This document shows positions 1 to 64,000 of a stretch of 64,000 bases of DNA, in pieces (position 1 is the stretch's first letter; every line of letters begins with the position of its first letter). The stretch is from Terrimicrobiaceae bacterium (GTDB lineage: Bacteria; Verrucomicrobiota; Verrucomicrobiia; Chthoniobacterales; Terrimicrobiaceae), in assembly GCA_021463905.1 (NCBI GenBank), contig JAJTZA010000061.1, positions 225 to 64,224 of the forward strand. Direction: 5' to 3'. Both the position numbers and the translations under genes were made by a program. The notes under the pieces were generated by a model, which ran no database searches, was not told where the DNA came from, and was given only the letters and a program-made list of their open reading frames with translations.

Positions 1-346
1 TGCCCAGCGGGGCGCTCTGGCCGCGCTAACCGGCGACCAACAGTGCGTCGAGGACATGCGCGAGGAATTCGATATTCGCCGCCAGTATATGTTCGATCGC
101 GCCACAGCCATTCCCGGGCTGCGCGCGGTGAAGCCGCAAGGTGCTTTCTACCTGCTCGTGGACATCAGCCACTTCGGACTCAATTCGCAAAACTTTGCCG
201 ACCGACTGCTCGGCAAGGCCAACGTAGCCGTCGTGCCGGGCATTGCCTTTGGCAACGACCAGACCGTCCGCCTGAGCTACGCGGTGAGCCTCGACATCAT
301 CAAAACCGGATTCGACCGCATCGAGGAGTTCTGCAAATCGCTCTGA
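1..346 (+). CDS. Class I/II PLP aminotransferase (aspartate aminotransferase-like), C-terminal fragment; the 5' end lies outside the window
   Basis: The frame is open from nt 2. The tail ...PGLRAVKPQGAFYLLVDIS...VAVVPGIAFG...VRLSYA is a typical AspC-type C-terminal domain. Confidence 0.8.
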   Translation, partial: AQRGALAALTGDQQCVEDMREEFDIRRQYMFDRATAIPGLRAVKPQGAFYLLVDISHFGLNSQNFADRLLGKANVAVVPGIAFGNDQTVRLSYAVSLDIIKTGFDRIEEFCKSL

Positions 347-438
347 GGGCCACAGGCCGCTTGTAAGTAAAAAATAGGGGGCAGGTCGGGAAAATTTCTT
401 CTCGCTACCGAGCGGAAGAGGGAGTACGGAAACTGGGC

Positions 439-930
439 ATGAGCGATGAATTGACCTCTCCGCACCTGCCCGCTGTCGGCTTCATTTCGGCGCTGGATTC
501 TGAGCAACGCGGGATTTTAAGTTCCTACGGCAGTTTTCATTTCGCCGAAGCGGGAAAGACGCTGATCCACCAGGATGAATCGCACGGGAAGCTGTTTTTT
601 GTCATCAGTGGATTGCTGCACGCGATTCGTCGGGAGGGAGACCGGGACCTGCTTCTGGGAACCATTCACCAGGGGGATTGGGTGGGCGAGGTGGACCTCT
701 TCGATCCCAGCGCGGCCATTTGCTCGGTCACCGTCATTGAAAAAGCGCAGTATTGGGTGATGACGCGTCCGGACTTCGAGGACTTCGTCAACACGCACAC
801 CGAGGCCGGCATTCAGATTATGGTGGGCGTTTCCTCGACGCTGGCGCGTCGGCTGCGCAACCTCACCCGCAAACTCGTCGAGGAAGCAGAAATGGCCTCG
901 GTGCGGGCCTCGCTCTTCGGAGAACGGTAA
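439..930 (+). CDS. Stand-alone cyclic-nucleotide-binding (Crp-type cNMP) domain protein
   Basis: ATG start, 163 aa. Beta-roll region FFVISGLLHAIRREGDRDLLLGTIHQGDWVGEVDLF. No output domain. Confidence 0.7.
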   Translation: MSDELTSPHLPAVGFISALDSEQRGILSSYGSFHFAEAGKTLIHQDESHGKLFFVISGLLHAIRREGDRDLLLGTIHQGDWVGEVDLFDPSAAICSVTVIEKAQYWVMTRPDFEDFVNTHTEAGIQIMVGVSSTLARRLRNLTRKLVEEAEMASVRASLFGER

Positions 931-973
931 CAGACACGCCCAGAGTTCTCCGGGAACTGCGCGAGCGGAAACT

Positions 974-2005
974 TCAGCGAAGCGGCTCGGGAATGCCCGC
1001 ATGGAGACGCTTGATGTCCTGCGCGGCATCCCGGTGGCAAACCAGGATGGCATCGGGCGTTTCCACCACCACGAGGTTTTCCACGCCGCACAGGGCGATG
1101 TGCCGTCCATTGGAAATCGCGATGTTGTTTTTGGATTCGTGGAGAGCGACCGACCCGCGCAGGGTGTTGCCGGTTTCATCATGGCCCAAATGCCTCGGCA
1201 GTGCGTCCCATGAACCGACATCATCCCAGTCAAAAAGCGCGCGCAGGGCCAGGACGGTTTCCGCCTGTTCGAGGATGGCGTAATCCACGGATATTTTGGG
1301 GAGCTGCGCGAAGTGCTCCTGCCAGGAATTGCCATGGAACTCACGGATGAATTTTGCGAGAGGGGGTGCGAGGCGCTCACATTCGTTCAGGAAGGTGGCG
1401 GCTTTCCAGATAAAGATTCCGGCATTCCATGCGTAGTGGCCGCTGCGCAGGTAGTGAACTGCTGTGGGCAGGTCGGGCTTTTCCACAAAGCGCAGGACGG
1501 GTATGGCTTCGCCCTGCGGCGGGGGATCGCCGAGGCGCAGGTATCCAAAAGCAGTCGAGGGGGTGGTGGGCGGGATGGCAAAGGTGACAAGAGCCGGCTG
1601 CGCGTCGGCTGTCGCAAAAGCCTCACGCAACTGGCTGCGGAATGCTCCGGTGTTGTGGATCATCGCGTCTGCGGGGAGGAGTGCGCACAGCGCGTCGGGG
1701 TCGCCCGGCAACGCAGTCGCCAGCGCACAGGCGGGACCGGTGTCGCGCTTTGCCGGTTCCGCGATGATGTTTTTCTCCGGCAAAAAAGGCAGTGTGGCGC
1801 GGGCTGCTTCCTGCTGTGCCGCATTGGTCAGCACAAACACCCGCTCCCAGGGGATCAATCCCTCGAGACGCCGGACGGTGGTTTCGAGCAGGGTTTGCTC
1901 GCCCAATAATTTCAACAGATGCTTGGGAGTGTGCGAGCGACTCATCGGCCAGAAACGCTCTCCGCTCCCCCCGGCCAGAATAAAAACGTGGCAACGATCC
2001 TCCAT
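974..2005 (-). CDS. manC: Mannose-1-phosphate guanylyltransferase (nucleotidyl transferase family)
   Basis: Homology starts at MEDRCHVFILAGGSGERFWPMSR (ATG at 2005). The 53-codon upstream extension in the ORF track overlaps the neighbouring gene and looks spurious. Confidence 0.8.
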   Translation of the reverse strand: MEDRCHVFILAGGSGERFWPMSRSHTPKHLLKLLGEQTLLETTVRRLEGLIPWERVFVLTNAAQQEAARATLPFLPEKNIIAEPAKRDTGPACALATALPGDPDALCALLPADAMIHNTGAFRSQLREAFATADAQPALVTFAIPPTTPSTAFGYLRLGDPPPQGEAIPVLRFVEKPDLPTAVHYLRSGHYAWNAGIFIWKAATFLNECERLAPPLAKFIREFHGNSWQEHFAQLPKISVDYAILEQAETVLALRALFDWDDVGSWDALPRHLGHDETGNTLRGSVALHESKNNIAISNGRHIALCGVENLVVVETPDAILVCHRDAAQDIKRLHAGIPEPLR

Positions 2006-2009
2006 GTTG

Positions 2010-2735
2010 CTAGTCAACGAGAGTGACCCGCCCGGTCTCCAGGTCATACATCGCACTGACCATTTTAATTTGCCCTGATTTTCCCAGTCCGGCCAGGATG
2101 GGGCTGCTGCGGCGGATGTTTTGTAAAACCCGTCGGGAGTTTTCCTCCGCGACTTTATTGACAAACCGGAGATTCGAGGCGGAGGGAGGGAGGCCCGGTG
2201 AATTCCTCTGCACCGCTTTCACGGACGGACGAATTTTTTTGAGAATGCCGGTGAGATGGCCCATGCGCACAGGGTTGCAGGCGCCCTTGACCGCGCCGCA
2301 GGACGTGTGGCCGAGCACCATGACCAGCTTGGCACCCGCCAGTTGGGTCGCAAATTCCATGGAACCCAACTGATCCCGATCTTCCACATTACCGGCCACG
2401 CGTCCCACAAAGACGTCGCCCAGGCCTTGGTCAAAGATGCTCTCGGGGACGACGCGCGAGTCCATGCAGGAAAGAATCACCGCCAGCGGAAATTGCCCCT
2501 TCGCGGAAACCTCGCGCCGCGAGGGGAGGTTTTTCGCTGTGGTTTGGTTGGCCACAAATCGCGCATTTCCCTGCATCAGCCCGGCCAGAACCGACTCGGG
2601 CGATGAGGCCGCCTGCCGGGACTTTGATACTTGTGCGCGAACCGGGAAAATACCCAGCCCCAACACGAGCACCGCCAGAATGCAGATTTTGTTCCCGGTG
2701 TTCACATCCTTCCGGAATGTTAAAAAACCAGCCAT
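2010..2735 (-). CDS. Beta-class carbonic anhydrase, secreted/periplasmic
   Basis: Signal-peptide-like N-terminus (ICILAVLVLGLGIFPVRAQ). Zinc-ligand motifs CMDSR and HTSCGAV. Confidence 0.85.
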   Translation of the reverse strand: MAGFLTFRKDVNTGNKICILAVLVLGLGIFPVRAQVSKSRQAASSPESVLAGLMQGNARFVANQTTAKNLPSRREVSAKGQFPLAVILSCMDSRVVPESIFDQGLGDVFVGRVAGNVEDRDQLGSMEFATQLAGAKLVMVLGHTSCGAVKGACNPVRMGHLTGILKKIRPSVKAVQRNSPGLPPSASNLRFVNKVAEENSRRVLQNIRRSSPILAGLGKSGQIKMVSAMYDLETGRVTLVD

Positions 2736-2823
2736 CGCGGGATCATTCTATGACAAAGCGCAAGGCCAATGCCATCGGATTTTTCTTGAGTCCTGTCCTC
2801 CGGGCTTTCACGGTTTCGCCGGT

Positions 2824-4119
2824 ATGCACAAATTCAGTTATCGGGGCGGACGTCTCTTTTGTGAGGGGGTGGATTTGGGTCGGCTGGCGGAGGAAACAGG
2901 CACTCCCGCCTACGTGTATTCGGCGGGCACCCTCCTCGAAAATTACCGCCGCCTGGAGGCGGCTTTCTCGTCTCTCGACCATCGCGTATGCTACGCCATC
3001 AAAGCCAACTCGAATTTGGCGGTGCTCGATCTGCTGGCCCGCGCCGGCTCGGGTTTTGATATTGTCAGCGGCGGAGAACTCTTCCGCGTTCTGGCGGCGG
3101 GTGGCAGCCCCGCGCGGACAACTTTCGCAGGCGTGGGCAAGTCGGTCGCGGAGATCGAGACCGCTCTACGCGCGGGCATCTACTCGCTGAACGTGGAGAG
3201 TGAGACGGAGCTGGAGCGGATCGAGGCTGTGGCCGCACGCCTTGGCCTTGAAGCGCCGGTGGCCATTCGCGTGAACCCGGATGTGGATGCCGGAACCCAC
3301 GCTTTCATTTCCACGGGGCGCAGCCTGAACAAGTTTGGCATCGGTCTGGACCGTGCCGGGGAGGTGTACCGCCGGGCTGCGAATTGCCGACACCTGAAAC
3401 TGCGCGGCATTCAAACACATATCGGCTCGCAAATTCTGGAAACCAGGCCCTTCGTCGAGGCCATTGAAAAGCTGCTCCCTCTCGTCCGAGCACTCAAGCG
3501 CGAATACCAAATCGAGTTTTTCAGCATCGGAGGCGGGATGGGGATTGTCTATGAGCAGGCCCTGGCCAGCGGTCATGCGGATTGGTGGACGCAGCCAGCC
3601 ACAACGCCCCGCCTGGATCCGGAAACTTATGCCGCCGCTCTCCTCCCCCTGCTCGAACCCCTCGGCTTGAAAATCCTTCTTGAACCGGGACGCAGCCTCG
3701 TGGGAAACGCCGGCGCACTCCTCGCCACCGTCGAATACGTCAAGCAGGCTCCCGGCAAGACATTCGTCATCGTGGACACCGCCATGAATGACCTGATCCG
3801 CCCCGCGCTCTATGACGGATGGCATGAAATTGTTCCACTCCAGGAACCCGCTTCGGACGCCCGCCTCGCTGTGGATGTCGTCGGACCCGTCTGCGAAAGC
3901 GGCGATTTTATTGCCAAAGACCGCAAGCTTCCGCCGCTGAAAGCCGGGGATCGTCTCGCCATCTTGAGCACAGGCGCATACGGTTCGAGCATGGCCTCGA
4001 ATTACAACTCGCGCCCGCTCGCCCCGGAAATCCTTGTGCATGGCGACACCCATCGGGTTGTGCGTCAGCGGCAAACCCTTCACGACCTCATCGCCAGCGA
4101 ATCCGAACCCGCACGCTGA
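2824..4119 (+). CDS. lysA: Diaminopimelate decarboxylase
   Basis: Homology begins at MHKFSYRGGRLFCEGV (ATG 2824). The 129 upstream codons of the track ORF overlap the carbonic anhydrase gene. Motifs YAIKANSN, GGGMG, CESGD. Confidence 0.9.
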   Translation: MHKFSYRGGRLFCEGVDLGRLAEETGTPAYVYSAGTLLENYRRLEAAFSSLDHRVCYAIKANSNLAVLDLLARAGSGFDIVSGGELFRVLAAGGSPARTTFAGVGKSVAEIETALRAGIYSLNVESETELERIEAVAARLGLEAPVAIRVNPDVDAGTHAFISTGRSLNKFGIGLDRAGEVYRRAANCRHLKLRGIQTHIGSQILETRPFVEAIEKLLPLVRALKREYQIEFFSIGGGMGIVYEQALASGHADWWTQPATTPRLDPETYAAALLPLLEPLGLKILLEPGRSLVGNAGALLATVEYVKQAPGKTFVIVDTAMNDLIRPALYDGWHEIVPLQEPASDARLAVDVVGPVCESGDFIAKDRKLPPLKAGDRLAILSTGAYGSSMASNYNSRPLAPEILVHGDTHRVVRQRQTLHDLIASESEPAR

Positions 4120-4155
4120 CGCCTAATCCGCCGTCCGCGAAAAAGGGTTTACAAG

Positions 4156-5544
4156 GTGGCCAAAGATGCGAACATCCAACGCCACGTCGAAATGGCCAGT
4201 CCAGCAAGAGATTTATTTCAAAAATGCCGGGAATACCGGGACAGCGCGGATGCGCGTACGCAGGGGTTCTATCCATATTTTCGCCGCATAGACGAGACGG
4301 TCGGGAATCATGTGATCTGCGATGGCGAGATGAAGATCATGATTGGCTCGAACAACTACCTCGGGCTGGCTCAGGATCCCCGGGTGGTTGAGGCTGCCTG
4401 CAAGGCCACGCAAAAATTCGGGGCGGGGTGTACCGGCTCGCGCCTCCTCAATGGAACGATCCGCCTGCACGTCGAGCTGGAGGAGGCCCTGGCCGACTTT
4501 CTCCAACGCGAGGCGGTACTTCTGTATTCCACGGGATTTTTTGCGAATCAGGGGGCGCTGATCGCGCTCACCGAGGACGGCGACGCGATTCTGTGTGACC
4601 GAGAAAACCACGCGAGCATCATTGACGGTTGCCAGTTTGCCCCTGCGAAGCTGGTGCCCTATCGCCACAATTCTGCCGTCTCACTCCGGAACCGTCTCAA
4701 GCGGCTGCCCCCTGAAGCCGGCAAGCTGGTCGTCATGGATGGGGTCTTCAGCATGTCGGGCGACGTGGCCGATCTGCCGCCCCAGCTCGAGGCCGCCAGG
4801 GAGTTTGGTGCCCGGGTCTATGTGGATGAGGCCCATTCGCTGGGCGTGCTCGGATCCGAAGGACGGGGCGTCGTGCATCACTTTGGACTCAATAATGATG
4901 TGGACATCGTCATGGGAACCTTCTCGAAATCCCTCGGCTCGATGGGAGGGTTCATTGCAGGTGAGGAAGCCATGATTGAATACCTCAAGCACCGCTCGCG
5001 TTGCCTGATTTTTACAGCCTCTCTGGCCCCCGCCGTGGCTGGTGGCGTCCTCAAGGCGCTTGAACTCATGCGGCAGGAGCCGGAACGGATGGAAGCCCTC
5101 TGGAAAAATACCCGCAAAATGCACGAGGGATTCAAAAGCATCGGCTTCAAAATTGGAACCACCCAAACGCCGATTGTCCCGATCCTCATCGGCAGCGAAG
5201 CCAAGGCCTTTCAATTCACCCAGCGTCTCTACGAAGAGGGCATTTTCGCCACACCCGCCATCTATCCCGCCGTGCGCTACGGCGAAGCCATCGTCCGCAC
5301 CAGCTACATGGCCACCCACACCGAACAGGACCTCGACCGCGTCCTCGAAATTTTCCAAAAGCTGGCCATCGAATTGGGTGCGTTTGACGACCCCGCCTAC
5401 ACCGATCCCACCCGCCGCAAGGGAGTCTTTGACTTCAGGCTCGATACCAAAGAGGACTTTTCCGACAACGGCGAAAAACCTTTCCAGGCCGCAAGAAACA
5501 CCACCCCGCCACAACCCCAACCTCAGACAGCTGCCACCCCTTGA
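4156..5544 (+). CDS. PLP-dependent alpha-oxoamine synthase, serine-palmitoyltransferase-like, with a Pro/Gln-rich C-terminal tail
   Basis: GTG start at 4156 (alternative ATG at 4192). Motifs FYPYFR, SNNYLGL, RHNS..RL.RLP, VDEAHS, GTFSKS (PLP Lys), IFTASLAP. Confidence 0.65.
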   Translation: MAKDANIQRHVEMASPARDLFQKCREYRDSADARTQGFYPYFRRIDETVGNHVICDGEMKIMIGSNNYLGLAQDPRVVEAACKATQKFGAGCTGSRLLNGTIRLHVELEEALADFLQREAVLLYSTGFFANQGALIALTEDGDAILCDRENHASIIDGCQFAPAKLVPYRHNSAVSLRNRLKRLPPEAGKLVVMDGVFSMSGDVADLPPQLEAAREFGARVYVDEAHSLGVLGSEGRGVVHHFGLNNDVDIVMGTFSKSLGSMGGFIAGEEAMIEYLKHRSRCLIFTASLAPAVAGGVLKALELMRQEPERMEALWKNTRKMHEGFKSIGFKIGTTQTPIVPILIGSEAKAFQFTQRLYEEGIFATPAIYPAVRYGEAIVRTSYMATHTEQDLDRVLEIFQKLAIELGAFDDPAYTDPTRRKGVFDFRLDTKEDFSDNGEKPFQAARNTTPPQPQPQTAATP

Positions 5545-5731
5545 CGGACAGAAAAGGGAACGCTCCGTCGGCAAAACTCCGAAACGCCCCAAAACCAACT
5601 TTCCCCGATGCAATGGGTTGTTTGCCATAAATGAAGAAAGCGGCTAAGATAAGGACATTGTTCATGAGACGCATATTTCAGTTCCCAAGGGGTGCGGGGC
5701 GCTTTTCTGGTGGGGGGGTGCATTTTTAGCA

Positions 5732-7933
5732 ATGAAGGCGGCGTTCCCACGGACCTATGAGAGCCAATACCAGCGGGAGTTGGGCCACTTGGTGCGCCGG
5801 GAAATCCAGATTGATCCGGTATCGGATGGGCTGACTCCGCAGGCCATTTTGCGCGTGGCCCGGCATGCAGGGAAGGGTGGCATTGTGAATTTGGTTCCGG
5901 GGGCCTTCTCGGGCATGGCTTTGGATCGCTCGATCGAATTGGTCAGTCGCGAGTCGGGGGCCACATCGTTTCATGGGACGATCACCATTCGCGCGCATTC
6001 CGGCTCGGTTTCGCTGAAGGGTTTGCGATTTCAACCCACGGAAGCTGCTCCTGCGCTGGTCATTCACTCCGGGTCGGTATTCTGTGAGGATTGTGAATTT
6101 TTTGGATTGGTGGAAGTGCGCGGCACGGGGCGGCTCCACATCAAAAATTGTCTTTTGCGAGTGGACGACACCGCGATTTCGCTCCACCAGCAGGCGTTTG
6201 CGGAGATCATTGGTTCGCGGATTTCCGGGAGTCCTGCCGGGGTGGCCCTGTTTGATGAAGCCTCGTGCGCGATGTTTTCCTGCCGGATGGAGCATTGTCA
6301 GGAGTCGCGCACCGGCGAGGCCGGAGCGGCCATTTTTTGCGATTCCTCCGCTCCGCATGCGCTGCTGGCCGAAGGGACGGAATTTTTTGAGAATCAGATT
6401 GGTCTCTACGTGAAATCCGCGCGTTCCGTCCAGGTTTTGGGGTGTCATTTTCGGAATCATGCGGTCTCGGCATTCATCACCGAAGGTGCGGTGGCGGAGG
6501 CCATGCTCGAGGTGGAATGCTCGCGCATCGAGGGAGGGGCGGGCGCGGAATTTCCTGCGGTCTCGCTGGGCGGTGGTCAGGCGCGCTTCTCGCATGTGAA
6601 CATTTCTGCGACGGACGGTGCGGCGTTGAGCGCGAATGGGACGGCGGTTGAGATCGAGTCCTCCCGGGTCTCCTCCTCCAACGTGGCGGCAGCGGAAGTA
6701 TCCGGCGGGACACTGCTTTCAAGAAACTCGCTCTTTTTGGGTCAGGGAGTTCCGGGGCTGCGGCTCTCGCGCGTGACAGGAACGGTCACGGGAGGGACGG
6801 TCGCGGGAGAGCCACCGGTGGCAACCGGTGAGCCTCACAGCGTCCTGCTCAAAGACGTATCAGACCATGAATCCCACCTTCCCACCAAGACCTCCAAACC
6901 TCCGAAAGATCACGAGGGAACACAGGCGATGGATCTGCTCATGGAACCGTTGGAAGATTTAATTGGGCAGGCCGAAGTCAAGGAGGAGCTGAGCCGGCTC
7001 CTCCGGCTGGCCTTCGCGGCGCGCGAACGGCGACGCCAGGGACTCTCGGATGACACGTACAGCTACTCCGGCATCCTGGTCGGACCGCCGCATTCCGGCC
7101 AGCTCCAGGCACTCCAAATTTTCGCGGCGGGCCTGCACCATCTGGATGTGTTGCAGTCCTCCGAAGTTCGTGTTCTTACGGTGGCCGACATGTTGGTTAC
7201 CGCGCCGGAATCGCTGGGATCGGGACTCCTGCTGGTAACGCAGGATGATCAGCACGAATCTCGATGGCTCTCGGAGGGAGTGGCCGACGCCCTCCTCCAA
7301 CTGAACCACGCCCTCGCCGCTCGAGGACACCTCTTCCTCGAGGGGGATCGCGAGGAGCTGCAAACCCTCCTGCGGTCCCGCACCGATCTTGCCCGTGAAT
7401 TCACCACCGAACTGCGCTTCACCCACTTCAACCCCATTGACCTCTCCACGCTTTTTGCCTCCCATTGTGAACAGGCGCAAATCCCGCTTTCCCATGACGC
7501 GAAAAAGAAAATTCCGGTCATGTTTCACAGCCTGCACGACCGCCTGCAGCGGCGGCTTTTGAATGTGGACGGAGTGGCCCATCTCTTCATTACGGCACGA
7601 CACAATTTTCTCGACCGCTGTGCGCGTTCGGGACGGTTTGACGCGGAAATGGAGGCCGAGGATATTATGGCACCGATGGATCGAGCCACATCAGCGATAC
7701 TCGAACGCTCGGCGGAGCTGGTGGGCATTTGTCCGTCCTGCCAAGCCCGCAACCCCTGGCTGGCGGGGCTGGCACCCGATTTTATCTGTTCCCACTGTGG
7801 AGCCGACTATACGACGCCGTGGGGATTTTTGCGGCACTCCAGCTACCTGCGCCATAAGGATTCTCCACAGAATTCATTCCGTACAGGTGCGATTGCCCTG
7901 CGGCGCACTCTGGCGACGATGCTGAGACGGTGA
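5732..7933 (+). CDS. Cytoplasmic right-handed beta-helix repeat protein fused to a degenerate CbbX/SpoVK-like AAA+ module and a C-terminal zinc ribbon
   Basis: 733 aa, no signal peptide. The N-terminal ~380 aa are repetitive G/S/A/V-rich beta-helix-like turns. LIGQAEVKEEL...GILVGPPHSGQLQ sits where GPPGTGKT would be. CPSC...CSHC lies near the C-terminus. Confidence 0.5.
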   Translation: MKAAFPRTYESQYQRELGHLVRREIQIDPVSDGLTPQAILRVARHAGKGGIVNLVPGAFSGMALDRSIELVSRESGATSFHGTITIRAHSGSVSLKGLRFQPTEAAPALVIHSGSVFCEDCEFFGLVEVRGTGRLHIKNCLLRVDDTAISLHQQAFAEIIGSRISGSPAGVALFDEASCAMFSCRMEHCQESRTGEAGAAIFCDSSAPHALLAEGTEFFENQIGLYVKSARSVQVLGCHFRNHAVSAFITEGAVAEAMLEVECSRIEGGAGAEFPAVSLGGGQARFSHVNISATDGAALSANGTAVEIESSRVSSSNVAAAEVSGGTLLSRNSLFLGQGVPGLRLSRVTGTVTGGTVAGEPPVATGEPHSVLLKDVSDHESHLPTKTSKPPKDHEGTQAMDLLMEPLEDLIGQAEVKEELSRLLRLAFAARERRRQGLSDDTYSYSGILVGPPHSGQLQALQIFAAGLHHLDVLQSSEVRVLTVADMLVTAPESLGSGLLLVTQDDQHESRWLSEGVADALLQLNHALAARGHLFLEGDREELQTLLRSRTDLAREFTTELRFTHFNPIDLSTLFASHCEQAQIPLSHDAKKKIPVMFHSLHDRLQRRLLNVDGVAHLFITARHNFLDRCARSGRFDAEMEAEDIMAPMDRATSAILERSAELVGICPSCQARNPWLAGLAPDFICSHCGADYTTPWGFLRHSSYLRHKDSPQNSFRTGAIALRRTLATMLRR

Positions 7934-8922
7934 ATCCGCGACGGGGCACCGCCCTTTTCCTTGCCGCGACCGCCTGTGTGCTGGCGTTTTCTTCACAAGC
8001 CGCCACCTTGCATCCCAAGGCGGCCGCCGGATACTCCGCGCGGCACGGCGAGCGTGCACTCATCATCATGCAGGAAGGGCGCATCCTCCTCGAACGCGGC
8101 GATACCCGGCCCGTTTTTATCAACAGCATCACCAAAAGCCTGACCGCACTCTCGACGCTTGCGTTCTGCGAAGCGCGTGGCCTCCCACTGGATGCGCCCG
8201 CCCACCGGGGCATCACCTGGCGACAACTGCTCGCCCAAACCTCCGGACTGCCGCCGGATTACGCACGACTCTACTCCGGATCGCTCACCAGCAAATCCGC
8301 CCGAGCCCTTGCGCTGAAACCCCTCTCCCCGCCCGGAACGCGCTTTGCTTACGGTCCCTCCCATTACGAGCTGGTGGCCGCGCTGATTGGTCAGCGCGTC
8401 AGCCCGGACGGTGCGCGAAGGGTGGCTGCAAAGTACGTGCTCGATGCGCTAGGCATGGACACCTCGCGCTGGCGGAGAGACCGTCAGGGAGAGGTTTTTT
8501 ACTCGGCAGGGCTCCTGGCGAGCCCGCGTCAGTTGTTGCGCGCGGGCCGAATGGTCGAGCGGGGTGGCTGGTCGGGCTGGTGGCCGGTGATTTCCCGCAG
8601 GAGCCTCGCGGAGGCACTGCGCGGATCGTCTGCCAATCCTGCCTACGGTCTCGGCTTCTGGCTTAATCGGGCAGCCACCCATCCTCAGACGCGCGAAGCC
8701 GACATCGAGGAACTGCTTTCTGAAAGCCCAACCTCGTGGCAAAACATCTGTTTGGCGCGGTCTGCACCCCCGGATTTGGTTGTCATGGCCGGTTCGGGTG
8801 GTCATCGGGTGTATGTGAGCAAATCCGCCCGCATGGTGGTTGTGCGGCTGGGTCAGGGTCGGCGCAAGGGGTTCCGGGATCCCGGGTTTCTAGCCGCTCT
8901 TTTTGGAGGGCAGGGAGCGTGA
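7930..8922 (+). CDS. Secreted serine hydrolase, beta-lactamase/PBP4*-related family
   Basis: GTG start overlaps the upstream stop (GTGA). Signal peptide ALFLAATACVLAFSSQAA. SxxK motif SITKS. Confidence 0.7.
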   Translation: MNPRRGTALFLAATACVLAFSSQAATLHPKAAAGYSARHGERALIIMQEGRILLERGDTRPVFINSITKSLTALSTLAFCEARGLPLDAPAHRGITWRQLLAQTSGLPPDYARLYSGSLTSKSARALALKPLSPPGTRFAYGPSHYELVAALIGQRVSPDGARRVAAKYVLDALGMDTSRWRRDRQGEVFYSAGLLASPRQLLRAGRMVERGGWSGWWPVISRRSLAEALRGSSANPAYGLGFWLNRAATHPQTREADIEELLSESPTSWQNICLARSAPPDLVVMAGSGGHRVYVSKSARMVVVRLGQGRRKGFRDPGFLAALFGGQGA

Positions 8923-8929
8923 ATGTCTG

Positions 8930-9703
8930 CTACTGCCCTGCGCACTGCTGCTGGAGGTAGCGGTAGTAATCCTTCTTGGTGAGGAGGGAGGCCGCGCCTT
9001 CATCAAGAAAAACTCTCACCGCCGGATGGAGCTGCAAGGCGGACGCGGGCACCATGGCGGCCAGCGGGCCCTCGATCATCGAAGCAACCGCTGCGGCTTT
9101 CGCTGCACCAAAAGCCAGCAGGATGATTTCGCGCGCTTCGAGAATGGTGGCAATGCCCATCGTGATGGCGTGGCGTGGCACTTCCTCCAGGGACGCGAAA
9201 TAACGCGCATTGTCGGTACGCGTGTTTTCCGTCAAGGTCTGAAAACGCGTGCGGGAACCCAGCGAGGACGTCGGCTCGTTGAACCCGATGTGTCCGTCAC
9301 TGCCCAGACCAAGAATCTGTAAATCCACCCCCCCCGCCGAATGGATTTTCGCCTCGTAGTCAGCGCAGTGCGCGGGGATGTCCTCCGCCAGCCCATCCGG
9401 AATGTTCGTGCGCTCCGCCGGAAGATTTACTCCTTCAAAGAAGTTTTCGCGCATGTAGTGGTGGTAGGACATGGGGTGTGAGGGGGCGAGTCCGGCATAC
9501 TCGTCGAGGTTGAAAGTGGTACAGCCGGAAAAATCCAGTCCCTCCTGGCCATGCTGACGGATGAGTTCCTTGTAAAGAGCCAGCGGCGTACCTCCGGTCG
9601 CCAGCCCCAGGACGGCAGCCGGCTTGCGCCGCACCAGCGCGGCAACCTGTCGGGCGGCCTCCACCGAGGCGGCCTGTTCGTCGGAATAAAGGGAGACTCT
9701 CAT
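8930..9703 (-). CDS. nagB: Glucosamine-6-phosphate deaminase
   Basis: LGLATGGTP, FNLDEY and LGLGSDGHIGFNEP motifs. Confidence 0.9.
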   Translation of the reverse strand: MRVSLYSDEQAASVEAARQVAALVRRKPAAVLGLATGGTPLALYKELIRQHGQEGLDFSGCTTFNLDEYAGLAPSHPMSYHHYMRENFFEGVNLPAERTNIPDGLAEDIPAHCADYEAKIHSAGGVDLQILGLGSDGHIGFNEPTSSLGSRTRFQTLTENTRTDNARYFASLEEVPRHAITMGIATILEAREIILLAFGAAKAAAVASMIEGPLAAMVPASALQLHPAVRVFLDEGAASLLTKKDYYRYLQQQCAGQ

Positions 9704-9735
9704 GCCGGATACTCAAAAAACACACGCGGCACCGG

Positions 9736-11148
9736 TCAGGCGCTTTGCTCGTAGGACATTTCCACGCGCCGTTCGACGTCCCGGTAGCCGGAGTCCACCG
9801 CATAGATTTGCTTCATGCAGTCAATGGCCTTCTCTTTCTGCCCCATGTCCTCATACACCAACCCCAACTGATAGGTGATGTCCTTTTTCACGCTGTCCAT
9901 CTGGTGAATCTCCGAGGCGGCATTCGCCAGGGTCTCGGCCGCCAGATCAAACATCCCACGCTCCTTATAACAGCGACCAAGCAGGCTCATGGCTTTCAAC
10001 CGCACCGCAGGGTTTTGCCGCGCTTTCTGCAGCTCGGAAACCGCTTCACGGAATTGACCGGCATTCATGTAGATTTCACCCAGCTCGAAACGGAGCATCA
10101 AGTCGGTGGGATTGCGCTCGACGCGCCTCCTGGCTTCGTCCTGCTGCAGAATGGCACGCTGGCGGCGGATGTCCTCCAGTTGCTGCGAGCAGGTCTGGAA
10201 ATCCGACGAGTCGGGATTTTCTTCGAGGAATTTTTCAAACGCGGCGACGGACTCATCGTATTGTTTGATGCGCAGGTCGCTGGCCTTGCGGATGAGGCTC
10301 AGGTCGGAGTTATTGGTCAGGGAGGCGGCGTAGTCAAACCACGCAATGGCATTGGCCAGGTCCTCCTTCTGCTCGTAAAGTTCCGCAATCCGGCGGCAGG
10401 CATCCACGTTTTCCGGCTCGGCCTCGATTTTCGCGTGAAGGTCGGCCAGCAAATTGTTGATCATTTCCTCGCTGCGGACGACCCGGCTTTTTTGTTCGAG
10501 AGCCACTGCTTCGTCCTTATCGCGGATGAGGTCACGGTAGCTCGCATCCTCGCGCTCCCAGCCGCCCTTCTGCATCGAGGCGGCGGCAGCGGCGTCTTTG
10601 CCCCCCTTGATGGCCGACAGATCATTCGGAGCGACCTCCAGAATCTTTCCATAAACGTCCACGGCCTTGGAGGGTTTCTCGTGGTTCATGTAGAGCCGCG
10701 CCAGCTCGTGCATGGTCTTGGTGTCCTTGGCATTCCCCTCGACAATGGTCTCGAGGGCAAACTCGGCGATGTCCGGCAATTTTGCAGCCAGTGCCGCCTC
10801 GCGCAGGAGCTGGTTGGCCGAAGCGCTGAACGGGTCTCCCTCGAGTATTTTTTCGATGGCCTCCATGGCAGCCACCGGGTCTTTTTTCAAAAGCCCCTGA
10901 ATTTTCATTACGGAAAAGGATGCGCCGGAAAGCCCCCCCAGCATCCCCTTCTTCCCGGAGGATTTTCCCACAGCGGCCTTCCGTGTTAACTGCCGCGCCA
11001 GAAGAAACTCCGGATGAGCACGAAGGATGCTCTGGTAGAGCTGCGAAGCATAGCCAAAATTGCGCAGCTCCAGGGCACTCATCGCCTTGAGCCATACCGC
11101 ACGCAAATTGGCCGGAAGATCTTTTTCTGAGCGAACGGACATAAACAC
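9736..11148 (-). CDS. Tetratricopeptide (TPR) repeat protein, cytoplasmic
   Basis: 470 aa of helical-repeat sequence with TPR-like A/Y/G spacing. Divergent from the TPR-ExbBD operon. Confidence 0.6.
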   Translation of the reverse strand: MFMSVRSEKDLPANLRAVWLKAMSALELRNFGYASQLYQSILRAHPEFLLARQLTRKAAVGKSSGKKGMLGGLSGASFSVMKIQGLLKKDPVAAMEAIEKILEGDPFSASANQLLREAALAAKLPDIAEFALETIVEGNAKDTKTMHELARLYMNHEKPSKAVDVYGKILEVAPNDLSAIKGGKDAAAAASMQKGGWEREDASYRDLIRDKDEAVALEQKSRVVRSEEMINNLLADLHAKIEAEPENVDACRRIAELYEQKEDLANAIAWFDYAASLTNNSDLSLIRKASDLRIKQYDESVAAFEKFLEENPDSSDFQTCSQQLEDIRRQRAILQQDEARRRVERNPTDLMLRFELGEIYMNAGQFREAVSELQKARQNPAVRLKAMSLLGRCYKERGMFDLAAETLANAASEIHQMDSVKKDITYQLGLVYEDMGQKEKAIDCMKQIYAVDSGYRDVERRVEMSYEQSA

Positions 11149-11252
11149 ATATCCTAGCCGATGGATTCAAACCTTCAACCCCGAATCCCGGGCAATTTTC
11201 TTAAAAATTGCGCTTTGATTGTGTCTGTGTCCGTGGTAGGCATTGCCCCAGC

Positions 11253-14087
11253 GTGAAACGATCCCTCCAGAGACATGCCGGAGGTGCCATCCTGCTGCTT
11301 TGCGTGGTCGGGGCGATGGGGGCGGCAGATTCTGATGTCGGGGATTTGACGGCTGACGAGCTGGTTTCCCAGGCGGATGGAGCTTACCAGGCACGGGACT
11401 TTCCGCGGGCCGCCACGCTTTATCAAAAGCTCTTTGATGATTTTGGGAAATCCTCCGATCCGCTGGCGCAGGAGGCCTTGCGCAAACGCAGCGTCCCCCT
11501 GGCCCTCAGCTACATCCAATCTTCAAACTTTGAGCGCGCGGGAGAGGCCATCACCACCGCCCTCAACACGAAACCCGAATCAGCCCAATCTCAGGAACTG
11601 CTCTTCTGGCGGGGGGTCTGCCTGTTGCAAACCGGCAATTTTTCTGAATCCCAACAAGCCCTCGGGGAATTCCTCGCCCAGTTCCCTCCCAACGCCGAAC
11701 GCGACCCCACCTTCACAAAAAAATTTCCAGCAGCATTCAAATCCCCCGAAGCCCGCCTCATGCTGGGGTCCACGTTGTTGTTGCAGGAAAAACCACGGGA
11801 CGCCGCGCGGTTCTTTGAGGAAATCGCCCCCTCCCTTCCCCCCGCCGAACGCGGTCGCGCGATCGTCCTGCGCCTCCACGCTCTCATGGCCGCCGACGAC
11901 CACGATGCAGCTCTGGAACTGGTAAAGCGCGAATTCCCCCGTATGGAAGAAATTCCGCAGATGATCGGCTTCCAGACCCTCACCCTTGAACTGGGCAGCC
12001 ACTTCCTCGACAAGGAACGACCGCGCGACGCCATCGCCTGCCTCCAGCGGGTGTGGTCCGCCGAACGCCTCCAAAATCACCAAAAAAAACGCCTCGCCGA
12101 TATCGAAATGCGGCTCGCCGCCGCCGAGGCCAACCCCTCAGCGGACCCCTTCCAGAAAATCACCCTCGGCCAGCAGGCCGCAAAAACACGACGAGAAATC
12201 GAACAGTTTGCCAAGCTGGAGGGCTTCGATGCCGGAACACGAATGCGACTCGCCGCCGCCTACCAAAATATGGAACGCCACCGCGAAGCCGCTCTCATCC
12301 TCGAAGCCATGCTCGAAGAATTACCCCCCTCCCCACTCACCGAGACCGCCAGCGTCAGCCTCATCCAAAATTGGAACGCCACCCAACGCTGGCCCAAAAC
12401 CATCGCCACCGCCAAATCCTTCTCCGAAACCTTCCCCGCTTCCCCCAGCCTCCCCCTCGTTCGCTACCTCCAGGGACTCGCCGAACAACAAACCGGCGAT
12501 CACCCCGCCTCCAATGCAACCTTCCACGCCCTCATCCAAGAATTCCCGGATTCCGAGTTCGCCCCTCGTGCGCATTTTATGATCGGTTTCAATCATTTAC
12601 TCATGGAAGAAAACGAGGAAGCGGTTGGTGTGTTTGAGTCATTTTTGAAAGCGCATGGTGATCATGAGTTGGCGGAGGCGGCGCTTTATTGGCGAGGGAT
12701 GGGATATTCGCTCAATAAGGAATACGTCAAGGCGCGGAAAGTTTTTGGGGAGTATCTGGATCGGCACAAGGAGGGTGTCTTTCGGAGTGCGGCATTTTTT
12801 CGCAGAGCCTATTGTGCGCAGCAGCTTGAGGACTATGATGTGAGTATACGCGAGCTGAGGGATTATCTCAAAAGGCATCCCGAGGGAGAGGAGAGCAGTG
12901 AGGCGCGTGTCCTTCTGGGGGATGCGCTGATGAATGAAGGCCGTCTCGAGGAGGGCATTGCCGTGTTGGGGGGCATCCCGGGTCGGGACGTGCGGTTTTA
13001 CGAAGAGGGGGTCTTCAAGACCGCGAAGGCTCTCAAACTTCTTGAGGAATACCCGCGATTGGAAAAGCTGATGAAGGAATTTGTGCGGCAGAATCCGCGC
13101 AGCCCTCGAATTGCCGAGGCGATATTGAATCAGGGGTGGGTTTACCGTCAGGGAGGCGACATGGACAAGGCGCGCAGGATTTACTGGGAGACACTGGAAA
13201 AATTTGGGAACGACCCCGGCATCCGCTCGGTGGAAGACCTTTTTCCTGCGCTTGCGAAGTTGTACCAGGGCGAGGAGGGCCTTGCCGAATACCTGAGTGC
13301 GTTGGAGAACTTGGGAGACAGCGCGAAGCCGGTGCTGGCACTGAGAGCGCAATGGGCACGGGCGCGGGCCTTGCGCAAGCGGGATCCCGAAGCGGCGCGG
13401 GCACTTCTGGTCGGTGCGGCCCGAAGCGTCGAGCCCTCAGAAACCCATCCGCTCATCATGGCCGACATTGCCCAGGCACTTTCGGAGGCTGGAGAGTCCA
13501 CAAAGTCGGAGGGACTCTGGAAGGACCTCCTGAAGTGGAATCCACGTGCGCCGCAAAAAGATCGGGTCTTTGCGTCGCTTGGACTTGCGGAATTGGGAAG
13601 GGGGAATGAAAAGGCTGCTCTGAAGTACTTCGAGCGCTTTGAGCGCGAGACCCTGGGTTCTCCGCTGTTTGGGCGCGTGATGCTGGCGCGAGCGAAACTG
13701 ATGGAGAAGCGCGGGCGTCGGGCGGATGCACTTCGGAGCCTCGAGGCGCTGCTGGCCAGCGAGTTTGCGGTTGGCCCGGAGAAGTGTGAGGCGCTTTTTC
13801 GTTCCGGAGATATCCATCTTCGCTCCGGGAAGCCGGAGCTGGCCGTGCCGTATTTTCAGCGAATTTTTGTCATGCATGGCCGTTGGGCGGATTGGGTGGC
13901 CCGCGCCTATTTGCGGAGTGGCGAGGCGTTTGAGAAGCTTGGTGATCTCGAGTCGGCCCGCCGCACCTACGCGGAGCTGTCCGGGCGGGCCGATCTGGAA
14001 GGCTTTCCCGAGTCTGCCGCAGCCCGCAGGCGGCTTGAGGAACTTGGTGCCCCGGCTCCCCAGGAATCCACCCCCCACCCCGGATGA
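11253..14087 (+). CDS. Large secreted TPR repeat protein, first gene of the ExbB/ExbD operon
   Basis: The track ORF starts at TTG 11208. GTG 11253 gives a signal-peptide-like N-terminus (KRSLQRHAGGAILLLCVVGAMGAA). Many TPR units (YWRGMGY, FFRRAYC, etc.). Confidence 0.6.
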   Translation: MKRSLQRHAGGAILLLCVVGAMGAADSDVGDLTADELVSQADGAYQARDFPRAATLYQKLFDDFGKSSDPLAQEALRKRSVPLALSYIQSSNFERAGEAITTALNTKPESAQSQELLFWRGVCLLQTGNFSESQQALGEFLAQFPPNAERDPTFTKKFPAAFKSPEARLMLGSTLLLQEKPRDAARFFEEIAPSLPPAERGRAIVLRLHALMAADDHDAALELVKREFPRMEEIPQMIGFQTLTLELGSHFLDKERPRDAIACLQRVWSAERLQNHQKKRLADIEMRLAAAEANPSADPFQKITLGQQAAKTRREIEQFAKLEGFDAGTRMRLAAAYQNMERHREAALILEAMLEELPPSPLTETASVSLIQNWNATQRWPKTIATAKSFSETFPASPSLPLVRYLQGLAEQQTGDHPASNATFHALIQEFPDSEFAPRAHFMIGFNHLLMEENEEAVGVFESFLKAHGDHELAEAALYWRGMGYSLNKEYVKARKVFGEYLDRHKEGVFRSAAFFRRAYCAQQLEDYDVSIRELRDYLKRHPEGEESSEARVLLGDALMNEGRLEEGIAVLGGIPGRDVRFYEEGVFKTAKALKLLEEYPRLEKLMKEFVRQNPRSPRIAEAILNQGWVYRQGGDMDKARRIYWETLEKFGNDPGIRSVEDLFPALAKLYQGEEGLAEYLSALENLGDSAKPVLALRAQWARARALRKRDPEAARALLVGAARSVEPSETHPLIMADIAQALSEAGESTKSEGLWKDLLKWNPRAPQKDRVFASLGLAELGRGNEKAALKYFERFERETLGSPLFGRVMLARAKLMEKRGRRADALRSLEALLASEFAVGPEKCEALFRSGDIHLRSGKPELAVPYFQRIFVMHGRWADWVARAYLRSGEAFEKLGDLESARRTYAELSGRADLEGFPESAAARRRLEELGAPAPQESTPHPG

Positions 14088-15085
14088 AAACCCGTTTCCT
14101 GCTCTGCATTTTGGCCTGCACGTCAGCCTCCGGCTTGACCGCTCAGGATACGCTCTTTTTTCAGGACGGGAGCCGTCATGTCGGAAAAATTCTTTCTGTG
14201 GATGCGGAGCGGTTTCGTATTCAGCGCAATGTGGCTCCTCCGGAAAGGGAACCGGTGATGGTGACGGCTTCCCTGGCGCGGCGGGATGTTGTGGCGGTGG
14301 AGTTTGGCGGGGACATCGAGCGGACGATTGCGCAGGCCTCCACGGGGGAGGCATTTGCCGACCTCTGGAGTCAGTGGAAGCCATTTCTGGGAATTCCCAG
14401 ATCTCCTGCCGGACGCGTGGCCCAGGCTTACGGTGAATGGTTGCTCGCGACGGGACGATCTGCAGACGCGCGGCTGGCACTCGGAACATTTCGCGAGATC
14501 GAGGCGTCTTCCTGGGATCTGGATGCCCGGATGCGCGCGCGCCAGGGCCGACTGCGAGCGATGATTGCCACGGGACATGCCGCCGCTGCCGCCACGGAGG
14601 CCGCTGAACTTGCCAAACTTTCCGAGGATCCGGCCATCCTCGTCGAGGCAAAGTTCATCCTGGCAGAGGCGGACAACAAAAAATTGCGGGCATTTTTGAA
14701 GGACAATCCCCGATGGAAGGAAGATCCCTTCGCCATCCCGGAGCACGAACGTCTGCGCAATCAAGTGCTGGACGGCTACCTCTTCGCCAGCCTGTTTTTT
14801 GGATCGAATGCTCCCGCAGCCGCCCGGGGACTCTGGGGCGCAACCCAGGCGCACCTGCTCACGGAACAACCACGCGAAGCAGTGGAATGCGCCCGGGATA
14901 TTGTCGCCCTCTACCCCGAAACACCCTTTGCCGCCGAAGCATCCAAATTTCTTGAGAGCCATCCTCCAGAGCCCCCGCAACCCACAAAACCCAAACCCAC
15001 CATCCAACCCACGCCAGAGCGCGAACAAAAAGCCGCTCCGAAGCGCCCCACCCGGCGCAAATCCAAACGCACCAAAAAATCATGA
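14084..15085 (+). CDS. Secreted helical-repeat protein with a Pro/Lys-rich basic tail
   Basis: ATGA overlap with the upstream gene. Signal peptide MKTRFLLCILACTSASGLTAQ. Tail PEPPQPTKPKPT...RRKSKRTKKS. Confidence 0.5.
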   Translation: MKTRFLLCILACTSASGLTAQDTLFFQDGSRHVGKILSVDAERFRIQRNVAPPEREPVMVTASLARRDVVAVEFGGDIERTIAQASTGEAFADLWSQWKPFLGIPRSPAGRVAQAYGEWLLATGRSADARLALGTFREIEASSWDLDARMRARQGRLRAMIATGHAAAAATEAAELAKLSEDPAILVEAKFILAEADNKKLRAFLKDNPRWKEDPFAIPEHERLRNQVLDGYLFASLFFGSNAPAAARGLWGATQAHLLTEQPREAVECARDIVALYPETPFAAEASKFLESHPPEPPQPTKPKPTIQPTPEREQKAAPKRPTRRKSKRTKKS

Positions 15086-15855
15086 AACCACCATCCACAA
15101 CCCGCACGGTACTCATTTTCTCGCTTCTCCTGCTCCTGCTCGCCCCGGTGCTCCTCGCCGCGCCTGCGGAAACGGCACCCAAAGACAAAACGCTCCTCGA
15201 TCTCTTCAAAGTGGGCGGTCCGTTGATGTACCCGCTCCTGCTGTGCTCGATGGGAACGCTGGCCGTCGCCGCCTATTGCTTCCTGAATATCACCGGAAAA
15301 AAATTGATGCCTCCTTCACAGGTCGAGGCGGTGGGTCGCTTCATGCGGCAACGGGATGCAGGCGGCGCCTACCAGCTCTGCACCTCGCAGCCCAATGTTT
15401 TCGCCAATACCATGTCTGCCGCACTGCTCAAGGTGGACTTCTCACGCGACCTGGCCAACAAGGCCTCCATGGATCAGGCCGCCGGCGAGACGCTGGCCAA
15501 CGAGGAAACCAAACTCAGCCTGTGGGTCAACTACCTGAATATCTTCGCAACCATTGGGCCGATGCTTGGACTGCTCGGCACGGTCACCGGCATGATCGCC
15601 AGCTTTGACATGCTGGCCGCCGGAAAATCCGAACCCTCGGACCTCGCGGGAGGCATCGGCGAGGCCATGATCACCACCGCAGCGGGCCTCTTTGTCGGCA
15701 TCCCCGCCATGTTTTTCTTTTTCTATTTCCGCAGCCTGCTGGCCATCCAAATCGCACAAATCCAAAAGCGCGTTACCTTCATGCTCGATGTCCTGTCGGG
15801 AGAGCTGAAGCTTGAGGAAGCCACCACCCCATACGAACCCCGCCAATCGCCATGA
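15082..15855 (+). CDS. MotA/TolQ/ExbB proton-channel family protein
   Basis: ATGA overlap. Three transmembrane (TM) segments and the conserved LGLLGTVTGMI...ITTAAGL core. Confidence 0.85.
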   Translation: MKPPSTTRTVLIFSLLLLLLAPVLLAAPAETAPKDKTLLDLFKVGGPLMYPLLLCSMGTLAVAAYCFLNITGKKLMPPSQVEAVGRFMRQRDAGGAYQLCTSQPNVFANTMSAALLKVDFSRDLANKASMDQAAGETLANEETKLSLWVNYLNIFATIGPMLGLLGTVTGMIASFDMLAAGKSEPSDLAGGIGEAMITTAAGLFVGIPAMFFFFYFRSLLAIQIAQIQKRVTFMLDVLSGELKLEEATTPYEPRQSP

Positions 15856-16265
15856 AAATGCCGCGTCGCAGTGATGACGAGGTCGGGTTCCAGCTCGCGC
15901 CGATGATTGACATGACCTTCCTGCTCCTCGTGTTTTTCATGGTGACCACGAAAATCTCGAAGGAGCAGGTCAAGGTGGACATCCGTCTGCCCGTGGCCAG
16001 CAACGCACGCATCCCAACCGACGTGAGCGACCGGGACATCCTTAGCATTGACCACGAGGGCCGGTACCATATCGGCCAACGGCCCGTTGATAAAAGGGAG
16101 CTGGCCACCTACCTCAAGGAACGCTTCAAAAACTTTCCGCCCCTGCGCCTCTACGTGCGGGCGGACGCGCAGACGCCCGCTCGTCAAATCAAGGAGCTGA
16201 TGCGGATGGCCAGCGAAGCCGGTGCCATCAATATCATTTTTGGAACCTATCCTGATTCGCCATGA
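15852..16265 (+). CDS. ExbD/TolR biopolymer transport protein (copy 1)
   Basis: N-terminal PMIDMTFLLLVFFMV TM segment with the conserved Asp. 137 aa. Confidence 0.85.
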   Translation: MKMPRRSDDEVGFQLAPMIDMTFLLLVFFMVTTKISKEQVKVDIRLPVASNARIPTDVSDRDILSIDHEGRYHIGQRPVDKRELATYLKERFKNFPPLRLYVRADAQTPARQIKELMRMASEAGAINIIFGTYPDSP

Positions 16266-16708
16266 AGCTGCGTCGCAGAGACCTGCAAACCGTCGAGATG
16301 CAGATGGGGCCGATGATTGACATGGTCTTTTTGCTGCTGGTGTTTTTTATGGTCAGCGCCAAACCGGTGAAGCAGGAGAGCGACCTCAACCTCGGGCTTC
16401 CGGGCACGGTTCCTCAGGAGGAGACGCTGGATATTCCCGACGAACAGCGCATCTTGATCCGGGCCGATGGCCAGGCACTCCTCAACGATCTGCCAATGGA
16501 TGGACCGCAGGACAGCCTGCTGCCAACGCTGGTTGGCACGCTCCGGCGTTTCAAGGAGGGAGCTGATGCCGCAAAATCCGAGGCGCTGATCACCATTGAT
16601 CCCGAGGATGGAGCCACCCACCAGCGGATTGTCTCGATCCTCAATGCCTGCGCTCAGGCGGGAATCACCGGCGTGACATTTGCGGATTCTTCCGGGGAGG
16701 ACGAATGA
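16262..16708 (+). CDS. ExbD/TolR biopolymer transport protein (copy 2)
   Basis: PMIDMVFLLLVFFMV TM segment. 148 aa. ATGA-coupled. Confidence 0.85.
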   Translation: MKLRRRDLQTVEMQMGPMIDMVFLLLVFFMVSAKPVKQESDLNLGLPGTVPQEETLDIPDEQRILIRADGQALLNDLPMDGPQDSLLPTLVGTLRRFKEGADAAKSEALITIDPEDGATHQRIVSILNACAQAGITGVTFADSSGEDE

Positions 16709-17736
16709 GCGGCATTGCCACATTCCTCGATGAAGCCACCGCCACAAAAGCGCGCCGCCGCCGCCTCATCCTGAGCATCCTTCTCATCGTCGTCGGCCTG
16801 CACATTCTGGCCGGAGTCGTCGCAGGGATTTTCGTGGTCGCCCGCTACATCTTCCCACCACCCGCGACATTTGAGGTCAAAAGGGACATCCGGATTCCCG
16901 CCAGGCAGCGCGAACACCGCATGAATATGGCCGCCTTTGACGCGCTGACGCCCAGGCCCACCTTCAGCGACAAGATGCAGAGCCTGCGGCCTGCTCCATT
17001 TGCCCTGCCGGATTTGCCCAAGCTTCCGCTCGATCAGATGCTTCCGCTGGATCCGGCGGAGTTGGTGAGCGATCAGGTTTTCGCGCTGGTGGGAACTGCC
17101 GGACTGGGTGCGGGCGGCACCGGGTTGAGCGGGCTGGGGGGACTCGGCACCGGTTTTTCGTTCCTGGGTGTGCAGTCGTCCGGTCGGCGCATCCTGCTGC
17201 TGTTTGATGTCTCGACCAGCGTGGCCAACAAAGCCTCCTCGAGTGGGATGTCCCTCGGGCGCATCCGGGAGGAGACCGCCGGACTTATTGCGAGCCTGCC
17301 CGTGACCTCGCGCTTTGGCATCATCCAGTTCACACAAAATTATAAACCCTTTCGCAATGAGCTGGCACCCGCCACCGACCCCAACCGCTCGGCGGTCAAC
17401 GATTGGCTGGCAACGGAATGGATCGAAACCGGTGCCATGCCCGCCTCCCGCAAGGTCGTCTCCAACGCGCGCGGCATCATCGGTGTCCTGGAACTGGCCG
17501 CCAAACTTCAACCGGACGTGGTCTTTCTTATCAGCGACGGCAGCTTCCAATGGCGCGTTGACGGCAAAATCACTCAAATCCCATGGAAGGAATTGTCGAA
17601 GGCTGTCAAGGCGCTCTCACCCGATGGCCGGGATGTCCCCGTCCATTTCATCGCCTTCCAAATGAAGCCCGCCGACAAGCGTGAGCTGATGCCCATTATC
17701 CGCCGCACCGGTGGAAAGTTGCGCGAAATCAAATAG
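16705..17736 (+). CDS. Membrane-anchored von Willebrand factor A (vWA)-like protein
   Basis: One N-terminal TM segment (LILSILLIVVGLHILAGVVAGIFVV). C-terminal domain with MIDAS-like ILLLFDVSTS, FGIIQF and VVFLISDG strands. Confidence 0.6.
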   Translation: MSGIATFLDEATATKARRRRLILSILLIVVGLHILAGVVAGIFVVARYIFPPPATFEVKRDIRIPARQREHRMNMAAFDALTPRPTFSDKMQSLRPAPFALPDLPKLPLDQMLPLDPAELVSDQVFALVGTAGLGAGGTGLSGLGGLGTGFSFLGVQSSGRRILLLFDVSTSVANKASSSGMSLGRIREETAGLIASLPVTSRFGIIQFTQNYKPFRNELAPATDPNRSAVNDWLATEWIETGAMPASRKVVSNARGIIGVLELAAKLQPDVVFLISDGSFQWRVDGKITQIPWKELSKAVKALSPDGRDVPVHFIAFQMKPADKRELMPIIRRTGGKLREIK

Positions 17737-17914
17737 GCCGGACGGATTCCGTTCCCCGCCTTCCCAACCCTTCCACTCCAGTGCCAAGCCACTTGGGATG
17801 GTGCCTGAATCGCTATTTGGCTTACACGTCCGTTCTGTGTAGTTTTTTTATGTGGCAACAAATCTCAAGATCAACCCGGCTCATTTGAGTCAGGCCCCAG
17901 CCATACGTTCCGGG

Positions 17915-19231
17915 ATGATCCTTCTCTGCCTCGGAGGGCTTTCCGGGTGTGCGGCCTTTCATCCCGGAGAACCACGCGAGTCTGCCTCCTCTTCCTCCCA
18001 CGGGGGAATTCTTGCGCCCCTGACCGCTGCCGGGCCGAAAGCTCCCGCCGTGATTCAGCGGGAGTTGATGGATTTCTCGGATCTCTTCGTGGACGGCCTG
18101 TGGGCGGAAATGGACAGACAGTTTACGGACGAACCCGATCCCTCCCGGCGGGTGGCCGCCCTCTCGTGGAAGATTCGCTACGGATCCGCCTCCATGGAAA
18201 TTGCGGCCGGACCCGATCCGCGGACGAATCTGCTCGACATGGCCATCTTGATCACGGCGAGCGAATGGGCACTGGATCGTTACTGGATTCCGGAAATCTT
18301 TGGGGAAAAGGGTGAAGGGCTGCGCTCGTTCTATCGGGAGATGAAAACGCGCGCCTGGGGACTCGTGAGCGAGACCCTGACCGACGAACAAACGAAGCTG
18401 CTTCGTTCGCTGATTGCGCAATGGCTGGCCACCAACCCAAGGCAGTTCGAGGTGTCGTCCATCCGCTTTCGCAACCTGGAAGGCGTGGAACCGGAGGATT
18501 TTCGCAAGGAGAGGACTGCGCGGGGGCTTCTTGCCAGCGTCCGGCGTTGGCTGGGGGAAGTGAACACCTCGCTTCTCCTGGGTGAGCGGATGCTCTTCTA
18601 CGTTGAGCGATCTCCCCGCATCCTCAAGCAGCAGACAGACCTCACGCTGGCCCAGATCGCCAACGACTTTCCCATCTCCACGTTCAACCCCGACTTCAGC
18701 TCGGTCACCTCCTCCATTGAAACCCTCAGCGAGAAACTTCAGACCGAGCTGAACGCGCTTGCAGAAAATCCCGAGTTCTATCCCGCATTGTCTAAAACAC
18801 TCGCGGAGACACGCCAACTGATCAGCAATTCTTCCGACCTCGTTGCCTCCACAACTCAATTGTCCGCATCCCTCAACACGACGATGGATCGTCTGGGAAC
18901 CCTTCTGTCCACGCAGCAGGCGGAAGGCCGCCCACCCATGGACATCCAAGACAGCCTGACGAAAGCCGCTGCCGCGCTAGCCAGCCTTGACGCAAGCATC
19001 AGTGGCCTCAATGCGCTCCTGGCCACGGACGCCAGCGGCAGCTCAAGGGTTTCCCTGCTCGCCGCACATCTCGACGAACAAGCCACCCGTACATTGGATC
19101 GCGCCTACAACCGCGCCCTGCAACTGATCCTCATCACCCTGGCCGGACTCGCCACCCTTCTCATCCTGGCACGCATTCTCTTCCGACGGGAAAAGCCTCC
19201 GAAGGTCGGCACGACCCCCGGAGTGTCTTGA
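17915..19231 (+). CDS. Hypothetical lipoprotein with a C-terminal TM helix
   Basis: Lipobox LLCLGGLSGC from ATG 17915 (the track uses GTG 17852). Hydrophobic LILITLAGLATLLILARILF near the C-terminus. Confidence 0.5.
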   Translation: MILLCLGGLSGCAAFHPGEPRESASSSSHGGILAPLTAAGPKAPAVIQRELMDFSDLFVDGLWAEMDRQFTDEPDPSRRVAALSWKIRYGSASMEIAAGPDPRTNLLDMAILITASEWALDRYWIPEIFGEKGEGLRSFYREMKTRAWGLVSETLTDEQTKLLRSLIAQWLATNPRQFEVSSIRFRNLEGVEPEDFRKERTARGLLASVRRWLGEVNTSLLLGERMLFYVERSPRILKQQTDLTLAQIANDFPISTFNPDFSSVTSSIETLSEKLQTELNALAENPEFYPALSKTLAETRQLISNSSDLVASTTQLSASLNTTMDRLGTLLSTQQAEGRPPMDIQDSLTKAAAALASLDASISGLNALLATDASGSSRVSLLAAHLDEQATRTLDRAYNRALQLILITLAGLATLLILARILFRREKPPKVGTTPGVS

Positions 19232-19357
19232 TGAGATGTTCCATCCGGTGATGGGAACGGGTCATTCCAGCCTCACCCACTTTTAATCACATCCATCGTC
19301 CCCGGGGTGCCAGCATGCCTGCTCGACAAGACGGGCGGCAGGTGATTTCTTTCTCGG

Positions 19358-20575
19358 ATGGAAGGATTTTCTGACAACTACGAGCGCTATGTCATGCCCA
19401 CCTATGGCCGCTTCGACCTGGATTTGGTTCGCGGCGAGGGAACGCGGGTCTTTGACGCCAAGGGAAATGCGTACCTCGATTTTGGAGCGGGGATTGCCGT
19501 GTGCTCGCTGGGACACGCGCACCCCGAAGTCACCGAAGCGGTATCCCACCAGGCCGCCACATTGGTACATGTCTCCAACCTTTACCGAACCGCACCACAG
19601 GCGGAATTGGCCCGACAACTCGTGGAAATTGCCGGCCCCGGCAAGGTCTTTTTTGCCAACAGTGGTGCCGAGGCCAACGAGGGACTCATCAAGCTGGCGC
19701 GCAAGTTTGGCGCCGCCACTGGGCGGTATGGAGTCCTCACTTTCCAGGGATCATTTCATGGGCGCACGATGGCGGGGATCAGTGCCACGGGCCAGGAGAA
19801 GGTGAAGAAGGGATTTGCTCCCCTGCTCGAGGGATTCGTCCATGCGGAGTTTGGGAATATCGCATCCGTACGCGAGATGCTGGAACCCCGGACCGCCGCG
19901 ATTCTTATCGAGCCGGTGCAGGGCGAGGGAGGGATCCACGCCAGCACGGGTGAATTTTTGCGTGCATTGCGCACACTCTGCGATGAGCGGGACATGCTTC
20001 TGCTCTTCGATGAAATCCAGTGTGGATTGGGGCGGACCGGCTCGCTTTGTGCGTGGAAGGGGATCGCTCCCGATGTCCAGCCGGACGGGGTCAGTTGGGC
20101 CAAGGGAATCGCCAATGGATTCCCGCTTTCCGCGTTCTGGGCCACCCATCGCCAGACGGCGGCGGGAGTGCCCCTGTGCGACGTGCTCGGACCGGGAACC
20201 CACGCCACCACCTTCGGTGGCAATCCCGTCACCTGCGCGGCAGCCGTGAAGGTTCTGGAAATCATCGGGCGGGAGAAGCTGGTGGAAAACGCGGCCACTC
20301 AGGGCCGCCGTCTGGATGCGCATCTGCAGCGGATCGCCGGACGGCTCGGAGATGGTGCGGCGGTGCGGGGACTGGGTCTGATGCTGGGTCTCGAGCTTCC
20401 CGCTTCACGAACCGCCCGCAAAGACGTCGCCGCATTGCAGTCCGCCGGCCTGCTCGTCATCCCGGCAGGGGAACATGTCCTGCGCTTTCTTCCGCCTCTC
20501 AATGTCTCGGGTTCCGAGGTTGACGAAGCCGCCGCCATCCTCGAAAAGACTCTTCTGCCTCCGTCGAAGACATGA
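19358..20575 (+). CDS. argD: Acetylornithine aminotransferase
   Basis: Class III aminotransferase motifs: YLDFGAGIAV, NSGAEANE, DEIQCGLGRTG and a WAKG-type PLP Lys region. Confidence 0.85.
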   Translation: MEGFSDNYERYVMPTYGRFDLDLVRGEGTRVFDAKGNAYLDFGAGIAVCSLGHAHPEVTEAVSHQAATLVHVSNLYRTAPQAELARQLVEIAGPGKVFFANSGAEANEGLIKLARKFGAATGRYGVLTFQGSFHGRTMAGISATGQEKVKKGFAPLLEGFVHAEFGNIASVREMLEPRTAAILIEPVQGEGGIHASTGEFLRALRTLCDERDMLLLFDEIQCGLGRTGSLCAWKGIAPDVQPDGVSWAKGIANGFPLSAFWATHRQTAAGVPLCDVLGPGTHATTFGGNPVTCAAAVKVLEIIGREKLVENAATQGRRLDAHLQRIAGRLGDGAAVRGLGLMLGLELPASRTARKDVAALQSAGLLVIPAGEHVLRFLPPLNVSGSEVDEAAAILEKTLLPPSKT

Positions 20576-21486
20576 TCGCCCGCCATCTGCTTTCCATCGA
20601 ATCCCTCAGCCGTGAGGAAATTTTTTCCATGGTGGATGCTGCCGGGGTCATGAAAGCCACGCGCGGCCTTGATGTCCGGGGGCCGCTGCGCGGTCAGTGC
20701 TGGGCGCTCATGTTTTTGAAATCCTCGACCCGCACGCGGGTGAGTTTCGAGGTGGGGATACGCGAGCTGGGGGGCAGTGTGATGTTCCTTGCTGCGGACG
20801 ACATCCAGCTCGGGCGGGGTGAGCCGATCAAGGACACCGCGCGGGTCATGGGGCGGATGCTCCACGGCGTTGTGATTCGAACCTTCGCGCAGCGCGATGT
20901 TGAGGACTTCGCGGCTTACAGCGGGATCCCGACCATCAATGCGCTCACCGACGAGGAACACCCCTGCCAGATTCTCGCCGACCTTTTCACCATCCAGGAA
21001 TCCGGTCGCGATTTGTCCCGTCTCAAGGTGGCCTTTATTGGAGATGGAGACTGCAATGTGGCCCGCTCATGGATTTGGGCGGCGGCACGCTGTGGCTTTG
21101 ATCTGCGCATTGCCTCTCCAAAAAAATTTTTCCCGCCCGAGGGCCTCGTCGAGCGCGCGGGCGGCAACATTCGCCTCGAAACCGACGCCCGGACGGCTGC
21201 ACAGGGCGCGGATGTGCTCTACACCGATGTCTGGGTCAGCATGGGCAAGGAAGAGGAAAGCGCATTCCGCATGGCACAATTTCAAGGCTTCCAAATTGAT
21301 GCGTCCCTGCTGGCTGTGGCTCCCGAAGCGCTCGTCATGCACTGCCTCCCCGCTTATCGGGACAAAGAAATTTCCGAGGCCGTCTTCGAGGCCCATGCGG
21401 GCACGATCTTTCGTCAGGCCGAAAACCGCCTCCATGCCCAAAAAGCGGTGCTCACCCGCATCGCCACACGAAAAATCACGGGCTAG
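20572..21486 (+). CDS. argF: Ornithine carbamoyltransferase
   Basis: STRTRVSFE, DVWVSMG and HCLPAYR motifs. ATGA overlap with argD. Confidence 0.85.
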   Translation: MIARHLLSIESLSREEIFSMVDAAGVMKATRGLDVRGPLRGQCWALMFLKSSTRTRVSFEVGIRELGGSVMFLAADDIQLGRGEPIKDTARVMGRMLHGVVIRTFAQRDVEDFAAYSGIPTINALTDEEHPCQILADLFTIQESGRDLSRLKVAFIGDGDCNVARSWIWAAARCGFDLRIASPKKFFPPEGLVERAGGNIRLETDARTAAQGADVLYTDVWVSMGKEEESAFRMAQFQGFQIDASLLAVAPEALVMHCLPAYRDKEISEAVFEAHAGTIFRQAENRLHAQKAVLTRIATRKITG

Positions 21487-21488
21487 CC

Positions 21489-22466
21489 TCAGGGTTCGAG
21501 GAGGTTGCCCATCGCGTCTCCGATCTGAAATGCTGTCGAGAGGATCCTCCAGCCAACGTAAAAAACCATGACCGCGTAAAGGATTCGCGGCAGCCATTCC
21601 GCAAGCAGGCTCAGGAGTGCCAGAAAGCGGTTTTCCAGTGTTTCCGCCGCGCGCAGCGATTCCTCATCCAGGCGTCCGGAGTGGTCTCCCACCCGGATGG
21701 CCCGTTCGATCTCATCCGCCAGGCCGGGTCGTCCGGTCACCGCGTCGCCGAGCGATGAACCTCCTCTCACCGCCTCGACAATCTCCCGCGCGGACTGAGC
21801 GATGAGGGCGCTGCCACTCGAGTTTCCCGCCGTTTCCAGCCCACGCAACACCCCCGTGCCGCTCCGGACAAACAGCGAGAACACGCGTGCAAATCGCGCA
21901 TTCGAGTGCGTCCGGAACCAAAGCCCCAGGCCGGGGATGCGAAGAACGCCGGAACATACGGAGGCATGCTTCTTCAAGGCTCGGGAAAGACTGACCGATC
22001 CCGCAAAGACGAGCACCGCCGCGCCATAGAAAACTCCCAGGGCAAGGAAACACGAAACCCAGGCGTTGCCGCCGGTGAGAAGGGCCGACGGAATGGCCAG
22101 CAGGATGATGGCCAAATGAAGTACCACCACCGGATACAGTGACCGGGACAGCACGGCGGCACGCGCATCGGCCATGCGCGCATAATACTCCGACAAACGG
22201 GCGCAAATTTCCTCGAGGCGTCCGGTTTCGGCTCCCGCATCCAGGATCGCGCAGTCTTCTTCGGGAAACCCCACCGCGCGAAAGGCCTGCGAAAGGGAAC
22301 TCCCCCGGGCCAGCTCCTCCGCTATAACCCGCGCCAGACCACCCCCCGTGCGCCCTCTGCCAAGAACCTCAAGCGATCCCACAACACCCTCTCCACTCCG
22401 CAAAAGCTGCCCCAGTTCATGGAAAAACTGAGACCGGAGCCGATACCTGATTCGCATGACGGCCAT
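21489..22466 (-). CDS. Type II secretion/type IV pilus platform protein, GspF/PilC family (orphan)
   Basis: Two T2SS-F repeats (LLRSGEGVVGSLEVL... and FVRSGTGVLRGLETA...) and TM segments. The start is chosen at MAVMRIRYR. Confidence 0.7.
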   Translation of the reverse strand: MAVMRIRYRLRSQFFHELGQLLRSGEGVVGSLEVLGRGRTGGGLARVIAEELARGSSLSQAFRAVGFPEEDCAILDAGAETGRLEEICARLSEYYARMADARAAVLSRSLYPVVVLHLAIILLAIPSALLTGGNAWVSCFLALGVFYGAAVLVFAGSVSLSRALKKHASVCSGVLRIPGLGLWFRTHSNARFARVFSLFVRSGTGVLRGLETAGNSSGSALIAQSAREIVEAVRGGSSLGDAVTGRPGLADEIERAIRVGDHSGRLDEESLRAAETLENRFLALLSLLAEWLPRILYAVMVFYVGWRILSTAFQIGDAMGNLLEP

Positions 22467-22561
22467 CTTGGAAAAATCCCCGCGCATTACGCAATGCGCA
22501 TTTTCGACAGGGTGCGCACCGGAAGGTCGCAACCATCAGCGACCTCACGCCCGGACGGTTT

Positions 22562-23725
22562 TTACCGAGGGGAGGATTTTTTTTCGTAAAATTGGATGGC
22601 GGTGATGAGATCCACGGCACGCTGGAGGACAGTATCGGACGGCGAAGCGGGGGCGCGGTGTTTGGCGGCGGACTGGGTTACGTCAATTTCCGGGTTGGTA
22701 TTGGCGACAAGCGAGGCTTCATTCATGTGTCGGCGTTCCGGCTCGAAGACAAATTGGCTGACGCCCTTTTCCGAACTTTCACGAAAAATGCGGTTTTGGA
22801 TTTCGGATGGGAGAGCAACGGCTATGTCGGGTTTGAGACCGTCAGGAAACAGGGCTCCTGAGTTTGGGATCAGAACCTGGGAGACCGCCACCTGCAAGCG
22901 AACTCTGGAACTGGGACCGAGCGGAAGCACCTCGAACTCAAAGGCCGCCCCCGCCGAGTCCGAGCCCAAAATCAACGCGCCGGTCGCAGAGCGCAACGCG
23001 GCAGCCAGAGCCTCCGCAGGGCCGGAAGTGCCGGAATCAATAAGAACGACAATTTGGCCGTGAAAGTCGGGGTTTTCACCCGAGGTGAACATGCGCTCCT
23101 GCTTTGCGCTGGGCTTTTGCAGGGTGAAGAGAACCTTCCCGCGCGGGCTGAGTCGCCGCGCAAACTCAGCGGCGGTTTCAAATTCCCCCGGCGTCGAAAC
23201 CGAGCGCAGATCCAGGATGAGCGCATCGAAGGATTTTTCGGAGAAGCTCTTGAGGGCGGCATCAAATTGGCCCAGAGCCGCCTTGTCGAGTGAGCCGGGC
23301 CGGATGTAGCCGATATGGGAGTCCAGAATCTCGGAAAGGAAGGGGAAGGGTTGCGGGGCGCTGGGGATCGGCTCGGCGGGAAGCAGGGACACACCGGGCC
23401 CCAGCCGGACAAGGATCCCCTCGAGCGCCGCCCGGCGCAGGTTGTCGTCAGCCACAATCCCTGGATCCAGGTAAAGTTTTTGCAATGCCTGAATCGCCGC
23501 CTGAATCTCGTCGTTCGAGAGACCATCCACGAGCTGGCGACGGGAGAGCGGAGGCGGAGACGCCTTGGCCGGAACGGTGACGGAGGCAGACGGAGAAGGT
23601 TTAGCCGCAGGCGTGGCTGTCGGAGCGGGAGGCGCCTGCCCGGGCATGACCGCCGGAGCCGCTTCGCGGGCGGAAGCGGAGGCCAGCGGGACAGCAAACA
23701 GCATCAGCAAGAAAAGCAATTTCAT
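22562..23725 (-). CDS. Secreted S41 (C-terminal processing peptidase)-like protein, possibly catalytically degenerate
   Basis: Signal peptide. IGYIRPG, LILDLRS and VVLIDSGTSGPAEALAAAL resemble the S41 core. GSDSAGAA sits where the TFGKG catalytic-Lys motif is expected. Confidence 0.55.
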   Translation of the reverse strand: MKLLFLLMLFAVPLASASAREAAPAVMPGQAPPAPTATPAAKPSPSASVTVPAKASPPPLSRRQLVDGLSNDEIQAAIQALQKLYLDPGIVADDNLRRAALEGILVRLGPGVSLLPAEPIPSAPQPFPFLSEILDSHIGYIRPGSLDKAALGQFDAALKSFSEKSFDALILDLRSVSTPGEFETAAEFARRLSPRGKVLFTLQKPSAKQERMFTSGENPDFHGQIVVLIDSGTSGPAEALAAALRSATGALILGSDSAGAAFEFEVLPLGPSSRVRLQVAVSQVLIPNSGALFPDGLKPDIAVALPSEIQNRIFRESSEKGVSQFVFEPERRHMNEASLVANTNPEIDVTQSAAKHRAPASPSDTVLQRAVDLITAIQFYEKKSSPR

Positions 23726-24987
23726 GAGGCACCAATGTCCGACCGGAATTGTTTCCCGTCAAAGCGGATTTGTCCGGCTGCCGCGTAGGCGCGGGCGCGG
23801 GCCTCCTCGAGCGATGCACCCGTGGCCGTCACTCCCAACACGCGGCCTCCGGCGGTGACTGTCTCACCATGAGCCGTTTTTGTGCCCGCATGAAAAATTT
23901 GCGCGGTGGGGCTGGCGGATGCCCGCTCCAGACCTGAGATGGCAAATCCGGTTTGGCACGGGCCTGGGTAGCCCTTCGAGGCAAGGATGACGCAGCAGGC
24001 CGCATCCGCACTCCATTTCGGGGTTTGTGTGGCGACACGATCCTGGGTGGCGGCTTCGAGGAGTTCGAGCAGATCGCTGTCCAATCGTCGCATCAGGGAT
24101 TGTGTTTCCGGGTCTCCAAACCGGCAGTTGAATTCCAGAACCTTCGGTCCATCCGTCGTAAGCATCAGCCCGGGGAAGAGCAATCCGCGGAAGACGAGGC
24201 CCTCGGCGCGCAGGCCGGTCACAAAACGGTCGAGAATCTCCGCACGGATGCGCTCCCAGAGGGCCTCATCCACAAACCCGGAAGGCGAGTTCGTTCCCAT
24301 GCCGCCGGTATTGGGGCCCTGGTCGCCTTCTAGTGCGCGTTTGTGATCCCGCGCGTCCGGAAACGCCAGGTAACCGGAGCCGTCCACGATCGCGTGAATC
24401 GAACATTCCCGTCCGGTGAGGTGTTCCTCGAGAAGGATGCGTGCGCCCGCCTCCCCAAAGGCCCTTTCTTCCATGCAACGCCGGATGGCTGTCCCCGCCT
24501 CTTCCGGGGTTTGCGCAATCACGACCCCCTTGCCAAGTGCCAGGCCGTCGGCCTTCACGACGAGGGGATAGGAGGCCGCCTGACTCCATGCGAGGGCATT
24601 GGCGCAATCTTCGAACACACGGGCGTTCGCGGTGGGAATGTTGTGACGCCGCATAAAATCCTTCGCAAACGACTTCGAGGCCTCGAGCTGCGCGGCCGCC
24701 CGGGAAACACCAAAGACAGGCAGACCATCATCCAGAAAAAAATCCGCCAATCCTGCCGCCAGACAATCATCAGGGCCTACGACGGTCAGACCGATTTTTT
24801 GTTCACGCGCGAAACGGGCCAAAGCTGGAATGTCGGTTGCGGGGATCGGGACATTCTCGCCCACCAGCGATGTGCCCCCATTTCCCGGTGCGATGAAAAC
24901 CCTCTCCACGCGTGGGGAGGCCGCCAGCTTCCAGGCCAAAGCGTGCTCGCGCCCACCAGATCCAATAACAAGAACATTCATCATCAA
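23722..24987 (-). CDS. purD: Phosphoribosylamine-glycine ligase
   Basis: MNVLVIGSGGREHALAWKL N-terminus and ATP-grasp core. Confidence 0.9.
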   Translation of the reverse strand: MMMNVLVIGSGGREHALAWKLAASPRVERVFIAPGNGGTSLVGENVPIPATDIPALARFAREQKIGLTVVGPDDCLAAGLADFFLDDGLPVFGVSRAAAQLEASKSFAKDFMRRHNIPTANARVFEDCANALAWSQAASYPLVVKADGLALGKGVVIAQTPEEAGTAIRRCMEERAFGEAGARILLEEHLTGRECSIHAIVDGSGYLAFPDARDHKRALEGDQGPNTGGMGTNSPSGFVDEALWERIRAEILDRFVTGLRAEGLVFRGLLFPGLMLTTDGPKVLEFNCRFGDPETQSLMRRLDSDLLELLEAATQDRVATQTPKWSADAACCVILASKGYPGPCQTGFAISGLERASASPTAQIFHAGTKTAHGETVTAGGRVLGVTATGASLEEARARAYAAAGQIRFDGKQFRSDIGAS

Positions 24988-26108
24988 TAGATTTCCACCG
25001 GTGAGCGCTTTCCGTCTTCCACGCTTTGCTCATGGGCGCGCGCCTCACCCAGCACGTCCACCCGCAGGCGCATAATGTCCGCGTCCGCCGCGAGAAAGGC
25101 CTCTTCACTGAAAGCCAGCGGCGGTGCCAGAAGCTCCTTGAAGCGCGCCACGTGGGCCAACGCACCCTCCAGCTTGGAGGCAGAGAGACTCTCGACAACA
25201 CAACGCGCTTCGAGCGCGAGTTCCACGCGATGACAAATCATGAGCAGGTCGTTACCGGCTTCGATGCCGCGCTTCATGGTTTCCTCAAATCCGTAATGGT
25301 TCAGAATCGCTCCCATGTCGAGGTCATCGGTCATCACCAATCCGGAAAATCCCAGCTCCCCACGCAGAAGCCCACCAATCATTTTTGGAGAGAGCGAAGC
25401 TGGCGGGCCGCCGGGTTCGAGGCCGGAGATGGTGATGTGCCCCATCATCATGCTGTCGAGCCGGGAAGAGAAGTGGCGAAAGACGGCCAGTTCGTGGGCT
25501 TCGAGTTCTGCGCGGGATCGTTCGATGGAGGGGAGTTCGTGGTGGGGATCCAGTCCGGCGCAGGAGTAGCCGGGAAAATGTTTTCCGCAACTGAGGATGC
25601 CTCCTGCGCGGAGGGCCTCGTTGAACAGTCCGGCATTGTGGGTGACCTCCCCGGCAGTGCGGCCATGACAGCGCCCCCGGAGGGAATTGTCGGCTTCGTC
25701 ATCGAACGAAATATCAAGCACCGGACAAAGGTCCAGGTTGAATCCAAAAAGACGGAGGATTTTTGCGGTGGTGGCGCCATGCCGTGCGAGGCATTCATCG
25801 GATCCATGATCGCGCAGGTCACGGGCGCTGGGTGGTTCGGAGCCGAGGAGACGGAGACGGGAGACGCGTCCGCCTTCCTGGTCAATGGTGAGGATGGGTT
25901 CGACATCCGAGACATCGCGCAGATCGTCCATGAGCCTGCGGAGCTGGCTGGGCGACTCGATATTGCGTCCGAAGAGAATGAATCCGCCGGGCCGCAGCTC
26001 GCGGAAGAGCTTGGCCGTGGCGGCATCCAGCGTTTTTCCAGGCACTCCCACGAGGAGGAGTTGACCCGCATCGTCAGTTGGCATATTCGAGTTATTAAAA
26101 CCGATCAT
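24984..26108 (-). CDS. nagZ: Beta-N-acetylhexosaminidase, glycoside hydrolase family 3
   Basis: KHFPGYS and VMTDDLDMGAI motifs. ATGA-type overlap with purD. Confidence 0.8.
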   Translation of the reverse strand: MIGFNNSNMPTDDAGQLLLVGVPGKTLDAATAKLFRELRPGGFILFGRNIESPSQLRRLMDDLRDVSDVEPILTIDQEGGRVSRLRLLGSEPPSARDLRDHGSDECLARHGATTAKILRLFGFNLDLCPVLDISFDDEADNSLRGRCHGRTAGEVTHNAGLFNEALRAGGILSCGKHFPGYSCAGLDPHHELPSIERSRAELEAHELAVFRHFSSRLDSMMMGHITISGLEPGGPPASLSPKMIGGLLRGELGFSGLVMTDDLDMGAILNHYGFEETMKRGIEAGNDLLMICHRVELALEARCVVESLSASKLEGALAHVARFKELLAPPLAFSEEAFLAADADIMRLRVDVLGEARAHEQSVEDGKRSPVEIY

Positions 26109-26124
26109 CCACCTGTGTGTCGAA

Positions 26125-26709
26125 ATGAATTCCCTGGGTCTTTTTGGTGGCAGCTTTGATCCCGTACATCACGGGCACCTGCTCCTGGCGCGTGACGCCC
26201 TCGAACAGTTGCGGCTGGATCGCGTCATTTTCCTCCCGGCAAAAATTTCGCCGCACAAGCTCGACCAGCCGCCTTCCTCGGGAGCGGATCGCGTGGCCCT
26301 GCTTGAGGCCGCGCTCCGGGGTCAGGAGGGATTCGCATTGGACACCCGCGAACTCCGCCGCGACGGGCCCTCGTTCACCGTGGAAACCCTGCGCGAATAC
26401 CGCCACGAATTCCCGGAGGCCACCCTCCACTTTCTCATCGGCGACGATAACCTGCCCGGATTGGACACATGGAAAGACAGCGCCGAAATCCCCCGCCTCG
26501 CCCGGATCGTCCTCTTTTCCCGGAATCCCGCCACCACCAGCATCCCCGGCACCACCCCAGACGCAGGCTTTCCCGTCATTCGCCGCCAGGTGGAAATTTC
26601 CTCGAGCGAAATCCGCAACCGCATTGCCCAAGGCCACTCGATACGCTATATGACTCCCCCATGCGTCTGCGAAGAAATCCAAAAGCGCGGCCTGTATCGT
26701 GATGGCTGA
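26125..26709 (+). CDS. nadD: Nicotinate-nucleotide adenylyltransferase
   Basis: GLFGGSFDPVHHGHL (HxGH) and SSSEIRNRI motifs. Confidence 0.9.
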   Translation: MNSLGLFGGSFDPVHHGHLLLARDALEQLRLDRVIFLPAKISPHKLDQPPSSGADRVALLEAALRGQEGFALDTRELRRDGPSFTVETLREYRHEFPEATLHFLIGDDNLPGLDTWKDSAEIPRLARIVLFSRNPATTSIPGTTPDAGFPVIRRQVEISSSEIRNRIAQGHSIRYMTPPCVCEEIQKRGLYRDG

Positions 26710-27076
26710 GTCTGTGACCATCGCCCGGGCCTGCGCACAGGCGGCTGATGACAAGAAGGCCGCCGACATTGCCCTGCTGGATATGCGGGAAGCTGCTTCT
26801 TTCACCGATTTTTTTGTCATCTGCGGCGCGGATTCCATCCCGCAAATCCGGGCCATTGCGGATGCGATCCGCGTCCGCTTGCGGGAGGATTTTCACCGGC
26901 GTCCGCAGGCTGAGGACGGTTTTCCGGCCAGCCAGTGGGTCGTTCTCGATTACGGCGATGTGGTCATTCACATCTTCCACAACGAGAAGCGCACCTATTA
27001 CGGACTTGAGTCGCTCTGGAGCGATGCCCCACGGCTGGATTGGTCGGGCCTGCCCAGGGCGCGCAGCTCTTCGTAA
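26699..27076 (+). CDS. rsfS: Ribosome silencing factor
   Basis: DIALLDMREAASFTDFFVICGADS...WVVLDYGDVVIHIF pattern. Follows nadD, as in many bacteria. Confidence 0.85.
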   Translation: MMAESVTIARACAQAADDKKAADIALLDMREAASFTDFFVICGADSIPQIRAIADAIRVRLREDFHRRPQAEDGFPASQWVVLDYGDVVIHIFHNEKRTYYGLESLWSDAPRLDWSGLPRARSSS

Positions 27077-28248
27077 AAATCCTCGAGCCGCGCCACCGAG
27101 CGGTGGATGTCGAACCGCATCCGTACGCCGGAAGCTGCAGCCACCGAAAAGGCACCCAGACAGCCAGGATGCGACGCAAGGTTTTCCAGCGCATCCGCCA
27201 GGGCTTCGGAGCTGTTTTCTGGAACGAGAAAGCCTTCCTCGCCGTGCCGGACAGCCTCTGGAATGCCCCCATGCTGCGTTGCGACCACAGGCAAACCGCT
27301 GGCCATGGCCTCGAGCAGGGAGTTGGGCACGCCTTCCTGATCTCCCGCCGCCGTTGTCCGGCTCGGATGGATGAAAATCTGTGCGCTGTGGTAAAGGGCT
27401 TGCAACGCTTCACTGTCCAAAAATCCCGTGAAATCCACCGCACCGCCAAGACCCAGCTCGGAGGCCAGCTTCTCAAGGCTGTCCCGCAAGGGGCCTTCTC
27501 CCGCAAGGATCAGCCGCGCCTGCGGATGAGCGTTCCGGAATGTCGCAAACGCCTTCAGCGTGTCCGGAAGGCCTTTTTTTTCAATGAGCCGGCAGGCCTG
27601 AACGATCCTCCACTCGCCATTCTCAGGTACGTGCCGCACAGCCGCCGGGAACTTTTCCAGGGGGATGCCGGTGCGATTGATACGGATTTTCGCAGGGTCG
27701 CATCCCATGTCCACCAGACGGTCGGCCAAAGATTCGCTCCGCGCCAGAATCATGGGCAGAAAGCCAAGCAGGGCGCGCAAGCGCTCGTTGTACCCTGGCT
27801 CGTGGTCGCGCTCCATGATGTCCATGCCGTGAAAGGACACCAGCGCAGGCCCCGGCCAGCTCCGCAGGAACGGCAAAAGGTGCACACCCGTGTGTCCAAA
27901 GTACACATGCAAAAGGTCCGCATGTCGGCGGCGCATCACCACACCCAACTGCTCGAACTCTCCGCGATAAATCAACGGCTCAAGCCCCAATACGTGTTTT
28001 TGCCAGAGCCGCCGCCAGAGGTTCACCCTCGGTTTCGGAAGAACTTCAATGTCGGAAAACGGAAATTCGACGGCATTGAGCCGCGATTTCGTCAGGACAA
28101 ATGTCTGATGCCGCTGCAGTCCCGTGACCTGACGGTAAACATGCCGCATCTCCTTCTTCAAAAAAAAAGGACAATAGCTGGCGACGACGGGGAGGCCCGC
28201 CGAGGGCGGCACCGTCGCGTCCGAATGACCTCCCGTGCTAAAACTCAC
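26998..28248 (-). CDS. Glycosyltransferase, GT4 (GT-B fold) family
   Basis: C-terminal EGVPNSLLEAMASGLPVVAT motif. The 3' end overlaps the rsfS 3' end by ~79 nt (convergent). Confidence 0.75.
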   Translation of the reverse strand: MSFSTGGHSDATVPPSAGLPVVASYCPFFLKKEMRHVYRQVTGLQRHQTFVLTKSRLNAVEFPFSDIEVLPKPRVNLWRRLWQKHVLGLEPLIYRGEFEQLGVVMRRRHADLLHVYFGHTGVHLLPFLRSWPGPALVSFHGMDIMERDHEPGYNERLRALLGFLPMILARSESLADRLVDMGCDPAKIRINRTGIPLEKFPAAVRHVPENGEWRIVQACRLIEKKGLPDTLKAFATFRNAHPQARLILAGEGPLRDSLEKLASELGLGGAVDFTGFLDSEALQALYHSAQIFIHPSRTTAAGDQEGVPNSLLEAMASGLPVVATQHGGIPEAVRHGEEGFLVPENSSEALADALENLASHPGCLGAFSVAAASGVRMRFDIHRSVARLEDFYEELRALGRPDQSSRGASLQSDSSP

Positions 28249-28639
28249 GAAAGCTCATGATGCCCGCCACCGGCAGATACACCGGCCCGGAATCCTCGCG
28301 CACCAGAAAGGCCACCGTTTTTTCTCCCTCCTGCAACAGCGGAATTTCCCCCGGCCCCACAAACCCACGCGGACGCTCGGTGATCACATAAGAAATGTTG
28401 ATCACCTGATCCGGCTGCAAGCCGCTCGCTGTGCGATCCACCCGGGTCACCAACGCAACCACTCCCACCTTTTGCTGGTCAGCCTGCTCGCCCGACTCGA
28501 TGTCCACACGCAACACCTCAATCCCTATTTTTTCCGGCGCCTCCTTTTGCTTTGCCTCATATACGGAGGGTGGCAACTCCGCCCGTATGACACCCGCCAT
28601 CAGCAGCACCACCACCCCTGACCAAAATGCCTGTTTCAT
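28238..28639 (-). CDS. Small secreted hypothetical protein
   Basis: 133 aa. Signal peptide MKQAFWSGVVVLLMAGVIRA. No recognisable motif. Confidence 0.45.
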   Translation of the reverse strand: MKQAFWSGVVVLLMAGVIRAELPPSVYEAKQKEAPEKIGIEVLRVDIESGEQADQQKVGVVALVTRVDRTASGLQPDQVINISYVITERPRGFVGPGEIPLLQEGEKTVAFLVREDSGPVYLPVAGIMSFREF

Positions 28640-28717
28640 GGCGCACCTTATAGCACTCCTGCCATGCTGATAAAAGGGGAATGAAAGCCTTCAACGCGCG
28701 CCGCAACCCGCAGGGCG

Positions 28718-29584
28718 TCACCAGGCGCGGCGGCGGGTTCTCAACGCAGAACTGAGCATTCCCCCGAGAAAGAGCAGCGCAGCGACCGGCTCGGGGATGA
28801 CCGCATAGCCGAGGTCTCTGAAGACTCCAAATTCGGGATCCGTCCAGTCATTGCGGACGCCGAGGGGAATATCAGGCACCATGAGCATGTCGTGGCCGTT
28901 GAATCGCGTGCCCGCTGCCCAGTGAGAGAGGCCGGAATCCAATGGGATGCTCCCGCCATAACTTGCGGTCGCATTGACTCCCATGTAGAGCCGTTGGGGC
29001 TGATCACTCTGCGCAACCCACGCTGCGATGCCCGGTGAGTTGAAGCCCAGGATATGACCCAATTCATGTGCGGCCACCGAATAAAAATCGTATGCTCCCG
29101 GGGTGACGCTGGGAGAAACTCCCGTGTACCAGTTGGTCGCCGCATCGAAGGCCATCCCACCGGCAAACGGCAGAAACGCCTGGGCGGTGTTGCGAGCGGC
29201 AAGGGAGTCCAACCAGGAAGGGGAACCATTGGCCGTATAGACCACATGGCTGGATTGCGCGAGCGCATCCCCGCTCAAAGTGCGTGCGCCGACAAAGACC
29301 CGCAGCTCTCCCGCAGGTGCTACAGGATTGGCCACGGAGGTAAGGTTCCCGGAGGATGGATCCAGAAACAGCCATTCCCAACTGTTGCCGGTTTCGGGAG
29401 CGATCTCTGTCGAGTTGATGGACACCGCACTGAGCCGACTGGCCACCACATCGAGGATGTCCCGCTTGTCCGGCGTAAAAAAGCCGCCGGTGTCGTAGGT
29501 GTAGTCCCAGACGAGGGTGAGAGCCTGCGCCGTGCCCAGACCCAGCGAACACAAGCACCAAGCCAGCAGGAAGAAACCGCGCAT
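28718..29584 (-). CDS. PEP-CTERM-anchored secreted zinc metalloprotease-like protein
   Basis: Start at MRGFFLLAWCLCSLGLGTAQA (ATG 29584). HELGHILGF (HExxHxxG). C-terminal IPEPVAALLFLGGMLSSALRTRRR sorting signal. The 462-aa track ORF runs antisense through the tRNA and rpsT and is not credible upstream of this start. Confidence 0.7.
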   Translation of the reverse strand: MRGFFLLAWCLCSLGLGTAQALTLVWDYTYDTGGFFTPDKRDILDVVASRLSAVSINSTEIAPETGNSWEWLFLDPSSGNLTSVANPVAPAGELRVFVGARTLSGDALAQSSHVVYTANGSPSWLDSLAARNTAQAFLPFAGGMAFDAATNWYTGVSPSVTPGAYDFYSVAAHELGHILGFNSPGIAAWVAQSDQPQRLYMGVNATASYGGSIPLDSGLSHWAAGTRFNGHDMLMVPDIPLGVRNDWTDPEFGVFRDLGYAVIPEPVAALLFLGGMLSSALRTRRRAW

Positions 29585-29740
29585 AACCGCGTGATACGAA
29601 AGAGCGCGATCATTGTCCATGCTTAAGAGCCCATCCTCGCTCGATTTCAAATTCCTATTGATCCCCGGGTGCGAAGCGAATAGAGTGCGCGTTCTGCCGT
29701 GGCTGGCGCTTTGGTGACTGACCGAAGTGCTCCGGCGAGC

Positions 29741-29815
29741 GCCAGAGTAGCTCAGTGGCAGAGCAGGGGACTCATAAGCCCTTGGTCGGGGGTTCAAATC
29801 CCTCCTCTGGCACCA
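29741..29815 (+). tRNA. tRNA with a CAU anticodon (elongator Met or lysidine-type Ile2), CCA encoded
   Basis: Hand-folded cloverleaf: acceptor GCCAGAG/CTCTGGC, D stem GCTC/GAGC, anticodon loop CTCATAA, T arm GGGGG-TTCAAAT-CCCTC, then ACCA. Confidence 0.85.
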
Positions 29816-29855
29816 ATTTTTTTTAGACATCCAGCATCGAGAAGATACCCAAATT

Positions 29856-30119
29856 ATGGCCAACACAAAATCAGCAGCCAAACGCGCCCGGCAATCCGAA
29901 AGCCGCAGTGCCAGAAATTCGAGCATCCAATCCGCACTCAAAACCTCGCAAAAAAAGTTTCGCGAGCTGATCGCGGCGGGAAAGCTCGAGGAGGCAACCA
30001 AGGAACTCCGCGCCGTCAGCGCACACCTTGACAAGGCCGCCAAACGCGGAACCATCCACAAAAATTCCGCTGACCGAAAAAAAAGCGCGTTTGCGCGGGC
30101 GGTCAAGCGGGCGGCGTAA
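29856..30119 (+). CDS. rpsT: 30S ribosomal protein S20
   Basis: MANTKSAAKRARQSE...LDKAAKRGTIHKNSADRKKS is a typical S20 sequence. Confidence 0.9.
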   Translation: MANTKSAAKRARQSESRSARNSSIQSALKTSQKKFRELIAAGKLEEATKELRAVSAHLDKAAKRGTIHKNSADRKKSAFARAVKRAA

Positions 30120-30201
30120 CGCGCATCGGCTGCGAGGGTTCTCCTGGCGTGCCTGCGTCTCCGCAGGCCAGCGTCGGCTATCCGACTATCCTCCTACCCG
30201 T

Positions 30202-32061
30202 CTACCCGGAAGTGTCGGCTTCGGAGGGTGCGGGTTCGTCATCGGACGATTTATCGGAAGCAGATTTTTCTCCAAAAATTGTCCGGAGCACCTTGCCGAT
30301 CATGGGGGCGGCATGGGAGCCGCCATGGGCGTTGACGCCGGCGGGTGCCTCATAGACGGCCGCAAAGGCGTAGCGCGGATTCTCGGCGGGGATGAACCCG
30401 GCAAACCATGCGGCGGTTCTTTGTTTGGCTGTGGGGCCCCATTGCGCGGTGCCCGTCTTTCCGGCCACATGGACGCCCTTCACTTGGGCGCGTCCGCCGG
30501 TTCCCTGTCCCCCTTCGGTGACTGCAATCATCGCCTTCCTGAGCGTTTCCTGATTTTCCGGTGAGATGGGGATTTCATCGCGCAGCCGGTCCGGATAGGC
30601 GGCGACCACCTTGTTGTCAATGGTTTGGACTTGCTTGACCAGGCGCGTTTGATGAAAGCGTCCTCCGGTGGCCACCGCCGCCATGGCCTGAGCCATCTGC
30701 AACGGGGAGATGAGAATGTCGCCCTGCCCGATGCTCATGTTCGCAACATCCCCCCTTTTGATCTCCCGGCGATGGACGCGTAACATGTATTCGTCGGTGG
30801 GAATGTTTCCTCCGGTCTCCGCGCGCAGGGGAATGCCCGTGCGACGCCCCAGACCCACCCGGTGGGAGGTGTCTATGATCGGCGGCGCCCCAATTTTGAG
30901 GCCGGCCTGATAAAACCATGTGTTGCAGGACTGTTCGAGTGCCTCGACAAAATTGAGCATGCCGGCATTGTATTTTTTCCAGTTGGAGAAAACATGGTCG
31001 CCCACCGAGATGGAAGTCGGGCAGCTCAGACGGGTTTTGGGGGTGATCTGGCCGCTTTGCAATGCCGCAAGTCCCACGAACACTTTGAAGGTGGAGCCAG
31101 GTGGGTAGGCCGAACGGAAGGCGCGGGGCAGCAGCGGCGCGCTTTCGTCTTTGGAGTAGCGGTCAAAAACCGTCTGGGGAACCACCGGCACGAACTCGTT
31201 GGGGTTGTAGGTCGGATGCGATGCCATGGCCAGGATTTCTCCGGTGTTGGGGTCAATGATGACCATCGCTCCGCGCTGACAATCCGAGGCCAGCGTCTCC
31301 TCGCAAAGCCTCTGGAGGTCTTTGTCTATTGTGAGAATGACATTGTAACCGGGCACGGGGGGACGCGCGATACGCTCGGACATTTTATTGCCGTCGGGGT
31401 CAAAGGTCATGTGCAGAAGACCCTGCTGACCACGCAGCTCCGTATCAAACGCCTGCTCGACACCCTCCCGGCCTTCGCTCTCCGGAAAAATCAGGTCCTT
31501 GTTTTCGATGGGACGCGTGGAGAGGGGCGCCGCGAGTCCCGTGTAGCCAAGGATATGCGCAGCCAGCGAATTCTCCGGATAGATGCGGGCATAGATTTGG
31601 CGGAGGATCAGGTTGGGAGTCAGGCCGCGCTGGACGATCCCGAGTTCCTGCGGCTTCAAATCCTCGACGATGTCCAGGGGGAGCAGGCTCCGGTTTTTGT
31701 AATGGTTGAGGATGGTCTCGTCGCTGATGCGGATGTCGCGTTGGAGGAGCGAGGCGACGAACTGAATTTGCTGGCGTGCGAACGAGATCGCGCGGGCATT
31801 GTCCCAGTTGAGCGGGGCGGGAAAGCTGATGGCGAGGTTGTAGCTCAGGCGGGTCTGGGCGAGCGGGCGTCCGTTGCGGTCGGTGATTTGGCCGCGCGGG
31901 GCGGGGATGCCGAGCGAAAATGTGCGGGCCTGTTTCTGGGTTTCCCATGTGGGCTGCGGGTTTTCGTCCGAGCCGGTATTGTCAATGGTGGGGGCTTGTG
32001 CGCGAAGATCCGCGCCTGCGAGCGCAAGCACAAGCGCAAGCACACCCGAACCGGTGCGCAT
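30202..32061 (-). CDS. mrdA: Penicillin-binding protein 2 (class B transpeptidase)
   Basis: Start at MRTGSGVLALVLALAG (ATG 32061). STFK, SCN and KTGT motifs. Acidic/Ser-rich C-terminal tail. Confidence 0.8.
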   Translation of the reverse strand: MRTGSGVLALVLALAGADLRAQAPTIDNTGSDENPQPTWETQKQARTFSLGIPAPRGQITDRNGRPLAQTRLSYNLAISFPAPLNWDNARAISFARQQIQFVASLLQRDIRISDETILNHYKNRSLLPLDIVEDLKPQELGIVQRGLTPNLILRQIYARIYPENSLAAHILGYTGLAAPLSTRPIENKDLIFPESEGREGVEQAFDTELRGQQGLLHMTFDPDGNKMSERIARPPVPGYNVILTIDKDLQRLCEETLASDCQRGAMVIIDPNTGEILAMASHPTYNPNEFVPVVPQTVFDRYSKDESAPLLPRAFRSAYPPGSTFKVFVGLAALQSGQITPKTRLSCPTSISVGDHVFSNWKKYNAGMLNFVEALEQSCNTWFYQAGLKIGAPPIIDTSHRVGLGRRTGIPLRAETGGNIPTDEYMLRVHRREIKRGDVANMSIGQGDILISPLQMAQAMAAVATGGRFHQTRLVKQVQTIDNKVVAAYPDRLRDEIPISPENQETLRKAMIAVTEGGQGTGGRAQVKGVHVAGKTGTAQWGPTAKQRTAAWFAGFIPAENPRYAFAAVYEAPAGVNAHGGSHAAPMIGKVLRTIFGEKSASDKSSDDEPAPSEADTSG

Positions 32062-32071
32062 CCGAAGCCGA

Positions 32072-34222
32072 CTAGAGCTGTTGGGGAATTTTTTCAAGTG
32101 TGTAGCACTCGATGATGTCTTCGGGGAGGTATTCCGAAAAATCGCCCAGTCGGATGCCACATTCCAACCCGCTGCGCACTTCCTTGACTTCATCCTTAAA
32201 CCGGCGCAGCGTCGCGACGCCCCCGTCGTAAATCGGCTGCCTCTTGCGCACAACCCGGGCGCGCGCCGTGCGGAGGATGCGCCCCTCGGTCACATAACAA
32301 CCCGCCACCTTGCCACGCGAAAGATCAAAGACCTGCCGCACCTCGGCTCGGCCAATGACGGATTCGCGCAGCTCCGGCGCAAGAAGCCCCTCCATGGCCT
32401 CTTTGACCTGATCCAGGAGTTCGTAAATGATGCTGTAAAGCTTGATCTGGACGCCTTCGCGCTTTGCGGAAACAGAGGCGGTATTTTCCACTTTGGTTCC
32501 AAACCCCAGGATGATGGCATTGGAAGCACTGGCCAACAGGACATCGGATTCGGTGATCGGACCGACCGCAGAATGGATGATCTCGAGTGCCACCTTGTTT
32601 TGCGGGAAATCCTTCAACGCGCCAACAATGGCCTCGACCGATCCGTGAACATCGGTTTTCAAAACAATATCCAGGCTCTTCTTGAGGTCATCCTCAATAC
32701 TCGTGAACAGATTTTCCAGGGTGGCCCGCTGTGGGGTGGCCAGCTTGTCCGAGCGAAGAGCTTCGAGACGCTCCTCGCTCAGGAGCCGAGCCACACGCTC
32801 ATTATCCATGACGACCAGCTCGTCGCCGGCAACCGGCAACCCGCTGAATCCCAGAACTTTCACCGGGGTTCCGGGCCCCGCCTGTTTCACCGGCTTGCCG
32901 AGATCATTGATGAGCTGCTTGATTTTCCCGTGGTAATTTCCACAAATGAAGGCGTCGCCCGCTTTGAGCGTACCCATGCGGACAATCACCGTCGCGGTCG
33001 GGCCGCGCCCCTGCTCGATCTGGGATTCGATCACAATGCACCGCGCTGCGGATTTGGGATCGGCCTTGATTTCGAGGACCTCCGCCTGCAGGGCGATCAT
33101 ATCCAGCAGGTGATCCATCCCCGTGCCCTTTGTCGCGCTCACCAGACAGCAGATAGTCTGCCCGCCCCAGTCTTCCGCCACCAGGCCCTTTTCCTGGAGC
33201 TGGGTTTTCACCTTGTCCGGGTTGGCGGAAGGAAGGTCAATTTTGTTGATGGCGACGATGATGGGCACGTTGGCCGCCTTGGCGTGGTTGATCGCCTCGA
33301 GGGTTTGGGGCATGAGACCATCGTCCGCTGCGACGACAAGCACGACGATGTCGGTGGCCATTGCTCCGCGCGCGCGCATGGCGGTGAAGACCGCGTGGCC
33401 GGGTGTGTCAAGGAAGGTGATGGATCCGGTCGGTCGCTCGACGCTGTAAGCACCGATGTGTTGCGTGATGCCGCCCGCTTCGCCCCGGGCGACGCGCGCC
33501 TTGCGGATGTGATCCAGGAGAGAGGTCTTTCCGTGATCCACATGCCCCATAAACGTGACCACAGGCGGACGCAGTTTGAGCGCCTCTTCCTCGGGTGGCT
33601 CCGGCTCCTTGGGCGGTTCGACATGTACTTCGGGTTTGCGATAGCCCTTGGTGGGATCCTTTTTCTCGCGCTCGAGAACAAAGCCGTGTTTCTCACAGAC
33701 TTTCGCCACGGTATCCAGCTCCAGCGTGAGGTTGATATTCGCAAAAATATGCAAATCCATGAGGGATTTGATGACCTGGTGGGGCTTGATCCCGAGGAGC
33801 GGTGCCAGGTCTTTGACGGAAATGGGGGCCTTGAGGAGAAGGGTGCGGGGTTCCAGCGTCGGAGCCTCAGCGGGAACGGGGGGTGTCACCTCAGCCGACA
33901 CAGGAGGCGGCGGTGCGGCAGGTGCGGCCACGTCTTTCTCCGGTTTATGGGCTTTCTTTTTTTCGGGAATAATGGAAGGCAGCGTGGCTCTGGCTCTTGC
34001 GGATTCTGAAACGGGTTTGCGGACCTTTTTCTTGGGAGTGAGGAGATCCACCGTGGGCGCATCCTTTTTGGGTGGGGCGGGCGGCGCGTCTTTAGCCGCC
34101 TTGGCAGAAGCGGCGGAGGGTGCCGCAGCCTTGTCCTTGCGCGGAGCGGCCTTGCGCGGCGCGGCTTTGGAATCGGCGGACGCTGATGCTTTTTTTGTGG
34201 TTGTGGATTTTGGCGACGGCAT
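32072..34222 (-). CDS. infB: Translation initiation factor IF-2
   Basis: Start at [11 protein letters not shown] (ATG 34222). Lys/Ala/Pro-rich N-terminal region. G domain [25 protein letters not shown]. Confidence 0.95.
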
Positions 34223-34236
34223 GTCGAGAATGTGGA

Positions 34237-35523
<1,287 letters not shown>

Positions 35524-35553
35524 GGTCAAAAATGGTTTGGTCTTGAGATGCAA

Positions 35554-35575
35554 AAAGCGGGAAAAATCCCGCTTT
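35554..35575 (-). terminator. Intrinsic-terminator-like hairpin in the nusA 5' leader
   Basis: 9-bp perfect stem AAAGCGGGA/TCCCGCTTT with a 4-nt loop. On the minus strand it is followed by a T run (GCTTTTTG), about 30 nt upstream of the nusA ATG. Confidence 0.5.
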
Positions 35576-35686
35576 CGCACATTTAGAGATTGTTATCAAT
35601 CTGCCCTGCTCCGGTGTTCTGGTCAAGTGGCAATCCTCATTTTTTATGGTTCCCTCGGTCTGCGCGGGCGTGTAAGGAATTGGGGC

Positions 35687-36235
35687 ATGAAAGCGTTGAG
35701 CGGATTGGCGGTTGGGTTGGTGGCTTTTGTGATGCTGGCGGGGTGTGCCAGTCGGCGGGATGCATTGTGGGCGCCCTCGCCGCCCCAGGCGCGGCTGGTG
35801 GAATACACGGCGCAGCGGCTCGAGCTGTCGCGGGAGGTGGCATGGTTCAAATACCGTGAGGGCCTGCGGGTCAAGGATCGGAAGCGGGAGAAGGAAAGGT
35901 TGGGTGTGCTGGTGGCGGAGGGGCGGCGGCTGGGGGTTCCGACGGGCAGAACCCGCGGGTATTTCAAGGCGCAGATGCGCGCCTCGCGAACCTATCAGCA
36001 GATTTTGATTTCGGGCTGGCAGCGTGGGGGTGCGCTGCCGACCCAGCCGGCCCGGGATTTGAAGAAGGTGCTTCGTCCGCAAATCGAGCAATTGGATGCG
36101 GGAATTTTGGCCCAGCTCGCCGCGACGGGGGATTCTTCGAGGGATGCGCGGCTGGCCCGTCGAGCGGAGACGTATCTCAAGGCGCGGGAAATCCCGCAGA
36201 GAGTCATTCGGACGTCCATTGCTCCCCTGCGTTGA
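35687..36235 (+). CDS. Secreted (lipoprotein) chorismate mutase, AroQ-gamma-like
   Basis: Lipobox VAFVMLAGC. LVEYTAQRLELSREVAWFKY...DRKREKERL...YFKAQMRASRTYQQ matches the periplasmic chorismate mutase pattern. Confidence 0.6.
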   Translation: MKALSGLAVGLVAFVMLAGCASRRDALWAPSPPQARLVEYTAQRLELSREVAWFKYREGLRVKDRKREKERLGVLVAEGRRLGVPTGRTRGYFKAQMRASRTYQQILISGWQRGGALPTQPARDLKKVLRPQIEQLDAGILAQLAATGDSSRDARLARRAETYLKAREIPQRVIRTSIAPLR

Positions 36236-36324
36236 AGCCACTCCGGGCGTAGAACGGCGCAGGGCACAGACGCAAAAAAGTTTTCCATTGGAGAACGCGC
36301 GGGAATCCTTCAGTCTGAGCAGAC

Positions 36325-37491
36325 ATGTCGTTGGATCGAAGATTGCTGGCACCGGAACTCCTTCCGGTTTTGGACAAAGTTTTGGCAGGGGAGCGCGTCA
36401 CGGAAGAGGAGGCACTCGTCCTCTACGAAACACGGGACATCAACGGATTGGGCGGCATCGCGGATATTTTGCGGGAGCGACGGAATGGAAACGTGGCCAC
36501 CTATATCCACAACCGCTACATCAACTACTCGAATGTCTGCCTGCTTTCCTGCGAATTTTGCGCGTTTGGAGCCAAAAAACGCGAACCACACGCCTTCGAA
36601 CAGAGCATCGGGGAAATTGCCGAAACCGTGCGCGATGCCCTCAAACTCGGAATCACGGAAATTCACATGGTCGGCGGCCTCCACCCCTCACTCAAGGCCG
36701 ACTGGTACCTCGAACTGTTGCGCAAATTGCGGGCCCTGGACGAGAATCTCGTCATCAAGGCCTTCACGGCAATTGAAACACGCCATTTGGCCGAGCGGGT
36801 TTTTCACCTCTCCATAGGAGAAACGCTGGCACTTCTGCGGGACAATGGCATGGGGGCAATCACCGGCGGCGGCGCGGAAATTTTCGACCCGGAGATTCGG
36901 GATCAGATATGCCGGGGGAAAGACACCGCCGAGGAGTGGCTGGACGTTCACCGGACATGGCATCAGATGGGCGGGCGAAGCACCTGCACGATGCTCTACG
37001 GACATATAGAAAATGCCGGGCATCGGGTGGATCATCTGCGGCGGCTGCGCGAGCTCCAGGACGAGACGGGCGGGTTCACCGGATTTGTCCCCTTTGCATT
37101 TGAGCAGGAGGGTGCGCGGCCGGGTTTGCTGCGGGGCCTCCCTCACATCACGGCCATCGAGGAATTGCGCAACCTCGCCATCTCCCGCATCTACCTGGAC
37201 AATATCCCCCACATCACCGCCTACTGGGTCAGCCTCGGACTGCCCCTGGCCCAGGTCGCACTCAATTACGGAGTGGATGACCTCCACGGAACCATCATCG
37301 AAGAAAAAATTTTCCACATGGCCGGAGCGCGGACTCCCCAGGAGCAGACCATCGCGGCACTGGAAAAGGCCATTCGCGAAGCCGGTCGCGAACCCATGCA
37401 GCGCGACAGCTATTATCGAAAAATCCCCCACAGCACCGTCACGGGGAAATCAGGGAATCCAGCGCAACATCCCGCACCGCCTCTCTCATGA
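36325..37491 (+). CDS. mqnE: Radical SAM menaquinone (futalosine pathway) enzyme, most like aminofutalosine synthase MqnE (MqnC not excluded)
   Basis: CLLSCEFCAF cluster motif, ITGGGAEIFDPEIR, CTMLYGHIENAGHRVDHLRRLRELQDETGGF. Adjacent to mqnA. Confidence 0.6.
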   Translation: MSLDRRLLAPELLPVLDKVLAGERVTEEEALVLYETRDINGLGGIADILRERRNGNVATYIHNRYINYSNVCLLSCEFCAFGAKKREPHAFEQSIGEIAETVRDALKLGITEIHMVGGLHPSLKADWYLELLRKLRALDENLVIKAFTAIETRHLAERVFHLSIGETLALLRDNGMGAITGGGAEIFDPEIRDQICRGKDTAEEWLDVHRTWHQMGGRSTCTMLYGHIENAGHRVDHLRRLRELQDETGGFTGFVPFAFEQEGARPGLLRGLPHITAIEELRNLAISRIYLDNIPHITAYWVSLGLPLAQVALNYGVDDLHGTIIEEKIFHMAGARTPQEQTIAALEKAIREAGREPMQRDSYYRKIPHSTVTGKSGNPAQHPAPPLS

Positions 37492-38225
37492 TCGGCTGCG
37501 TCCCGTATCTCAACGCCCGACCGCTGATCCACGGGATTCCGTCTGCGGAAGTGCTATTGGATGTCCCGTCGCGGCTGGCGCGGGATTTTGCGGCGGGCGG
37601 CCTCGATGCGGCGCTCTTGCCGGTCTTTGCCGTCCTGCAGGCTGGCGGTGGGCGGCTGGTGGATGGGGTGGCCATTGCGTGTCTCGGGGAGGTGCGCAGT
37701 GTGTTGGTGGTTGGCCCGGAGCCACTGGCCGTGAGCGGAGCGGTCTATGAAGATCCCTCCTCGGTCTGCTCGAATGCGCTCCTGCGGGTGCTGGCCGCCG
37801 AATTTTTGTCCGGGGGAATCCGCGTGGTTGCGGGCCCTCCCCCCGAAGGGGCCGCGAGGGTTGTCATTGGCGACCCTGCACTCGAAATTCAGAAATCCCC
37901 CAAGGGGCACTTTATTACCGACCTGGGCGAGTTTTGGTTTGAGCAAACCGGTCTGCCCTTTGTGTTTGCGGCGTGGCAACTGTCGGATGCCACACCTGTG
38001 GACGGGAGCCTGGCGGACCGGCTGCGGGACGCAGCGGCGGCGGGCCAGTGCGCGCGCAAAGAAATCGCCGCGGGGGAACCCGACCCCGAACAGGCGCTCG
38101 ACTACCTCACGCGCCACATCCGGTACACGCTGGGCCGCGAGGAAAAGGCGGCCCTGCGACTGTTCATCGAGCTGGCCCGCCAGCACGGAATCCTCAAAGC
38201 AGATCCGAAAATTCGTTGGGAGTAG
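37488..38225 (+). CDS. mqnA: Chorismate dehydratase (futalosine pathway step 1)
   Basis: MIGCVPYLNARPLIHGI N-terminus, VIGDPALE, LPFVFAAW. ATGA-coupled to the upstream radical SAM gene. Confidence 0.8.
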   Translation: MIGCVPYLNARPLIHGIPSAEVLLDVPSRLARDFAAGGLDAALLPVFAVLQAGGGRLVDGVAIACLGEVRSVLVVGPEPLAVSGAVYEDPSSVCSNALLRVLAAEFLSGGIRVVAGPPPEGAARVVIGDPALEIQKSPKGHFITDLGEFWFEQTGLPFVFAAWQLSDATPVDGSLADRLRDAAAAGQCARKEIAAGEPDPEQALDYLTRHIRYTLGREEKAALRLFIELARQHGILKADPKIRWE

Positions 38226-39285
38226 CCGGATTGTGTGCCCCATGCGGGTCTGCGCCGTCTTCCGGGTAAAGCTTGCGGTATTCGATGGCCTGGAGGCCCA
38301 CGAGGGCTGCGACGCTGGAAATCTGTTCGATGGTGGCACCCCGGGACAGGTAAGCGGCCGGGCGCGACAGCCCGAGAATAATCTGCCCGTAAACGCGGGC
38401 TTCCGCGATGTGCTGCAATAATTTCACCGAGATGTTTCCACTGTTGAGATCGGGGAAAATGAGCACATTGGCCCGACCGGCCACGAGGCTGGGCTCCATC
38501 TTCCGCTCCGCCACGGCGGGAATGAGTGCCACGTCCGCCTGCATCTCACCATCCACGGCAATTTCCGCGTTCAACTGGTCGGCAAGCTGGCGCGCAATGG
38601 TCACCGCTCCCGCCACTTTTTCCGAGGAGGGAGTCGTCGCACTGCCCTTTGTCGAAAAGCTCAGCATGGCCACGCGGGGACGCTTGCCAAAGACCTGGCG
38701 CGCCACCAATGCGGTCTGGACGGCAATGGCCGCGAGCTGCTCCATGTCCGGGTCGGGAATCACGCCGCAGTCCGCGAGAAAAAGGATGCCATCGTCGCCA
38801 AATTCCGTGCGGTCCAAATCGAGAATCAGACACCCGGAAATGAAAGGCGAATGCGGCAGGGGCTTTACCAACTGGGTGAGCGGACGCAGGAGGGATCCTG
38901 CCGCGCTGCTCAGGCCGCCCACCAGCGCGTCCGCCTGACCGTTTTGTAACATCATGGCGGCAAAATAGTTGGGATTCACCATGAGCGAACGCGCATCCTC
39001 GGCATCCACCTTTTTGTAGCGCGCGAGCTGCTCCAGCCGCCGACAAAACAGCGGCAGGTCGGAGGCATTCTCCGGATTGATCATCGCGACATGGTCGAGG
39101 CTGGCTTTCTCGGCAAGCGCAACACGCTCGATGATTTCACGCCGCCCAAGGAGCACGGGCACCCCGGCACCGTGATCATGGAAAATTTGCGATGCGTGAA
39201 TCACCCGGGGGTCTTCCCCGTCAGGAAAAACAATTCTCTTGGGATGGCGTTTCAGTTTGGCAAAAACTGATTCGAGCAGGTTCAT
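38194..39285 (-). CDS. pta: Phosphate acetyltransferase
   Basis: Homology starts at MNLLESVFAKLKRHPKRIVFPDGEDPRVI (ATG 39285). The upstream 247 codons of the 610-aa track ORF are antisense to the DUF2851 gene. Confidence 0.8.
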   Translation of the reverse strand: MNLLESVFAKLKRHPKRIVFPDGEDPRVIHASQIFHDHGAGVPVLLGRREIIERVALAEKASLDHVAMINPENASDLPLFCRRLEQLARYKKVDAEDARSLMVNPNYFAAMMLQNGQADALVGGLSSAAGSLLRPLTQLVKPLPHSPFISGCLILDLDRTEFGDDGILFLADCGVIPDPDMEQLAAIAVQTALVARQVFGKRPRVAMLSFSTKGSATTPSSEKVAGAVTIARQLADQLNAEIAVDGEMQADVALIPAVAERKMEPSLVAGRANVLIFPDLNSGNISVKLLQHIAEARVYGQIILGLSRPAAYLSRGATIEQISSVAALVGLQAIEYRKLYPEDGADPHGAHNPATPNEFSDLL

Positions 39286-39361
39286 GGTCGGCTCAAAAAT
39301 GAGGGAATTCGCGGGGATGCACAAGCAGGAAGACGCAGGCTGAACCCGGAAATCACGTCTC

Positions 39362-40678
39362 CTATGAGTGCCCGGGGAGAAATTCCTGCGGGTTTTGAGG
39401 AAAAAAATCCTCGTAGAGCTGGAGGAGTGCCTGTTGTCCGAAAGCGGTTTTGGTGAGGGTGCGCGCGTGTTCCGGAGGGAGACCAAGCCAGGCAAGAGTG
39501 CGCCGGACTTTTGCGTTGGTATTGACGCAACGGAGCTGACGCAGGATCGCAAGGCCCGGGTCGGCGGCCACGGCGGGAGCCAGCAAGTTGGCGGCCATTT
39601 CCACCGCACGGTCTTCGCCAACGAGCGCGCAGGGGGTCTGGAGCGGGCGACCGTCCAGCGAGGCGCGTCCCCGCCAGAAGGGATGTTCCAGGCGGCGAAA
39701 GAAAGACAGGAAGGCGGAAAGATCCGCAGCGCGAAAGGATTTTTCAAGGGCCGGGAAGCTGCGGGCGATGAGCGCGAGGGCACCGACGCGCCGGTGCGGA
39801 TGATTGGCCGGACGCCCCGCCGGGAATGTCCATGCGGACTTTGGAAGGATGAGCCGCTCGTGCTGGCCGCGCTGCAACCACCACGTGTTCCAAAGCTCCC
39901 GCGCGTAGGTGCGCGCATCCTCCTCTGCAGCATCAAACCGTGCAGCTTCCAAAAACCCCGCCAACCCAAAAAGCATCGCTTCCCCTTCGGAGTCCCGGGC
40001 ACGCTCAAGGCCAATCCGCTGCGCAAGCAGCAGAAAGGGAATCGCGTTGTTTTTGTAGCCGAGTGCGGAAGCCACGGCCTGAAAGAGCGCTTCGGGGAGC
40101 CCGTGCAGGGCCTCCGCCTTCAGCCAGCGCTCGCGCTTGACCGCCAATCGGAAGCGCACTGCGCCCTCGAGCGTCTTTTCCAGCGTGTCCATCCGGGGAG
40201 GAGGTGTGGGCGGTGGTTCAACGCGCTGGTGAAGGGAGCTGGTCTCGACCAGAAGGACCTGCGGAACAGCCCGATTTTCGGAGGTGCGGATGAAAACCCG
40301 CTTCGACGCGACCCGGAAGACCGCATGCACCGCAACGCGGTTGAACGACGGATTGGCTCCATGCCCATGACGCTCCCAGTCTCCATCCTCACGATCCAAC
40401 TCGATGTCCCCGACAATTTCCCGGCTGTCCACACGCAGACGCGCCCCCACAAAATCAGGCCCCGGCTCGCGGTTCCATGCGCCCAGATGGATGGCTTCAA
40501 TGACCTCTCCATCAAGGCCCTTCCAGGAAAGCCCGAACCTCCCCGCGTAGAAATCCGCCTGCAGGCTCAGCTCGCTTGGCGACTTCCTGGGGGAAGCACC
40601 CGCTTCCGCCAGGTGGGAGGAACGCCCCCCGTGGCGGAGAGCCGTGTATTCCGCCAGTGCCTGTTCGCTCCGGGTCAT
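39362..40678 (-). CDS. DUF2851-family protein
   Basis: GAWNREPGPDFVGARL...GDIELDREDGDWERHGH pattern, as I recall for DUF2851. 438 aa. Confidence 0.55.
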   Translation of the reverse strand: MTRSEQALAEYTALRHGGRSSHLAEAGASPRKSPSELSLQADFYAGRFGLSWKGLDGEVIEAIHLGAWNREPGPDFVGARLRVDSREIVGDIELDREDGDWERHGHGANPSFNRVAVHAVFRVASKRVFIRTSENRAVPQVLLVETSSLHQRVEPPPTPPPRMDTLEKTLEGAVRFRLAVKRERWLKAEALHGLPEALFQAVASALGYKNNAIPFLLLAQRIGLERARDSEGEAMLFGLAGFLEAARFDAAEEDARTYARELWNTWWLQRGQHERLILPKSAWTFPAGRPANHPHRRVGALALIARSFPALEKSFRAADLSAFLSFFRRLEHPFWRGRASLDGRPLQTPCALVGEDRAVEMAANLLAPAVAADPGLAILRQLRCVNTNAKVRRTLAWLGLPPEHARTLTKTAFGQQALLQLYEDFFPQNPQEFLPGHS

Positions 40679-42273
40679 CGCATTTTTGGTGTTGGTCCTG
40701 GAGTGGGGTTGATATTCTCGTAGAGGGCCGAGAGCAGTGCGCGCGATTGCGCGGGGACTTCCTCGGTGGCGATGCGGGAGAGTGTCTTTGTGGCCTCGCG
40801 CGTCTTTCCCTGAGCGCGCAGGATGGCGTATTCCTCGAGGCCAAGGCGGAAGCGGACCGGTGGTCGGCTTTCGATTTTCAGCGCCTCGGAGAGGGAGGCG
40901 AGGGCGGCGTCCTGCTGTCCGGCATCGAGCTGGGCGGCGGCAAGGGCTTCAAGGAACATGCTGTTGTTGAGGCGGCGGGCAGCGGCGCGCAGTTTATCCG
41001 CTGCGGCGACCACCTGGCCATCCGCCGCACGGACAATTTGCCGGTAGGTTTCCCAACTGGAGAGTTTGGTTGGGCGATTGGGGCTGCGCCACGCCGCATA
41101 AGGACGATAAAGCGGATCGCCGATCACCACGCTCATCCAGGAAACCCCGCGCGTGGCAGCCCAACCACTCTCTGCCAGGGTGAATCCCGCCATGAGACGG
41201 TCTTGAAAAATTTGCAGGTCAGCGGTCAGGGAAAGATAGGGTTCATAGACATTTCCGAGGGTGGCGGATGCGCCCCGGGCGAGGAGGGGACCGGCCCAGC
41301 CCTGCTGGGGGTCTCGAAGCGTTGCCGCGCTGAAGGAATGGATATGAACCGCAATGCCGCCGGGGCGGAATCGAAAGCCGAAATCGGCAAACGGCCCATT
41401 CACACTCGAGGCGTACCATCCATAATAGACGGCGGCGTCCGTGACGGGAAAACCCGCTGCGAGGGTTGGTTCGGAGGAATCCAGAAACGTCGGGATGCCC
41501 TGCTTGCGCATGCTCGCGACCGCACCCACCAGCCACCGATCGCCCTCGGAATAAGAACCCGATGTGATGCCCCGCGCGTCCACATACCCCCACCCCCAAA
41601 GCCCGTCGCGCTCGGCGACAAGGGAGTCATCAATCATCGCCCGCACAATGATCGGATCGGTCGCATCCAGACGCGCGACCAGCAATACCCCCGGCAACGC
41701 AGCCAGCTCAATGACGGGAGTGTAGCGCCGAAAATAGGGATTCTCGAGAATCCCCGCCGGACGGGGAGGCGACAGCGAGAGGGTCATCAGCTCGCTGTCC
41801 ACAGAAGCCTCGTTACGCAGAGCAATCGGCTCCGGCTGCGAACGATCCGGCGCGATGGTTTCATCGGCACGAATTTTGAGAGGTATCCCCCGTATGAGAG
41901 CCACAAACCGAACCCTGCTGTCGAGGATGTCGCCGGTGCTGGGATTTTCGGTCCACAGTTTGCGCTTGATCAACTCAGCCCGCAGCGGGGCGGCGAGGGT
42001 CGTGTTGTATTCCTGGCGGCTGATCTCCTCGGTGAGCGGCGCAGCCAGCCCGATGAGCCGCTCCTGTGGGATCGCCCGCCGCTTGGCATAATACTTGGCC
42101 AGATCGAGGGACTGCGGGTCGGAGCTGTTAAAAACCACGATGGTGGCGGCGGCTTCCGGAGAGGGGGATTGCGCAGCCGCACGACCCCAGGCCACCACGA
42201 GAACCCCCATCCACACAAGGCGCCAGCCCCTCGTCAAATGCCTCCTGAAATTCCTGAAAAACCGAGGGAGCAT
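40675..42273 (-). CDS. Secreted TIGR03790-like protein with a C-terminal TPR-like region
   Basis: Start chosen at MLPRFF...VWMGVLVVAWGRAAAQ (ATG 42273). VVFNSSDPQSLDLAKYYAKRRAIP pattern. Confidence 0.5.
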   Translation of the reverse strand: MLPRFFRNFRRHLTRGWRLVWMGVLVVAWGRAAAQSPSPEAAATIVVFNSSDPQSLDLAKYYAKRRAIPQERLIGLAAPLTEEISRQEYNTTLAAPLRAELIKRKLWTENPSTGDILDSRVRFVALIRGIPLKIRADETIAPDRSQPEPIALRNEASVDSELMTLSLSPPRPAGILENPYFRRYTPVIELAALPGVLLVARLDATDPIIVRAMIDDSLVAERDGLWGWGYVDARGITSGSYSEGDRWLVGAVASMRKQGIPTFLDSSEPTLAAGFPVTDAAVYYGWYASSVNGPFADFGFRFRPGGIAVHIHSFSAATLRDPQQGWAGPLLARGASATLGNVYEPYLSLTADLQIFQDRLMAGFTLAESGWAATRGVSWMSVVIGDPLYRPYAAWRSPNRPTKLSSWETYRQIVRAADGQVVAAADKLRAAARRLNNSMFLEALAAAQLDAGQQDAALASLSEALKIESRPPVRFRLGLEEYAILRAQGKTREATKTLSRIATEEVPAQSRALLSALYENINPTPGPTPKMR

Positions 42274-42390
42274 CCGTGCAGCATGAACAGACAGGAGGCT
42301 GATGGAAATACAAACTTGGGCATAAAAATTAGTGACCTGCCTGGTGCGCATCGCTTTCCTTATGCGCATGATCCTGGCATATTGTCACCC

Positions 42391-44091
42391 ATGCCCGCAA
42401 CGCTGACTTCCCTACGCATCAGAAACTTTGCGCTGGTTGATGATCTGCTCTGGGAACCGGAGGCGGGATTTACCGCCATTACCGGCGAGACGGGTGCAGG
42501 GAAGAGCGTGCTCATTGGCGCTCTCAAGCTTCTGCTGGGGGAGCGGGCGGACCGCGCACTGATCCGTTCCGGTGAGGAAACCTGTCTCGTGGAAGCTGTC
42601 TTTGAGGGAGTTGAGGATCCACGCGTTGCCGGGCTTCTGGAGGAAGCGGGCGTCGAAGCGTGTGAAGAGGGCCGCCTGTTGCTGAAGCGTTCCATTTCCA
42701 CCACGGGCACCGGACGGCAATTCCTCAATGGATCGCCCTGCACGCTGGGGCTGCTGCGGAGCCTGGGTGAGCTGCTCGTGGATCTCCACGGGCCACACGA
42801 CCACCAAAGCCTGTTTTCACGTTATCAGCAAACCCGACTCCTGGACGGCTTTGCCGGACTGGATCCTCAACGCGAGTCCTTCGCCAGCGCACGGCGCACG
42901 CTGACCCAACTCGAACACGAACGCGATGAGCTGACGGCCCACGAACAATCGCTCGCCCGGGAGCTGGAGACCCTGAGACATCAGTGCCAGGAAATCGAGG
43001 CAGCCGCCCCAGACCCCGCCGAAGAGGAGGTCTTGTTGGGGCGGCATCGTGCAGCCGCGAATGCCACGCGCATTCTCGAGCTGTGCCAGACCCTTTTGTC
43101 GCGCATTTCCGGAGAGGGGCCTTCGCTCGGTGATGGCGTCGCCGAACTCGTCCGGACGACACGTGAGCTGGCTCGACTGGACTCTTCCACAGAAGGATTT
43201 TCCGCCCAGACCGCTGACCTTGCGGAAGCACTGGCGCGCCTCGACAGTGGATTGCAAGCCTACGCTGACTCGTTCGAGGCCGATCCCGCAGCCCTGGCGG
43301 CCATCGAAACCCGCCTCGACACCCTCCAAAGCCTCAAACGCAAATACGGTGCGACAATCGAGGAGGTTCTTGCGTTTTTTCACGACGCTGCGGCACGCCT
43401 TACGGCACTCGAATCACGCGCCGCCCGCTCAAACACGCTCGATGCGGAAATTGCCGCCGCACAAGACCGGCTGAGCGCAATCGGCGCGGCGCTGACCAAA
43501 GCGCGGCTGGCTGCCGCCAAGGCTCTCGAGAAACTCGTCAGCACGGATTTGGCAGACTTGGGATTTGCGAAGAGTGGCTTCTCGATTTCCTGGGTTCCCT
43601 CCAGCGGCCCGCTGGGCAACGAAATCGCCGAATTTTTGTTTTCCCCCAATCCGGGCGAGGAACCCCGTCCGTTGCGAATGATCGCCTCCAGCGGGGAGAT
43701 TTCCAGGGTCATGCTCGCCATCAAGGGGGTTCTGGCCGCTCAGGATGATGTGGCACTGCTGGTCTTCGACGAGATTGACGCAAACGTGGGCGGCGAAATC
43801 GCCGCCAAAGTGGCCAACCGCCTGCGGCAGCTCTCCGAAGGACGACAGGTTTTTTGCATCACCCATCTGCCACAGGTCGCGGCGGCCGCCTCCCGGCAAT
43901 TCGTCGTCAATAAGGAAATGCGTTTGGAGCGTACTCGCACGACCCTGACCTCCTGCGAAGGCGAAGCCCGTGTCGAAGAACTCGTGCGGATGCTCGGCGG
44001 CCAGTCGCCGGAGGCTGATGCGCACGCGCGCGCACTCCTCAAGTCACCAAAACCCCCAAAGCCACCCAAGCCCGCGAAGCCTTCCCGCTAA
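42391..44091 (+). CDS. recN: DNA repair protein RecN
   Basis: Start at MPATLTSLRIRNFALVDDL (ATG 42391). Walker A GETGAGKS, SGGE signature, LLVFDEIDANVGG. The upstream 605 codons of the track ORF are antisense shadow. Confidence 0.9.
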   Translation: MPATLTSLRIRNFALVDDLLWEPEAGFTAITGETGAGKSVLIGALKLLLGERADRALIRSGEETCLVEAVFEGVEDPRVAGLLEEAGVEACEEGRLLLKRSISTTGTGRQFLNGSPCTLGLLRSLGELLVDLHGPHDHQSLFSRYQQTRLLDGFAGLDPQRESFASARRTLTQLEHERDELTAHEQSLARELETLRHQCQEIEAAAPDPAEEEVLLGRHRAAANATRILELCQTLLSRISGEGPSLGDGVAELVRTTRELARLDSSTEGFSAQTADLAEALARLDSGLQAYADSFEADPAALAAIETRLDTLQSLKRKYGATIEEVLAFFHDAAARLTALESRAARSNTLDAEIAAAQDRLSAIGAALTKARLAAAKALEKLVSTDLADLGFAKSGFSISWVPSSGPLGNEIAEFLFSPNPGEEPRPLRMIASSGEISRVMLAIKGVLAAQDDVALLVFDEIDANVGGEIAAKVANRLRQLSEGRQVFCITHLPQVAAAASRQFVVNKEMRLERTRTTLTSCEGEARVEELVRMLGGQSPEADAHARALLKSPKPPKPPKPAKPSR

Positions 44092-44113
44092 GCTCCTGCT
44101 CGGCTCCCGTGTT

Positions 44114-45694
44114 TCAGAGGGATGAAAAACTCACGCTGCTACCTGAATGCGCGTGTCCGTCACGCAGCGGCTCCGGGAGGTCCTCCTGAAGAAAGTTCTG
44201 GAAGGTCACGGGGCGCAAAAAACGCTCGAGTGCAGCTGTGCCGACGGAGGTGAACCGGCTGTCGGTGGTTGCCGGGTAGGGACCTCCATGCGTCATGGCC
44301 CCACAAACTTCCACGCCCGTGGGGAATCCATTCTGAATGAGCCGCCCTGCCTTCCGCATCAAAATGCGGGTCAATTCCCTCGAGGCCTCTCGGTCGCCCT
44401 CCTCTTTGTGGATGGTGGCCGTGAGCTGGCCCCCGAGACCTCGCGCCACCCGAAACATCTCCTCGGGCGCTTTCACGGTCACCACGAGGCAGACCGGGCC
44501 AAAGTTTTCCTGATCCAGAATCCCACGGTTTTGCACGAAAGTTTCTCCGTCCGTGCGGAGGAGCACGGATGACACCTCAGCGCCTTGCGCTTGACCGGAA
44601 CCGCACCCACGCGCAACTTCCGCGACTCCCTCTCTGCCCAGCCAGTCCCGGGTTCTTTGTCGAAACGCCGCCGCGATCCCCGCATGCAGGGCGATGCCGG
44701 CGGGAGCGCGGCGCGTCTCTCCGGCCAAAGCAGCAAGGAAGTCATCGAAGCCTGCGGATTCGTGGACGACGACCAACCCAGGCTTGGTACAAAACTGCCC
44801 GCAGCCACCATTCACCGAAGCCGCAAGACCAACGGCGATCTCCAATGGCCGCGCGCGCATTGCCCCCGGCAGGATGAAAATTGGATTGATGCTGCCCATT
44901 TCCGCAAAGACCGGGATGGGGACAGGACGCGCGGCGGCGGCATCCCAGAGCGCGCGCCCCGCCGGGAGCGATCCGGTAAATGCCACGGCAGTCGTCAGCG
45001 GATGTTTTACCAGGGCGGTTCCGACCGTTGGCCCCGGGCCGTGCAACAGCGCAAAAACCCCCTGAGGCAGCCCGAGGCGGGCAATGGCCCGAATGATGGC
45101 CCGGGCCGCAATTTCGGAGGTTCCGGGATGGGCTTCATGCGCTTTCACGACGACCGGACAGCCGACCGCCAGTGCCGAGGCGACATCACCGCCCACCACC
45201 GAATAGGCCAGCGGGAAATTGCTGGCTCCAAAGACCACCACGGGGCCCAGAGGAACACACATGCGCCGCAAATCCGGGCAGGGCACCGGCCTCCGCGCCG
45301 GTTGCGCAGATTCCTGTCGCAGACCCCTCCACGCCTCCCCACGGACTTCCGCACCGTAAAGCCGCAATTGGTGGCACGCTCTCGCGCGCTCGGAAGCCAG
45401 GCGATCCAAAGAAAGCGCCGTCTCCTCATGAGCGCGCTCCAAAAGCCCGTCGCAGCCCTCCTCCAACTCGCAGGCAATCGCCTCAAGCAGCTCCGCACGA
45501 CGACTCCCCGGCAAGGACGAAAATTCCGCAAATGCCGCATCGGCTGCTTCCAGGGCGGCATCCCCGTCCGCCACCGTCGCCGAATAAAATGGCGGATCGA
45601 GGGAGCTTCCGCAACGGGGATTGACACCAAAAAACGGTTCGCCCACCTCCTTGACCGAAACCCCCAAAACCCATGACCTTCCACTCAGCATCAT
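44114..45694 (-). CDS. NAD(P)-dependent aldehyde dehydrogenase (ketoglutarate-semialdehyde dehydrogenase-like)
   Basis: ALDH core with FTGS, the EMGS(INP) catalytic-Glu region and the GQFCTKPG catalytic Cys. Confidence 0.75.
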   Translation of the reverse strand: MMLSGRSWVLGVSVKEVGEPFFGVNPRCGSSLDPPFYSATVADGDAALEAADAAFAEFSSLPGSRRAELLEAIACELEEGCDGLLERAHEETALSLDRLASERARACHQLRLYGAEVRGEAWRGLRQESAQPARRPVPCPDLRRMCVPLGPVVVFGASNFPLAYSVVGGDVASALAVGCPVVVKAHEAHPGTSEIAARAIIRAIARLGLPQGVFALLHGPGPTVGTALVKHPLTTAVAFTGSLPAGRALWDAAAARPVPIPVFAEMGSINPIFILPGAMRARPLEIAVGLAASVNGGCGQFCTKPGLVVVHESAGFDDFLAALAGETRRAPAGIALHAGIAAAFRQRTRDWLGREGVAEVARGCGSGQAQGAEVSSVLLRTDGETFVQNRGILDQENFGPVCLVVTVKAPEEMFRVARGLGGQLTATIHKEEGDREASRELTRILMRKAGRLIQNGFPTGVEVCGAMTHGGPYPATTDSRFTSVGTAALERFLRPVTFQNFLQEDLPEPLRDGHAHSGSSVSFSSL

Positions 45695-45788
45695 TCCCCG
45701 TTGGTAATTGCTCCAGTGTTATTCGAGCAGAAGCCAGGAATTTGCAAGCAGCTGTTACGACTGGACAAGACCGGGGTTCCAAGCCCCG

Positions 45789-46607
45789 CTACGCACGACG
45801 GACAAACCGACGAGGCCACATGGCCGCGCCGAATGCCGCCAAAACCAGCAGCAGCGACCAGGAGGTGGGTTCGGGAATGATGTCGGCGTAGCCGATGTCC
45901 CGCAGCATGCCAATTTCAGTCGCGCTCAGTGAGCGAACCTGTGCTCCCGGATCGGTCGCTGCATTCATGATTAACACCGGGTGCCCAATGCCATTGAAAA
46001 AGGTGTCGTCGGTATGGTGCACGCTGCTGCCCAGATCCCAGGGATCCGGGGAAAAAATGGGAACGTTCTGACCCAATGCCGCCGAAGCGAAGGCTCCGTT
46101 GAAAAACACTACGTTGCCTGCGTACACACCACCCTGGGATCCGCCGGTCAGCGTGGACAGCAGGCCGGTCTTAAATGCAAAGGCTCCGTCAATGAGGGCG
46201 GTGTTGGAGTTGTCCACCAGGAACTGATCGTACATCAACCAAGTGTCGGGCTGGCCGGATGCGTTCCTGTGGAGGCCCTGCCCCGAATCATTGAGGGCGG
46301 AAAGAAAGCCCAGCGCGTGGAGCATCTCGTGGATCGCTGTGGACTTAAAGTCGAAGGCATCAACAGCCACGTCGTCGTCGTAGTCCCAGGGATGCACAAA
46401 GTTGAAGCTGATCTTGCCATCACTGGTGCCGTTCCCTGTCAGGATCAGGTTTTGCACCACAGTTGGAGAAAACCCGAAGGCACTATTGAAGGGATTGCTC
46501 CAGGCAGAGGCCAGAAATCCGCCACCGATATTGGAGGAATTGACCGTGAAGGAAACCGTGGCGTTATAATTGGTAAAATAACCAGCGAGCATTCCGGCCC
46601 GGAACAC
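45789..46607 (-). CDS. PEP-CTERM zinc metalloprotease-like paralogue with no detectable signal peptide (possibly 5'-truncated)
   Basis: HEMLHALGF (HExxHxxG). C-terminal [28 protein letters not shown] start with an in-frame stop 6 codons upstream. Confidence 0.55.
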
Positions 46608-46669
46608 ACTCCTCTGGCGCGTGCGTCAACATTGACGCGACCGGCAACTCAGGCGAGGATTTTTCCATC

Positions 46670-48223
46670 ATGAGCGAGACGACACTTCCCACACCGGAGC
46701 AACTCCAGCAGCAACTCCGGGCATTTTTGAACGCCGGATTCCCGCAACGAGAAGAATCCCCGGGGGAGACCGGCGATTCTCCAGCGGCCCCGGCCTTTGA
46801 CTTTCATCTCACTCCCAAGGAAATCAAACGGCATCTGGACCGCTTTGTCATCCGTCAGGATGATGCGAAAAAGGCGCTGGCCATCGCGGTCTGCGACCAC
46901 TACAACCACGCGCGTCATGCCGCGTCGCTGCCGGAAGAGGAGGCGACACGGCTCGAATACGCCAAACAAAACGTCATCCTCATCGGGCCAACCGGCGTCG
47001 GAAAAACCTACCTGATCCGCCATGTCGCCGAGCTGGTCGGCGTCCCTTTCGTCAAGGCGGATGCCACCAAGTTTAGCGAAACCGGCTATGTGGGGGCGGA
47101 TGTGGATGATTTGATTCGCGAGCTGGTTCACCGGGCCGATGGCAACCTGCAGTTGGCACAGTTTGGCATGGTTTATATTGATGAAATTGACAAAATTGCG
47201 ACCGCCAGCGCCGGGGGCGGGCGGGACGTGAGCGGACGCGGCGTGCAGACCACCCTGCTCAAGCTCATGGAGGAAACCGAGGTGCCAGTGCGCAGCCCCA
47301 ACGACATCCAGGCCCAACTGCAAGCCGCAATGGAGTTTCAGCGGCGCGGCAAACCCGTGCGCGAGTCCATCAATACCCGCCACATTTTGTTTATTGTTTC
47401 GGGCGCATTTGAGAAGCTGACCCCGCACATTGTCCGCCGTCTCAAGCAGACGGCTCTTGGCTTCGGTGCCAGGGTTCCCGAACGGAGCGACGATGCGTCC
47501 TCGCTTTTGCGTCAGGCGGAGACGCGCGATTTTGTCGAGTTTGGGATGGAACCCGAGTTCATGGGGAGATTGCCGATTCGCGTGGTCTGCGACCCCCTCA
47601 CCGAGGACGATCTCTTTGAAATCATGCACACCTCGGAGGGAAGCATCATCCGCCAATACGAGCGGGCCTTCCGCGCCTATGGCATCGAAGTCCACTTTGA
47701 GGAGGACGCGCTGCGGGCCATTGCCCGCGCGGCGGCTCCGGAGCAGACCGGCGCCCGCGCCCTGCTCACCATTTGCGAGCGCGCCCTGCGGGATTTCAAA
47801 TTTGAGCTGCCCGATTCCGGCATCCGCTCGTTTTCCATCACCGCAGCGCTCATCGAAAATCCCGACAAGGTTCTGGACGCACTCCTGCGCGAAGGCCACC
47901 TCGAACGCAGCAAGGCGAGAAAGGAAATTATCTGCGAATTTGCCACACGGTTTTCGTCGCAGCACGGTGTCCGTTTCACCTTTGACGACACAGCCGTCAC
48001 AAAAATCCTCGAGAAGGCCGATGCGGACGGGCGGGATGTACGTGAGTTTTGCGAAGTGGCCTTCCGCGATTACCAATTCGGTCTGGCGCTGATCCGTCGC
48101 AACAGCGGCCAAACCGACTTTGTCATATCCGCAGAGGCTGTCGAGAACCCCGACAGCGTCCTCAGCCGGTGGGTCATCGCTAGCTACCGGAAGGACGAAG
48201 CAGACGGTTCGTCAATTCAATAG
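46670..48223 (+). CDS. ClpX-like AAA+ unfoldase paralogue lacking the N-terminal zinc-binding domain
   Basis: [24 protein letters not shown], Walker A GPTGVGKT, pore loop GYVG, Walker [12 protein letters not shown] loop (ALGFGA). ~130-aa C-terminal extension. No Cys in the first ~90 residues. Confidence 0.7.
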
Positions 48224-49573
48224 CTTGGCGGAAGCCGCAGAAAACTCCTCCGGGAATTTGGTGAGAAAGCTCTGTGTCGGCCACGAACAGGCTTCTCCAA
48301 AGGCGCAAATGGTCCGTCCGGCGATGTTGTCGGCGACATTTTTGAGGGTGGCGGGGTCTTTTTCGACACCCCCTCCATCGAGAATTCGCGTGGTGATTTT
48401 TGACATCCAGAGGCTGCCCTCGCGGCAGGGCGTGCACTGGCCGCAGCTCTCGTGGGCGTAGAATTGGTTGAGGTTGTTGAGAACCTGCACCATGTTGCGG
48501 GTGTCGTCCATGACGATCACCCCCCCACTGCCGACCATGGTTCCCACCGCCGCCAGCGAAGCGGCGTCCATCACGACATCCAGCATGTCAATTTCCTTCT
48601 CGGTCATCGCGCCGTCCGGACCCTTCGCCTTGATCTTGAATTTCTCGCCGGCCCGCAACACCTTGGCCGAGCTGCCGCCGGGGATCACGGCCTTGAGCTT
48701 GCGTCCGGGCCGCAGGCCGCCGCAGAGGTCAAAGATCAGTTCGCCGAGTGTGACTGCGCCGACGGGCAGTTCGTAAAAGCCCGGACGCGCCACATCGCCG
48801 CTCACGCACAGGGTCCGGGTGCCGCCGTCTCCAGGCGTTCCCATCTTTGCGTATTCCTCCGACCCCAGCCGGAGGATGTGCTTCACATGGCAAAGGGTCT
48901 CGACGTTGTTGACAATCGTCGGCTGCATGTACAGGCCGAGCACTGCGGGAAAATACGGGGGCTTGATGCGCGGGTAGGCCCGCTTGCCTTCGAGAGATTC
49001 CAGCAGCCCGGTTTCCTCCCCGCAGATGTAGGCCGCCGCGCCCTGGTGAACATAGATATCGAGGTCAAATCCGGAGCCGAGAATGTTTTTGCCGACGAAT
49101 CCCGCCGCGCGGGCTTCCTGGATGGCCTTCCAGACGATTTTTGCGGCATGAGGGAATTCGCAACGGATGTAGATATAGGACAGGTGGCAATTGGTGGCAA
49201 AAGCCGAGATGACAACGCCCTCGATGAGCTGGTGCGGGTCATGGTGGAGGATGTAGCGATCCTTAAAGGTACCGGGCTCGGATTCGTCGCCATTGACCAC
49301 CAGGTAATGCGGCTTGCCATCGTCGTATTTGATGAAGCTCCACTTCATCCCGCACGGGAAGCCCGCGCCGCCGCGCCCGCGCAGATTGGCCGCTTTCACC
49401 GCATCCACAATCTCGCCGGGCTTCATGCCCAGCGCTTTTTTGAGGGATTCGTAGCCGCCGTGCCGGAGATACGTCTCGAGGCTGGTGTCGTAGCCCGGCT
49501 TCGAGATGTTTTCAAAAATGAGCCTCCGCTCTTTCGGGTGCGGAGCCGGCATGGAAAAGGTGGAATCCGTCAT
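48212..49573 (-). CDS. nuoF: NADH dehydrogenase flavoprotein subunit (NuoF/51-kDa family)
   Basis: [22 protein letters not shown]-site motif. C-terminal [12 protein letters not shown] 4Fe-4S motif. Confidence 0.85.
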
Positions 49574-50115
49574 GACTGGTATTTTTTGACGATGGCCGGG
49601 ACATCCTCGGGCTGGATCCGCTCGTGCAGGTCATCATTGATGAGGGCGACGGGTGCGCTGCCGCAGCAGGCCAGACACTCGACAAACTCGACACTGAACT
49701 CCCCATCCGGCGCCGTCGGCGGGGGGGCTCCAAACCCATGACTGTGACTGTGTGGATCCACGCCCACCGCCTGACAAAACTTTTCCTTGATGTCGTGGCT
49801 TCCCGCCAGGGCGCACGAGAGCGTGCGGCAAACCCGGATAATCGTCCGCCCGGCGGACTTGCGGCGGAACCACGGATAAAAAGTAATGACCTCGACAACC
49901 TGCACCGGGCCGACACCCACCCTGGCCGCAATCCACTCGACACCGGAATCATCAATCGAACCAAATGTGTTTTGCCAAAGATGCAGCAGCGGGAGCGTGG
50001 CACTGCGCCTCGAAACCGGATAGCGGGAAATCAAATCCTCGGCCTGGGCCTCAAACTCGGGCGTCACCTTCGCCACCTGCGCCCCGGATTGCGTCTCTCT
50101 CTCATTCATTCCCAT
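49570..50115 (-). CDS. nuoE: NADH dehydrogenase 24-kDa subunit (NuoE family, 2Fe-2S)
   Basis: Thioredoxin-like 2Fe-2S pattern VCRTLSC...CLACCGSAP. 4-nt overlap with nuoF. Confidence 0.85.
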   Translation of the reverse strand: MGMNERETQSGAQVAKVTPEFEAQAEDLISRYPVSRRSATLPLLHLWQNTFGSIDDSGVEWIAARVGVGPVQVVEVITFYPWFRRKSAGRTIIRVCRTLSCALAGSHDIKEKFCQAVGVDPHSHSHGFGAPPPTAPDGEFSVEFVECLACCGSAPVALINDDLHERIQPEDVPAIVKKYQS

Positions 50116-50202
50116 TCTTTCTCCTGTTTTCAGTGGCGCGCTTCAAGCAAAACGATCCAACAACCCCGCAAACTCCCGCATTTTTTTGGATGCGCGTCAT
50201 TC

Positions 50203-50460
50203 TCAGGATCCCGTCAGATTTTCATACACGCCCGTGTCGCGGCGCTTCAAAACACTAAATCCGGCATTTTTTGCCTCGCTGAGGGAAAGCGGTTTGGCGA
50301 CGCGCGGAGTGTTGGGTGCGGAGAGGACCCTCCGGACGGCCTTTTTGCAGAGCGGGCAGGCGGTCAGCTCCGGGCGTCCCAATGGTCTGCGTAATTCGAA
50401 CCGTCCGCCACAGGCCTTGCAGGACTCGCCTTCGACCACTTCATATTCGTAGATCGGCAC
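50203..50460 (-). CDS. FmdB-family zinc-ribbon protein
   Basis: MPIYEYEV...CKACGGRFEL...CPLCKK: two CxxC pairs with the typical MPIYEY start. Confidence 0.75.
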   Translation of the reverse strand: MPIYEYEVVEGESCKACGGRFELRRPLGRPELTACPLCKKAVRRVLSAPNTPRVAKPLSLSEAKNAGFSVLKRRDTGVYENLTGS

Positions 50461-50502
50461 TGCGACGCAAACAATCGGCGGACTCCGCCTTCCGTTCCGT
50501 GG

Positions 50503-50772
50503 CTACCAGCTCGACTTGGTCACCCCGGGGATCATGCCCGAAGAGGCCAGCTCGCGAAAGGTGATGCGGGAGAGCTTGAACCGCCGCATATACCCGCGGC
50601 GACGCCCCGTCGCCCGGCAGCGATTCACCAAACGGGTCGGACTCGCATCCCGCGGCAACTGCGTGAGCGAGGCGTAGTCCTTCTTCGCCTTCAACTCCTT
50701 GCGAAGCTCCGCGTACTTCTCGACCGTCCGTCGTTTCCGAGCATCACGCTCTATCCATGATTTTTTTGCCAT
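50503..50772 (-). CDS. rpsN: 30S ribosomal protein S14, long Cys-free (C-minus) form
   Basis: Start at [10 protein letters not shown] (ATG 50772), 89 aa. Ends ...[21 protein letters not shown]. No CxxC pairs. Confidence 0.85.
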
Positions 50773-50824
50773 AAGCTGAAGGGACGAATGTAGCCGCCCG
50801 CCCCGCTCCGGCAAGAACATATTT

Positions 50825-50836
50825 TGAAAATTTTCA
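50825..50836. promoter_or_regulatory. Perfect 12-nt AT-rich palindrome TGAAAATTTTCA upstream of rpsN (candidate operator)
   Basis: Read directly from the sequence. Its centre is ~58 nt upstream of the rpsN ATG, inside an AT-rich island of the rpsN / RRM-gene divergent intergenic region. Confidence 0.4.
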
Positions 50837-50862
50837 CACCTTCGTAAAAAAATTGAAATTGT

Positions 50863-50874
50863 GGATTGCAATCC
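50863..50874. promoter_or_regulatory. Second perfect 12-nt palindrome GGATTGCAATCC in the same intergenic region
   Basis: Read directly from the sequence, 27 nt from the first palindrome. Confidence 0.3.
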
Positions 50875-51114
50875 TTGCGGGGACAGTGGATGTTTTCCCG
50901 CTTACTCAAGCGCGAGGAATTTGGGAACCGTCTTGCGGGAAAATGGCTGACAGATTGTTGTCGGTGCTCTGCGGTCGGGATGCTTTGGGCAAATGAGCCA
51001 CGGATGGCCGTTCCGAAGCCCGCGATTCCCGCTTGGAAAATCATACCTCGGAGAGGTGCGCCGGGAAACGAAGGAACGCCGCGCACGAAGGCTCCGTACA
51101 ACCACAAAACAACC

Positions 51115-51690
51115 ATGCCACAAGAGCAATCCAGTACAGCATCCAAATCCCGACGCCCCCGCAACCGCCGCCCCGGATACCAAAAGAACAGAGCCGCCCG
51201 TCCTGAGCAGCCAGCTCCCGCCGCCAAAAAACCGTCGTTCTGGCAAAAGATCACCCGGCTTTTCTCGGGAGAAACCGGGGCCAATGCAGCCAAAGATCCC
51301 TACGGCTCCTCACCCAAACCCGCCCGCCCCCGCGACAGTGGCAGGCCGTCCGGCCCCAAGCCAGACCGGAAACCCCGCAAGCCCGAGGCCGTCGAGGTTA
51401 CCAGCCCGCGGCTCTACGTGGGCAACCTTTCCTTCGATGCGGTGGAAAGCGACCTGCAGGAGCTTTTTAGCGGAGCGGGAGCGGTGGCCAACGTTGAGAT
51501 TGTCATCAACCGGCACACGCAGAGATCGAAGGGATTTGGCTTTGTCCAGATGCAGACCATCGAGGAGGCACTGCGGGCCGTGGAAGCTCTCCACGACAAG
51601 GAATACATGGGCCGCAAACTCGTGGTGAGCGGCGCGAAGGCCGCCGATGAGCGCCGCGACGAGCGGAACCGCACCTCCGAAGCCGCCTAA
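51115..51690 (+). CDS. RNA-binding protein with a C-terminal RRM domain and an Arg/Pro-rich disordered N-terminus
   Basis: RNP motifs LYVGNLSF and KGFGFVQM. Start chosen at MPQEQSST (ATG 51115). The track ORF starts at 50866. Confidence 0.75.
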   Translation: MPQEQSSTASKSRRPRNRRPGYQKNRAARPEQPAPAAKKPSFWQKITRLFSGETGANAAKDPYGSSPKPARPRDSGRPSGPKPDRKPRKPEAVEVTSPRLYVGNLSFDAVESDLQELFSGAGAVANVEIVINRHTQRSKGFGFVQMQTIEEALRAVEALHDKEYMGRKLVVSGAKAADERRDERNRTSEAA

Positions 51691-52585
51691 AAATCTTCTC
51701 GCGCTGGTCGGCCCCACCGGGGCCGGCAAGAGCGAGCTGGCGGTTCTGATCGCGGAACGTATTGACGCAGAAATTCTCTGCGTGGACGCGTATCAGGTGT
51801 ATCGGGGCATGGCGGTTCTCACCGCACAGCCGGATTCCGGACTGCGTGCGCGGGTGAAGCACCATTTGTATGGAGAATTTTCTCCTCATGAGGTGCTGGA
51901 CGCCGCCATTTTCGCGCGGCGCGCCCAGGCGGTCATGGACGACGCAACCACGCGCGGCGTGCCCATCCTTTTGGTGGGAGGCAGCGGACTTTATTTGCGG
52001 GCACTGCTGGGCGGATTTGATCCGCTGCCACCTGTGGATGCCGAGCTGCGGGCCGCGCTGCGGGAACTCGGGCTGACGGAACTCCTTCGACGGCTGGCGG
52101 ATGCGGATCCGCATGCGCTGGAGACCGTGGACGCACAAAACCCGCGCCGGGTGCAGCGCGCGCTCGAAATTGTTTTGCAGACGGGGCTGCCACTGTCCGC
52201 TTCCCGGAAGCGCGGGAAGCAGTTTCGCGTCGTGCACCACGGCTGGCTGGCGGCCCGCTCACGCGAGGAATTGCGCCTCCGCATTGAAACGAATGTGGCC
52301 CGGATGTTCGAGGAGGGCGTCATCGAGGAGGTCCGCCAGTTGGGCACGATTGGCGAAACCGCCTCGCGCGCCATCGGCTGGCAACACATCCACCAGATCC
52401 TCGCGGGTCGGCTGACCCCGGAAGAGGCGTGCGTTCGCATCGTCGCCGACACGCGCGCGTATGCCAAAAGACAGTTGACGTGGTTTCGGAACCAGACTAG
52501 CTATCCGGAAGTGACTTTAACCGGCTCCCTCCCTCCCAGCGGATTTGTGGAATCCGTGGCAGACCTCGTTTTGGGTGCCCCATGA
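51647..52585 (+). CDS. miaA: tRNA dimethylallyltransferase
   Basis: LVGPTGAGKSELAV P-loop and the typical MiaA core. The 5' end overlaps the RRM gene by 44 nt. Confidence 0.9.
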   Translation: MSAATSGTAPPKPPKNLLALVGPTGAGKSELAVLIAERIDAEILCVDAYQVYRGMAVLTAQPDSGLRARVKHHLYGEFSPHEVLDAAIFARRAQAVMDDATTRGVPILLVGGSGLYLRALLGGFDPLPPVDAELRAALRELGLTELLRRLADADPHALETVDAQNPRRVQRALEIVLQTGLPLSASRKRGKQFRVVHHGWLAARSREELRLRIETNVARMFEEGVIEEVRQLGTIGETASRAIGWQHIHQILAGRLTPEEACVRIVADTRAYAKRQLTWFRNQTSYPEVTLTGSLPPSGFVESVADLVLGAP

Positions 52586-53865
52586 GAGAATCTGAACGCC
52601 CAGTCCACGAAAGCGCGATTCTGGTTGGTCTTGAACGCGAGGGCGTCAGCCGCTGGGATGTGCAGGATTCGCTGGATGAGCTGCGACAATTGGCCGCCTC
52701 CGCCGGCGCGACGGTGGCTGATGTGGTCATCCAAAAGCTCGATCACCCGACGGCGCCGTACTACATCGGAAAAGGCAAGGCGGAGGAAATCGCGCGCGGG
52801 GGAGCCGGGCAGTCCGCAACGACGTTGATTTTTGATGACGAACTCTCGCCCGCGCAGGGACGCAATCTGGAGAATCTGACCAGTCGCAAGGTGCTGGATC
52901 GCACTCAACTGATCCTTGACATCTTTGCCCGCCGGGCGCGAAGCCGAGAAGGGCGATTGCAAATCGAGCTGGCCCAGTTGCAGTACCTTCTTCCTCGATT
53001 AACCCGCATGTGGACCCACCTTTCGCGGCAAACCGGCGGGATTGGCACGCGAGGCCCGGGGGAAACCCAGCTCGAAGTGGACCGCCGACGCGTGCAGGAA
53101 CGCATCGCACGACTCGAACGCGACCTGCGGGAAGTCCGAAAAAATCGCGCCGTCCAGCGGGAAGGCCGCCGCCGGAACCACTGGCCGGTTGCCTCCCTTG
53201 TCGGCTACACCAACGCGGGGAAATCCTCGCTGCTCAACCGCCTCACCGGTGCGGGGGTCTCCGCCGAGGACAGACTCTTTGCCACTCTCGATCCCACAAC
53301 CCGGCAAGTCGTTTTGCCCAACCGGCAGAAGCTGCTGCTGACAGATACCGTGGGGTTCATTCGCAAACTTCCTCACACACTCATCGAGTCCTTCAAGGCG
53401 ACTCTCGAGGAGGTGCAGCTTGCGGACCTGCTGGTACACGTGGTGGATGCGAGCCACCCGCAACACGCCGAGCAAATGGCCGCCGTCGAGTCCACCCTCA
53501 AGGAATTGAATGCGATGGGAAAACAAACGCTCCTGGTTTTCAATAAATGCGATGTCGTGCCGCACCCCGACCTCATCGAAGGACTCCTGAGACAACACCC
53601 GGGCAGCGTGGCAGTTTCCGCGCGGACGGGTGAAGGCATCCCCGCACTGCTCGAAGAATTCCAAATCCGCCTTGAAGCGTGGCGGCTCAAAATGCGGCTG
53701 GCCCTTCCCCATTCGGAATCCGCGCTGCTCGCCGAAATCCACCGCGTCGGCCATGTCCTGGAGGTTCGCTACGAAGACGACGGCCGGACATTGGTCACCG
53801 CCCACATTCCGCCCGAGCTGGCACCCCGGCTCGCCGCGTGGGTGCTCCCGCCCTCCGAGGCATGA
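52582..53865 (+). CDS. hflX: GTPase HflX
   Basis: HflX N-domain, G motifs GYTNAGKSSLLN, DTVGF, NKCD. ATGA overlap with miaA. Confidence 0.9.
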   Translation: MRESERPVHESAILVGLEREGVSRWDVQDSLDELRQLAASAGATVADVVIQKLDHPTAPYYIGKGKAEEIARGGAGQSATTLIFDDELSPAQGRNLENLTSRKVLDRTQLILDIFARRARSREGRLQIELAQLQYLLPRLTRMWTHLSRQTGGIGTRGPGETQLEVDRRRVQERIARLERDLREVRKNRAVQREGRRRNHWPVASLVGYTNAGKSSLLNRLTGAGVSAEDRLFATLDPTTRQVVLPNRQKLLLTDTVGFIRKLPHTLIESFKATLEEVQLADLLVHVVDASHPQHAEQMAAVESTLKELNAMGKQTLLVFNKCDVVPHPDLIEGLLRQHPGSVAVSARTGEGIPALLEEFQIRLEAWRLKMRLALPHSESALLAEIHRVGHVLEVRYEDDGRTLVTAHIPPELAPRLAAWVLPPSEA

Positions 53866-54545
53866 ACCCCCGCCTCGCACTTCTTCTTCCGTGTGTTTTC
53901 GTGTCGGCCTGCGCCACGTTTCTCCCCTCTCCCCAGCCCAAGCCCAAGCCCAAGCCGGGCGAACCTGTGCTGACGATCTATGCGGCCAAACCCTGGTTTG
54001 TCGAGGAAGGGATCGCCTCATGGTATGGAGGGCGTTGGATCGGGCGTCTGACCGCCAATGGCGAGCGCTACCGCGCCAACGATCTGACCGCCGCCCACAA
54101 AAAGCTGCCATTCCACACCCGGGTGCGCGTCACCGATCTCAAGACCGGACGACAGATTATCGTACGCATCAACAACCGGGGGCCCTTCAAAAAAGGCCGG
54201 GTGATTGACCTGAGTGTAACCGCCGCGCGGCAGCTCGGCACCTACGACCGCGGACTCGCCAAGGTGCGCATCGAAGCACTGCGGGAAATCCCCCAAATGA
54301 AACACCCCAACCTCTCCACCAGGAAATTAAGGGCTCAGAACGAACAACAAAACACGCCACAGAAGAAGCAGGCCCTCAAGCCGACACCGACGCCGACACC
54401 GACACCAAAGCCGTCGCCGACTCCAGCCAAAAAATCGCCAACCTCCGCCCGCAAAAAATCCGCATCCTCCGGATCTCCCCCCGGGAACTCCCGCCACAAG
54501 ACAAGCCCGCAGCGCAAATCCCGCACCCCACGCAAATCTAGCTAA
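53862..54545 (+). CDS. rlpA: Septal ring lytic transglycosylase RlpA-family lipoprotein
   Basis: Start at MNPRLALLLPCVFVSAC (lipobox). DPBB core ASWYGG...TANGERY...AAHKKLPFHTRVRVTDL...VRINNRGPF. Pro/Thr/Lys-rich tail. Confidence 0.8.
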   Translation: MNPRLALLLPCVFVSACATFLPSPQPKPKPKPGEPVLTIYAAKPWFVEEGIASWYGGRWIGRLTANGERYRANDLTAAHKKLPFHTRVRVTDLKTGRQIIVRINNRGPFKKGRVIDLSVTAARQLGTYDRGLAKVRIEALREIPQMKHPNLSTRKLRAQNEQQNTPQKKQALKPTPTPTPTPKPSPTPAKKSPTSARKKSASSGSPPGNSRHKTSPQRKSRTPRKSS

Positions 54546-56676
54546 GCCGCTTCCAGAAGGTCACCTCGGAAACCCCATGCTGAAACGCGCGTTGCGCCTC
54601 ACGAAAAACATACGGGATTTCGCTCACGCCTCCGAAGGACTCGAAGTGCGCATCGAGAGCCGCATGGAGGCCATCCCGAGTGGTCACCTCCCTGCCGTCC
54701 CGCTTGAAGCCACCGAGCCAGTTTTCGCGCGGCGTTTGCTCGATGCTCCATGTTCCCGGTGTGGCTACCATTAGTATCCCCCCCACCTTCATGCGCCCGC
54801 GAATGGCGGCCAGGAACTTGAGCGGGTCGTAGAGGCACTCGATCAGATTGGCCGCAAGGACAAAATCATAATCGCCAAACTGCGGCTTCAGGTTGCAGGC
54901 GTCGGACTGGAAAAACTCAACCTTCTCCTCCACCCCCTCCAGCCCCAGACCGGCCAATGTTGCTTCTCTCAGCTCCACCAGCTCGCCTTCTTTCACGATC
55001 TGGTAGCGCAAGGGCAGGCCCTGGGCCAACGTCACACCATGACGGATAAATCGCGCCGAAAAATCCAGCCCGGTCACGAAATCAAAATGGCGCGCCAGCT
55101 CAAAGGTCGCCCGCCCCGAGGCGCAGCCGATATCGAGCGCCCGGCGCTTCGGCGTATTCCCCAGAACAGCCAGTGCCTTTTGAACAAGAGCCTCCTGGAA
55201 ATTGGGAACCCCAAAATGGGTCGCACCATAGTGAAACTCCGCGTAATCGGAAAGCATCCGGTCGGTCTCGCATTGCAGGGGGGCAGGCGGCGCATTTTCC
55301 GCCACAATGTAGCGGAACCCCGCATGTTGGAAAAAATGGCGACGAAACGCATACCGCGAATCCGGCTCGGCCTCATTTCCCGAGGAAATCCACGCGCCCC
55401 CCTTAATGATCGCGTGTCTGTCATCAAAGGTGGGCGTCGTGAAGTCATCGTAATACGGATGTACCTCGAAACCATCGAACGGATAAATGGGCGTCTCCGT
55501 CCACTGCCAGACATTGCCGACCATGTCAAAGAACGGCCCGTGAGCGAAGCCATCCACGGGCGTTGAGGACGCGCCGTGGTCGAGATGCAAGTTAGCGTCA
55601 TCCCCGGGCTTCCATCCGCTCACCGCCAACATGCGGTGCCATTCATCCTCGCTGGGAAGACGAACCCGACGGCCTTCCGATACCGACTTCCAGCGACAGA
55701 ACGCCCGCGCCTCATGCGCATTGACCTCGACCGGCCAATTCCAGGGCATCGCCACAACCTCGGTCATGAGCCGCAGCCTCCACCCCTCGCCACCCGGAAC
55801 CCAAAACTCCGGATGGGTCGCCTTGCTGTAACCCAGCCACTCCACACCCTCCTCATCCCAAAACTCCCCGTTTTTGTAACCACCCGCTTCCACAAAATTC
55901 AAATACTCGCCATTGCTGACCAGCAACCTGGACGCCTGGAATGCGGGCGTCTCGTCCGCGTGCGTTCCAAACTCATTATCCCACCCGTACAGACGCGGGT
56001 TTTTCCGACTTCGTCCGAGCACCACTGTCCCTGCCGGAATTTCCACAAGGCTGTTTTGCGGCGCCGGCCCGGAGGACTGGTTTGCCTTCCAGTCGGGATG
56101 TGGGCGAATGAATTCCAGTTTTTGCTGACGGATCAACACGGAAGAGGTTTCGACGTGGATGCGCTCGTGTTCGATGCCCATGACAATCGTCCACCAGGGA
56201 TGTTCCCAATTCACGGGAAGCGTCAAGGGAGCCTCGTCAATGATGCCCAAAACGATGCGGCGAATTTCGTCGCGATACGCCTGGACTCTCTCGACCTCCG
56301 GCCAATCGTAATGCGCGTCATTCAGATCATCCCAACTCATCTCATCCACCCCGATGGCAAAAATGGATTCCATGTGAGGGTCCACGCGCTTTTCCACAAG
56401 CCGCGCCAGGAGCAGCTTGTTGATAAAAAACGTGGCCGTGTGACCGTAATAAAATATCAGCGGATGACGCAGCGGGATGGCCCGCTCATACCAGGCCCTG
56501 CGGTCAGCGAGGGTCTGAAACAGCGACTCATACCGGTCATAGGTTGAAAGAAAGGATTCCTTCAGCTCCTTCCGAAATTTCTTCGGATCGCTTTGATCCA
56601 GCGGCAGACGATGGATATATGGGCGCAGTGCGGATGAGCCGCTCTCGGTCGAATGGGATGCTTTGCTGGTAGCCAT
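54538..56676 (-). CDS. ovoA: 5-histidylcysteine sulfoxide synthase / mercaptohistidine methyltransferase (ovothiol biosynthesis, OvoA-like)
   Basis: 712 aa with three parts: DinB-like N-terminus (IFYYGHTATFFINKL), FGE-sulfatase-type domain (GNVWQWTETP) and a C-terminal SAM methyltransferase (ALDIGCASGRATFELA). Confidence 0.8.
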   Translation of the reverse strand: MATSKASHSTESGSSALRPYIHRLPLDQSDPKKFRKELKESFLSTYDRYESLFQTLADRRAWYERAIPLRHPLIFYYGHTATFFINKLLLARLVEKRVDPHMESIFAIGVDEMSWDDLNDAHYDWPEVERVQAYRDEIRRIVLGIIDEAPLTLPVNWEHPWWTIVMGIEHERIHVETSSVLIRQQKLEFIRPHPDWKANQSSGPAPQNSLVEIPAGTVVLGRSRKNPRLYGWDNEFGTHADETPAFQASRLLVSNGEYLNFVEAGGYKNGEFWDEEGVEWLGYSKATHPEFWVPGGEGWRLRLMTEVVAMPWNWPVEVNAHEARAFCRWKSVSEGRRVRLPSEDEWHRMLAVSGWKPGDDANLHLDHGASSTPVDGFAHGPFFDMVGNVWQWTETPIYPFDGFEVHPYYDDFTTPTFDDRHAIIKGGAWISSGNEAEPDSRYAFRRHFFQHAGFRYIVAENAPPAPLQCETDRMLSDYAEFHYGATHFGVPNFQEALVQKALAVLGNTPKRRALDIGCASGRATFELARHFDFVTGLDFSARFIRHGVTLAQGLPLRYQIVKEGELVELREATLAGLGLEGVEEKVEFFQSDACNLKPQFGDYDFVLAANLIECLYDPLKFLAAIRGRMKVGGILMVATPGTWSIEQTPRENWLGGFKRDGREVTTRDGLHAALDAHFESFGGVSEIPYVFREAQRAFQHGVSEVTFWKRLS

Positions 56677-56803
56677 GACAAAGACTCAACCTACCAGACC
56701 TCCGAACGATTTTCAACTGCCCGCCTAACAATCGAGCCGGATGCTTGAGTTGTTTTGACCTTGGAAACCTGGGCGAGATCCTCGCTGACAACAGCAGCCT
56801 GCC

Positions 56804-56869
56804 ACACCCCAGCCCGCCGCCGCGAGGGCGGGGTCAATGAGTTCGGCGCGGGTTTCGGTTTCGTTCATG
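56804..56869 (-). pseudogene. 5' fragment of an hsdR gene (first ~22 codons, MNETETRAELIDPALAAAGWGV)
   Basis: 63 nt (56807-56869) are identical to 60690-60752, the 5' end of the intact hsdR. After that the reading frame diverges and stops. Confidence 0.8.
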
Positions 56870-57269
56870 CGTAAAGGGTGAACGTGTTGCCTTCCCGAGT
56901 CAGTAGATTGAGAAATTTTGGGTGCAAAAATAGTTTCTCTTTACCGATCGACTTTTCCTCCAAGACGCGGATGCGCACCAACTCCTTGAGGTAGCGGGAC
57001 GCCGCCTGCCGGGCAGCGATGCCTGCATGGGTCACGTCGGCGATACGGCAGTAAGGCTTCTCGAAGATCAAGTTCACCAACTCGTGGCTGTAAATCTTCG
57101 GCACTCCTGCGCGGACGAATTCGATGGTATGCGCTGCCAGTTCGCGAATCGCCGCGATCTTGGCCGTGGTCCACGCCGCCGTCTCCGCCACCCCGCGCAG
57201 CAGATAGGTCAGCCACTCCTCCCACGCCTGCTCGCGCGTCACCCTCAGCAGCAGCCGGTAGTAGTCCGA
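56865..57269 (-). pseudogene. C-terminal fragment of a second, different Fic-family gene
   Basis: The in-frame stretch SDYYRLLLRVTREQAWEEWLTYLLRGV...wHTH-like tail is preceded by a stop (57270-57272). There is no Fic active-site region. Its stop overlaps the hsdR fragment ATG, as in the intact fic-hsdR pair. Confidence 0.65.
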
Positions 57270-57293
57270 CTAACAGCAACACGTCAATAGAAT

Positions 57294-57394
57294 GTGTCGC
57301 AATTTCTCAATTTCAGCGACACGTCTTCCCCTTCATGTCGCCGCCAAGGACATAAGGGATGCGGCCTGTCGTTGTTTTGCGCTGTCAGCGACAT
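57294..57394. repeat. Two adjacent 7-bp-arm inverted repeats built on the same core (GTGTCGC-N15-GCGACAC and ATGTCGC-N46-GCGACAT)
   Basis: Read directly: arms at 57294-57300 / 57316-57322 and 57335-57341 / 57388-57394. They lie exactly at the truncation point of the Fic fragment. Confidence 0.5.
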
Positions 57395-57473
57395 GTTGCT
57401 GCCCTTCCACGCTCAGGCACAGGCCACCAGCACCGCGATCCGTCAAGCGTAAGTCCTGGCATGATTCAAGCGG

Positions 57474-57600
57474 CTACAACTCCCCGGCGAAGGCCCGGTG
57501 CAGCAGCACCTGCTTCAACTCCGCCAGTGTCGCCGACTGCCGCGCATACCCCTCCGCCAGCCGCTACGCCCCGGTGGAGAGGGTGCCGAGGGCACCCTTG
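57474..57600 (-). pseudogene. Remnant of an hsdS 3' end (C-terminal conserved helix) with an in-frame stop
   Basis: Translates to ...GALGTLSTGA*RLAEGYARQSATLAELKQVLLHRAFAGEL*, homologous to the C-terminus of the intact hsdS. Confidence 0.7.
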
Positions 57601-57768
57601 AAGGAAAGTCCACGGAAAAACCGTCACGCGAGGACTGTCCGAGGAGAAAGCCCAGAAAGTCTCACGGAAAGACTCGGTGCGAAACGTCCCAAAACCCCGC
57701 TAAGTTGAGCCATTCATGCCCCCTACCCCATATTTTCCGAAAATGTACTCCTTGGTCATATATGCGGG

Positions 57769-58188
57769 TTAGCTCTTGCGGTAGCGTCGCACGGCAAAAG
57801 CACAGGCCAGCGTCCCTGCTACCAAAAACATGGTAATGGTAGAGGGTTCGGGGATAGGATTCAGGTAGTTGGTTCCGGAGGCGCTTCCCAGGGAAAAGGA
57901 ATTTACCGGTGCGTTGGTATTATCGAGCACGGCGGCCGTCCCTCCCCATGAGACGGTATTGCCCGCATCGTGAGTCACGCTATAGCCAACACCGTTGTTA
58001 TCGAGGCTGTGGCTATCGAGTCGGATGTCGGAATACATTGTCACCGCCACATCAAAAGGAGTTCCGAATGTAAACGGGATGGAAAATGCGAGTGATTGGT
58101 TGAGCCCATATCCGTCGCTTACGGGCTGATTTGCTGCCATTGATAGGGAACCATATTGCCAATCGCCAGCACTCCATTGATCCCCCAT
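57769..58188 (-). CDS. PEP-CTERM domain protein, short and without a signal peptide (probable fragment)
   Basis: C-terminal IPEPSTITMFLVAGTLACAFAVRRYRK. The N-terminus is not hydrophobic. GC looks visibly lower than the surroundings. Confidence 0.45.
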   Translation of the reverse strand: MGDQWSAGDWQYGSLSMAANQPVSDGYGLNQSLAFSIPFTFGTPFDVAVTMYSDIRLDSHSLDNNGVGYSVTHDAGNTVSWGGTAAVLDNTNAPVNSFSLGSASGTNYLNPIPEPSTITMFLVAGTLACAFAVRRYRKS

Positions 58189-58351
58189 ATATTGACCGAC
58201 CCTTACAAGATCCTGACGACCGTCCCTGCGGGGCCGATCGTCACCTGATCGAGGCCCGACATCTCGGCATCCTGGGCAATTCCGCGCCGGGTTTTCAGGA
58301 AGCGTCCGGAACTCGTCTCATGTCTGCATGATAACGCCCAAACTTTGTTGG

Positions 58352-60751
58352 TCAGGCGACTTTTGTATAGAGGTATTTTTGGAAACCGGAGAAGGCCACG
58401 CCAACGTCGCTTCCCAGGTCGGCCATGGCGTCGGCGATGGAGTCGTCGTAGCGAAGGCGTAGCAGCGGGGCGAGTTTTTCCTGGGCGAGTTCCTCCACAC
58501 CCTCAGCGACATATTGGGAAAGCACGAAGTCGAGAAAGACCTGCTGCTTGGTGTTGAAATGAGTGCTGATTTCCACCTTGGCTTTGGCGGCGCGGGCTTC
58601 ACGGGTCAGCGGTGGCAGGGCGTAGGCAACGTGGACGAGCACGTCGAAGAGGTCGCTTTTTTCCGCCTCGATAATGCGTTGCATCTCGGCAAGCTGTTCG
58701 CTGCCGAAGCCGTGTTCTTCGAGGCCATCGAGGAGTTTTTTCCGCGTATCCGGTTGACTCCACAGGGCGCGCAGTTCGTCTTCGTTTTGGAAAAACTCCG
58801 GCAGTTTTCCGAAGAGAAGTTTCATGAATTGCGCCGCGCTCATCGGCGTGCCGTCGGGGTGCCAGAAGCTGGTCATCATCATGTGCTGGATTTGGCGTTC
58901 CTTGCCGTCGGCCAGCTTCACCCTGACCTTTTTCCGGCACACGCACGGACGCTGGCCGCACCGTGGACACGGCTCCTTCGGACAGGCGCAGGGGCTTTGG
59001 CTACACACTGGGCAGGGCTGGGGCGGTGGCGTCTCGCATGCGCAGGGGGATTGGCCGCACTTTGCGCACGCTTTCGGCTCCAGCGGCTCGCCGTCCCACT
59101 GCTCGTCATGAAAATGCAGGTGCGCTTTCACGAAGTCGTAAATCGTGAAGTAGTCCTTGCCGTCGAACAGGCGGGTGCCACGTCCGATGATCTGTTTGAA
59201 CTCGATCATCGAATTGATCGGGCGCAGCAGCACGATGTTGCGGATGTTCCGTGCGTCCACGCCGGTGCTGAGCTTCTGCGACGTGGTGAGGATGGTGGGA
59301 ATGGTTTTCTCGTTGTCCTGAAAATCGCGCAGGTGCTGCTCGCCGAGTGCGCCGTCGTCGGCGGTGACGCGCTGGCAGTAGTTGGGGTCCTTGCTGGTTT
59401 TGAGCTGATTGATGAGGTCGCGCACCAGCAGCGCGTGGGCCTGGGTGGCGCAGAAGACGAGCGTCTTCTCGTTCTGGTCGATCTGCGCCATGAAGATTTC
59501 CACGCGCTTCTTCTCGCGCTCGCGGATCTCGATGCTGCGGTTGAAATCCGGCTCGTCATAGACCTTGCCGACCTCGATCTCGCCTTCCACCACGGTGTCG
59601 TCGGAGGTGTAGGTGTAGTAGTCGAGGGTGGTCTGGATTTGTTTCACGCGGAAGGGCGTGAGGAAGCCGTCGTTGATGCCGTCCTTGAGCGAATAGACGA
59701 AGACCGGCTCGCCAAAATATTTGTAAGTGTCGGCGTTGACATCGCGCTTGGGCGTGGCGGTGAGGCCGAGCTGCACGGCGGGCGCGAAGTATTCCAAAAT
59801 GCCGCGCCAGGTGCTCTCGTCGTTCGCGCCGCCGCGATGGCATTCATCAATGACAATGAAGTCGAAAAAGTCGGGCGGATACTCGCCGAACCACGGCGTC
59901 GGTTTACCGTCCTTTTCCGGCCCCGACATGAAGGTCTGGAAAATGGTAAAGAACAGACTGCCGTTTTTCGGTACGGCACCCTTTTTGCGGATGTCCTCCG
60001 GTTTGATGCGCACGCACGAGCCGGGATGACTATCTTCAAAGGCGGAGAAGGCGTTATAGGCTTGGTTCGCCAAGATGTTGCGGTCCGCCAGGAACAGAAT
60101 GCGCGGGCGGCGCTCTACGTAGGCGGTGTCTGAGCTTGTCGAAGACAGGTTCCAGCGCGAGTGAAAGAGCTTCCAAGCGATCTGGAAGGCGATGAAGGTT
60201 TTGCCCGTGCCGGTGGCCAAGGTGAGCAGGATGCGTTTCTTGTTTTCGGAAATGGCGGCCAGCACGCGCTCGATGGCGGTGTCTTGGTAGTAGCGGCCCG
60301 GATGCGAGCCGCCTTTGTCCTCGAACGGCACGTCGGCGAAACGGTCGCGCCAAGCATTGGCCTCGGCGTGGGTGTAGGCCCACAACTCGTTCGGCGTCGG
60401 GTAGCAGGGGATTTCGCCTTCCCCGCCGGTTTGCATATCCACGCGGTAGATGCCGTGGCCGTTGGTCGAGCAGGCGTAGCGCACGGCGAGCTTGGCGGCG
60501 TAGTTTTTCGCCTGAGCGAGACCCTCGGTGACGGCGGCATCGGCGGCTTTGGCCTCGATGATAGCCAGCTTGGTGTTGCGGTATTCGAGGAGGTAGTCCG
60601 CCCGCAGCGGCTGGGCACGACGTCCATGGCCTTCGATGCGACCGGGAGCGATGATGTATTCGCGTCGGATGCGGCTGCCCGGCACCACGCCCCAGCCCGC
60701 CGCCGCGAGGGCGGGGTCAATGAGTTCGGCGCGGGTTTCGGTTTCGTTCAT
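58352..60751 (-). CDS. hsdR: Type I restriction enzyme R subunit
   Basis: N-terminal PD-(D/E)xK region (ADYLLEYRNTKLAIIEAKA), helicase motifs LATGTGKT, VIDECHRG, LTATP, QIIGRGTR. Cys-rich triple repeat before the C-terminal domain. Confidence 0.9.
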   Translation of the reverse strand: MNETETRAELIDPALAAAGWGVVPGSRIRREYIIAPGRIEGHGRRAQPLRADYLLEYRNTKLAIIEAKAADAAVTEGLAQAKNYAAKLAVRYACSTNGHGIYRVDMQTGGEGEIPCYPTPNELWAYTHAEANAWRDRFADVPFEDKGGSHPGRYYQDTAIERVLAAISENKKRILLTLATGTGKTFIAFQIAWKLFHSRWNLSSTSSDTAYVERRPRILFLADRNILANQAYNAFSAFEDSHPGSCVRIKPEDIRKKGAVPKNGSLFFTIFQTFMSGPEKDGKPTPWFGEYPPDFFDFIVIDECHRGGANDESTWRGILEYFAPAVQLGLTATPKRDVNADTYKYFGEPVFVYSLKDGINDGFLTPFRVKQIQTTLDYYTYTSDDTVVEGEIEVGKVYDEPDFNRSIEIREREKKRVEIFMAQIDQNEKTLVFCATQAHALLVRDLINQLKTSKDPNYCQRVTADDGALGEQHLRDFQDNEKTIPTILTTSQKLSTGVDARNIRNIVLLRPINSMIEFKQIIGRGTRLFDGKDYFTIYDFVKAHLHFHDEQWDGEPLEPKACAKCGQSPCACETPPPQPCPVCSQSPCACPKEPCPRCGQRPCVCRKKVRVKLADGKERQIQHMMMTSFWHPDGTPMSAAQFMKLLFGKLPEFFQNEDELRALWSQPDTRKKLLDGLEEHGFGSEQLAEMQRIIEAEKSDLFDVLVHVAYALPPLTREARAAKAKVEISTHFNTKQQVFLDFVLSQYVAEGVEELAQEKLAPLLRLRYDDSIADAMADLGSDVGVAFSGFQKYLYTKVA

Positions 60752-61755
60752 GGCTGTTTGAGGGTGTAGCGTCCGGTCTTTTTGCCGCCGATTTTTTCCA
60801 CCAGACCGGCTTTAAGGAGCGGATGCAGGAGATCCATAGCGCCCTGTTTGGAAACGGCGAGTGCCGCCCACAGCTCGGCGGGGGCCATGCTGCCGTGGTC
60901 GCGCAGCAGTTTGAGTAGCAATTCCTGTTTCGGACGCAGCACCAGTTTGGCCGGAGATTTCACGCTGAAAGCCTGCACGCGGAGCCATGCCTTTTCCAAG
61001 GTCAGGCACAGGCCCTCGGCGCAGTATTCCAGCCAGCCGGTGAGGTCTTCTCCGGCCACTCGCACGGCATCCAACGCGGCGTAGTAGCCGGGGCGATCTT
61101 CCCAATAGTATTCGTCCACGGAGAAAATGTGGTGGCTGTCGAAACCGCGCCGGTAGAGTTCCCACAACGCCAGTGCCCGACCCGTGCGGCCATTGCCATC
61201 GGCGAAGGGGTGAATGTGCTCGAAGCGGTAATGCAGAATCGCGGAACTCAGCACCGGGGAAAGTTGGATGGACTCTCGGTTCCACCATTCCAGCAGCTCG
61301 AACATCAGCCCGGAGACATCGGCAGCAGGGGGCGGCACATGACGGCCCACCCGCACTTGGATTGTCCGGTAGCAACCGGCCTGCCCCTGATCCATCACAC
61401 GGTCCGCCAGCAGCCGATGCAGCGCGAACACATCCTCGTGGCGGATGGTTTTCTTCTTCGCGTGTTTTTCCACATGACGCAGCCCGGCGAAGTAGTTCAG
61501 CACCTCGCGGCTCGAACGCGGGTCGGCGGCGGCGAGTTCACGCCCTTCTTCCAAGGCCCGCACTTGCTCAAGGGTCAGCGGGTTGCCTTCAATGGCGGTG
61601 GAGGCATGACCATTGCGGGTGCGTGTGTCCTTTTGCAGCGCGGGAATCCAGGAAAGCTCCACCGCCGCGCCTTGGATTCGCTCCCGCAAGGCCGCGATCC
61701 GCTCCACCTGCGAAAGCAGGCGCGGGGTGACGCGAAACTCCGGTGCGTAGGCCAT
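60748..61755 (-). CDS. Fic-family protein (AMPylase-type), class II with an N-terminal inhibitory motif and a C-terminal wHTH
   Basis: Start at MAYAPEFRV (ATG 61755). Inhibitory STAIEG (SxxxEG), active site HPFADGNGRTGR. ATGA overlap with the hsdR start. Confidence 0.85.
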   Translation of the reverse strand: MAYAPEFRVTPRLLSQVERIAALRERIQGAAVELSWIPALQKDTRTRNGHASTAIEGNPLTLEQVRALEEGRELAAADPRSSREVLNYFAGLRHVEKHAKKKTIRHEDVFALHRLLADRVMDQGQAGCYRTIQVRVGRHVPPPAADVSGLMFELLEWWNRESIQLSPVLSSAILHYRFEHIHPFADGNGRTGRALALWELYRRGFDSHHIFSVDEYYWEDRPGYYAALDAVRVAGEDLTGWLEYCAEGLCLTLEKAWLRVQAFSVKSPAKLVLRPKQELLLKLLRDHGSMAPAELWAALAVSKQGAMDLLHPLLKAGLVEKIGGKKTGRYTLKQP

Positions 61756-61795
61756 GAATATGAGTAAAGCGTGAGTCCAGCCATGAGTCAACCCG

Positions 61796-61939
61796 CTACA
61801 ACTCCCCGGCGAAAGCGCGGTGCAGCAGCGCCTGCTGCAACTCCGCCAGCGCCGCCGACTGCCGCGCATACACCCCCGCCAGGCGTTGGGTTTCGGCGGA
61901 GAGGGCGTCGAGCTGGGCGCTGGCTTCGGTATCGTTCAT
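61796..61939 (-). pseudogene. hsdS 3'-end remnant forming a 47-codon ORF whose first 8 codons resemble an hsdR start
   Basis: MNDTEASAQLDALSAETQRLAGVYARQSAALAELQQALLHRAFAGEL. The last ~39 codons are homologous to the intact hsdS C-terminus. ATGAACGATACCGAAGCC resembles the hsdR start ATGAACGAAACCGAAACC. Confidence 0.65.
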
Positions 61940-61949
61940 TCTCCCCGGG

Positions 61950-62900
61950 CTAAGTTGTCGGACCAGCGGGTTGCGTCGGAGTCTCGTTAAGAGACTCAAG
62001 TCCTTTCAAAACGTAGGTGGTGCGAACGCGACCGTTCTTGAACAGGACGGTGGTCTTCAGCAACACAGCCTGACAACGTTCATTGAAAAACCCCCGGTTC
62101 AAGGCGATGACCTGTTCCTCGGTCAGATTCTCGTCAATTTTCCCGCCAATGCTGTGATTTTCATCGGTGACGAAATCAAACCGCCACGATTCCAACAGAA
62201 CCTCTTTGAACACACCGCGTATTTTCAAAGTCTCTTCATTGGTGATGGTTCCGGCCACACGGTTGAACGCTTCGTTCGCCTCCACAGGATTCATCGAACA
62301 GCGAAAATCGCCACTCTCCAATCGCAATCCGGCCTTCCCCTTCGCCACCACCTCGAGAAATTCCCGCAGGTTCTGAATGACCCGAGGCGCGGTGGCATCG
62401 AGTTCAGCTGCAAAGTCCTCGTCGCTGCGCCCGGCCGATCCGACGAGCTTGGTCACATGCGCCAGCGTGTCTGCCAACTGACCTTCATCGAAAAGTTCAT
62501 CGTTGTCCGCACGGGTCAGTTCCAGCCCAAATGAGCCGCGCGGCAACCCGGTGAGCAGCAAACGGGAATTGGCTTCCCCATGGCGACGACCGCGACTGCC
62601 CACCACACCGTGCCAGCGGTCTGCGTAGTCCGCCATCACCATGCTTTGGAATGGTTCAAGAACCCGTCCCGCAAAACTCGCGTCAATCCCCATAGAGCCT
62701 TGCACCGGCTCGCCGGAGAAAAACAGGACGGTCCGCGCCTCTTTGTTGCCAAGTGGCAGGGCCGCAATCTTTTCTTTCAATTCTTCCTCCCGCTCCGCGA
62801 AAGAAACCGACATGAGCGGATGATCGCCTACCAACGCCTTCAACCGCTGCGTTTCGAGCAGTTGAACCTTCAAAAATTCTCTTTGTGCGCGTGTTGTCAT
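61950..62900 (-). CDS. Hypothetical 316-aa protein, second gene of the R-M-embedded cassette
   Basis: The ATG overlaps the upstream stop (ATGA). N-terminal coiled-coil-like segment. No motif recognised. GC looks lower than in the flanking genes. Confidence 0.6.
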   Translation of the reverse strand: MTTRAQREFLKVQLLETQRLKALVGDHPLMSVSFAEREEELKEKIAALPLGNKEARTVLFFSGEPVQGSMGIDASFAGRVLEPFQSMVMADYADRWHGVVGSRGRRHGEANSRLLLTGLPRGSFGLELTRADNDELFDEGQLADTLAHVTKLVGSAGRSDEDFAAELDATAPRVIQNLREFLEVVAKGKAGLRLESGDFRCSMNPVEANEAFNRVAGTITNEETLKIRGVFKEVLLESWRFDFVTDENHSIGGKIDENLTEEQVIALNRGFFNERCQAVLLKTTVLFKNGRVRTTYVLKGLESLNETPTQPAGPTT

Positions 62901-63460
62901 GGTGTGGCCTTGGCAAGTTCCTGCCGCGCTGCCGTATCCTCAGTGGGTGTGTTCAGTTCGATTCTCAACATCCCTTTCCACACGCCCTGTCGGTTATGGG
63001 AGAAAAGGAGAATCCAGTAACGGGTCTGCTCCAGCGTGACCGTGGGGTCGAACCCGGCGTCGAAATTGTAGTGATCTAGGCTGTAATTCGCCTTCGAGAG
63101 AACCGGACTCGCAAATTCTCGAAACCGGGAGGCGAGGCCCGTCTGAAACGTCCGGTCATAACCCCAGTAAACCGTCACCAAGTCGAGATCCTTGGGTGAC
63201 CGGCTCTCTCTCGTTTCGACGTCCTCCAGAAAACTTCCATCCACCCATTGAAAGCCGTTTGTCAGGCCTTCGCCACGAAGGCGTTTACGGAAATCCAAAA
63301 ACTTGCCCAGGATCGCCCGCCTTTCGGGAGACGTGCCCAGACGCTGGCAGAGATCCAAGGTCGTGCAGGGATACGGCGACAACTGACCACGATTCACCGG
63401 ATTTCCCAAGTGCGGCGGAAGAACCAGATTATGATCGAAAGCTGGAATCGGGTTAGACAT
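62897..63460 (-). CDS. Minimal polymerase-beta-fold nucleotidyltransferase-like protein (187 aa), first gene of the R-M-embedded cassette
   Basis: ATG 63460 (the track's TTG 63535 overlaps hsdS and is less likely). MSNPIPAFDHNLVLPPHLG N-terminus. GS...DxD pattern VDGSFLEDVETRESRSPKDLDLVTVY. Confidence 0.55.
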   Translation of the reverse strand: MSNPIPAFDHNLVLPPHLGNPVNRGQLSPYPCTTLDLCQRLGTSPERRAILGKFLDFRKRLRGEGLTNGFQWVDGSFLEDVETRESRSPKDLDLVTVYWGYDRTFQTGLASRFREFASPVLSKANYSLDHYNFDAGFDPTVTLEQTRYWILLFSHNRQGVWKGMLRIELNTPTEDTAARQELAKATP

Positions 63461-63518
63461 CAAATTAGGCAATAAGGTCTCGGAAACGGTAATGGATCGA
63501 GGTTCATTAGGCGAGCCT

Positions 63519-64000
63519 TTAAAGCTCCCCGGCAAAGGCCTGGTGCAGCAGCGCCTGTTTCAACTCCGCCAGCGCCGCCGACTGCCGCGCATACACCCCC
63601 GCCAGCCGCTGTGTCTCGGCGGAAAGGGCGTCGAGCTGCGCGGCGATGCGACGTTGTTCGGGGAGGGGTGGGAGTGAAATCAGCACCGCGCCAAGCTTTG
63701 TTGGGGAGGTATGGCGAACCTTCGTGCCCGATGCCGAGTCCTGAATGGATTGCCGGACCGCAGGCAGATTGAAGACGTGAAAGAAAAACCCGTTCAGCCA
63801 CGGAACACCGGGCTTTGCGGTGACGAGGCCGAGTCGCTGGTTGTGGAGAAACTTTCCTGACTCCGGCACGATAATAGGACTGCCGAGAAGACCGGCGGCT
63901 TGTTCTGTCATTGCAACCAGCATGTCTCCTTTTGTGAGAACGTAGTCCTGTGGAATTGGACCGGCATAAAACTTTTGTTTCTCGCCCCGGTCGCGGTAGC
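63519..64000 (-). CDS. hsdS: Type I restriction-modification specificity subunit, C-terminal part; the 5' end lies outside the window
   Basis: The frame is open to the window edge (...PQDYVLTKGDMLVAMTEQ...). Conserved C-terminal helix LPPLPEQRRIAAQLDALSAETQRLAGVYARQSAALAELKQALLHQAFAGEL. Confidence 0.85.
   Translation of the reverse strand, partial: YRDRGEKQKFYAGPIPQDYVLTKGDMLVAMTEQAAGLLGSPIIVPESGKFLHNQRLGLVTAKPGVPWLNGFFFHVFNLPAVRQSIQDSASGTKVRHTSPTKLGAVLISLPPLPEQRRIAAQLDALSAETQRLAGVYARQSAALAELKQALLHQAFAGEL

Follow-up and report, generated by a model that had tools for sequence, protein, structure and literature searches.

The cassette described here lies in the window, by which we mean the whole 64,000 nt stretch of DNA analysed, and comprises two genes situated between hsdS and fic-hsdR, all on the minus strand. 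Gene 1 (62897-63460, minus strand, 187 aa) encodes a protein of the DUF6932 family, which is predicted to be a minimal nucleotidyltransferase (NTase) with the polymerase-beta fold. Gene 2 (61950-62900, minus strand, 316 aa) encodes its partner, in whose model an OB-like barrel is preceded by a helical hairpin and an alpha/beta domain. The stop codon of hsdS, a fragment of which has a Methylase_S match, is at 63519, and the ATG of gene 1 at 63460 is 58 nt past it. The gene 1 ORF can be extended to a TTG at 63535; the ATG at 63460 was taken as the true start because the homologues are about 187 aa long and begin M-x-x-P-I-P (120/120 among the matches listed). Gene 1 and gene 2 overlap by 4 nt (ATGA, 62897-62900), and a 47 aa C-terminal remnant of hsdS (ORF at 61796-61939, also annotated as a gene in L001 and L002, which are identical metagenome contigs) begins 10 nt past the gene 2 stop. 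The fic gene (60748-61755, minus strand; Pfam Fic E 1.2e-20, PADLOC SoFic E 1.2e-53), which encodes a SoFic-type AMPylase and is called as 335 aa in contig L001, starts 40 nt beyond the remnant and overlaps hsdR by 4 nt; it is a separate defence-type cargo gene of the same operon. The last gene of the operon, hsdR (58352-60751, minus strand, ORF of 799 aa), encodes a type I restriction subunit of the EcoEI_R_C type, and its homologues in related loci (70-79% identity) bear ResIII, SWI2_SNF2 and EcoEI_R_C domains. Both ORFs of the cassette and each of these junctions are as given in a preliminary description of this DNA. No convincing promoter or terminator was found between the operon genes, which is weak evidence, and gene 1 and gene 2 are presumably co-transcribed with the hsd genes.

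Direct repeats of hsdS 3'-terminal sequence lie on either side of the cassette (repeat family D1, three-copy alignment). Copy 1 (63487-63635, minus strand), which belongs to the full-length hsdS as its 3' end, forms the upstream boundary, and copy 2, in the remnant between gene 2 and fic (61764-61912, minus strand), forms the downstream boundary. A third copy (57442-57590, minus strand) lies in a scar downstream of hsdR (56802-57590, minus strand), which was identified by alignment of repeat families D1 and D2, and copies 2 and 3 also have the junction into fic in common. The scar additionally contains a remnant of the Fic C-terminus (56865-57242, minus strand; SoFic-like_C E 6.9e-32) and a 68 nt copy of the fic-stop/hsdR-start junction (56802-56869, minus strand) that is 99% identical to 60685-60752. 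Because it is flanked by hsdS repeats, the cassette is an insertion and not an ancestral part of the operon, which corrects the original view of two genes hard-wired into it. Entry would have been by recombination at the conserved hsdS 3' end. The lower GC content first estimated from hand counts was also found over the full cassette, at 55.7% compared to a window mean of 60.4 +/- 1.7% (1.5-kb windows; 0.4th percentile), and GC3 is likewise lower in the cassette (63-64%) than in hsdR (80%) or fic (73%). The composition of the cassette is thus foreign to the window.

Gene 1 matches the Pfam family DUF6932 (PF22014) with an E value of 2.4e-24 and 86.8 bits against a cut-off of 27, and the match covers residues 6-168 of the protein and the full length of the model (positions 1-142 of 142). 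Its homologues among the matches listed were all already annotated as PF22014, and it also matches phrog_9194 (E 7.6e-24). We found no paper that mentions DUF6932, and no NCBIfam family was matched by either gene 1 or gene 2. Across 54 sequences sharing 28-91% identity, G75-S76, D91-x-D93 and D129 are conserved at 98-100% and the N-terminal IPxF..LPPHxG motif is invariant or nearly so; the NTase signature and the IPAF....LPPHLG-type motif had been pointed out in the preliminary description. Approximately 20 residues are invariant, mostly charged and including GS, DxD and D129, and a 30-residue N-terminal extension and a C-terminal SHxRxxxWKG motif are also conserved. In the AlphaFold2 model (pLDDT 94.6) strand 69-74 is followed by G75-S76, helix 81-85, strand 92-98 (D91, D93) and strand 128-134 (D129). 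This is the order found in polymerase-beta-fold NTases, namely hG[GS], a DxD on the next strand about 10-15 residues after it, and a third carboxylate on the third strand. The top Foldseek matches in the PDB are NTases (2rff, the MNT chain 7ae2_B, AadA, FAM46 and MenT3) and are weak, with E values of 0.02 to 1, TM-scores of 0.2-0.4 and none at E <= 0.001; the best of them are minimal NTases of the MNT type (E 0.02-0.09). From its motifs and modelled fold, gene 1 is predicted to encode a minimal polymerase-beta-type NTase.

Gene 2 had been called an orphan, which is incorrect, as its relatives fill 905 clusters when grouped at 50% identity and account for 535 matches among 90%-identity clusters, and it matches phrog_18731 (E 2.5e-24). 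No Pfam family was matched, even when 87 diverse members of the family were searched. Its AlphaFold2 model (pLDDT 93.8) consists of a helical hairpin (residues 3-47), corresponding to the N-terminal coiled-coil-like stretch already recognized, an alpha/beta middle domain that includes an invariant PRGSFG turn (PRG-S123-FG), and a C-terminal OB-like barrel. The hairpin, as modelled, may mediate dimerisation. Conservation is almost restricted to Gly and hydrophobic residues, with Ser123 almost the sole conserved polar residue, a pattern that suggests a non-enzymatic partner of the NTase. When the PDB was searched with Foldseek, only OB folds (Rim1, IF1, RPA and CspA; E 4e-3 to 0.1) were matched, by the C-terminus, and no whole-chain match was found. 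Phage proteins were matched in BFVD (E 2.6e-13 to 4e-8), the best being a DUF6575-containing phage protein in which the aligned region may or may not be the DUF6575 domain; DUF6575 is present in one of the validated systems of Vassallo et al. 2022. A tblastn search of GenBank phage records with gene 2 and its E. coli homologue gave no match, and PDB sequence searches with both proteins and the family profiles returned nothing meaningful. At pI 5.4 the gene 2 protein is mildly acidic, which would be atypical for a protein that binds nucleic acids. Both proteins lack an Rx4-6H motif, a P-loop and a transmembrane segment (maximum 19-residue Kyte-Doolittle hydropathy 0.69), in agreement with what had been reported for gene 2. 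We also considered whether gene 2 encodes a second NTase, and ruled this out as the GS...DxD-like string at 122-135 is unconserved, or a serine hydrolase, likewise ruled out as GSFG is not a GxSxG nucleophile elbow. Spurious ORFs were ruled out by the dN/dS ratio, which is about 0.05-0.08 for gene 2, and by the conservation.

The two genes form an obligate pair. In nearly all of 67 genome loci gene 1 is directly upstream of gene 2, usually with an ATGA overlap. This arrangement recurs in 79 of 80 viral loci, and homologues from plasmids, metagenomes, Pseudomonas and Achromobacter with as little as 25% identity retain it; the co-conservation that the preliminary description proposed to check is therefore clear. 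The pair is under purifying selection (dN/dS about 0.05-0.1, dS saturated), and both proteins retain about 85% amino acid identity at saturated dS, which is unusually high conservation for immune genes. Its distribution is patchy and crosses phyla, and it is rare in E. coli (34 of 5426 complete genomes). The clade that includes the window copy is divergent and found mostly in the PVC superphylum (Planctomycetes-Verrucomicrobia-Chlamydiae).

The association with R-M and other defence genes, raised as a question at the outset, proved strong, and involves type I R-M operons and prophage immunity regions. In 27 of 40 long loci the pair is flanked by type I R-M genes on its own strand, and at least two subunits are represented in 24 of these. 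Overall, about 60% of the long genome loci have the pair embedded in a type I R-M operon. These operons have three different layouts, in which the pair shares the strand of the hsd genes and is enclosed by hsdS and the final hsd gene. Metagenome contigs show it embedded in such operons too, and the pair has moved between phyla together with hsd genes. Among 58 non-redundant viral loci, Peptidase_S24 and HTH_3 (30 ORFs each) are the families seen most often in its neighbours, domains that suggest CI-like repressors. The gene order in E. coli ST540 is cro <- / -> cI (LexA-family) - DUF6932 - partner, and in lambdoid prophages this position behind cI is the rexAB slot. A Bradyrhizobium plasmid copy adjoins a ThiF/multiubiquitin system. 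In Pseudomonas, Achromobacter, Janthinobacterium and Bacteroidota, the distant homologues occur as isolated pairs surrounded by housekeeping genes and have no defence genes beside them; a housekeeping context had been named at the outset as evidence against a defence role, and these branches bear it out in part. When PADLOC models were run on the neighbours in distant loci, the matches were dominated by redundant type I specificity-subunit models. A DarG-like macrodomain gene adjoins the pair in some loci. That the pair is the missing DarT of this gene was ruled out, as most loci, the window included, lack the macrodomain gene, and its place is on either side of the pair where it does occur. 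The SoFic and DarG-like macrodomain co-cargo are enzymes of nucleotide-linked protein or DNA modification.

The pair belongs to a family already catalogued in PADLOC as the defence candidate PDC-M63, and the claim that it was undescribed cannot be maintained. Gene 1 matches the PDC-M63A HMM (PDLC04744) at E 6.4e-11, and distant gene 1 homologues do so at about 1e-10. The gene 2 protein of the window matches PDC-M63B models weakly (E 0.007 and 0.013) and is co-linear with two of them, residues 114-195 aligning with model positions 117-197, while seven of 87 members of its family match PDC-M63B (best E 1.5e-8) and six match PDC-M32A. As the window match is weak and relatives match, the homology of gene 2 to PDC-M63B is transitive and not direct, and PADLOC calling might well miss the window gene 2 because its own match, at E 0.007, is weak. 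PDC-M63 and the window pair are alike in consisting of two genes, the first for a DUF6932-type A protein and the second for a B protein (about 305 aa), that are adjacent on the same strand, with a 4 nt overlap in the window and the adjacency conserved; they differ in that the window clade is divergent and its gene 2 match weak. PDC-M63 is itself a computational candidate only, which Payne et al. (bioRxiv 10.1101/2024.01.29.577857) derived from its position within BREX, DISARM and type I R-M operons (guilt-by-embedding). In the only experimental test of PDC-M63AB that we found, its deletion in the native E. coli host NILS69, examined with 10 phages, revealed no defence activity (bioRxiv 10.1101/2024.12.20.629700).

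Thus, a catalogued candidate was matched but no characterised NTase TA system, and the pair resembles several known systems only in part. One parallel is the type VII TA system MNT-HEPN, in which a small MNT-type NTase gene also precedes an overlapping partner gene and whose MNT proteins (2rff and 7ae2_B) are the top, though weak (E 0.02-0.09), Foldseek matches of gene 1. In MNT-HEPN the NTase neutralises its partner through AMPylation, and AMPylation of the partner is the model proposed for the window pair; however, gene 2 has no HEPN family match, HEPN fold or Rx4-6H motif. AbiE and MenAT are likewise conflict modules of two genes, one of which encodes an NTase as the enzyme, but their gene order is the reverse of that found here and searches of Pfam, NCBIfam and PADLOC with both proteins gave no DUF1814, AbiEii or AbiEi match. 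The sole Pfam match of gene 1 was DUF6932, and so not DUF1814, MenT3 was reached in Foldseek only at E of about 1, and there is no link of gene 2 to the AbiEi/MenA antitoxins, given the lack of Pfam, NCBIfam or PADLOC support. Lambda RexAB is a two-gene module like the pair, which in E. coli ST540 lies directly downstream of cI on the same strand, a position shared by the prophage relatives but not by the window copy. There is no RexA among the Foldseek PDB matches listed for gene 2, RexB is a membrane protein whereas gene 2 has no transmembrane segments, and NTase-based enzymology is expected for the pair. PrrC, RloC and TgvAB share with the pair a location between type I hsd genes (in the window and in 24-27 of 40 long loci). 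However, the ABC-ATPase, anticodon nuclease and P-loop of PrrC/RloC are missing from the pair, as is the GmrSD-type DUF262/DUF1524 of TgvAB, which is a validated two-gene defence system embedded in a type I R-M operon (PMC11411939).

As the two genes are always together and are found in R-M operons and beside prophage repressors, the pair is probably an anti-phage or TA module. The reading we prefer, with a probability of roughly one half, is that the two genes make up an autonomous conflict module of the PDC-M63 family, which moves horizontally and would function in phage exclusion or abortive infection in a manner resembling type VII TA systems. Gene 1, to which gene 2 is translationally coupled, would be a catalytically competent minimal polymerase-beta-type NTase, with the module occupying slots, behind hsdS or behind cI, that would be expressed constitutively with immunity genes. 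The NTase may nucleotidylylate its partner, for which Ser123 is a candidate site, or a nucleic acid on the OB domain of the partner, and infection or loss of the module would then upset the balance between NTase and partner, leading to growth arrest. The defence function, the substrate and which protein is toxic are all things that we infer. The negative NILS69 deletion, the solitary distant pairs, the high conservation, the weak Foldseek support and the pI of 5.4 for gene 2 speak against this reading. More tentatively, and with rather less than even odds, a DUF6932 NTase and an OB-fold partner may constitute a widespread anti-phage system with a new biochemical logic, in which an NTase of a previously uncharacterised family would nucleotidylylate the partner, itself a sensor or toxin, or a nucleic acid that the partner presents, and which is interchangeable between the rexAB slot and the position behind hsdS, where it may be a second line when restriction fails.

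A plain addiction (TA) module, stabilising its carrier element and with no direct anti-phage activity, would also account for the small size, the overlapping genes, the patchy spread across phyla, the solitary islets between housekeeping genes, the plasmid and prophage copies and the native-host PDC-M63AB knockout that lacked a phage phenotype, and the NTase-first order resembles that of MNT-HEPN. We consider it unlikely, as the preferred slots behind cI and inside hsd operons are typical of exclusion genes and neither protein resembles a known toxin or antitoxin, though TA and abortive-infection roles are compatible. If the pair were instead an accessory of type I R-M, it could be a guard like PrrC, which fires when a phage inhibits restriction, or a modifier that nucleotidylylates Hsd subunits or the DNA ends made by restriction. 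Its presence on the same strand between hsdS and the last hsd gene in three operon layouts, its co-transfer with hsd genes and the fact that the SoFic and DarG-like co-cargo are also nucleotide-linked modification enzymes would fit this, as would the finding of Payne et al. that type I R-M operons are the almost exclusive location of PrrC. Against it, the pair is intact with no R-M genes nearby in prophage immunity regions, plasmids and islets, it has no ABC-ATPase or anticodon-nuclease domain, and the hsdS 3' repeats are found around other cargo genes as well as around this pair, which suggests a hot spot for recombination in general and not a specific coupling; we therefore rate an R-M accessory as quite unlikely. 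A housekeeping-type function, such as a two-subunit enzyme for nucleic-acid end-tailing or repair (OB plus NTase) that rides on mobile DNA, would fit the strong purifying selection, the housekeeping neighbours in some branches and the combination of an OB-like barrel with an NTase, a plausible architecture for an enzyme acting on nucleic acids. It appears highly improbable when set against the rarity and patchiness of the pair (34/5426 complete E. coli genomes), the foreign composition of the cassette, the enrichment in R-M operons and prophage immunity regions, and the lack of any related family with an annotated housekeeping role.

At present, the pair is a catalogued candidate and not the discovery of a new kind of system. 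As the family is large and conserved and the models of both proteins are confident, clean experiments can be designed. The hsdS 3'-end repeats around cargo genes suggest a simple recombination route by which R-M operons could collect and swap defence cargo. If the conflict module does function in exclusion, it would be an enzymatically new, NTase-based member among bacterial immune systems, and it would connect type I R-M operons with the cI-rex region of prophages, both of them classic cargo slots.

The preliminary description placed two ORFs on the minus strand, and both were found there, gene 1 at 62897-63460 and gene 2 (316 aa) at 61950-62900, sharing an ATGA overlap at 62897-62900. The gene 1 ORF is open upstream as far as a TTG at 63535, and the ATG at 63460 was taken as the start because its homologues (all of the 120 matches listed) are approximately 187 aa long and begin with M-x-x-P-I-P. 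A 166 aa version of gene 1 (protein P0501) is recorded from a 64,483-base NCBI contig. The source annotation thus appears to use a downstream start, dropping the N-terminal IPxFDxNxVLPPHxG that all of the 187 aa homologues retain. The gene 1 ATG lies 58 nt beyond the hsdS stop, and gene 2 is followed after 10 nt by a 47 aa remnant of the HsdS C-terminus and, after a further 40 nt, by fic (60748-61755, minus strand), which overlaps hsdR by 4 nt. No convincing promoter or terminator was seen between the genes of the operon, a negative of little weight. As fic matches the PADLOC SoFic model (E 1.2e-53), the hsd operon in the window includes the pair and SoFic as distinct cargo units of defence type. 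The order pair-fic-hsdR was also seen in two other loci (L040 and L053). The low GC content claimed for the cassette was borne out, at 55.7 % against 60.4±1.7 % for 1.5 kb windows (0.4th percentile), and the cassette has a GC3 of 63-64 %, compared with 80 % for hsdR.

Gene 1 matches Pfam DUF6932 over its full length (E 2.4e-24) and also corresponds to phrog_9194. In an alignment of 54 sequences sharing 28-91 % identity, G75-S76, D91, D93, D129, R47, R58, E82, R87, H155, R157, W161, K162 and G163 hardly vary, if at all, and the N-terminal IPxF..LPPHxG is conserved. In the confident AlphaFold2 model (pLDDT 94.6), the GS follows strand 69-74, the DxD opens strand 92-98 and D129 is on strand 128-134, the same core order as in polymerase-beta-type nucleotidyltransferases (NTases). 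When the model was compared to the PDB using Foldseek, minimal NTases of the MNT type ranked first, weakly (E 0.02-0.09), the top entries being 2rff along with 7ae2 and 7ae9 (MNT antitoxin), and profile searches against PDB sequences returned no meaningful match. The earlier NTase reading of gene 1 is upheld by the DUF6932 match and by the near-invariance of GS, DxD and D129 across the 54 sequences, and we accept gene 1 as a minimal NTase, predicted to be catalytically competent and to form a distinct family, mainly on the basis of motifs and secondary-structure order.

Gene 2, previously described as an orphan, is not one: it corresponds to phrog_18731 (E 2.5e-24), and its family comprises 905 clusters at 50 % identity (E≤1e-3), nearly all of approximately 300 aa. 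Among 90 %-identity clusters there were 535 matches, the best 120 of which are at least 79 % identical, and no Pfam model matches gene 2 or any member of a diverse set of 87 relatives. A confident structure model (pLDDT 93.8) shows a helical hairpin (3-47), an alpha/beta middle domain and a C-terminal beta1-beta2-beta3-alpha-beta4-beta5 barrel. Only the barrel aligned to PDB entries in Foldseek, to OB folds such as those of Rim1 SSB, IF1, RPA and CspA (E 4e-3 to 0.1), and among viral models three phage proteins, one of them annotated as DUF6575, matched over near full length (E 2.6e-13 to 4e-8). Conserved residues are almost all Gly or hydrophobic, apart from Ser123, which is invariant within an LPRG-S-FG turn, a pattern more suggestive of a scaffold, sensor or substrate than of an enzyme. 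The Rx4-6H motif, P-loop and transmembrane segment are absent, as initially reported.

The claim that the pair is undescribed also fell, since its family is already catalogued as the PADLOC phage defence candidate PDC-M63, whose A model matches gene 1 (E 6.4e-11). Gene 2 gave weak yet co-linear matches to two PDC-M63B models (E 0.007 and 0.013), and 7 of the 87 gene 2 family members match PDC-M63B (best E 1.5e-8) and six match PDC-M32A. PDC systems were defined through guilt-by-embedding, the host operons being those of BREX, DISARM and type I R-M, and PDC-M63 is the cassette FAM_00167>>FAM_00523, with 45 RefSeq instances (bioRxiv 10.1101/2024.01.29.577857). The PDC-M63A family is found more commonly with another partner, as FAM_00167>>FAM_01519 (269 instances), a cassette that Payne et al. 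rejected, their table giving no reason (supplementary table 8, bioRxiv 10.1101/2024.01.29.577857). The partner in the window may belong to either FAM_00523 or FAM_01519. PDC-M63AB is carried on a prophage in its native host, E. coli NILS69, and its deletion there revealed no defence against 10 phages (bioRxiv 10.1101/2024.12.20.629700). TgvAB shows that two genes embedded in a type I R-M operon can provide defence independently (PMC11411939). The original observation was confirmed and its interpretation was supported in part, for the NTase, the pairing and the R-M embedding. As part of a divergent clade drawn mostly from the PVC superphylum (Planctomycetes-Verrucomicrobia-Chlamydiae group), the cassette belongs to a catalogued candidate family and is not a new kind.

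Across 67 genome loci gene 2 directly follows gene 1, usually with a 4 nt overlap, the few exceptions being contig ends or apparent pseudogenes, and this arrangement recurs in 79 of 80 IMG/VR viral loci. The order is kept at 25-38 % identity on a Bradyrhizobium plasmid, a P. aeruginosa replicon, in P. nunensis and Achromobacter, and on a metagenome contig. In both genes dS is saturated and dN is 0.07-0.2 (omega ~0.05-0.1). Pairing is obligate, and constraint on both genes is strong.

Among 40 genome loci 12 kb or longer, 27 have type I R-M genes around the pair and on its strand (two or more subunits in 24). Three arrangements were seen: M-S-pair-R, in which HsdR is of the EcoEI_R_C type (~790 aa), as in the window; M-S-...-pair-R, in which it is of the HSDR_N/T1RH type (~1045 aa); and R-S-pair-M. 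Metagenome contigs likewise carry it embedded in type I R-M operons. On these contigs a 150 aa stand-alone macrodomain often adjoins the pair, on either side, within the hsd operon (L005 6910-7362, L010 3993-4457, also L017 and L018). It matches the N-terminal macrodomain of DarG (E 1e-70 to 1e-73), covering only positions 1-147 of the 329 in the model without the remainder of DarG, and the Pfam annotation of genes in these loci lists nothing DarT-like; it is a putative orphan DarG-like ADP-ribose hydrolase. Homologues in Bacteroidota, Janthinobacterium, Pseudomonas and Achromobacter (roughly 32-47 % identity) form solitary two-gene islets amid housekeeping genes. In 58 non-redundant viral loci, Peptidase_S24 and HTH_3, as found in CI-type repressors, are the families seen most often beside the pair (30 ORFs each), followed by YdaT, CI, CII, RecE and integrase. 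Among 5426 complete genomes of E. coli, only 34 carry the pair. In a lambdoid prophage of the E. coli ST540 chromosome (NZ_CP007391.1; locus L171, 5294-7816), DUF6932 and a 305 aa partner are immediately 3' of a LexA-family cI-like repressor, on the same strand and opposite cro-cII-O-P-ren, with gam-bet-exo further on, a position downstream of cI that is the same as that of rexA-rexB in lambda.

In the window, copies of the final 110-125 nt of hsdS flank the cassette as direct repeats, at 63487-63635 (upstream side) and 61764-61912 (downstream side), and a third copy is downstream of hsdR (57442-57590, minus strand). After the third copy come a 125 aa SoFic-like C-terminal remnant (56865-57242, minus strand) and a 68 nt stretch 99 % identical to the fic-stop/hsdR-start junction at 60685-60752. 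The scar at 56802-57590 (minus strand), past hsdR and a small gene, is a second, now decayed, unit of the form 'hsdS 3' end - fic - hsdR 5' end', and looks like the trace of an earlier cargo swap or deletion. A 139 aa ORF (57769-58188, minus strand) between hsdR and the scar ends in what by eye is a PEP-CTERM-like sorting signal (..PEPSTITMFLVAGTLACAFAVRRYRKS). As the second and third copies share the junction into fic, hsdS-fic is the older order, with the pair inserted upstream of fic. In four related type I R-M operons (L007 3191-3894, L025 196-3079, L046 1267-1745 and L068 895-3400) cargo likewise sits between duplicated hsdS 3' ends, suggesting that the conserved hsdS 3' end may be a recombination site or hot spot for the gain and exchange of embedded cargo.

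The cassette encodes an enzyme and a non-enzymatic partner that are strictly paired and translationally coupled. MNT-HEPN modules are type VII TA pairs and provide the model for an NTase that modifies its own partner; by analogy, the gene 1 product would nucleotidylylate the gene 2 product, with Ser123 as candidate site, or, as with the MenT and AbiEii toxins, the OB domain could offer a nucleic-acid end or tRNA to the NTase. Either protein could be the toxic component. The chief alternatives are a pure addiction module, a non-conflict nucleic-acid enzyme, and a PrrC-like guard, or a modifier, of the R-M enzyme, the last of these being weakened because the pair stays intact where R-M genes are absent nearby. 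The pair is mobile and resides in slots that are presumably co-expressed with immunity genes, and we infer that it is a phage-exclusion, abortive-infection or TA-like module.
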